Below, one piece after another: positions 1 through 64,000 of a stretch of 64,000 nucleotides of DNA (its first letter is position 1; the number at the start of each line of letters is the position of its first letter). The stretch lies in contig NMRA01000028.1 of assembly GCA_002633005.1 (NCBI GenBank), positions 953,556-1,017,555 on the forward strand, in the 5' to 3' direction. This DNA is from Phoronis australis (taxonomy: Eukaryota; Animalia; Phoronida). The notes under the pieces are model-generated. The model searched no databases and was not told where the DNA came from. It was given only the letters and a program-made list of their open reading frames with translations. A program made the position numbers and the translations under genes.

Positions 1-2324
1 TGGCGGAATTCCCAGCAACTGATAGGAGTGTCCAAACGAGATAAAGCATCAGCATTACCATGATGACAACCCTGGCGATACTCAATCAACATGTCATACT
101 GACTTAACTCTTCCAACCACCTGGCTAATTGACCCTCGGGATTCTTAAAATTAATTAACCATTGTAGACTACTATGGTCTGTACGAACCTTAAATGACCT
201 ACCCAATGAGAAGTGTCGAAATTGTCTCGTAAAACGAATAATAGCCAAAAGTTCCTTGCGGGTAGTACAGTAACGACGCTGTTCAGGAGTCAGAGAAACA
301 CTAGCATAGGCAATAACCCTCTCCTTCCCCTCCTGAATCTGCAGCAAATTACCACCTATGGCCACATCAGAAGCATCCGTATCCAAAATAAACAAATCTT
401 CCCTAGTGGGCAACGCTAGAACTGGAGGAATAACTAGACAATTCTTCAAGCTCACAAAAGCCACCTCCTGTTCCTGAGACCAAAAGAAATCAACTTTGCC
501 TGTTAGCACATACAAAGGAGCAGCGATTTCAGCAAATTTATCAACAAATGATCGGTGGTAATTTACCAACCCCAAAAACCGCTGGACCTCTCTAACATTT
601 GATGGTCTAGGCCAATCCTGAATGACTTTAATATGTTCCTGATTCATAGACAAAGCATTTCCATCTACCAAACGTCCCAAAAACTCGACTTTAGAATGGA
701 ACAGAACACACTTCTTGGGCTTTAACTTGAAGCCAAACTCTCTGAGACGTAAAAATACTTGACGTAAATGAATAAGATGGGTCTTAACATCTACTGACAT
801 AACTAGAACGTCATCTAGATAAGCCAAAACTGAATGCCATAGAAGACCATTCAAAATATGATTAATAACCCTGGAAAAAGTCGCAACTGCACCCTTACAA
901 CCAAATGGAAGTCTGAGAAAATGAAAAGTTCCGTAACGAGTAAGGAATGCTGTTTTTTTCCTATCCTCTTCTTTCAACTTCACTTGCCAATAAGCAGAAT
1001 TAGCATCCAACTTACTGAAAACTTTTTTCCCAGATATAGCGGCAAAGCAATCATCAGCTAATGGCTAAGGGTAATTGTCAGCCTCAGTAATGGCGTTAAG
1101 CGCTCTGAAATCAATGCAGTATCGTAATTTGCCATCTCGTTTCCGAATAATAACGGGATTCGAGGACCATTCAGAAACCGAAGGTTCTATAACACCAGCA
1201 TCTAACATTTTCTGAATATGCTCTTTCTCCTCACCGGCAAAAATTACTGGAGTACGTCGTAATCTAGTCTTACATGGAGGCTTATTCCCAGTATCAATCG
1301 AATGCTCCATAGCTGTAAAATTACCCAGGTCAAATTCAGAAGCAGCAAAAACGTCCTGAAATTCAATCAACAATGATTGCAACAACGAGGAGTCATTCTG
1401 AGATAAGAGCTCCTTAGAACGATCATACAGCTCAATCAAATGTTCTGGTAATATTGAATCATCTAAACCATTAACTTGGTTTACCCGCGGAGCCACCAAC
1501 CAATTTGGCAATGTAGAAACTACTTCACATGCTTCCGCTACAACCTGGCCAGCAGACAACGTCAAATGGTGTTCACTAAGGTTTAACAAAAACAAACGGC
1601 AAGGACAACCTTCCGAGTACAACGCCTCTAAAGCAACAAACGAATCACCAACTGACTGCACCAGGAATTTATCTAAAGGACGATCCAAAATACCATCAAT
1701 CAGAACAAATGAATTAGGTGGTAAACTAACTCGTCGACATAACTTAATTGGTACAGAAACTTCCTGCAGATCAACTTGTTTATCAATAATTGGATATGAG
1801 AGACCATCCAACAACAGGGAGCCCGAATCTAAGTCAACCACGGCTCTATACTTATAGAGAAAATCCAAGCCCAACAACAAATCATCAACAATGGGCGCTA
1901 CATAAAATTGACTTTCAAAAACACTACCCTGTATATGCAACGACATACTCTCCGTGAGAGCGGATGTAACCAACATGTCTCTACCGGCCATCCTAACATC
2001 CAAATTACTAAGTAAACAAGGTTTCTGTATCCAAGACTGAAAAACTTTATCAGAAAGGAGCGACACTTGAGCTCCCGTGTCAACAACTGCTAACAACTTT
2101 TCACCATTCAACTCAACTGGAATGTGACACAACAATCCTGTTCCCGAGTCATTAACCATTTTCTCGTTACTAGGGGACAACAAATTCACACGACTCCTAG
2201 CAACCCTAACATGAGACTCACAATTATCCTCAAAATTCTCAACATGAATCTTATCAGAGGCCTTAACTCCTAACTTCGACTGGATCGGGGATCGACCTCT
2301 CTCCTCGATCCTGGACGGTTTAAA
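1..2324 (-). pseudogene. pol: Pol (protease-RT-RNaseH), in the -1 frame relative to gag, with one in-frame TAG at 1065-1067
   Basis: Frame is open from the slippery site to 1068 and again from 1064 to the window edge: ...ADNYP*PLADD...LDANSAYWQ...LPFG...YLDD...FLGLVNYH...DTDASD... Confidence 0.9.
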
Positions 2325-3862
2325 TCTACTTCCTCCGAGGAGTTACCGGAGACCGTCGAACAAGCCTGATCACTATGTCCATAACCTTGACAGATTCTAC
2401 AAGTTACTGTTCTATTAGGACAATTGTCCGACAAATGCCCTCTACCCTTACAGGAGAAGCAGTAACGTTGTCTTCCAGAACTGGTTTGTCTGCATTCCCT
2501 AGCAATATGCCCAATCTTGTTACACCGATAACATCTGATTTTGCCTTTACTGCTGTTGGGTTTTTTAGGAGAAGTCTGACCCTCCTGATCTGGAACCGTC
2601 TTATCAACCTTTGTTTTAGAGGGTTGACTGTGCCCCTGAACCTGTCGCACAACAAAGTTACCTTGGCGAGGGCCAAACACAGCGCGTTTACTGTGGCGTT
2701 GCCAATGTGCCCTCTGCACCGCCTCATCCATCGATAAGGGGAGTGGATTTGACAATGAGAACGCCAAATCCTTATCACTCAACCCATGACAAAATCTAGT
2801 TACAGCCTGAACATGGGCATAACCTTCACCCACATCAGCGAAAGCTCTAGTAGCTAAGTCCAAAATCCTATCAGCCCATTCAAAATCAGATTCTTGGGGT
2901 TCTTGTCTAGCGCTTTGGAATTCTAACTTATGCGCCTCAGGCAAAAAGGATTTCCCGAACCTACGCTGTAGACATGACTTAGCATGATCAAATGTCAAGG
3001 TCGGGTAACGCTTAATCAATGAAGACAGGTATTCTTCAGCCTTTTCATGCATACACAACAACAATAAATCAACTTGATTTTCAGGGGACACATGATGTTG
3101 ACGAAGGAATATCTCAAACTTGGTCACAAAAGCCGACCAACTAGTCTTACCATTATAAGACAAAGTCTTCGGAGGATCTCTCCAACCTGAACTAGTTCTA
3201 GGCAACCTAAACTGTGTCAAAGGATTAACCTCTGCATACTGATTATTCATGTGACCAACTGTCGGTTCTGATATCACTGAGGGACTTGCCCTATAAGAGC
3301 CTGGATTAACAACTGAACTATTTACTCTTGGTGGAAGGCCAAATCTATCAACATAAGGAGTAAAAACCTCCTGGGGTTCAGTCTTAATACCTTGTACAAA
3401 CTTAGGTACAGGTCTCATCAACCCTGGCTTAACATCAGCTACTCTAGTAGTTGTAGAAAACGTAGTCACACATGGGGCAGGTTTCCCTGAAATGCTACTG
3501 CCTGCAACAGTGAAAACCGGCTTATGTTCCCGAACTATCTTTGGTTTACTGGCACTCACCGCTCTCTCTTCCCCTTCTTTAAAAGCAAAGGACGGCTTGT
3601 TAGTTATAGCGGAAACTGACTGCGCCACTACCGGAGAAGATTGAACGAATCCTAGTCTCGAAGGAAGGTCAAATCTTTCACTACTAGATATTCCAGGTGA
3701 AAACCTCTCCAAAGATGGCATAGAATCACATTCTCCAACTTCATCAACAGTAATTCTCTCTGAACAAGTTGTTACAATTTGAGACAACTCAAATTTTTCA
3801 ACTAAATCTTGAGCAGCCACAGTAATGGCAGATACAAAGTCCCGGATGAGACTAGACGCCAT
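2270..3862 (-). CDS. gag: Gag polyprotein (530 aa) with three CCHC zinc knuckles
   Basis: Intact ATG-to-TAG ORF; capsid-like YNGKTSW..F..KFE and QE..ES...W motifs; CYRCNKIGHIAREC, CFSCKGRGHLSDNC, CRICQGYGHSDQAC. Confidence 0.92.
   Translation of the reverse strand: MASSLIRDFVSAITVAAQDLVEKFELSQIVTTCSERITVDEVGECDSMPSLERFSPGISSSERFDLPSRLGFVQSSPVVAQSVSAITNKPSFAFKEGEERAVSASKPKIVREHKPVFTVAGSSISGKPAPCVTTFSTTTRVADVKPGLMRPVPKFVQGIKTEPQEVFTPYVDRFGLPPRVNSSVVNPGSYRASPSVISEPTVGHMNNQYAEVNPLTQFRLPRTSSGWRDPPKTLSYNGKTSWSAFVTKFEIFLRQHHVSPENQVDLLLLCMHEKAEEYLSSLIKRYPTLTFDHAKSCLQRRFGKSFLPEAHKLEFQSARQEPQESDFEWADRILDLATRAFADVGEGYAHVQAVTRFCHGLSDKDLAFSLSNPLPLSMDEAVQRAHWQRHSKRAVFGPRQGNFVVRQVQGHSQPSKTKVDKTVPDQEGQTSPKKPNSSKGKIRCYRCNKIGHIARECRQTSSGRQRYCFSCKGRGHLSDNCPNRTVTCRICQGYGHSDQACSTVSGNSSEEVDLNRPGSRREVDPRSSRS
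2289..2324 (-). promoter_or_regulatory. -1 programmed ribosomal frameshift signal
   Basis: U UUA AAC in the gag frame (2318-2324), 6-nt spacer, then 7-bp hairpin GGATCGA-GGAGAGAGG-TCGATCC (2289-2311). Confidence 0.85.
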
Positions 3863-4007
3863 TATAGGAAAAACACGTGGAACTACTCCAGAACACCCCC
3901 AAAGAATGCGTGGAGTGACAGGGGAGACCCCTCAGTTAACTTCAAATCAAAATAATCGAAGATATCAAAACAAATGCAAGAAAGCCAACAAAGTAAGCAA
4001 CTAATTT

Positions 4008-4021
4008 CACGTTGGGTGCCA
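4008..4021 (-). promoter_or_regulatory. Primer-binding site, tRNA-Lys(CUU)-like
   Basis: TGGCACCCAACGTG just inside the LTR; matches the Lys1,2 PBS TGGCGCCCAACGTG with one mismatch. Confidence 0.8.
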
Positions 4022-4027
4022 AAAATG

Positions 4028-4257
4028 TGTTGTGAACCTCTGCTAAAAGTTCAGTCAGGCCCCTTATAGGTTAACTCATTAGGGCCGGCGCTCACCTGCA
4101 TTTTTATCTTTCGTCTTCTCTCTTAGTCTTCAGACACCTCTTTCTAGCTCTGCAGAACACTAACTAACTAATATCTACACACGAGGGCTACCCGCATAAC
4201 CCAAACGAGGCTGTCACCTCTGAGCATAGTGACCCGGAACTTCCGGAGTTCACTACA
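4028..4257 (-). repeat. 5' LTR (~230 bp)
   Basis: Minus-strand TGTAGTGAAC...GTTCACAACA termini (TG..CA, 10-bp imperfect inverted repeat) just upstream of the PBS. The partner LTR is outside the window. Confidence 0.75.
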
Positions 4258-4895
4258 GACTAAATGAATGATTTTTGGTATCTCTGCATTCCTCAGACAT
4301 CTTGCTATCCGTACATATCCACTTCATGACCCTCAATTACTTCGATTTATAACTACGCTATTCCGAACTCGGTCCACTTAAGCCACGCGCATTGTGAAAT
4401 CGGCAGCCATTTCAGGGAACTTATTATACCAAGTGCCATCTATCGGCGATCTGCTATCTACAACATGCGCTGTTCCTTTTTCATCAGTCAACGTCATTGG
4501 TCGATTTTGTCAATTATTAACGTCATCGTTATTAATCATCGTTATGTCTGCTCTCGTCATCACCTTCATCATCTCTCTCGCCATCTTATCTGTCATCGTC
4601 ATGTGTTGTTATCGTCGTCCATGAGACGAGTACCGACATGTATAGTTTGTCAAATGGGTGAACTTAATAGTAAAGCAAGTTAATTTACTAGGCCTATATT
4701 GTGTAGTGTCTCAAACATCATCATATGGCCCTGCACCGTTGTCACTCGTCCTTTACGTTACTGGTGTCATCACTGTCATTGTCTAGGTTGGTCTAAGTTA
4801 CCGCCATGATCATTTTTTGGTTTATGTATTGATCACATGATTGTATTTGAATTTCTATTTAGTTTGGTAAGTGAAACAGTCCAATTGGGAAAATG

Positions 4896-4920
4896 TGGGT
4901 GGCCCTTAAAAGGGCCGTTG
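4896..4920 (-). promoter_or_regulatory. Histone-type 3' stem-loop downstream of the transposase
   Basis: CAAC-GGCCCT-TTTA-AGGGCC-ACCCA on the minus strand; the stem begins 25 nt after the transposase TGA. Confidence 0.8.
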
Positions 4921-4941
4921 GGGGGTATCAGTCAGTACCGC

Positions 4942-5490
4942 TCAAGGCGTCTGATACTGCGACCACTGAGATAAGTGCAACAGCACGTTGTTGAAGGCGT
5001 CTTTGGCTGTTCTTCCATAGTGCAGACGCCACATAAATTCGTCCAAATATTCTTTTAGCTTGTCGTCGTTTGCCCTACACATGGACTTGAACCTGCGTTT
5101 TGCGTTCTTCCAAAAGCATTCGACGTGATTGGTGTGGGCACCTGTGATCAGATCGACGAAGTTCTGATTGTGATTCACTGTCTGGTGTTGATATGGAGGA
5201 TTCACTGGAAGGTTCACTATGCCATTGTATGCCGCCCACATGTCTGAGTGCACAATAGACCCTGGTGCCATACAACGCTGTATGATGGGCAGCAGTTTCT
5301 GAGCGGAACGATCTGGAACAAATTCTAAAAATCCGAAAGCCTGGGCTGGCCAATAGCCCCCAAACGCCCACCGCTTGGGTACAGGGTGGCCGACGTTATT
5401 TATTCTCCACGCCATCAAAGTTTCGTCGATCTGTACTACGATACCAAGACCGCCGACCTGTCTTGGATTCGCTACCAGGTGGTTACTACT
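4942..5490 (-). mobile_element. Merlin / ISXO2-like (IS1595 family) DDE transposase, 5'-truncated
   Basis: Frame open from ~5490: RQVGGLGIVVQIDET...WAFGG...VPDRSAQKLLPII...PGSIVHSDMWAAY...HQTVNHNQNFVD..TGAHTNHVECFWKNAK...YLDEFMWR. All three catalytic residues are present; the N-terminal domain is missing. Confidence 0.9.
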
Positions 5491-6464
5491 TCTTTTTTTT
5501 TAGTCGACCGACTATTTTGTTAGTAAAAGTTTCACATCGTCAAGAATTCGAACCCCCCCATATTGAAGGCTGGATGCGCACATGATCCAGTAACATCGGT
5601 TTTATTTTTGAGTTTTAATACTTCACGTATTTACAACCAACTTAAGTGTGGCAATGGCAAATTGTAAGAAATGTGTACAATTTATCAGTAGTCGCTGTGC
5701 ACCCTTTATGTTACAGTCTCTGTACTTTGGCCATGAAAAGAACATTTTGCCCTTTTTGGACGCGCATATACACTGAACAGACCCATTACTACTAGTCAAA
5801 TTGGGCGCATGTGATTTTCTCGTGGCAAAACATAGGCAAAATGTGACAAAACACAGGTGATAATTGCTTTGAATCCGAGTACCAAGTTTGGCGGTGACAC
5901 TCAGGCCGGAAGGGAGTGAAATTAAGCTGATGCACTGAGGTCACCAGTGCCAAACCTCCCACAAAAACCAGTCCGCATGAAAAAAAGTGAGGTGCACTAC
6001 CTATGATAAAGGTGGTACTGAAGTGGGTGCAACGAAGGTCTGTAGTGGAGGGGAGAGGGAATTTGTGTGAACTTTCCACTTTATATTATAGATATGGTAA
6101 CCATTGCCATATTAAAATTATTAAAAATTGAACCATTCTTTGGTGTAAAACAAAACGCTTAAATTCTGATGAGAGGCATGTTTTGAATATGGGCATTTCC
6201 ATCCACGGATGTAGCACCATCTAGCAGTAACCTGACAAATGAATTTCTACCTCAACGAAGGGCTGTTGTTGCAGTAAGACGGGTTATTGTCAATCACAGC
6301 AATGTCGCTTAAGTAAAACGATGTTGGGCACGGTGTAGAACTTTTCAAATATAGAGTATTTTGTGAATATGTGTTTATATAGATGTAAAGATGTAACAAT
6401 TTTTGGCGACTTAATCAACTCGATGAGTAACATAAGCAGATCACCTGACACAATTATTATTATG

Positions 6465-6606
6465 ATTAAAAAACAGACAATCACTGCACAAATAAAGAAG
6501 TTCATGTTCATCGTCAAGATACAATAAGCTGATGTCTAGTGAATAGACGAACCGTTGAATGAAGATGAACTTTTTTATTTGTGCGGCGATTGTCCGTTTT
6601 TAAATC
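6465..6606. repeat. Imperfect palindrome / foldback element
   Basis: TTAAAAAACAGACAATCACTGCACAAATAAAGAAGTTCAT pairs with ATGAACTTTTTTATTTGTGCGGCGATTGTCCGTTTTTAA. Confidence 0.6.
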
Positions 6607-7498
6607 TTACTGTGGCCAAAAACTGATGTAATTATTATTACGAGTTGTTGAGAGTGCACGGAATAGAAAGTATGGCAGGACCACTTGAATTTGAGGTTGA
6701 AATTATCAATTTCTTGTGACCCTTCACACTATGAACTCTTTCCAGATGACACCCTGACAACATAAATAATGCTAACTAATGACAGCAGTGGCAACAACTA
6801 ATTAACCATTTAAAACAAAGGTCTTGATTTAAACAGTATAGAACAGTAGCAGTGAAAAGTTTTCAGTGATGATTTTATTAGCAGTTGATGAAATGTCTTT
6901 GTCCAACAGGACTAGAAGTTTTAAGGCCCTTATATTATATGTATTTTTCTCCATCACCACAGACGCTAGTTCCACCTGTTGGTGAAGATTATTTTTGACT
7001 GGTCATCCTGTCACTTGTTGTCCAATAGCAGAAACTACACATTGTGTTTTCTCTTTATCAGAACATGAGTGTGAAACCTTTATACCGTAATCTATTTTGC
7101 CGTAATAATCTTATCGATAAGCTAACGTTCTGTGCTGAGTATTCTTTCATCCCTGTTGTGTTGTAAAAGTTATTGAAATTTGATTGACATTCCAGTAGAA
7201 CTTTCTTTCCCCCAGAATTTGTGCTACATAATCTGCCCCCGTGACCTCGTTGCAGCAGCTGATGTTTGACCTAGTTATACTCTTATCTGAGGTGACTAGC
7301 TCTGATACAGCCCCCTGACTGCCTTGTAGTCAGCAGTCTGTGAGTGTGCAAGTCAGCTTGCAGTTGAGTCTGTTGGTTTTACTCTGAAAACTTGAAAACT
7401 TCAGCTACTGGTATTTGGACTTCTAGTCCTAGCAATTTGCATGTTGTTCTGGCTTGAGAACATTGTTTTTTCTCAAGTGCTCCCCGAAAAGCTTGCAC

Positions 7499-20735
<13,237 letters not shown>

Positions 20736-21533
20736 TGTAGGGGGCGCTGTAGTTGTGCTTCAGTGATTGTGATGTCCCACTCAGCACTGTGGAGGCTTTT
20801 TGATTCTGGAGGTCGTTGTTCACAATCTCAATATTATTTATTTCTGTCATTCTACATATGAATTGTGTGAAATCAGTTTTCACTGCAGGTTGGTTTATGG
20901 CAGAGTACGTCATCAATCAATCTACAATGTCAGTCGACAATATCTGAAGTTTTCTTCTGCTTACGTTTCGCTGGCGCTCACAATTGAAGTCGGAAATTTC
21001 TGAGGTTGAGATTACATGTAACGCACTGTTTTGTAAAACACTGGAAAATCCAGGAATTTAAGTGAGACAATTAAGGTCACATATACCAGTTATCCAAGGG
21101 TGGATGTTCAGTTCAACTTTCAGAATCACAACATTCATTCAGTCTCACTTCAACCTAGTTGATAAAATGTAATAGGAAAATCAGTTATGGAAAATATAAG
21201 CAAGCAACTAAGAAATGAGGACTGTACATAATTGTTGTTCTGTCAGAGCAGAGAATGATGAATGCTAAAACGGCAGCAAGTCATTGTTGTTCGGTCAGAA
21301 AATGTCTCGACCGTTTTTGAAATCTGTGTTACATTTCAATTGTAAGAGGATATCCCTTTGCAGCGTTTGTTATGACTTTTATGCTGACTGCTATTTATTA
21401 TCAAAAGTTCTGCGGTAAACACTGATCGGCAATGATACTAAACACAGGCTAGCTATGAACCCACCTGAAGTATATGATTACTGGCCACTTGCAATAGTGC
21501 TATTACTTACTGATGTCTGGCAGCTGATTTCCA

Positions 21534-21539
21534 AATAAA
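21534..21539 (+). terminator. Candidate poly(A) signal of HARS
   Basis: AATAAA about 800 nt after the HARS stop. Confidence 0.5.
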
Positions 21540-21562
21540 ATTAATACAATGTGACACAAAAT

Positions 21563-21568
21563 TTTATT
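21563..21568 (-). terminator. Candidate poly(A) signal of MYCBP2
   Basis: TTTATT (AATAAA on the minus strand) about 730 nt after the MYCBP2 stop. Confidence 0.5.
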
Positions 21569-22295
21569 TTATATATTATGCTGAATCACATGTTGCAATC
21601 AAGCAAAACAAAACTGTTGAGAATTTAAGGAACAATTAAAATGACAAACGGGGTTTTGCAGTTGATAAAGCAGAAAAGCAGTGCATTAATCGACACATAT
21701 ACAGTTGAGTCTGTTTATCGCAAAACAAAGAGACTGAAAATAAAACAACACAAGCCATGCATAACGATTTCTTGGAAATAGCGCTAGAAATCAAAACCGT
21801 TGCATGATCCTAACACAAAACAATTGCTGAACTGTTAATATTCAGTCCAATTCTATAAATTAAGCACAAAACAGTAGTAGCACTAAACAATGGATAATTA
21901 CTGGCAACAGGAACAAGTTGTCATTATTGCTTGAACAGTGGTACAATTATCCAGCCAGTGTAAGTAAGACCTTAACTATGTTCATATAGTTCAACTTTAA
22001 CAGCAGTTAACACAACAGATATGTCTCTTCAATACTGTATTCTCTAACATGTACAGGTGTGCACTCCAAACAAATGAGTGGCAAGAAATAGAATAAAACT
22101 GTTTACACAATGCACAAACTATTCTCCACACCATGTGCACTTGTGAACGTACACATTAAAAGGTTCCATGAGCCACCTTTCAACACTGATGCACTCCAAT
22201 GAATGCAGAACCTGCAAGAATGTGTGCACTTTCCTACACATTCTGGGGGCAAACTCCTTCAGATGCGTGCGGCTGGATGCTGTACATGTACCCTG

Positions 22296-22411
22296 CTAAA
22301 ATGTATGCGCGTTCCTGCACACTCCACATCCCAGAGCAAACTCTTCACCAGTGGGAGGATGCTGTACGTGCAGCGGACATTCATCACCCTCCAACTGCCT
22401 GCCTCGTGGCC
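22296..22411 (-). CDS. MYCBP2: MYCBP2 last coding exon
   Basis: [37 protein letters not shown]. Confidence 0.95.
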
Positions 22412-25400
22412 CTGTAACAACAGGTGTCGTGTATACAAGGATATCAGCTACAGACACACTGGAGGGGTCATGTATACAAGGATATCAGCTACAGACACTA
22501 GTTCTACAATTACTAAGTATCTAATATGTAGCCAAAAGAGAGTGAGCATCAGATCACATATGGAACTAAAGTATTAGACTATCACATATGGAACTAAAGT
22601 ATTAGACTATCACATATGGAACTAAAGTATTAGACTATCACATATGGTACTAAAGTATTAGACTATCACATATGGAACTAAAGTATTAGACTATCACATA
22701 TGGAACTTAAGTATTAGACTATCACTTATGGAACTAAAGTATTAGACTATCACATATGATACTAAAGTATTAGACTATCTTTTTTGTCAGACCATGCCAA
22801 TGTCAGTGTGTAACACGTGTAGATCACGTGTGGATGTTTGAGGGTACTTGCAAACTATGGAAGGAGACAGGCATGCAATACAAACATACAGAGATCTCTG
22901 GATATTTTGACTAACTTCCACATGCATCTTCCCACAAGTCAAGACAAGTGAATTTACCAAAGTTTTTACTAAATATGAAAAAGAGGGTACATTTCAGAGA
23001 CGAATTTGTTTGGCAAATTTCATTTATGATGTTAAATATTCAATCAAAAATGTAAAAAAGGTAAATAAAATACTGGCTCAAGACATAAGGCGAGGATGAC
23101 AAACAAGTTCAGCGACTTGTTTACACTATGATCCTCAACAGTTGTTGCTTTAATTGAGGAGTGATCACAAACACTACCAATAGGTGGCATGGTTACCTGC
23201 AGGGCAGTGAGGCAGCATCAGCTTTGGTAAGTTGGTCACACGTTGGAAGTCATCATGGCACATATTACAGAAGTGAGTTGTGCCGAAACAGAAAAAGACA
23301 GCTACGGAACAACAGTAGCGGCACTTGTACTCCAGGAAGTCCATCCCATGCTTTGGGCACATCTGAAATTGTGATGAGCAATGACGGCTGACACAGGCCA
23401 CATATCAAATCTAAATAATAGTTGAATATGATGGCTTATTTAGTAGAGCTAAGTAAGAAATTACAATTTGGCATTCCCAGTTATGGATTCATTGTTTGAG
23501 AGAAGAATGCCAGGCCTAATGTGTTGTTATGTGCCCGGCCTTGTAAAATTACACACACATTTCACAACTCTGATAAAAAGGGAAGATTGTGGTGCTTACA
23601 GAGAGAAAAGAAACATTGGAGAATCTTGACACTTGTAGTTACATTTTTGACAAAAATGATAAATTACAATGCCACTTTTCCAATTCTCACAATTCATAAA
23701 TCAAGCAAATCACAGTACAGTTTATTTTTATTAATTGTTTAATAGATACTGTATTTTGTGAACATAATTGCTCAACCCTTCAGTAAAGAACTAGTAAATT
23801 TTTGCAGGAAATTTTTATCAAAATGTTAGTTTGACACAGACAAGAACTACATGTGAATGGTTCCCTCTACACATAAGAACTACATGTGAATGGTTCCCTC
23901 TACACATAAGCTCCCAATAACTCAACCCACCTGTGCACGCGACACGTCAGAGCATCCCCCACACACCAGCTCAGAGGGGTTGTAGTCGTCGGATATACCT
24001 GCCTCCTCATCACAACGAGCCTCCCCACCGTAGTAAGCCTGATGAGACCAATACAAAAATGCACACTTAAGTCAAAATAAAAATCAAACGACACTAAGTG
24101 GAGATAACCCATCAAACCTAACTATCCAGGGGTCTGTTACAAGAAAGTGTCTTGAAAAAGAAATTTGGTCTTGCACTCCCACTTCCCGATTGCATAATAA
24201 AGATTTGGCCACGTAACAGTGCATAAGAGTTTAGAAATAATTTATAGGAATTGTCTCGGTAACTAGCAGTTATGTGCATATTCTCAGAGACTTGTTTTTT
24301 GCTCCAGTGAGATTTAATAATTTTTCAGAAAAAGTTGTAAGGAGCTAAAGTCACTTCACACATAGCAGATCCTAGAAGACAATCACAAGATGGACGCTAA
24401 ATGGTTACGAGCATATACACCTTTTCAACGAACACCATCCACCATATTTGAAGTTACATGCACTATTCAATTTATTCTAAAATGTTACATGAGCAACTTA
24501 CTCAATGAGAATAAAGTGTAACAGAGACATCTATAGTCAATCATAGGGCACCAATTTACTGAATGTCATTTGAGAGAGTGCAAACCAGTGTTGTCAAGAT
24601 TTTGGAACTATAGTAACTCTTACCTTTCGAATAAAGATTAGACATTTGTTTAAAAATATGAGCATATTTTTTATTCATTCAGTTCATGAAAACAACTGAG
24701 AGGAAACACATTCCACCATTAATTGAGACATTATAAAGTTTAAAACTGTCCAACGCCACTAACCCAAATACTGACCTTGCCACATTTGAAGCAGACATAA
24801 TATGAATAGCGCTCGATGGCGAAGCCAGCAGGATCATTATAGAACCTGCCTCCTGAGTCCTTGATGGCGTCACACTTATGCAGGCCCTCATACTCCAGCC
24901 TCATCAGGGCCTTACGTCGGACGTCCTCCTGCAGGACACGGATAGGGTCCAACAGATCCTTGAGGACAGGATGGTCTATTGTAACCTAGAAATGATATGA
25001 AGTAGAGACATCATGAATAGAATTAAATGCAGAAAAACTGCTTCATGTCCATTGGCAATATGATTACACACCGCAGACTTATGAATCGACAAACTGTGGA
25101 AAAACAACAAGAGATGTGGCACTTTCACTTATTTCAAGTCACTTACATATGGAAAGTCACTTAAGTATGGAAAGACAAAGCGAAAAAAAACTTCCAGAAC
25201 TCAAATTTCCTAATAAAAGATAAAAACATAACTTACACTCTTCACAACCAACAAAAAGAACTAAAAAACCAGAATTTTCACTTTCATAGGAATTAAAAAC
25301 AGTTCAAAACATTTTCACCCTGTAAGACTATAAAAATAACTCAAAACAACAAAATAAATTAGGTTAGGACCCAAAATTTATAATGTCAGGACTTACAATT

Positions 25401-28400
25401 GATCACCCCAGGACCGATATTTTACGTCAGAAATGAAAATATACCATGTCGGGACAAAAAAATTACCATGTCAGCATGTCAGAACCAAAATATTTAATAT
25501 TAAGGCAGGAACGAAAATTTAACATGTTAGGAAAATTTCATGCCAGAAAATTTTGTGCCAGACCACATGACCATCCACAAGCCCGTGACCCCACATGGAG
25601 ATGACGTGACTAGGTACACAAGGGCTAAGCGTTCAACATGTCTCGCTAACGACAGTCACATTATCATGACAATGAGGTTGAAATTCCGTTCAGCCGTCAC
25701 ATTATGCATCAGAAGTCAATGTACACTTGGGCACACTAGGACTCTCTGTCAACTTGCTTCAAGTGAATGACGTCCACACGTTCGTGGTCACGTGCTTGTG
25801 GACGGACACGTGGCCTCCTGGCATGAAATTTTTGAATTCCATGTCCGGGCATGATAAAGTTTTAGTCCTGATATGTTAAATTTTGGTCCTGATATGATAA
25901 ATTAAAGGTTTTGGTGTGATAAATTCTGGTTTTGAGAACATTTTTGGTCTTACAGAGATTTTAATTCTTGAATAGAAAATATGTATCATCCTGGGATTTT
26001 TTACACTTTCATTGGCTTTTCATTTGTTCTATTTTTAAATTGTGTAACTTCATTAACAATATTGCCTAACACAAAGTCCTTGGATTTTTTTTCAATAAAA
26101 TTAAACTCGCTTCAGCAAGAGACTACAGTCCTATGCTCTGCTCAGTATTGTGACTTCTGGTAGTCGTCAATTTGTTCCACGGCAAGTACACTGCCAAATT
26201 GTGCTGGATCACACAGGCTGAAGTTTCAGCGGACTAGATATAGAGAATATACAAAATTTTTAGTATGTGACAACAAAAAAGTTCATGAAGAAACACTACA
26301 GAGAAAGATCTATCTCTTTTATTGATAATTGCACAAAATTGTGAATGCAAAATTCAGTGTAGAAATATGATGCCCAAAAGCACTTCACAGCTTCCAAAAT
26401 GTCATGAGAAAATCATGTTCGAGAAGTGATGGAAATGTCCTGAAAATAAACTCCACCAACCTTGCAGATGGGGCACTGCGAGAAGCCGAATGTGATCCTG
26501 GGTCCAACCCAGCGTTTGGAGAGTATATTACGGGTGCAGTGGAGATGGAACACGTGACCACACTCCAACTGAAAGAGAATAAAGCAGAGTTAGAAAGTTG
26601 AGATAAACAAGGTTTTATGGAGAAGTTCTGTGACTATAGTGTCTGTAGGTCTAATAGGAATACAGCAAAAATCAACCCATGTTCTGCAGTGGCTTGAAGA
26701 ACACAGAAGTCAAAACTGGCTGAAATCGTTTTTTCAGTTGCACTGAGTAGTCAATTTGAAACAAAAGTGCATATCAGATCAACTGAAGTGTTAATCATAA
26801 TAGAAACAAGGGCCACAAGCTATAAGGTTATATTAAAATATAGTTGACAGGTCATTATCCCCTAAAGTTTCAGACTTGTTTTTTAACCATAGTGTTCACT
26901 GGTAATACAACAAAAATTAAATTAAAATGTTCTTGACTTAATCTTAAGATGAAAACAAGGACGTGAAACAAAGATGTATTTACATAATTTCAGCTTATTA
27001 CAGGCCCTATATATCAGTTTGTAATGCATGAGCATTGTCACATCACCAAATGAAATTCCACATTAACCCAATTAAAACAATATTTTCTAGTATGGGTAGT
27101 AACTATAACAGTGCCGTTATTAAACTGGGAGCTATTTTTCTATTAAGGACAGTACAAATCCCTAGTCGTCTTGGTAAGAATTTTGCAAAGTTAAATACTC
27201 TTCCCATACTCCTTTGTATCGACAGAAAACTGACGTAAACGTCCCAACAAAAGGGTTGCATCTTGGGAGTGGATTCACTTCTGATGAGCGCACACAATGA
27301 CCAACACAGTCTTTGTTCAGTAACCAGTCAGTCGGTGTGTCTGCTCAATGGACAAGATGCTGGGCTTTACGTCACAATTCTCTTGTCACAAAGGAGAGGG
27401 TAAACGAACATGACCAAACATTATGTTCGGTTTGTCCAGTCCGTGAAATGTTGCCGTACCTGTATGGCAGGGGCGGCGTTGAGAGCTTCTGTGAAACAGA
27501 TCATACACATGTCATCAGCATCCTGCTTCAGAGTGGAGTCCTTGGCACAACCTTGCAGACAGGGGAGACAAATCTCCTCATCCTTGATTCCACCACATAA
27601 ATGACCACAAGGCAATGTCTTGAAGCATGCATTCTGGGCATATTCCTAGATGAAACATTAACAGTACACCAATAAATTAACATCCCTTATTAAGTGAGGA
27701 TAAAACACTGAATAGTCTTCTGAGGACACATAGCAAAACAATGTTCAAATTTTGCATCAACACAAGCTATCACAATCATTATGGTTTGTGAGTGAGATGG
27801 TTAATAATACTATAATCAAATTTTAATTATCTGTAAAATACACAGAACAAAATAACTGAACAAGAACAATTCAGAGCACTGAAATGCACCCACGAGGCAC
27901 CTCAAACAATTTGCTTCTAGGTGTGCTTATTTATATCATAAAAATGGCCATTAGACAGCACAGAATACATTGAACTCAACCGAAAATTGGAAGGAGTCGT
28001 CGTCTCTCAAAACTATTTACCAAATTTCATGACAATCTATCTAAAAACTCCAAAGATACAAAGGCAAAGGCAAAAAAGAACAAATTGCCATTCAGAACCA
28101 CATGAGTAGTCCTAACTGTCCATCTGTTGTCAAGTTAATGGAATGCAATTGCAAAATTTCAAAAACAGATGATGCAGTCATAGTTGCAAAAAATGTTATT
28201 AGGGGGCACCACTATTATTGGATCCGTCTGAAATCCACATCAGTCAAGCCCTTGTCAGTAGGAACACGTCCGCCAAGTTTCATAATGACTCTCTATGCAG
28301 TTTGGCAGATACAGAAGCAGACGACAAAATACAGACTGAGAAGTAATTAAAATGGCCACTAGTTGGTGCAGAACACGTGGAATCTATCATAAAATGGAAA

Positions 28401-31400
28401 GGTGCCATTGTCTTCACAACAGAAACTTGTTTGTCAAATTTCATGAAAAAGTATCAAGGAACTCTGAAGTTATTGAGGCAAATATAAAAATAAAATTACT
28501 TCTTGGGAGCACAGTCGTAGTTGGACTGCTCTGAGACTCGTCATTATCTGTTGCCATCTCTCTTACAAAGGGTAAAGGAGAAACAGCTATGGACACAACA
28601 AAAAAAAATAGCCACTAGGGAGCACCAGACTAACTGAACATGTCCGAAAATCAATGACAGCCTTGGTCTTCTCATCAGGAACACATCTCCCAAATTTAAT
28701 AAATAAATGATCTTTCAAGGGGTTTGGTGGATGGAGAGATAGGCGTCAAACACATACTCAAAAATTTTTAAAGTGGCTGCCAGGTGGCGCAGATTACGCC
28801 AAGTACCTCCAAAAATGAGAAGGTGTCGTCGTGTGCTTGATAGAAACCTATCTGCAAAATTTTATGATAACAAAATGGCCACTTTAAGTCAAATCTCTCT
28901 CAAACAGGAAAATGTCATCATTTCTTTAATAGGAACCTATTCATCAAATTTCATAAAAATTCATCAAGGTGCTGCAAAGATACAGAAGACAACCTAAAAA
29001 AATAAAATTGCCACTAGGGGAGCTTAGTGGTAGTTGAATCTGTTCAAATGTCGTCGTTGTCCGTTGTCAACTTCATATAAATATGCTTGCCAATTGAACG
29101 TTAATAAAGCTCCTGCAGAGGGTTAGGGAAATACAGCCATAGACACAACAAGACTGCCACTAGGAAGAACCACAATAGTCAGAGTCATCTGAAAATCATC
29201 ATCAGCTGTCCTCTTCACACTAGAAACACACACGCCAATATTTATAGTCATCCTTATGGTGGATAAAGGGGCTGATGCCAAAAACAGACTCGAAAACAGT
29301 AAAAATGGCCACTAGGTGACGCAAAGTACCCCAAATCCATCCAAAAACGAGAAGGTGGTGTCATCTAACTAATAGATACCTGTTTGCTAAATTTAATGAA
29401 AATCTGTTAAAGACCTCCAAAGATATAGACTATTGAGGTAAATGTAAAAAGCTAAAATAGCCTCTAGGAGGCACACCGGCAGTTTGATCTGTCAGAAAAT
29501 TTGCTCATGAAAGGAACACATTCGCAAAATTTTATGAACATACATTGAAGGGTTTTGGAAATAGAGCAGTGGATGCTTTACAGAAGGACGGACAAGGATG
29601 AGGGTATAATCATGGTATAAAAATCACTTCTTTCTGGATAGGCACATATTAAATAAAATAAATACTATATAGCCACCAAATCCAAGGGCTTCTAATTAGT
29701 CATAATCAAACAACCAAATATGTCTCGTTTATTTCTGCTAAGATTCAATATTTACCTCCTAATGAGAAATGAAATGAACTTTGATCAGTTCCAATCAGTA
29801 TTTTCCTACAAAATCCTTATTCAAGCAACAGAGGACAGGTGCATCCCCCTCAAAATAAGGACCACAGCTTCATTTTGAAAAGGCGCAAAATATACAAACC
29901 TGACAGTCTGGATCAGAGCAGACATTGCCTACAGCCAGAAGTCCTGTGTTACCTGTAGTGCCACAGAAACGGCAAGTGCCTGTCGCATATGGCAGCGGCT
30001 TCGCATTGTCTGAAAGACATAATGAAATTTTTGCTCAGTCACAGTAATCGATAGTGTAGAGCCAAACTTAAAAAAAAATCTGCAGAAACATCTTAATAAA
30101 CATTCTACAATTTTATCAATTCAATAAAACATATGGAGAACGACAACACTTGCTAACTTTAAACAAGAGTTGGTTTGGTCGTGAACAAAAAACTTCAAAG
30201 TGGTTTTGACAAATTACAGGCTCAATGATAACAAGAGAAGACAGTGTGGTTCAGTGGTTAGAACTCCGGGCTACCACTTGGGAGACTTGGTTTTCAAATC
30301 ATGACTTCACTGGCTGACATTCAAGCATTACTAAAAGGTGTCTCTTATTCCTCTGAGCTTGGTCTTACTTGTGGCTGTGTGCAAGGGAGTGAATGAGAAC
30401 CTGGATACAACGCAAAAGCGATTTCTAAGGCTGTGCTCATATTAAAAAATGATAACAAGGCGTACTTTTAGCACCCTCTCTGAACTCAACCAGAGCCTTG
30501 AGTGTCTTGGAATCTGCCAGTGCCAGGATCCAAAACAGTTTGGTTCGACCACACCCTTCGTGTAAGTCCACCTTGATGGACTCTTCTTCATCTTTGAAGA
30601 TCTAAAAAACACATCACTATATAATGCAAGTAACATTATAACACACAGGCAATACAAATTTACAGTAGGAATAAAATTTCAACATATTAATTTAGTATTA
30701 TGACTAAATAAAACATCAAATTTTATATCACACTGAAAACTTTCCAACTACAAATCACTTTACTAGTCTTATGACTGCAGTAATCTAATTACTTTCAGTA
30801 GCACTCTGAAGTGTCAAGTCTGCAGATAACTAATTAATCTAGTTCATTGGTTATGAACAAGAACATGCATATGATGTTGATGAGACAGCAGGAATCAAAG
30901 CTGAATATTAAGAACAGCTGCAATGGTATGAACATCAATAATAACATGGGATTATAATGATAACATGCAATAATAACATGGGATGACAATGATAACAACA
31001 GGCAATAATAACATGGGATGACAATGATAACAACAGGCAATAATAACATGGGATGACAATGATAACAACAGGCAATAATAACATGGGATGACAATGATAA
31101 CAACAAGCAATAATAACATGGGATGACAATGATAACAACAGGCAATAACAATGATGATGCACATAATAATGATGCAAAAAAATCACACTCCACCCTACCT
31201 GGCGTTGGTGCGCTCTCTTCGTCTTGGGCAAGTGTAGGAATCTGTCACAGTCGGCGCACAGGTTACCACACTCCACACATTTAATGATGGCCAGGGTGTT
31301 ACCGTCGTCATGGTTATCACAGGTTGGCTGCAACATAGCAGCAAAATAAATTACCAGCAATTTATTTCAAAGATTTAGTTCGGCAAAGCCCTCTTGAGCT

Positions 31401-34400
31401 ATAAACCAAACCGCTGAATCACAAAGGATATCAACTGGATTATTCAAAAAACTTTGAGACATTCAATACAAGAGTCCAATTTGACCTATAGACAAACAGG
31501 TACACAAAGTTGTTAACTTTTATAGTAACAATGTTTCAAGGAAGCAACAACATCTCAAAGAGTGCAACTTACCATAGGTGTACCTGGAGACCCATCACTT
31601 TTGACCCATTGACCCGAGGACAGTTTCTCTGTATGGTCGGGGTCAAGGACACAAAGTGCGCCCAATGCCAACCAGAGCTGCAAGAGGATCAGTTACTTCA
31701 GGCATGTGACTATGAACAAGTTGTACAAAAATAGAGCACTGAGCCATGTATGGTGATCAATAAAATATCGACACAATGTTGACAAAAACATAGTTTTAAC
31801 AATGTTATGACAGATACCATGAAGGAAGCATAAGTAAGAAACACTTCTAAACCATGCAAGAAATAACAGAGGATGTTTTCTCAACAATTTCTCCAGTTTA
31901 AGACCACAGAAATTTCATCAATCTTTATTTCCCATAACAACGAAACACAGTTTGTAATTTCCCAACCCATTTCCTTCTCTGCAGCCACCACACTGTAACA
32001 CTTACTCATTAGACAACATGATAAAAAACATTAAGTCATTGAGATATGATTTAGCTTCAGCCCCACACTAGTATTGGAGATTATTTACAACAAGGAATAA
32101 AGTACAGTCTGAGTATTTAGCCATCGTCATACCGTGGGTATCTGGATACATTCGGCAGAAGAGCGTTGATCTTCCTCCAGTTTGGTTAAGTTCAAGATAG
32201 ACTCAGCGATAGCGGCCTTAGTGACCTCAGCCCACTCTTGAGACAGCTGGCCCTGTAACATGGATAAGTTAGTTAACAGTCCCCACAGAAAGAATCAATG
32301 AGAGCACCAACGACACCTATGGTGAAAGAATAAGACAATTATATTTAGATTACGTCTGCTTCGCGAATGTCTTTAAAAAAGTTCAGATACAGTTGTGGGA
32401 TGAGGTTTGAGATGGCTGCTGATTTTCATAGTTAGCCATTCCCCACACAACAAGCAGTGAAGAGACTATTTCAATTTGAAAAAAAACTCACACAAGTTGA
32501 AAGTCAGTACAGTGGGTAGGTCTGAATTGCGAAATAAGCTATTAATTCCAGTTAGAGCACAAGAACATGTAAATACAATCAATAATAGACTGCCATTTTG
32601 TACAACAAACAATGGTTGGGAAAGATGACTTTATTATGGTCTTAAGGCACTTGAAATGCTGATCAACAATCTATGGTGAACAAACAAGCAAAAGTTTCTA
32701 ACTAAGAGACTGAATATAGTCAGTCTAGATAAACAAAGTGAAAGCAACTCACCTTTGCACAGTTTCACATTTTTACTTCTATTTCCTTTTTGTAAATAAT
32801 ATGAATTACCAGAGTATTAACAATTACGCAAGTGGGACATTAGTGGTGACAGCCCATGTGACGTACGAAAACGTGCCCTCGTCAAAAACCCATTAAGCTT
32901 TCTAACTCCTAACACTTAGCCACCAATGGAAACTAAACAAATTCAAACGACACTCACATTGCACATATGTGATACTTCCCATTATCCATCAGAGGAGTAA
33001 ATATAGACTATTTCACAAAACCTGTTCAGTACACACAACTTACACTGGCCATGTCCTTGAGCAGATTCACAATTTCAGTAGTCATCTTCTCTGTGATGCT
33101 ACCCTTAAGGTACCATCGCTGGTCATTTGGTGCTCTAATGAAAACGAAACAGATTTTGGATGTTAAGTTGCAGTTAGCATAATATTTTAAAGTTTAACAT
33201 CAAGAGTAAATAATATTTTCTTGTCAGAAAATCAGCAATTTTGTAAGCAGCTATTTTCAGCAAAAACAATGAAAAAAATGAAGATGCATTTCCATATTCA
33301 ATGGAAATTCCATGTAAATATTCAAGTGATAACAGCATACATAAATGTAGCATAGATAACCTACATAAATATGCAAAACACTAGTCTAGCAAACGAAAAT
33401 TGCATTATTTGGAATATTGACACAAGGGCCTAAATTTACATTTGTATACTAGGGTGTTTGGATAAACAAGCATGTTATGTAACAGAGAATGAGATTCTGT
33501 GTCTCATGCCATGTATAAATTTCATCTTGCATTGCTTTGGTGTCAAGTTCTGTTTAGTTTTTGTTTTTTGTTATCCATGCGACAATCAGTAGTTATCAAG
33601 TGCCACCTATGGGCCAGATGACTCACGCTCTGATAGGAGAGTCCAAGAGAGTGATGGATGATATTTCTTTCTTGCTCTTCACTTGAACTGTCAAGCCCTT
33701 GGCAATACACGCCAGGAACACATCCAGAATCCTCTGCAGGTATGGGTTAAACTGAGCAGGGTAGAAACCCTGGACGTCGGAGAGAACGCTGACATCTTTA
33801 GCAGGCAGGGTGTGAATGCGTAAGTTACGAGCAAATGTCTGTGGCAGAACCTCAGGCAAGACTCGTCGCAACAATGAGGTCACCTGTAATATTGAGAGCA
33901 CTTAGCATACAGTAAAAACTGAATGCTGCATAGACCAGTGAGAAAACAGGTTATCTTAATATAGCCTCAGGCATGATTTTCTGTAACCTAGCATTGGCTG
34001 GAGTTCTCATTATTCATCACTGCAAAAGTCATTTGAGTGTGCAACTGTACCCCTCTAAACACCATATGGAAGACATCCCAGGTATCCACCACTAGAGTCA
34101 CCCACCTGATTCTGTAGTCAGGATGTCCCTATGTGCAGGTACCCTCACTCACCAAAAGATGACGCCCCCTGTATGTCCACAATTAAGACTCACTCACCTG
34201 TCCCTGTAGTCGAGGTGTCCTCGTGTGGAAGTACCCCCCACACACAATATAGAGGATATCCCGTGTGTCCACACTAGACTCACTCACCTGTCTCTGTAGT
34301 CGAGGTGTTCCTGTGTGGAGCAGGGTCACCAGGTCCTGCAATAACTCTTGTTGCTGTGCCAGGTATGTACGACCCACCTGGGAGCCACTTAGGGCCAGGA

Positions 34401-37400
34401 CCATGGATAACAGCTCAAAACAATAGGCATCCGAGGTCCTGCAACAATAAAATTGATATTAACTAAAATACGTGACACTCTATAGATCAATTCTAGTTGT
34501 AAGAATTCCCTTTTTAAGTGCTTCAAAATTAGCAAAACTACTTAACAAAAATGAGCAAAAAATTAGTCAATTCTCTCCAGATTTTGGGCCAATTATCTCC
34601 AATTATCTCTGCAGTTGTATGTTTTTAGGTGATTGTTAAGTAGCACAAAGAATGGTCAACTGTCATCCATTTTTGACATTATTGGACAAATTTAGAATTA
34701 GTCACATTTTATTTTTTGTCATTAGTACTCTTCACAATTTTGCAAAACCAGACAACCCCCACTTGGTTTTTTAAACAAATTCCGTTACAGAACATGTCAG
34801 AGCTCACCGTGAGTCATCAATGAGTGATGGGTCATGTGACTTCACTAGCTCCTCCCACTCTTCTTTGACATGGCTCGTCTCCTTCCTAATGGCCTCAACT
34901 ATATGTTCACACACCTACATGGACACAGATAATGATGAGCCAACAGTGATTGACAAGTTATGTGACCCTGAAACCGTTCAGACTTCATTTTATGTCAAGT
35001 GTTAACTTTGCAAATAACAATAACGGTGATCAAACCTTAATCTAGCCAAACAATAAATATATTACATAAACTCAATAGATGGTGATGACATTCACCTATG
35101 AAGGCATACACAAGGTTTTTACATACATGTCCAGTGGGTTTTGGATGTTAAACCAATGAAAATAGAAGAGAAGCCAAGCTCACCTGCTTCTGTAAGTGGG
35201 TCAAGGTCATTCCTTTGCGACTGAACAGTATGCCCACCATATGTTCCTTGAGGTTTGTTTCTGTCTCGCCGGCCATCCCGTCAAGATCTTCCTTACTGTC
35301 AGTGCGAGCGAACAGTGGATCCTCGGATTTATCCGAAATTAACCGGCCAAACACCTAAAAGATAACATTGATAAGCTGCTGAAGACAGTGATCCTTAAAA
35401 GTCCTAATCATGATGGTATGCTCCGCCACTAAGTTGTGATTTTTTATTTGTAAAAAAGTTGAAAGACTCTTCACAAGATAGTGAACAGCTGCTTATGTTA
35501 AAAAGTTTGTCTTTAAATATGCATTTTATTCCCAGCCAATGGTACGCAGAAAATGGCACGCAATTTTTCCATTGGCTACAGCATGTGATAATAAGACATT
35601 TGAGCAACTTTCAACAGACACTTTTAAGTTGAGAGATTTTGGAATACCAAAATTGAATTATTAGAAGACGGCATTCTAAGCAGAACTAAACCGACCAATG
35701 AGACCAGTGAGCCCCACAAATCTCTAACGCCGTAAAAAGGTTCGTTATCATTCATGGGCTAATGATTACATCATGCCCAGATCAAATTCAGTCTCTCCAT
35801 CAAAAAGTTTCACAGTAATGATGACCTAGAAAACTAATTGGCTCAATGCCAGCAGTTTCATTCTCAATCTGTTCCACCCCGACATTGGACACGGACCACT
35901 ATATCACATCAAGCATGTTTGCTGCTTGATTAACACCATGTTCTTCCTCAACAGTTTGCTTATATCAGTTTACATCAGTTATACTCCACGGCTTACCTCT
36001 GAAGTAAGAAGCCTGAAGACTCGTAGCGTCTCCGATTCACACTTCTTTCTATCTGCTGCCATCTTGTTGAATTGTTTGTCAACAATGCTGGACTCGCCTT
36101 TCCTCATACCTATTACCTTCACTTGCCGAGCACGCAGGGTGTTGTCTGGACCTACACCAACAGAACGGATATGGTTATTATTTCTTGGGTGACGATGCAT
36201 GATAGAAATTTGATCTGTTATGGTCACAGGGCATTTTCACAGTTTTGAAATGTTTTGCAGAGCAACTGAATTACTTTTTAATAAAGTCAGACAGAATGAG
36301 TCAATACATTGGTTCTACATCAAAGGAGAGTTCATTTTGTACTCCACAACTGTAAAGTCATTTGTTCTCAACGGTTATTATAAAATTCTACGTACAAAGT
36401 AGTGCTTTTTTACTTTTAAACTTAGTAACAGATTTCTGTGACCTGAACACAAACCTCTTAAATTCATCTTGCAAGCCCTATTCTGAGGGTCAGTTACAAA
36501 GCATGTGACCCAACCAGCATGACGGGCGTCGAGGTCAACTTCATGGTAGTTCGGGATCACTTCATCCCATGAGGGGCCGACACTGAACATCACACTCGTT
36601 ACTTTGTTCTGCAATCAACAACAGACGCTTTGCATAGCAAATTGAATAACAGACAACAAAACATTGTCAAGTAAATTTTAAATTCTGAGCAACGAGCTCA
36701 TTACGCTGAAAAAAACAATTGCTGCAGCAAGCGACCAAGTAAAACAATTGCTGCAGCAAGCGACCAAGTAAAACAATTGCTGCAGCAAGCGACCAAGTAA
36801 AACAATTGCTGCAGCAAGCGACCAAGTAAAACAATTGCTGCAGCAAGCGACCAAGTAAAACAAAATCTCAAGAGCATAACTATATCAGGAAAACACCTAC
36901 AAAATTCAAGTTTCAGACATTATTGAAGCAGCTACAAACACGAAATGGAAAAAGAGGTGACTACAGAAGGCATAGAGTCAGGTCCCTCAATTTCTCCGTT
37001 TTTACCTGCTCCATTTCCCTCCAAAAATATTAAACAATCACACAAAATTGCCCTCATGAGGCCCAGTAATTCTTGTCAAGTGATTGAAAAATTCCTCTCG
37101 ATGTTCGAATCACTTAGAACTCACACAGGTGATAAATTGAATGACCACAAAAAGTTAGTTTTGCCTACTTGAGACAGAGCCTATGAGGACTTGCAACAGT
37201 GTAGGGGGTGCTAGTAATGGTGATGCGGGGGTGGTAGAATTTTCCCCACACCCTTAAAATTCCCCTCTCAGAAGGCACAAACACCTTTCCCCTTGGGTTA
37301 TCGAAGGCCCTGAGTGTTAAAAATACTTCTGGATGGCCAACTCACAAAATTGTAGAAAACTCAAACACTAAGCATAAATGACAAGCGCATTGCTTATAAC

Positions 37401-40400
37401 ACAATACCTCAGTACTATTAACATGACAATAATGAGTTCCTAGTGAGTACTCACCCCAACGTCACGTGTGTTATCGATGTGTATGCAAAATACTCGAGGA
37501 ATCATGCGGACCGACACGGCCACTGAGATCACTTTGGTCTTGTTTTTATCTTCATCACCACTCTCCCAGAACGTCTCCGTTGAATTGTCTGCAGCAGAAA
37601 TGACATACACTGTCAGGGTTTTATATGCAAATGAAACCTACAGCCAGAAGCTTTCAGAGTAACAGTGACAAATATTATTGGCAGGTGGTTGTCATCAGAT
37701 TATATGAATCAAAGTCCTTGAGTTATTCTGTATTCAGTTTGCATCACTGCAACAACAGTCAATGCACACTTTTCCAAATTCTAAAACACACAAAGTTGAC
37801 AAGCCATCAAATGGTGGTATTACTCTTCATTCCAAGTGATATGAGAAGCCAACACGACACTCCACGTGCACAACTGTGATTCTTGAGTATATCGGAGTGA
37901 TTACAGTGTGTCTTTGTAACAACAGAACCAAAAAGGAGGCTGCCAGTGTTCCCAAGTGGGGTAAGTGTACGCTTCCTTTACTCAATGTCGTGGGTTTGAG
38001 TTCCACTGAAGCACACTGCAAGACTCTTTAGTCAGGTCTTAGCTTCTCAGCTCGGTTTTAACTATATATTGATAAAGCATAAAATGGCTGCAGGTGACCA
38101 GTGCAATGGCTCCACATGAGTGGCCTACATATGTCTCAAACAATTTGTACCAGACCACCAGCAATTATTTTTTTAACATGGCCAAAAGTTCTTAAATACC
38201 CTAAGAGAAATAGTCATTTATTCACGAACAAAACAAGTGACTGGTCATATTCTCCATACTGCCAGTGCCACCTCAGACTTTACTTGGCAACCTTGGTACA
38301 TATTACACAGGTTGCCACAAAGTCACCACACCACATCTGAGCACATACTCATCGACAAAATACTACAGAAAGTAAATAGACTTAAGTTGTAAATTTTACA
38401 ATACTTTACACATTATGACACAAAAATAGGAAGAACTTTAAGGATGGCAGACAGAATTCAGATTGGTTTAACTGAGCTTACCTCTTAAGCTGCTAGTCAT
38501 TACTTGACGACTGGACACCTCCATATCGGCACCCGGGGTAATGTCCCTCAAGCACTCAACTAATAATCCAACATAGTCAGAGCCATCTGACCCCTCCCCC
38601 TCCACCTCAGGCTTGATTGACATCTTACTGGAGTTACCAGGCGCATGACCTTTCAGGGTGGAGTCAACTCCATTATGCTCCTCCTCCTCAGCCTCAGCTT
38701 TAGACATGATCTTACTGATGTTATTGAACACATGACTTTTATGCAGGAACTGGTGGTCAGACGGCTTGAAACGGAAACTCCAACAACGGACGGCCATTTG
38801 CTAGAATTTACAAACCAGCAGGATATAAATTGTGAGGCTTCTTTTTTCAAGATGTATTACAGAACAAGACCGACAACTAATTATAACAAGATGAATTATA
38901 CTATTAGTGCAGACTTGGTGGTTTCAAACTGCACCAGCGATCATTAATTCAGCAAAAAGCAAAAACATTTGTGTCATGAATGGTCCAGGATTTTTCAACC
39001 AAAGCAGAGTGAACTTTTCCTTTTCACCAATCAGAGCATAGTCACTGTGACAAAAGCACTGGTCAATGAATCAAATAAAAATACATAGACAACCAATTTG
39101 ACGTAGAACTTATTAATAATCAAACAACCACTAGATAATGTCTTGGAAGGTAAACACAGCATTTGTAAAACACTGGCAAACTTAAATTTGACTGCTTGGA
39201 CTAACCTGCAGTGGACTACCCGTTGGCAAGTACATCATCGCATCAGACACCGTCTGCAAGAAGTCATGGAAGTTTGTCTCCAGGAGTTGTACTGAATCTC
39301 CCGCCAGTGTAATGTCCTGTTTAGGATGGTCACAGACAGACAGCCAAGAATACAGCTCTTTCTCCTGTTCAACAACAGTCAACAGTGAAGACACATCCAG
39401 CACAAGTGTTTCTGTTACAACATTGACCACAAATTGAAAATTTGGAACTTCAAAATAGTTGTGCAACAATCATCAGCAAAATTCAGTAGAGCCTTTACTG
39501 GCATGAATGCAAGGTAAAGTATAGTGTTTGTCTCACAGCATTGGGGACACTCGCTTGAATTCACAATAATCGTCTTAATCTCACAAATTTAAGACACAAT
39601 GTGACAGATAGGTGAAATTTCATTAATAAAAGGCAGGCAATACCAAACTGATGCTTTACCAGTTATAAGTTATATTCCAGGCAAGATTTTGGGTAGTTAT
39701 AGGCAGTCACAGCAAAATGAAGAAACTCTCAAAACTGGCAATTGTTTTTGTCCAAAAATGGAAACATTTTATCATAGACGTCAATCGGCTGGTGTGCAAA
39801 TATGCACTAAACCACCAACAGGCCACAAAGAGATGATCAGATGCAGTCAACAGCATCTCCAGATATCTCCAAGAAACAGGAGTAACAGCACTTTAGACAT
39901 TTCATAGCAAGGTCAACTTCATGGCACTCATCACAGGCAGCTTGCCTAGTAGATTCCTACAGTATTATTTGTTTGCTTTACCTTCAACTGTTCTCTCTTA
40001 TCTTTCTTGTTCTCTTTTTCCTCATCAGAGGTCTCTGGGTACAGTGGCGTGAACGCCTTCACAAAGAACCACAAGAGGTCATGCATGCACTGTGGCTGAG
40101 TCACCGTCCTCACCAACCAATTGAGTGCCTAGAGAAACAGCATCTATACATTTTGCAATGTTGCTTCTTGCAACTGACATTTTGTCTGAATGTGCCAACA
40201 TCATGAGAGACACAGTTCAAAAGTTAATTGTATTCTAAGAGTCATTTTACTGTAAATGATTCATCAGTTGCTGCTCCACAGAAAAAACACCGAGCTAGCT
40301 TTACATTTCTATTTGACACGAATACTCCAACTCACTACTCAAACACTGTAAATAAAATGAATAATATCTTTGCAGGCAAGATTCTGCAGGCAAAATCTTT

Positions 40401-43400
40401 TCATCCATAGTCCATAAATGCTAAATAATGTAGGATGCAAATGTCTACGGACACAAAATAACACAGTTTTAAATCCCGCTGCTGTTACAAACTGTGGAAA
40501 TAAAACATCATTCCACACCTACAGGACACATATGTTCCACATACACAACTGCGTTCACTGACCTGCAGGCCATAAACTCTGAGTGCAGCCTTCCTGATAG
40601 CCTGCCTCATGGCCAGTTGCAGGTTACCCAGTTCATGGTGCTGCATTACAAAGGCCATGACAGGCCTTTGCATGGCCTTGTCAGACATTGTCTTGTGGCG
40701 CCCTCCCTTGTCAGTTGCCTTGATCAAGTTGGACATGGCACAAGATGGATTCTTCAGCAATGACAGCCCACTATCTGTGAAGCAGTGTGCAAGATAAATA
40801 TACAACAAATTGGAAAGGTTGATCTCCAATCACTGGTTAGTGATCACATGGCATATGTTGTCACATGATATATGATATCATAGTGAATAAGGGACATAAG
40901 AACACAGTCTGTAAGAAAACAAAAATGCTGCTCTCATGAACTGGGAAGTAACAATGAAAATCTCGAGATTCACTAGGTATCTCTAGTGAATCAAATGACT
41001 TTCATGTCGAAATCCCTCTATTTAGGTAAATGCTGATGATCTGCTTTTCATTTCCACCATATTCAGATGTCAAAAAGTGAAACCTTTATTTACTAGCGCC
41101 ACCTAGTGGACATGGAGACACCCATTCTCAGCACTTTCCCAAGTGATATGAAGGTTAACAATGGGAAAGGATTGTGTAGCATTGCTTCTAATTGATTAAC
41201 AGGACAAAGTAACATTTGGAGATTCTGATTGGATGGATGAAGAGAAATGCATAAACCATCCACTGACAAATGTTTTGTGGCTAGTCGCTGCTGCAAAAAC
41301 AAAAACAAATTAACTTGATACATTATTCCACCTAACTTTGTGTTTCAAAGTGATTCATTATTCTTTTTTGGCTCATACCTAGACCCTATGTATACAATAT
41401 ACATCCAAACCAAGACAAGCGCACTTATACCAACACACAAACTTCTGCACGCTGACCATCATCCTTTTACAGGGCCATTCTCCTCTACAGGTGGCACTGT
41501 AAACGCGGATATTCTATGCAAAGCACAGTAATTACCAATTAAACATTAACTAGAGACAGTTTCCACTAACTACACGATTCTGAATGTAACACAACTACAG
41601 GACGATATTAGTAACATCAACTCGGCAAACACTCTGAGACATTCATTGAGGATGCATTTTCAAATTCAATGAAAATAAGAGTCACATGACATGCTTTGCA
41701 GGTGGTTAAAAACATCCAATTTTCCTGTCTTTCTACACAAACAAAAACATTACCATAAACAACAACTACCACTAACCCTATCGTAGCCATAACATTACTA
41801 CTCCACAAAATCGTGCCTCCTAAACCTGCATTAAAACTTGAATGGATGGTCATCATGTTCTTACCTCCGCTGATGTTGCGTCGTCTCACCGAACCTTTTC
41901 TGTGTGTGTTACCCATGATGTCAAAGCCAATACAAGATGAAGCGTCCCCTTGCTCAACACCAGGGCGCAGCTCTGACACACTGCGCGTCAACATGGCCCC
42001 TTTGCTTGATGGCTCATCATTTGTGTGACCCCGCCTGGGACTAGTGGTGGGTGAATGGATTTCCTAAAACAATACATTGTTTTCAAGTTTTATTACTATT
42101 ATTTTTGTAACAGACAACTATATAATAATAAGTATTTCTAAATATTTAAATCTTAACCTGGTGCGAAAATGTGTACCGCAAACATTTCTAAGCCTAGCTA
42201 GCATGTCGGCTGTGACCATATCACGTTAGCAGAAGGTCCCGGGTTCAAGTCCCGGTAGGCAAACTTATGTAAATTAGGTCACGTGATGTGGCCACACGTG
42301 GCGTGCTGGCCAGACTTATGCTTGAAATATATCACAATGTGTAAAACCCAAAACAAGACGGAAAAATGTATAAAAATACAACAAGCAACAATACGTGTAC
42401 ACATACATTACGATAAAAAATCTTCAGTTTGGGACACAACATGGCAGACAGGTGAAATTTCATTGTGTCAAATTTCAATCAAAAATAACTTTTCAGGAAA
42501 ATTTCCTTTGCTTTTAGCATGTTTTGCATGGCCAACATATTACTAAATTACATTTTGAGTATTTGCAACAATATGGTAAGCCTCAGGAGATGAGACCAAC
42601 AGGTGGCGTGCAGGCTAGACTTATTATGTTTGTGAAAGACACATTTACAGTACCTTGGCAGGATCAAACAGCCCAGCTTGGTAAGCCTGTTGAAGTCTTT
42701 TCCTCATCTGATAAGCACCAACACCTGGTCCAAGGGACTCTGCCTTGATTGTTTGAATCTTGTCTTCACCCTGGGCCACTATCACCTCCTCATTGAAGGC
42801 ACTGTCTGCATCATCGGCCCCACGCTGACTGAGATACTGAAAGGGGACCAAGGGGAATGGCGTCTGCTCCAAAAACAGAAACTCGTCGCTAACGCTTGGC
42901 AGGTAAGAGTCAGTTCTTGTCAGTGCACTCATAATGGCATCCGGCGACTTGGATGATGAAAAATGAACGCCAGCAGAGCTGGTAAGATTGAGCAAGAACA
43001 AGGCATTGTTCATCATGATCTGATGTGCCTCCAGTGCTGGTTGACCCACTTTTCGCTGCTGTCGTTTCATTTTCATGTCAGGTTCTTTAGGGGGGAACAA
43101 TGTCCGCCGCTCACTTACGTACTTGTCGCGACACTGATGACAGATCAAGTACCAGGTGAGCCGCCACAGAAGATCCCGCCACTGTTGTAGCCCTGACCAC
43201 CGGCTGGCTTGCCACAACCGTAGTGATGTTTGCGCATGTGATAAGTGACAGGATGAGGGTACATACCCCCACACAAGTCACACATGGTCTGATTCTCTTG
43301 GTTTATGCCGGGGAAGTGACGCGGCATCTCGCCGAAGCGCATGCCGATCATCATCATTTCACGTCGCTCCATCATCATGCGTTCCATGTCGTAGCGGTCC

Positions 43401-46400
43401 TCCTGCGGTTTGTAGATGTCCAGGGCGGGGCTTTCGGTGATTGACTTCTCCTGGATGATGCGTATGGTGGCTGAGGACATACACTCCCAGAAGAAGACGA
43501 GATGTTTCAAGGTCGGCAACAACTCTGACCTCCTGGACGACGTGGGAGAGGCAGGAGGTGATGATTGATCAAACGATGCCACCTTTGTGAGAACACTTTT
43601 CTCTGACTTGTGTCGCTCTTTCTTTGTCCTCTCTGGTTCAGGTGGCAAGTTTATGTTGAAGTGCACTGACTTCTTCCCACCACCATGTTTTGGACTCGTG
43701 TCTTCCACCTGAATACCAGCAGCATCTCCGCTACTGTTCTTGTCACCTATGCCACCTGAACCACTGACACCAGGCTGGGGTCCTGGCTTATCAAACACAA
43801 AAACGTCACTAGAGGGCATCTCTTTGGCGAGGTTGGGATGGAACTTGAGAAACGATGCACATGCCATAGCATCATGGACAATTCCTTCGTGCCACAAGAA
43901 AGCTGCAAACACCGTTCTCAGGCACTCAGCAACAGATGGCGTCATGGCCGTAGTGACTGGCTTGGGCTGAGATACCACAGCAGGCTTCAGCGACGACGGC
44001 TTCTGTGGGGGCACTGGTGATGAGGAGCGACCTTCACGCTTGCTGCGTAGTGATTGGCTACGAGAACTCTTCCTAGACAACTTGGGAGACATTCTGAAAT
44101 TTTATAAATGATCTCAAAGTTGTAATATGCTTGTATTAGTTGCTGCCTCTTGTCGTGTTTTTGTATCGGTTTGTTGTAAAGCAACACCTAAAGAGAGGTC
44201 GCATTTAACAGTATCAAATTTTGGGACATGAATAAACTGTTAACGGACATTGCATTGAGTGTTATCAGGGCTTGGAATGACCAATGACAAAAAAAGCGGA
44301 AACTTTACGGCCCAAATCATGCGCGCTACCCAGCCTTGAAATGGTCGATGTGAACCTTTCNGCACTGACTTCTTCCCGCCACCATGTTTTGGACTCGTGT
44401 CTTCCACCTGAATACCAGCAGCATCTCCGCTACTGTTCTTGTCACCTATGCCACCTGAACCACTGACACCAGGCTGGGGTCCTGGCTTATCAAACACAAA
44501 AACGTCACTAGTGGGCATCTCTTTGGCGAGGTTGGGATGGAACTTGAGAAACGATGCACAGGCCATAGCATCATGGACAATTCCTTCGTGCCACAAGAAA
44601 GCTGCAAACACCGTTCTCAGGCACTCAGCAACAGATGGCGTCATGGCCGTAGTGACTGGCTTGGGCTGAGATGCCACAGCAGGCTTCAGCGACGACGGCT
44701 TCTGTGGGGGCACTGGTGATGAGGAGCGACCTTCACGCTTGCTGCGTAGTGATTGGCTACGAGAACTCTTCCTAGACAACTTGGGAGACATTCTGAAATT
44801 TTATAAATGATCTCAAAGTTGTAATATGCTTGTATTAGTTGCTGCCTCTTGTCGTGTTTTTGTATCGGTTTGTTGTAAAGCAACACCTAAAGAGAGGTCG
44901 CATTTAACAGTATCAAATTTTGGGACATGAATAAACTGTTAACAGACATTGCATTGAGTGTTATCAGGGCTTGGAATGACCAATGACAAAAAAAGCGGAA
45001 ACTTTACAGCCCAAATCATGCGCGCTACCCAGCCTTGAAATGGTCGATGTGAACCTTTCCCCGACAAAAATCAGGACTAAAAAAAAAACGACACTACCAC
45101 CATCAGTAGCATGCATCTGCGTCCTTTTAGCTCGTCCTTATCGTCCTTCCACTCCCAACCCACACATTTTTGGCTGCAGAGCCGTAGTATTTATCGCCGC
45201 GGTTTGCAATAACACGAGACGCCATTGAAAATGCCACCTAGCTTACCCAGATGCCCCGGCAATGTTGACAATTTACGTTCCTCCGAAACATAAAGAGCAA
45301 CTTCCGCTTTTCGAGGTGAACGTCGTCTGCAACGCCGCGGTAAGAAAGGTATTTGCCGCGGAAATTTTATATCAAATCCGATTTTTTTACGTGGAAATAT
45401 TATAAAATGCGCGGAAAGAACATTTGAAAAAAGCGGAAATCCGCGTTTCCGCGGAAAATTCCAAGCCCTGGTGTTATAGCAAATTGCCGAAAATAGGCTC
45501 ATGGGCAGATATTAGGAAAACTGCTTTTCAAAAATGTCGTCACGTGAAATCAATAGGGGCACACTTCCAAACACTTACAGTTTTTGAGCAAAGAAAAGGT
45601 GAACTTGAAGACCTCCATAAGTATGAGGTGAGTCATGCACACACTGAGGTATGCAGTGAATTTCAGCTAAAAATGAATACTTCCCTCAAAACGTATTACA
45701 TAGTTACGCATTTTAGAACAATCCATCAGATTTTCTAAACATGCAAACAGTTACCAAAAACACACCCATAACCGTACTTTTGGAAAATTTTCTGAAAATA
45801 CGTGCATGGGCCTATTTTTGAGTGGGCCTATTTTTGGAAATTCTAGGTACAAAATTGTCCAGCTGTTAGCAACCAGATTTAAACTGATTAACCAGGAAAA
45901 CTGGAAATAATGATTAGTCTTTAAGTAAAATAACCATTAAGATATTGTCAAGCATCAGGCAGGTATTGCATTAATCATTCAAGACATTCTGAACTTACTA
46001 TTAGATTCTGATGAAGCTTGAACAGACAGAAGGTAGTGTTGTGATCAACAGCACTTGTACTATTGCCATAAGTGTAATTAAAAACAAACCTTGCCGAGTC
46101 TTCTTTCTTTGGTGAACCCGAATAGCCAATGCTGAAACGGCTAACAGGGGGCTCTGGTGGACTGGTCTGTGTAGCCGCAGTCCTACTAGGACTGGGACTA
46201 CTTTCGCGGAACAGTCGGACATCCCCCTTGGCTGGACTTCCATGGCGTGGCGAGCGACTGCAAAAACCAACAACATACTTAAACTTGTTATTTAAAATCC
46301 AGTTACATTTAAAACATGCATTCAACAATTCTTCTTGCAATTTGGCAAATATCACAACCAACTTTGTCACTGATTATGTTCAGTACATGTCACCAAAATG

Positions 46401-49400
46401 GCAGGAATGGTGGAATGGTACATGAGATTGACACTCAATGTTTCCACTTCACAATATTTCGTACTACAAGCATCTACAGCGTGATTAGTACCAGAAAGAA
46501 ATTAAACAGCAAAAATGAGAAACTATTCCTACCTTATTCGTCTTATTGGACTCCCTTTTGGACTCCTTTCTCTGGACTCATCTTTACCCAAAACCAACGG
46601 ATCACTCAGGTCACTGTCTTTAAGCATGGGTGATGAGCTCCTCATTATAGGTGGAGTTAAAGGCGGAGTTGACCCGAACCTGGGAGGAGTCGTCGACATT
46701 GGGGGAGTGGAAGGTGGAGTGACCCACTCAGATGTGCTCTGACGTCGATAATCCATGCTTTTGTCTGGAAGAGATGAGATTGGCACTTGAACAAACGAGA
46801 GTGGACAATTTGACACATACCCAACACCAGAATGGTAATGAGGTTAATAATATAAGTGTATTGCCAACACCAGAATGGTAATGAGGTTAATAATATAAGT
46901 GTATTGCCAACACCAGAATGGTAATGAGGTTAATAATATAAGTGTATTGCCAACACCAGAATGGTAATGAGGCTAATAATATAAGTGTATTGCCAACAAA
47001 AACAGTTTTTAAACTTGTTACAAAAGAGGTTTTTCAACAATCACAATTATATGTTAGTTGAAACATGTCTACTGGAAACACAAATTCCCAAACAGATATA
47101 CAATGGAAAATTTCTTAAGAGTATTAAGAGATGCAAAGAAAAACAAATCAATGATTTTCATGTAATGTAACCAAGTTCCAATGATTCAAAGATCATTGTC
47201 ACATGAACAAACTGATCTTCACTGCATGCTAAGACCAAACCGACAACACTGGCTTATCCCGAACAACAAGCAAATGTCAGATGTTAGATACAACCACTAA
47301 CAAAACTCTTTATGAATTCACACTTCATTGCAACAAACAGTTATCACAGCACACTATTGTAGTGAGCATCACAAACAACTGGAACACATTAATTTATAAT
47401 AAGCCAAATTCTATAATCAATCGTGTCACCTGAGGCACTTCTTGGACTGGAGCTTCTGGATGATTTCCTTGGGGATCCTGGGGGTGTACTACCTGGGGAT
47501 CCAGAGGTCGCTTTCCACAGGGCCTGGCCTGAATTGGAATACATTAACAAGCAAATGTATACTACGGTCGAGACTACATTGCTTGTACAGTAAATATAAA
47601 GGTGGGAGTCAAAGTTTACGTATTGCAAACTGCTTATCCTGGGATGTGTTTGATGAAAAGTGACTTCAGGCTTAAGTAAGAAAAATTGTATATTGCTCCA
47701 CAAGACCATATCCCTGAAAAATAATTCTAAGTTCAAAGTTCCACTTCAGCCAAATAAAAAATATCTGAGAATGAGCCTGTCATTACTAGTTTATTATAAA
47801 TTTTGGGTCCATTCCAAAACTGTAATGTGCCAACACAGCAACAGTTTTGAAGTGATGAAGGAGTACACATCAAAATTTCTGACGTCGTTCTTGAGCCACT
47901 TTTCGTGCAACAGGCGTCACTAACTTTGGGTCACAAAAACATTACAAAGGACACTAGCGGGTTTTAGACATTAACCACTGAGCAACAAAAGATAACAACA
48001 CCAAAGAAATGGATGAATTCTGGTAAAAAGCAATGCAAGTCACCAAACTACTTCAAACATGTCTGATTCAAAAGGAGATAATTTAAGGAAAACAAAATGG
48101 CGAAAGGTTTTTGGCTGATGAAACTTAGCATAACTAAGCCGGAAATGATAAAGTATCATTAGACCATGTTATCAAAAGTTTAATTTCTTGAAAGTCAGTT
48201 ACATTGATCTCTGTTGGGAATAACTGCAAAAAATCATGTCGTCAGACAAACTTTTGTTGTGTCTAATCTACAAATGACAATAACTTGTATGATAGTTGGG
48301 TTACACAACGTTTGACAACGTTCAACACTAAGCTCCATGACTCGTGCCTCACACAATTCTACCTGGTTTCCACAAAGCGTTCCTATTCATTCGCAACATT
48401 TGTTCAACATCACCTCGTGTTCTTCCTAAAGATATTTCAAAAGGGCACATTTCACACAAAAATGACCTCAACGAAAACTGCCTACACCAGCACTTGATTT
48501 CATAACAAAAAATAACGTACAATGATTTGAAGCAAATGGGTCAACCAAACTAAAGCCTCTTTTCACAAGCAACATATACTGAAGCTCAACCAACTGAATC
48601 ACACACCAGCTGGGTGGAACAATAAACGAGAAACAATATCAGCAGAATAACTAAACATTAATCCAACTGAATGTAAGGTCAAGCCATACAAGTGTAAAAG
48701 TGATGAGGCCCAACCACATGGCCACAAAAACACCTCTGCAACAGGTCTCACAGTGAAGTACTCAATATAAGCATAGACCTGGCACTGTAAGCTGTTGACA
48801 TACATCACCGTGGCCTCAAGAGGTTTTACATAGTACATACTAATCTCACGTGCACTGATAGACTACCCATATAGTGACTCCAAACTAGTCCTCTATCCAC
48901 ACGACTATTCAAGTCTACTATTTTAAGTCAACCTAGCTGCAGACATGTTGCACAGTAAGGAGGGGTTAAAAAACAATTAGGACACCTGTCCATTCACAGC
49001 AGTAGATGATCGATTCAACTTACACAGAATGGTGGCTTGTCAAGACAGAACTGAATATTGCTTTCTACATGACAAAGAGAATGGCCTTTCGGATCCAGAC
49101 ACCACAGAAAGCTTGACATCAGAGTACAATTTGGCAATTCTTTGGGAAGTAAAGGTGTGAACATCTACCATCAAGTGACACTCTCTGACAGTTGTCACCT
49201 AATCAGTCACCACTACTATGCATAAGTCGCCCATTATATAGCACACTGTATACACATGCAAGTTTAGGAAGTATCTACAAACCAATAGCCTTTATAACAT
49301 CCTTGGTGTTCATTCCATCAGGACGGGAGTCCTCACGCATGGGCTTGTCATCAGAGGACACTTGAAAAGGTTTCATAATGAGAGCCTCCTTTGGAAGTTT

Positions 49401-52400
49401 GAACGGGTCAGGAGATTCACTTCTTTCAGGGAGAGGTGAAGCTGAACCAAAGGGAGAGACAAAACCTAGCGGGAGTAAAGATTATGTTAAGTATGTCAGA
49501 TATCCTGAATGTCCGTTGTAAAAATTACATTAGAAATTTTAGAAAACTTGAAATTTATAATTTGCAAGCAGGTTCTTCGAAATTTATGTACAGTAAAAGG
49601 CAAAATTATTCAGATAACATAACCCCAAATCTGCAGTCATGACGCCTGGCAGAAGATGAATACATTGACAGAGTTGTCCCCCCTGATGACCAAGAATGAA
49701 GGGGAATTAAAAGGAAAGTCAGTGAAGGTAGTTCAGTCATTTTGGAAATAAAATGTTACAGCCCTAACACTTATTACACATCATTTTTGCTGTAAACAGA
49801 ATGAGTCATCATGATGGAATAACGTTATTTTTCTGATTACTTTTGTTATACACTGTGAAGTTGTAGCCTCATTAGTGGTACTTGAATGGCATATAATAAT
49901 GATAACAATAACATCATCATGATTTACAACAATATAGCATTAAAGGTAGAGCAAACATGACATCAAAATTTACGATCCTTGCTGAGGCCCTCTGACCAGC
50001 CAACCTACAGCCATCTTTCACTCACATCTCACTACCATCCACTAACAATTTGGTGATCTTACTTTCTGTGCTGGGCTTTCCAAATGGAAACAAAGATGCT
50101 GATCCTGGAAATGAGGCGGGTTGTCTCAGATCATCTGGGTACGTCGATGCGTCCATCGCTGACGGGTCGGAGAATACAAACCCCTCCCCTGAAGCACCAC
50201 GAGGCTCAGAATTAGATGGTTCATCCAGTTCCGACGCATGGCGAAGGAAAATCTTCTTCTTGTCCTTAGTGTGTACAAGCACGAAGCCACTACTGCCCTT
50301 GTCTGGGCAATATTCCAACACGCTCTCTGGCGACAACTCCATCCAAAGTCCTGCGGAGGAGTTAATCTGTAACAAAAATGGTGTGTTGAATTTGTTAGAA
50401 CAAAAGTAACAGCATTATGCTCTATCAACCTAGTTTGTGAAATGGTGATAAAGAACTGTTTGCCGTAACAAAAGCAAGTCTGCACACTTGAAAGTCTGAC
50501 CAGAATAATGTTAATCCATATTCACCTTATGAGACAAAATCAGACAGAAATTTCAGCATTGACTAAGCCATACAATACACTGTTTCAGCACCAGCAAAAT
50601 ATAACCAGAACTAACACACATATTCAACAGTCATTACCTTATTCAGAAACAAACAATGACAGTCACCACAATAACTGTTGCATGCAGTGAGAATGGTCCA
50701 ATTATTAACTGACTATTCAAAGTCATTTTGTATTAGAATATGATGTGAAATGACCACTCCAAACAGCACAGTGTGCAACGTACCAGTCGTTTCGCCACCA
50801 CCTTGTTACCCTTCAGCACTTTACCAACAGGAGCAGATCCCAGATCGGTGTTACTACGAATGTTGTGACCCGATGCGCCACAGTTGACAACGACATAGAT
50901 TCCACTTCCTAAAAGTAGAAAGATGACTGAAAGGTGAAATCTGATGGACTGTAAGTACTCAAACTGACTTTGTGAGACAATGAAAGTAGGTCGCCAAGTT
51001 AAGGCATGATCCAATGAGAGTAGGTCATCAAGTTAAGGCATGATCCAATGAGAGTAGGTCATCAAGTTAAGGCATGATCCAATGAGAGTAGGTCATCAAG
51101 TTAAGGCATGATCCAATGAGAGTAGGTCATCAAGTTAAGGCATGATCCAATGAGAGTAGGTCATCAAGTTAAGGCATGATCCAATGAGAGTAGGTCATCA
51201 AGTTAAGGCATGATCCAATGAGAGTAGGTCATCAAGTTAAGGCATGATCCAATGAGAGTAGGTCATCAAGTTAAGGCATGATCCAATGAAAGTAGGTCAT
51301 CAAGTTAAGGTGTCATCCAGTGAGAGTAAGTCATCCAGATGCCATCTATTGAAAGTAGGATGTCCAGTGAAGCTAAAATCATGGAAAACCAATATTGTTG
51401 TACAACTAGACAACTGAATCACTTACCGACCTTGACTGATACTTGAAAGGAGGTTGTAATTAGATAACAGGAAAATGTCTTAGTAAAACTTACCATCCTT
51501 TATCTTGTCCGACTGATACTTGGCTGGAGGTTGTACTAGTTCAGGTGTCACTGTGTTCATTGCTTTCTTCACCATCTCGTCCATCAGTGACTTGGGCTCC
51601 TCTGCGGCCACCATGAGTGTTTTACCAAGTGCCTGATTGCAAGAAATTTGAAATGTCAAATCTATTTACTATACTGCTAAGTGCTCTTTACCAAGTCAAA
51701 TTGTCAGTCAAACAAAAAAGTTTAAAGTGTATAGTGCAGACATAGCAGGTGCAGCTTAATATATCAAAATGGTGCAAGCATGTGCTGACTAACATCATGA
51801 TAAATATACAGCTTCAAAATGGTGCAAGCATATGCTGACTAACATCATGATATAAATTCACTGTTTTTTGTTTTAAGATTTAATTACATTAGAAGTTGTT
51901 AGCAGCACCAGACGATCAGATAAATGAAATAACAATGTACACAGTCATTAAGAAATAGTCAAATTTATGGATCATAGTGCATCAGTACGACAATGGATTG
52001 TTGAAACTGGCTGTCTTCACTGCAAATCCAACATGGATGTGGTGAGTCATCACATAAAGCAAAGGAGCGAATCCCATAATTCTCTTCTCTTAGATGCAAA
52101 CCTGTCAGTTTTATGGCTATACATAAATGTTCAGAGAGCACAGAGTGGGACACACAAATTCAAGCGAGGTGAGCAGACGTACACACCTGGTTGTATTGCA
52201 GACACCAGGCCTCAGCGTACCCGTTGGAACACCACAGTTTGGTGGACTCAGGTGACAGCTGCAGCCACACTCCGTCATCATTCTGCAGCTGTAATAGAAT
52301 CAAACAGTCATGTTGAAAGGACACACAGATGAATCAGTGGAGACAACATTTATTCAGAGAAATGATTGCAGAACAACTGTAACTTCAACTACAGAATACA

Positions 52401-55400
52401 AAAACTTAGTCATATTTGATTTTCAAGACAGCAGTCCAGTAAACCAAAAAAGCTTTGCCTTTAAACTGGGTCACCACCCATAACCCTCAGTGCTTCATTT
52501 CCATCAGTTATTCATAACTCTTGTACATTTTCTGCTCAGGTGCTGAATGAGTTTTACAGAACACAACGGACTTGATTTGTTATTCCTTCTTTCCCACCAG
52601 TCTTGCATTCACACATTTATCATATTATAATTTTAATTTGTTCTATACTTTTCATTTCTTTAAATTTTTTGGTACTTAAGTGAACTAAAAAATTACAATA
52701 AAAACAATAAACATCGACATCGTTTCTAATACTCTAAACAAGCCTTACCTCATCAACGTATTCAATAATTCCATTGGGCAGGATGATGCCAATCTTCTCA
52801 GCCTGGAGAGACGGACTCAAACGCACACGGAGGCCAGCTGAATAATCAGCAACAAACTTCCTCAGCTGAAACACACAGCAATTAGCATGAAATATATTGG
52901 ATCTCCACAGTACAGCCATTCAGACAACAGCATTATTTGTAACATAAGAAGCCTTGGAAATTGGAAAAGGTCAGAAACGATATCAGGTGCTTGTTTTTGT
53001 CTGAAACTGTTGACATTTTCCCAAGAGCCAGACTGCTGTAACGCAGTTCTGGAGTAAGGTGGGTTAATGTATATGAACCTTCCACAGATGCATTATATCC
53101 AGGTTAGAGCTCATCAGTTGTAGATATGGTACATTAAGATTTGTTGGAGGTTGCACAGTTTGGGGTTATCCAAAGTACACATGATAACAATACAGCGTCC
53201 TATGTCAACCAACAGGACAGTTAAAACTTGCCTTCTTAGGTTTGTTGGCTTGTTTTGTGATCTGCGACTGAGAAGGAGGGTAGACTCCAGCTGGAGGGTC
53301 TTTTACCTCCACACGGTAGATTTCACCTGGAATAGAAATACGGACATGAACAACAGGTGGGGCGATGAAACCATCCAGAAACACATCAAGCAGAAATAAT
53401 CCTGGCACTTATTATACAACAATGCACAAATAAATACTACATCACTCATGAAGCATATATTTCTAGGAGCCGCAACAAAGATGATGTGAGTTAAGGTGAT
53501 ATATAAATCACTACTAGCAGTGTTTTCACTGATGAAAACATGCCTAAAACCAACCACTAAGAGAAAAAAGCCATAGTGTATCCACAAATGAAGGCATAAA
53601 TGTTGTACCACCTTGTACATAAACTTCTCAGTCATAGAGTACCCATCAATGACAGCATAGATACTCACTCTACCACCTTGTACATGTTGGACCCAATGAT
53701 GGCATAAACATTGTACCATCCTGTACATAAATTTCCCAGTCATAGAGTACCCATCAATGACAGCATAAATACTCACTCTACCACCTTGTACATGTTGGAC
53801 CCAATGATGGCATAAATATTGTACCATCCTGTACATAAATTTCCCAGTCATAAAGTACCCATCAATGACAGCATAGATATTTACTCTACCACCTTGTACA
53901 TGTTGGACCCAATGATGGCATAAATATTGTACCATCCTGTACATAAATTTCCCAGTCATAGAGTACCCATCAATGACAGCATAGATACTCACTCTACCAC
54001 CTTGTACATGTTGGACCCAATGATGGCATAAATATTGTACCATCCTGTGCATAAATTTCCCAGTCATAGAGTACCCATCAATGACAGCATAGATACTCAC
54101 TCTACCACCTTGTACATGTTGGACCCAATGATGGCATAAATATTGTACCATCCTGTACATAAACTTCTCAGTCATAGAGTACCCATCAATGACAACACGG
54201 ATGCTGTGCCACCCTGTACACGCTGCACCCGCACAGATTGCCCTTCAATGACATAAATATTGTACCAACAACTTACCCATAGAGTAGCCATCAATGATGG
54301 CGTGTATATTGTACCACCCTGCTCTGGATGGTGTCCAGTTGGCCAACACTGTCCCATCGTGATTTGGACGCACTAGCATGTTCTCACTGGGACGACGACT
54401 GCCAGGTGAAGTGAAGCGAAGCTCTTCAAACGAGTAGTTCTCGTATTCCTGTAAACATGGAACAATGTGAGGTGCACCAACTAACGACAAAACAAGGGAA
54501 ATAAGTAACAGATAAAACACCAGCGTGTACAAGTAGGAATGTGAAGTGTTCACCTGGCCCCAAGCATAATGTGAAGTGTTCGCCTGGCCCCAAGCATAAT
54601 GTGAAGTATTCACCTGGCCCCAAGCATAATATGAAGTATTCACCTGGCCCCAAGCATAATGTGGCTGTCTGCTAAGTTAAATGGGCCTTTTGTTGCTGTT
54701 TAACTGCCAGTGTTGAATTCTAAACTTGTCTGAAGCATTTTGGGGTTTAAAAACATAAAACCAAACTCATTTTTTCTTGAACTATTCTAAAATCAGTTGG
54801 CAAACTCAAGTCAAAGGCAATGTGGACTTTAGAAGTATAGCAGTTTTAGGGTTGGACAAACTCAATACGCCTTGACGCACTTCCTTGAGTTGTTATATTC
54901 TTGTTGGTAAATAAAATCGAGTCCAATTTTTTGTGAACAATGATTTCTGGCAAGTAATCCAACTAGGGGTCATTTTGATGTGGTGTTTGAGTTGATACAG
55001 GAAACAAAATAGCTGGACAGGGTTAAGCTTGGGTGATTACAATTTGGCCATAGTTTAACCATTGAGTTGACATGTTCTAACCTAAATCTGGAATTGCCTT
55101 TGGGAAAGTACAAGACTAAACCTTTGACTTGACACTACTTTGATCAAACTCCAATGCGCTGATTTGATGAGATCAGAGAAAACATCCTTTACCAATTAAG
55201 ATTTAAATGATCTTGACACTTCTATTGACAGACGAACAGTTCTTACCGGCATCATAGTGATGGCGTGGAATCTGTCCTTGTTCTCGCGTATCGTCATCTG
55301 GTAAGGTACACTAACATTGGGAACACTGTGACCGCCATACAGGACACTACCACCCAGGTCTACAGGCATGGGCTCCTCTGTACGGCCACCATCACCATCC

Positions 55401-58400
55401 CTCTTCTCCATGGGGACAGCTTTCACTTGTACCTGACAACAAACACTGTAACGTTATCACTCCTAACCATTAACTTCAGAAGAAAAGTTCCATTTTATAC
55501 GATGAAAAACGCTCAGTTGAGTGAGTTACCATAAATGTAATACAGCAGATGACAAGAGCATCTCTTTTCATTTTACCAATCCCCCGGGGTACAGCGGAAC
55601 GGAGCTTGCGATAGGTCAATCCCCTGGGGTATACATTATTCGTAAATAACTTAACAAGACAAAGCTTCGAAAATTTGTAAATTCCCCATTGTAGACATGT
55701 TCAAGACAGCATGACTTACCTTAACGTTTGGTACATTGACAGGGTTACAATACTGATCCCTTAGCTGTATGGTGACAGAACAAGGCCAGTTTGACCGCAG
55801 TTCATCTTTGTTGTAGATCAGTTCACACTGTCTGGGGTCAAGGCGAGGCTCTGGTTGTAACCACCTGTAGAGAGAAGACACCAAGTACAATAAAACTAAA
55901 ATTATTAACTGAAGCAAGACCACACAAGATCCACGAAGAGTAAAACCAGACCCCCACAGAGTAAAGCAAGACGTCACCAGTCATTCAATCATACAAATGA
56001 CAACTACTCATTGCACAGCTGGTCACAAGCATCGTATGCACAACCAGCTGTTTTGAATGTAGCCTGGATAAAGTGACTGGTGGCATATCTGCATACAATC
56101 ACCTATAATTATAGTACTCCTCAATGTAACAATTATAGTGTACAGTGCCCTATATAATACAATGCACAGTATGTTATATTAGTACAATGAACAGAATGCT
56201 ATATAGAACAATGATGTGGTGCTACAAGATAATATGTAATTACCTCGCTAATCTGCCACCAGTCGTGTTTTTGGCACCAGCAATGAAGTCTTGAAGAAAT
56301 GACCTCTCGCTGGAATGGATGTCAAGGGGCAAGGTGCCCTCCAGGGCTTGAGTTACTGTGGGCGGTTGGCTGAGAGCGAACCCTTTACTCAGCAGAGTCT
56401 TGTGCTCTTGGAATATCTGCAGAGTGAGCAAGAGAGTGATAATTGTCAGTGAAAGACTTCAGTGAAAATAGTACATTGCAATCTACACTATGTGGATTTG
56501 CACCGACAAATACTGAGAATCTTCTAGAATAAATCAATTTTAACAGGCCATAAAAGAAACATTAAGGTACAGGAGTTTATTATGATCAAAAGTTATGTAT
56601 AAAATACATTAGACTTTCTTTTAAAGAACCACAGATCACAAGCTATGTTGAAGTCTATTTCCCAAAATCAAGAAAATTAACAATCATGTCTGATCAACTG
56701 TTCGCTAATAAAGACTTTGCCTCCTCCCACCTAACAATGTCTATACCCTGCTCCTAACAGAAGAAAACCAAACACAATTGTCGTTAACATTTCGTACTTA
56801 CGTATTACATAAATGAGACTAATGCTTCAGTGAAGTTCAGTTCATCACCCTCAAGGAGTACATCAAACCACAACAACTGAACCAAAACTCAATTGAAAAA
56901 TAGTATGCATAAATAAATACAAAATGTTAACAACAACTATGATGCATTTTCTACTACTTGTATAGCCCAAAACCAATATGGTCAATACCCCCTGACATTG
57001 TCTACACTCACCTATCATTGTCTACACTCACCTATCAATGTCTATTAATAATCTAACAATGTGTATACCCACCTTCTTAGCTCCTTTCTCAACCATAAAC
57101 AGGTCTTCTTCAAGTTCTTCACTTGATGCTGAAGAGAATGAAGACAAGAGCAGTCTTAATAACAAATCAAAGTATAGAGTGCCTGTCTCCAGGGTGTTGC
57201 ATCATTTAAGACAGATTAAGACTGCACAGAGCTCTAGATCAGAATAAATCAGCATTCAGCCATGAGTAAACCAATCTCCTTGCTCATAACTCACAATAGC
57301 CCCCACTCTACACTCACACGTGTGTGTGTAGTGCAATCTCCTTGCTCATAACTCAGAATAGTCCCCACTCTTTACTCACCCGTGGGTAGTCCAATCTCCT
57401 TGCTCATGATGGCGGCTGCACACATGCCTCCCAAGTAAGACAATTCCTTCTCCAGTAACAAGATCCCTTCCATCGTCTTATTGGTCCACTCATATCCAAA
57501 TACAGCACACTTGAAGCCATAAGAAGAAGCCTTGTCATTCTTGGCGTAGTCGGACGCCGTCTCCAGGGAGAAGGTCAGCTCGTTACCTTAGGAGGGAAAC
57601 ATAACATTTCAAACAACTTAAGACATGTACCTGTATTTTAGATGAAGCTTCAATGTCCCACAGGTGTTCAAAGAAAAATTAATCACGGTCTGAAAACAAC
57701 ATTGTACCGGCACGATTAAATAAAACTGCAAGGAAATGGCAATGTTGTTTGACAATTATTTATTTTAAAAAAAAATCCAATTCAAGAAGAAAGGCAAGTT
57801 ATTAATTTTAGTTTTCCAGTATTTACCATCATCCTCACTGTAGCTGTTATAGCCAGTATTCGTTGCTCACTGGACCATCTCAAACTTATTTGTCTGACAC
57901 TAAAACAATCACTAAACAACAGAAAACTGCAGCTGTAGATGGCAAAGAAAACTAAAATCATCACCATGACAGTGATAAAATCTTCAAATATAATCCAATA
58001 GATACTTAAAAAGTTCACAAGATGACACATTCAAAAAGCACAAACAATTTCCTTCCACCAGGTTGAGACTACCTACCCGGTACAACAGACACTTTTCGCT
58101 GCCAAGTGTTTGAGCCTGTAAACTTCTGCAGAACCTTCCACTGGGATCTGAACTGTTGGAGGTCATCTGTAGACGAGGTCATCTTGGGCTGTAAGGAGGC
58201 CTTGACGGGCACATACAGATAGAGATAGTCCTCCGGCTGGGCAGTGGCTGACTGAGGGTCAAACTCAATGGTCATCCACTTAACTACATCAGGGAATGTG
58301 ACCTGCGACGGCAGAAGATACAGAGCAAAACACTAACATTAGATAATATGAGAAATCAACCGATTGTTATTCATTAAGGAAACATATTGGTCGGAAAGTA

Positions 58401-61400
58401 AACAAACAGGAAGTGTGCTGACCAGACTTAAAAAGATGTTTACAAAGTAATTACATCATTGGTTTGTTGCAGATATTAATTACACAAATGTAAGATATGA
58501 CAGCCCGTTTCGTCATAAGACGCAAGTGCCCTAGTTCAATAACAAAAGTAAAGGAGGGCTACAGAGCCCAGGAATGGTGAATAATCAACCATTTAAATGA
58601 CAAGTTTGTAAAAATGAAAGAAGCCAATCAACATTAAACTATTCATTCACATCAATCCTCAAGAGCCACAGTCAACAATGATAAACTAGTAATGAACAGT
58701 ACTAAGCTCATTTTTGCATATGGTAAATTTTCACCAATTTTGGCCAAAAAACAATTAAATTGCCAAAATTGTTCTTTTTCATGGTGCTAAGGCTTCTAAC
58801 ACCGCTGTGAGTGGCCATAACTTGTCAACACACTATGTGTTGGTAGTTGTGCTGTAGACATTACACAGATGGTGCATTTACTTAGCACTATTCACCTGTA
58901 TGAGAAGATGAAAACCTTCATTTGTTTGCCAAATTATGTCCCACATCAATGACATATTATCACAAACTAAAATCACAACTGCGACATATATTGTGCTCTT
59001 AATAAAAGCGTTTAAGGTCTTCAAAAAGATAGATACAACATAAATAGCCTATATAAGTCAACTCTAAGCAATTATATATTAGGCTTATAGACTTCACAGT
59101 ATGCAAAATTCTTAAGATTGTATGGAAAAATCCTGAACATATTTTCAAAGGTGCTTCAAAAGTTTATATTAAAAAAGTTGGACTTAGATTTTCCTATACA
59201 AGTCTCCCAGTCCCCCATTTGCTTTCAACGATCATCTCACCAATACTTAATTTTTCAAAATCTTACAACTAACATTCATAATGGGTTGACATAAATTTAT
59301 GTCACATATTAAAGTATGGAGATGGTATAGTCCAGACCCTTCACACCAAAGATGTCTACAACATCATACCTTGTAGCTAGTAATAGTCGAAGGTTTGTAT
59401 GGGTGATCACTCTCCACTACAGCATAGTGCTGAGCAGTCGTTGACAAGTCGACACCACCGTCACCAGCAAAACTGGACTGAGGACCCGGCTGGGCGCCAG
59501 CGTTCATACAGAGCGTGACAACAGGTGGCATGATGTGCTGTATCAAGGTGAGCACGTGTACAGCACTCTGGAAGGAGGGTGTTGATATATAACCATCACT
59601 AGGCAATGCAATATAATGTAAAAACAGTGCATCAGGTACAACAATGTCGCTAGAAGACAGCTGCATGGATGACAAGAACAGAATGAAGAAACTGCCGTGA
59701 AATACTGCACGAAATACACTTTTCACGTAATTGAATCTATTTCAAGATATTACCCTATGATTATAAGTTTCGTTCACGAATTTGTGAAAACCCAAAAACA
59801 AAGCTGGTTAAGTCCATGTTACTTCATAGTAAGACATCAAAGGTCAAATTACAAAGGTCTAAAACAGGTGTGATTGGGTACAATAAACAATAAACCATAA
59901 GATTTAGTGAACAGATGTTACCCTAGGGTCCTCGCAGGCCACAGGTCCGACATAAGCCAGCACCATGGGTAGGAGAGAGGAGAACAAGTGAGTGGAAGCG
60001 AGACGAGCCAACAGCTTCTTCTCATCTGCAATACAGGAAGTGGAACATCTACACCAACTGGACTCCATGTATTACACAGCTAGATAGAGACAAATTATGA
60101 TAAAACATTTAGAAGTCTTCTTCATAAGGGACAATGAAACTTGTCAGAAAAAGTGAAGAAGTCTTTAAATTCATCTTTAATGACTGCCATTATTATTCGC
60201 TTCAAGTGCATGAAAATAATCTCAAATGCCTAGGAAAAAACAAAAAATACTCATTTTAATAACTTTTTTGAAGTTACAGCCTTGAACACATAAAAATTGT
60301 TTCAACCATTTTTCTATTCCACAAAAAATCAACACAATGAAGCCATAAAAACATCCAAAAAGGAGACGATATCCTGCAGTCAATTCAATTACAATATACC
60401 ATGCCAATGGAATACAACACTTTATCACCATTCTTACATACACTAAACTCTTGTGAAAATGCCTACATCAGACAAATAAAGGCACATTAGACTTACTCCA
60501 AAGAGACCGACATTAAAATAAGGTAGATAGTATACTCCACATAAAATAAGGTAGATTGTACACTACACATAAAGGTAGATAGTACACTCCAGTTAAGATG
60601 ATACCTTGCAGAGACTGTGCTCTCACTAGTATGTCCGCCGCTCCACGTATAACGCTGCTCGCAATGGTGACGGCATTCTTACGTGACTGATACTGAACAT
60701 ACTGCCGACGTGTTTCTTCATCCTCACTTTCAGGGGCGCTGAAACCACCATGTCATTAACTAACAGTTCAGCTCCATGATCAATTACATCAGGCAAGCAC
60801 AAAATCTCCAAATTTTCAAGCCCAGCTAAGACTGGATCTTAACATAGTATGGTTTTTATGTATGTTGACTTTCTGCCAAAATGAAATGGTCACCCAAGAG
60901 AGTTGAATTGTGTGTCTTTGTGATGCAATAAGGAGAGTAGCCAAACACAGTATAGTGTTGTCATCCATTGAAACCTTGATACACCATGCTCAAGTCGACG
61001 GTGTCAAAAAAATGTAAAAACAGTTTTTGAGAGCAGACATCTTTAATTTCACCAAACCTGTCCATCACTAATATCCTACAACTGAAATTTCCCCAGTTAC
61101 AGTGTGTTTTGGTCTTTAAAATGAAAATGTACTTTTATCTTAAAAAGGAATCATTTGAGGAGTAGCACTCACTACTTCAGTTCCTGAACACAAACTAGCA
61201 TTTTAAGAGATCACGAACATGCAACGCTCCCTCCCCTTCCAATCTTAACCTTCCACCATCATACCTGTAGTACAGTATTTGAGGGAGCTGCCCTCTAGTG
61301 TGATTTGTGCCGTTGGTGCTGAGGGAACACGCTGAGAACGTGAAAGTAGTTCCATCTGCGCACTTCACTTTACCCATCCCGCCGTCACCGTTCAGAGTCT

Positions 61401-63934
61401 TGGTACCATTGTTACGCAGGCGGAACGCATACTTGACACCTTCCTGAATGGGTGAAAAATAACCATATTAAACAATTATTGTTAGCCTTGTAAAAATGAA
61501 ATAAAATGAAAGGATACCAAATATAAGACGAGTGTCACTTTTTTATAAATCCACAAAAACTTAATTGACAACTTTAGTTTTCTGAACTTTGATGAATAAC
61601 ATAAAGGCAATAAAGGTATCACTAAAATAAATAAAAATATACACTTCTATTCACTACAATCAAAATTCTTAACGAATATCTACATGACCAGTGATATGAA
61701 AATAAAATTACTGTCCCATGTTCCAACGAAACACGATTGCTTAGTTTAATACTCAACATTTCTGATGCAGTCATTTACCAACCTAGACACAAAATCATTC
61801 ACACAGTGAATAAGCAATACAGTAAGTACAATTCTTAACATGTCTACGTTCTACATTCCACTAAACCTGGTTAGTGTTAAGTACATGTCAAAGAAGCAAT
61901 GCTTATGGGATTCCCTGGAATTCATGCACAAAAATTGATCAGAGGTCGGCCCCATAAATTGGCAGGACTTGCCTTAATGGGTACGGGCTGTTCCAGTTTT
62001 AGTTCCACTACATCTCCAACAGTGTCCTCTGAGTTGTACACTCCCTTCACGGAGCCAAGACTGTTCCACCTCTGTGTGTGGGGACCACCTTGACCCGCGT
62101 CACTCCTCTGAAATGGAGCACAACAATTAACATCAAGACATTTCCATAATTAATAATGTGTTTGTACACAGCCGATGTGGCAAAGCACATAAACAAGTCT
62201 TAGCCAGCCTTTGGTTTGTGAGGAAAGAAGTGGACTTGCTAAATAAAAAATGTACATTTTACAAAACCTTCAATTTTGCTGGCAACTATTATTCAAGCAA
62301 AAAAGAAGTATATGATTCTAGATTGAAAAATACAGTTCCAGCTTGACCAATAATACTAATCGATGATTACTAAGACTGCAATGTTACTCAAGCTTGGACT
62401 TAAAAAATAATAATAAAACATAATGACTCATACATATCCTGAGTAAAAAGAAGTTAAATGTTAAGTTTTTGCAAGATACCATCAATAACAAAAAAACAAT
62501 GCACTCACATCATCAAGTATTTCCAGTTCATAGTCATATCTCCCCGTTCCACCAAAGACCGTCACTCCAGCAATAACAATGCCTGGCTTGTCTACCGTGA
62601 ATGTGACGGCGTCTGGGTTACCGTTGCCAGCATTCCAGAAAGCATTCGAGCTAGTACGGGTGAACCTGTTGGGTGTGGTCAGCAGCGGTCGTGAAGCAGA
62701 GGTCAGGTCCGCCTGAAATGATACGAATGATGAACTCTTGAAGTAGCACAAAGTAGTAGAAACTTCTGGACTTGTACAAAGAATCTATAATAAAGGCCAC
62801 CAACAAAGATTTACTAATAAAACTTATAAGCTTTTCAAGATTAAACCTTCTTCGAATAAGTCTTTAGATTTTCGCAGGAAAATTATGCATTCTTTATTCT
62901 TAAATTCTAAATAATCAGATTGATCACCAAAATGACCCGTCCAGTTATCTTTAACTGGGAATCATTCATTTAAATAATTTACTTGCTTCCACCTAGGTGA
63001 TGCAACTTGTAACTCAAAGTATAAAACAATAACAAATGTGTCGTGGGATTCAATTACAAGTTATGATAAGCATTCTATAAACCATTTCCATAAATAACCC
63101 CTGCTCTAACAATTTACTCACTTCCATCCAGGTGGCACTGGCTGACAGCTCCTGTATAATGGCGATGAGCAGGGCACATGTGCTGGAGATCAGGTTGTCT
63201 GGGTATGTCGTCTGCTCCCCACGCAACGTCTGCTTGGCAGGTAATGTAACCATGTGGATCAAACGATCGAGCACTTCCTTGAAGGAGCACTGAGTACTAG
63301 TGCCGCCTTCCATCTAGAAGGTCAAGGTCACATAGTAGGAAGAACGAGCAAAAACATGAAGAATTTTGTCTGTATGTCAAATTTCATACAATAAGATAGT
63401 ACTAGTAACCTTTCCCACTCAGGTCCCCAATACAAAACAAATAATTAAGCAACTCTTTAAGCTTGATATCCAGCAACAGCAGTACAGATAACACTAACAT
63501 AGCCTGCCAAAACCAGCAGCACAAACACCTGAGTGGGGGAGCTGGCGGTAACCCAGGCTACATGAACAACTCCCAGTTGAACCCCAAAACCAATGTATGC
63601 GCCAAGTCATTCCAAGCAAATCAGAATACAAGCATATTTTTCACTCACATCTCTCAAACCCAGCACCAACACTAGGGTCACTTAAAGTAACCAAGAGCAC
63701 AAACATCAAGTACCAACTCACTTCAGTCCTAGCAAACATCTGTTCAACCAACACAGGGTACTGATGCACCTCTGATGAGGGTCTCTTGTCACCTTGCTTG
63801 CTGAATTTGTGTAAGTATGGTACCTTGCCATGGTCAGAATTGATGGGCAGGATGGACATTAGTTTCACTGATGGCTGAGAGAGGGCGTCCATGACTGCAG
63901 CTAACTGTTGGGCACAGCCACCGAGGTCTTCATC
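22296..63934 (-). CDS. MYCBP2: E3 ubiquitin ligase MYCBP2/Highwire/RPM-1 (PHR family), 3' ~50 exons; 5' part lies outside the window
   Basis: PHR domain ([16 protein letters not shown]), filamin-like repeat, [29 protein letters not shown]10 ([10 protein letters not shown]), B-box, RING-H2 and tandem-cysteine domain ending [10 protein letters not shown]. The relay-cysteine contexts EARCDEEA and VFFCFGTTH are present. Exon phases chain consistently. Confidence 0.96.
22553..22779. repeat. 28-bp minisatellite x8
   Basis: ATCACATATGGAACTAAAGTATTAGACT. Confidence 0.95.
23197..23362 (-). CDS. MYCBP2: MYCBP2 exon (downstream relay Cys)
   Basis: [32 protein letters not shown]...HCPA. Confidence 0.95.
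23842..23909. repeat. 33-bp tandem duplication
   Basis: AAGAACTACATGTGAATGGTTCCCTCTACACAT x2. Confidence 0.9.
23931..24038 (-). CDS. MYCBP2: MYCBP2 exon (upstream relay Cys)
   Basis: [13 protein letters not shown]...[14 protein letters not shown]. Confidence 0.94.
24776..24985 (-). CDS. MYCBP2: MYCBP2 exon
   Basis: [16 protein letters not shown]...YYVCFKCGK. Confidence 0.94.
25260..25950. mobile_element. Foldback-type element with long degenerate inverted arms
   Basis: CACATGACCATCCACAAGCCCGTGACC (~25564) mirrors GGTCACGTGCTTGTGGACGGACACGTG (~25786); ATGTCAGGAC and GTCCTGATAT subrepeats on opposite arms. Confidence 0.6.
26461..26568 (-). CDS. MYCBP2: MYCBP2 exon (RING-H2)
   Basis: [11 protein letters not shown]...[15 protein letters not shown]. 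Confidence 0.94.
27460..27645 (-). CDS. MYCBP2: MYCBP2 exon (RING start)
   Basis: EYAQNAC..CGHLCGG...[20 protein letters not shown]. Confidence 0.94.
27859..29623 (-). mobile_element. Helentron-like repeat, same family as 10974-12410, inverted
   Basis: Repeated AAAATGGCCACTAG(G/T) and CAAATTTCAT units; plus-strand ends AACAAGA.. and ..GGTATAAAAA. Confidence 0.55.
29900..30009 (-). CDS. MYCBP2: MYCBP2 exon
   Basis: [22 protein letters not shown]. Confidence 0.92.
30240..30410 (+). mobile_element. tRNA-derived SINE fragment
   Basis: GTGTGGTTCAGTGGTTAGAAC (A box)...GGTTTTCAAATC (degenerate B box). Confidence 0.45.
30466..30601 (-). CDS. MYCBP2: MYCBP2 exon
   Basis: [24 protein letters not shown]...VEFRE. 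Confidence 0.93.
30936..31150. repeat. 35-bp minisatellite x~6
   Basis: CAATAATAACATGGGATGACAATGATAACAACAGG. Confidence 0.93.
31199..31327 (-). CDS. MYCBP2: MYCBP2 exon (B-box)
   Basis: PTCDNHDDG...[14 protein letters not shown]...HQRQ. Confidence 0.93.
31573..31677 (-). CDS. MYCBP2: MYCBP2 exon
   Basis: [24 protein letters not shown]. Confidence 0.9.
32133..32252 (-). CDS. MYCBP2: MYCBP2 exon
   Basis: [17 protein letters not shown]...PT. Confidence 0.9.
33044..33134 (-). CDS. MYCBP2: MYCBP2 exon
   Basis: QRWYLKGS...LLKDMAS. Confidence 0.88.
33627..33883 (-). CDS. MYCBP2: MYCBP2 exon
   Basis: [11 protein letters not shown]...[18 protein letters not shown]. Confidence 0.92.
34288..34438 (-). 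CDS. MYCBP2: MYCBP2 exon
   Basis: [18 protein letters not shown]...[12 protein letters not shown]. Confidence 0.92.
34808..34914 (-). CDS. MYCBP2: MYCBP2 exon
   Basis: [21 protein letters not shown]. Confidence 0.9.
35184..35354 (-). CDS. MYCBP2: MYCBP2 exon
   Basis: VFGRLI...[19 protein letters not shown]. Confidence 0.92.
35997..36151 (-). CDS. MYCBP2: MYCBP2 exon
   Basis: [14 protein letters not shown]...[15 protein letters not shown]. Confidence 0.9.
36455..36608 (-). CDS. MYCBP2: MYCBP2 exon (DOC domain)
   Basis: [11 protein letters not shown]...HAGWVTC...MNLR. Confidence 0.88.
36712..36863. repeat. 29-bp minisatellite x5
   Basis: AAAACAATTGCTGCAGCAAGCGACCAAGT. Confidence 0.95.
37455..37588 (-). 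CDS. MYCBP2: MYCBP2 exon (DOC domain)
   Basis: [18 protein letters not shown]...HIDNTRDVG. Confidence 0.92.
38482..38800 (-). CDS. MYCBP2: MYCBP2 exon
   Basis: [25 protein letters not shown]...[11 protein letters not shown]. Confidence 0.9.
39206..39364 (-). CDS. MYCBP2: MYCBP2 exon
   Basis: ...[12 protein letters not shown]...LPTGSPLQ. Confidence 0.85.
39982..40128 (-). CDS. MYCBP2: MYCBP2 exon
   Basis: [23 protein letters not shown]. Confidence 0.9.
40563..40774 (-). CDS. MYCBP2: MYCBP2 exon
   Basis: [10 protein letters not shown]...[13 protein letters not shown]...RVYGLQ. Confidence 0.9.
41095..41110 (-). promoter_or_regulatory. CTCF consensus-like motif
   Basis: TCCACTAGGTGGCGCT matches the CTCF core CCASYAGRKGGCRC. 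Confidence 0.4.
41865..42063 (-). CDS. MYCBP2: MYCBP2 exon
   Basis: EIHSP...MLTRSVSEL...RRRNISG. Confidence 0.8.
42654..44093 (-). CDS. MYCBP2: MYCBP2 large exon, with an apparent frameshift at ~43159
   Basis: MSPKLSRK...[14 protein letters not shown]...[16 protein letters not shown]...FCGG, then in a shifted frame [13 protein letters not shown]...FDPAK|GT. Confidence 0.85.
43663..45059. other. 698-bp direct duplication across a single-N gap (probable haplotype overlap)
   Basis: 43663-44360 matches 44362-45059 with 6 substitutions seen; N at 44361. Confidence 0.9.
44965..45470. mobile_element. MITE with CAGGGCTTGGAAT TIRs
   Basis: 13-bp TIRs with 7-bp direct flanks GTGTTAT (44958-44964 and 45471-45477). 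Confidence 0.8.
46090..46257 (-). CDS. MYCBP2: MYCBP2 exon (Ser/Pro-rich)
   Basis: RSPRHGSP...[16 protein letters not shown]. Confidence 0.78.
46533..46764 (-). CDS. MYCBP2: MYCBP2 exon (Ser/Pro-rich)
   Basis: [21 protein letters not shown]...SPIRRI; acceptor could alternatively be 46785. Confidence 0.72.
46821..46998. repeat. 43-bp minisatellite x4
   Basis: CCAACACCAGAATGGTAATGAGGTTAATAATATAAGTGTATTG. Confidence 0.95.
47430..47528 (-). CDS. MYCBP2: MYCBP2 exon
   Basis: [32 protein letters not shown]. Confidence 0.7.
48363..48425 (-). CDS. MYCBP2: Possible 63-nt MYCBP2 cassette exon
   Basis: TTTAG|GA AGA ACA...TGG AAA CCA G|GTAGAA; open, phase 1/1. Confidence 0.35.
49283..49441 (-). CDS. 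MYCBP2: MYCBP2 exon
   Basis: [10 protein letters not shown]...KDVIKAI, phase 1/1. Confidence 0.7.
50063..50366 (-). CDS. MYCBP2: MYCBP2 exon
   Basis: [12 protein letters not shown]...KPSTE. Confidence 0.8.
50784..50908 (-). CDS. MYCBP2: MYCBP2 exon
   Basis: [17 protein letters not shown]...KRL. Confidence 0.88.
50978..51345. repeat. 34-bp minisatellite x~10
   Basis: CAATGAGAGTAGGTCATCAAGTTAAGGCATGATC. Confidence 0.95.
51494..51632 (-). CDS. MYCBP2: MYCBP2 exon
   Basis: [15 protein letters not shown]... Confidence 0.85.
52187..52288 (-). CDS. MYCBP2: MYCBP2 exon
   Basis: [11 protein letters not shown]...EAWCLQYNQ. Confidence 0.9.
52749..52865 (-). CDS. MYCBP2: MYCBP2 exon
   Basis: [21 protein letters not shown]...YVDE. 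Confidence 0.9.
53232..53326 (-). CDS. MYCBP2: MYCBP2 exon (GC donor)
   Basis: [13 protein letters not shown]...KPKK|GCAAGT. Confidence 0.85.
53575..54270. repeat. 108-bp exon-derived tandem repeat x~6
   Basis: ACCCATCAATGAC recurs at 53641, 53749, 53857, 53965, 54073 and 54181. Confidence 0.95.
54277..54448 (-). CDS. MYCBP2: MYCBP2 exon (filamin-like region)
   Basis: [12 protein letters not shown]...[18 protein letters not shown]. Confidence 0.92.
54538..54662. repeat. 30-bp minisatellite x4
   Basis: AATGTGAAGT(G/A)TTCACCTGGCCCCAAGCAT. Confidence 0.93.
55247..55432 (-). CDS. MYCBP2: MYCBP2 exon
   Basis: VQVKAVP...FHAITMMP. Confidence 0.88.
55720..55864 (-). CDS. MYCBP2: MYCBP2 exon
   Basis: WLQPE...[12 protein letters not shown]. 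Confidence 0.9.
56244..56416 (-). CDS. MYCBP2: MYCBP2 exon
   Basis: [15 protein letters not shown]...GGRLA. Confidence 0.9.
57073..57128 (-). CDS. MYCBP2: MYCBP2 exon
   Basis: [18 protein letters not shown], phase-compatible. Confidence 0.78.
57380..57586 (-). CDS. MYCBP2: MYCBP2 exon
   Basis: [13 protein letters not shown]...YGFKC..FGYEW...[14 protein letters not shown]. Confidence 0.9.
58077..58302 (-). CDS. MYCBP2: MYCBP2 exon
   Basis: [25 protein letters not shown]...VVP. Confidence 0.9.
59370..59567 (-). CDS. MYCBP2: MYCBP2 exon
   Basis: SAVHVL...[13 protein letters not shown]...YK. Confidence 0.88.
59922..60025 (-). CDS. MYCBP2: MYCBP2 exon
   Basis: [22 protein letters not shown]. 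Confidence 0.88.
60605..60738 (-). CDS. MYCBP2: MYCBP2 exon
   Basis: APESEDEE...[11 protein letters not shown], phases 2/1 fit the neighbours. Confidence 0.8.
61265..61443 (-). CDS. MYCBP2: MYCBP2 exon (PHR domain)
   Basis: [13 protein letters not shown]...GQLPQILYY. Confidence 0.92.
61973..62107 (-). CDS. MYCBP2: MYCBP2 exon (GC donor)
   Basis: ...[15 protein letters not shown]...PVPIK|GCAAGT. Confidence 0.88.
62509..62712 (-). CDS. MYCBP2: MYCBP2 exon (PHR domain)
   Basis: [29 protein letters not shown]...YELEILDD. Confidence 0.92.
63122..63313 (-). CDS. MYCBP2: MYCBP2 exon
   Basis: [13 protein letters not shown]...ATWME. Confidence 0.85.
63722..63934 (-). CDS. MYCBP2: MYCBP2 exon
   Basis: [18 protein letters not shown]...FARTE. 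Confidence 0.85.
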
Positions 63935-64000
63935 CTACATACACAATTTTACAGCATTTTATTTGTGCAATGCGTATTTTAAAATGCAAATTTTAATGCA

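Follow-up and report, generated by a model that had tools for sequence, protein, structure and literature searches.

The minus strand of the 64-kb window (the whole stretch of DNA analysed) carries at positions 4942 to 5499 the C-terminal 185 codons of a Merlin/IS1595-type DDE transposase, open to a TGA at 4944-4942 and identified by a Pfam match and by its homologues. The ORF (5499-4942) matched PF12762 DDE_Tnp_IS1595 with an E-value of 2.5e-17, the catalytic motifs IDE, HSD and HVE were present, and the alignment residues D19, D80 and E121 were conserved. Identity to its best homologues, which include ISXO2-like proteins from Elysia and Plakobranchus, was 55-60%, and animal Merlin-type proteins, named ones from Elysia, Plakobranchus and Caligus included, were no more than 60% identical. 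The N-terminal residues (about 120) had no match anywhere in the 64-kb window when 10 homologues were used in tblastn searches. The copy is thus 5′-truncated, as a sequence-only reading of this DNA had already claimed. The cut-off point coincides with the end of a different, high-copy repeat (5495 to 5584, unstranded), recognised by a depth 10-100 times that of its surroundings and by many loose ends. Diverged Merlin copies ceased to match at 5489, near the start of this repeat (about 5495). A partner TIR was sought in 3900-6000 and none was found, so that the window copy has no TIR pair. Lacking a promoter and an N-terminus, it is probably dead.

Several other features were recorded in the window. 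A Gag with a zinc knuckle, followed in an overlapping frame by a protease and the start of an RT, marked an LTR retroelement at 1065-3931 (minus strand) whose pol was cut short; beside it, near 4020, lies what we take to be a PBS-like motif. Two near-identical starts of a MYCBP2 exon were found at 43145-44101 and 44240-44800 (minus strand), the second holding the window's one N, and this doubling is probably an assembly duplication. The exon marked the host as an animal, with a best identity of 42% that pointed to no particular phylum. An open frame at 53303-54244 (minus strand) was built of tandemly repeated units, each about 33 codons long, and is probably a minisatellite.

Behind the stop codon of the transposase, the minus strand reads CAAC GGCCCT TTTA AGGGCC ACCCA at 4920-4896, with the stem starting at 4916, 25 nt past the TGA. 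This is the sequence and the distance that had been noted before. The histone-type 6-bp stem and 4-nt loop (4901 to 4916, minus strand) form a predicted SLBP site. The stem is preceded by an AC-rich 5′ flank, CCAAC (4917 to 4921, minus strand), and followed by the 3′ flank ACCCA (4896 to 4900, minus strand). By analogy with the rule, given in a passage of PMC7026596, that cleavage falls 4-5 nt past the stem-loop, cleavage would be predicted after 4896. The Rfam Histone3 model (RF00032), a comparison the sequence-only reading had proposed, matched 4921-4876 with 38.5 bits (gathering cut-off 34, E 1e-07), and this was the sole Rfam match at gathering level in the whole 64 kb. The MFE and centroid folds each contained the hairpin, although overall the 86-nt stretch was not unusually stable (z -1.37). 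It was the only hairpin of this type in the window, with one zero-mismatch site in 127,964 positions, and an exact search of IMG/VR with its 21-nt pattern gave 0 matches. Neither AATAAA nor ATTAAA occurred within 300 nt of the hairpin, which bears out and extends the earlier remark that no AATAAA lies just downstream. No histone ORF was found by eye among ORFs of at least 60 aa in 1-12000 or of at least 150 aa in the whole window, in agreement with the same reading.

The absence of a clear purine-rich U7-binding element from the window copy had also been judged correctly, since a purine HDE-like core was sought downstream of the hairpin and was absent. A downstream block at +15 to +32 (AATTGGACTGTTTCACTT; 4869 to 4886, minus strand) is a candidate host-type HDE without the usual purine core, and is common to four host records. 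Against the mouse U7 5′ end it formed 12 Watson-Crick pairs and 1 GU pair out of 18, in a register close to that of the H2a HDE of mouse. Such pairing was matched by 0.6% of window positions (best-of-10), a post hoc figure computed with the U7 of mouse and not of the host, and 2% of random duplexes were as stable. Judging from its presence at other hairpin loci of the host and from these pairings, the block may be a host-type HDE. In bivalve histone genes, purine-rich elements vary in position or went undetected, according to a passage of PMC6210712.

The 3′ end of the element was sought in two places. We dropped 4866-4895 as a 3′ TIR, because the host records sharing the downstream block lack a CC end there and another copy matches as far as 4861. 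A possible 3′ TIR remnant lies at 4786 to 4807 (plus strand), of which 4795-4807 matches the inner TIR of a related element (L003) in 11 of 13 letters. One host record matched 4795-4924 and was unlike the window for the 120 nt before 4795. With either candidate end, 4866-4895 or 4786-4807, the hairpin lies inside the element.

Dispersed Merlin copies were found in the host genome as contigs about 83-90% identical over the ORF (DNA runs X1-X3, from one study). Contigs from X2 and X3 included copies spanning both the ORF and the hairpin, one about 83% identical (4867-5414 and 4867-5162) and one 90% identical (4861-5113). Both kept the hairpin with one change each (4915 and 4911, respectively), and each change breaks a pair. 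These changes fit the decay of dead copies and give no sign of selection in this genome. The 90% copy differed in 15 other letters, of which the 14 listed lie outside 4861-4895; we infer that the stretch downstream of the hairpin was ancestral to both copies and is not a product of decay in the window copy. Four other host records (4-7, run X3) matched from 4869 or 4873 to 4915 or 4922 with 5-9 differences, the match stopping at 4869-4873. Where they could be extended their flanks were unlike the window on both sides, and only the hairpin and the downstream block were common. Some of the other host loci sharing hairpin and block were transcribed past the hairpin (RNA reads X5/X6).

Three RNA runs carrying the same species label were searched, with library type and strandedness unspecified and about a fifth of each run used. 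They gave 10, 18 and 0 reads on 4830-5040 (the 0 in X7), 28 in all, among which read ends did not pile up at ACCCA. Where reads were obtained, 2-6 per run and direction crossed 4896; these were near-identical to the window locus, their RNA strand being uncertain. In X6 the reads of the other direction, mostly from diverged copies and very few in number, dropped over the hairpin to 1, against 5-7 in the ORF. From a further run (X8) no contig covering the transposase was obtained, which weighs neither way. Nothing but read-through would be visible in a poly(A)-selected library, and the window copy has no promoter of its own. The 28 reads neither show nor exclude histone-type cleavage.

Relatives of the window element were recovered as metagenome contig loci, of which the best 80 of 102 were analysed; two of the 80 end inside the ORF, leaving 78 with a called stop. 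A hairpin with 0-2 mismatches to the 18-nt consensus was found near the stop in 35 of these 78 loci. The other 43 had at least 5 mismatches, with no intermediates, and 5 of them have just 53-63 nt after the stop. As many loci were redundant, they were grouped at 80% nucleotide identity into 41 clusters, of which 12 had the hairpin and none was mixed. The transposases of the hairpin clusters and the window were 32-77% identical (median 54.5%). Between clusters the hairpin was 86% and the ACCMA 82% identical, and the flanks 26-29%; the AC-rich 5′ flank had a mean identity of 64% among cluster representatives, against 26% further upstream. In an Rfam scan covering 46 distinct loci of the 80, the cut-off was reached in 8 of 13 clusters including the window, 4 more had E-values of at most 0.012, and one locus (L059) gave no match. 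The earlier prospect that other family members might prove to be without a hairpin was not borne out, as both the diverged host copies and related loci carry it.

The hairpin in the relatives was always in sense to the ORF and at one element end only. For 32 of the 35 loci the distance from the stop to the start of the stem was 16-59 nt, and in the remaining 3 a frameshift moves the called stop. Across 16 aligned rows, 96.9% of stem cells were paired. Both-sided changes were counted in 9 cells at 2 pairs, a number inflated by relatedness and reached in 0 of 500 shuffles; only 2 of the 6 stem pairs covary. GG-ended TIRs were found in L001, L003, L004, L005, L006, L010, L020/L021, L036 and L039, with an 8-bp TSD in L020/L021 and L039, one mismatch in the TSD of L001 and L036, and none detected in L004, L005, L006 and L010. 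In L004, L005, L006, L010, L020/L021 (with the 8-bp TSD) and L036 the hairpin lay 200-320 nt inside the TIRs. The sequence-only reading had looked to other copies for a hairpin at a constant distance from the stop, with compensatory changes and inside the TIR, and had allowed that it might lie outside the element boundary. The relatives have it near the stop, mostly at 16-59 nt, with such changes and within the TIRs.

Six hairpin loci had intact single ORFs of 293-323 aa, five of which had a TATA box lying 56-69 nt ahead of the ATG. CCAAT and TATA boxes were also present in L003 and L012, which have no hairpin, and histone-like promoter boxes do not separate the two groups. AATAAA or ATTAAA was found within 300 nt in 2 of 12 representatives with the hairpin and 8 of 23 without it, which is a weak contrast. 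Tandem duplications of the hairpin, together with an HDE-like element, were seen in the 3′ region of three Merlin loci (L008 at 2588/2831, L054 at 1840/2044 and L011 at 1365/1390).

As a control, 80 phage IS1595 loci were scanned and no histone-type hairpin was found after the stop. Two of them (L101 and L102), flagged at the stop by a relaxed hairpin scan, were rejected since neither their loop nor their 3′ flank is histone-like; one zero-mismatch site in another (L128) lies 1.3 kb upstream of the stop. The background amounted to 7 sites with at most 2 mismatches in 458,085 positions, 2 of the 7 being tandem cassette copies. Viral contigs, scanned with a single sequence, yielded no relative.

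The conserved box of U7 is UCUUU (PMC5054213). In 11 of the 12 related hairpin clusters (11 of 13 when the window is included) the motif RRRGR, which can pair with this box, began at +14/15, and control windows further down had it in 0-1 of 12-13.

Conclusions on the history of the cassette were drawn from careful 45- and 33-row trees, with rows picked as cluster representatives; a 115-row tree served as a quick tree. The hairpin clusters formed one clade (support 91-93/87-90) that includes three rows without a hairpin, L012, L067 and L078. The 12 hairpin clusters are therefore not 12 independent events. The window protein was placed elsewhere (90/97 and 96/95), with L001, L002 and L003, which have no hairpin. 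A single clade of the window and the hairpin group was rejected (AU p 0.004 and 0.003), the group having been named after the tree was seen. Among the best 80 of 102 relatives, the closest ones with DNA (L001, L002, L003 and L007) were without the hairpin. Its absence from these and from L012, L067 and L078 implies that most Merlins do without it.

L012, inside the hairpin clade, has an intact Merlin ORF of 296 aa (1505-2395) accompanied by CCAAT and TATA boxes, and no hairpin in the 589 nt past its stop; a return to polyadenylation is possible in this element. Under parsimony, 4 changes were needed for the hairpin. Together with the separate clades, this requires either two or more gains or a cassette of old origin that was often lost. 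Probably host genes supplied the cassette on separate occasions, to the window lineage and to the main hairpin clade, or it is old and has often been lost. The differing downstream elements of the two lineages would fit separate capture or adaptation to the U7 of different hosts.

The window copy shares the DDE_Tnp_IS1595 domain with the Merlin superfamily (related to IS1016/IS1595), and its relatives share the single ORF of about 300 aa, the GG-ended TIRs and the 8-bp TSDs. Merlin TIRs of 24-462 bp with GG ends and TSDs of 8-9 bp are given in part of the survey PMC8101967. The window copy itself differs in showing neither a TIR pair nor a TSD, its 5′ end being lost. The window copy and its hairpin-bearing relatives differ from the superfamily as surveyed in having a histone-type 3′ cassette after the stop. 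With the 3′ end of metazoan replication-dependent histone mRNAs these Merlins have in common the 16-nt hairpin, the AC-rich 5′ flank and ACCMA, as well as a short 3′ UTR and an intronless ORF, and the relatives also have the purine core downstream. Unlike in histone mRNAs, the ORF encodes a transposase, and the downstream block of the window copy has no AAAGA-like core.

The hairpin is real and not a chance occurrence, and it is to be ascribed to Merlin lineages, not to the window locus. The comparison of copies and relatives supports its belonging to the transposon and not to a neighbouring histone relic. Our preferred explanation, which we regard as likely, is that the locus holds a truncated, probably dead Merlin with a histone-type 3′ cassette kept by related lineages, and that active elements would use SLBP and U7 and have no poly(A) tail. 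The proposal that this transposon co-opted the histone 3′-end machinery gains support at the sequence level from the covariation and from the HDE-like core at a fixed distance in the relatives. Passages in PMC7026596 and PMC5011920 describe SLBP on the hairpin, U7 on the HDE and cleavage by CPSF73 4-5 nt past the stem-loop, and the same passages describe an untailed histone mRNA that is stable and translated while SLBP is present, in S phase. By analogy with this pathway, SLBP would bind the Merlin hairpin, U7 would pair with the downstream element of the mRNA, and CPSF73 would cut 4-5 nt past the stem, leaving no poly(A) tail. With roughly even chances, the stability and translation of the transposase mRNA would then follow SLBP, and so be confined to S phase or to oocytes and early embryos. 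An old idea is that movement during replication lets cut-and-paste transposons gain copies. The benefit here would be such a gain, during replication and in the germ line. Transposition behind the fork may add copies, and insertions in eggs or early embryos would be heritable, a step on which we are about equally divided. The fuller proposition, that at least two animal Merlin lineages separately took over the complete histone 3′-end system, with an HDE matched to the host U7, and became non-polyadenylated SLBP clients of S phase or eggs, is in our estimate evenly balanced.

Other explanations share parts of this evidence. The hairpin could bind SLBP in an mRNA that is read through and polyadenylated, with SLBP governing storage and translation in the oocyte and not U7 cleavage. 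We consider this unlikely. Maternal histone mRNAs of Drosophila offer a precedent, being described in part of PMC11997800 as polyadenylated, SLBP-dependent and U7-independent; there the hairpin is used by a non-standard route, in histone genes and with no mobile element involved. Histone mRNAs of C. elegans, according to a passage of PMC1924863, have their ends after the hairpin even though a poly(A) signal is present, and these too are histone genes and not mobile elements. Read-through would fit the missing purine core of the window copy and the RNA reads that cross the predicted cut. However, a purine core at a fixed distance, as in 11 of the 12 related clusters, is needed by U7 pairing and not by SLBP binding, and a poly(A) hexamer within 300 nt is absent from 10 of the 12 representatives with the hairpin. 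Merlins lying near histone genes, or recombined with them, might instead have picked up a 3′ end that they carry unused. The hairpin and downstream block common to other host loci look as they would after such a capture, and the patchy distribution and the stem breaks in dead copies agree with it. Against passive carriage stand a hairpin 86% identical across transposases about 55% identical with flanks at the random level, its fixed orientation and distance to the stop, and the lack of any histone coding remnant between stop and hairpin. It is largely refuted for the main clade, and overall we give it a decidedly small probability, somewhat below that of read-through.

A role of the hairpin and of 4866-4895 at the DNA level, in the TIR or as a transposase binding site, is very improbable. 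The GG at 4866-4867 could open a Merlin TIR, and the match to one diverged copy ends at 4867, but the host records and the copy reaching 4861 that removed 4866-4895 from consideration speak against it, as does the position of the hairpin in the relatives, 200-320 nt inside the TIR, at one end and always in sense to the ORF. That the hairpin formed by chance, or lies by chance beside a histone relic, has a negligible probability. The motif is short and its Rfam score only 4.5 bits over the cut-off, but it recurs in 35 related loci as well as in diverged copies from the host species, with 0 matches in IMG/VR, and the recurrence refutes chance.

In the freely accessible full-text literature we found no paper linking a transposase gene to a histone stem-loop. 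The main text of the Merlin survey (PMC8101967) contains neither “histone” nor “stem-loop”. Histone mRNAs are apparently the sole mRNAs processed by the SLBP/U7 route (PMC5054213). On the evidence of these sequences, it is likely that a known transposon family has a hairpin variant using a pathway hitherto regarded as histone-specific. If a family of transposases retains histone signals across long divergence, it would represent a natural client of SLBP and U7 outside the histones, and the claim can be tested in nuclear extracts and reporter assays with intact elements such as L004, L005 and L010. If it is true, the rule that only histone mRNAs use SLBP and U7 would be broken. The elements would be hidden from poly(A) RNA-seq, so that poly(A)-selected surveys would undercount their activity, and these cut-and-paste elements would have a built-in replication timer and with it a mechanism for gaining copies during replication.
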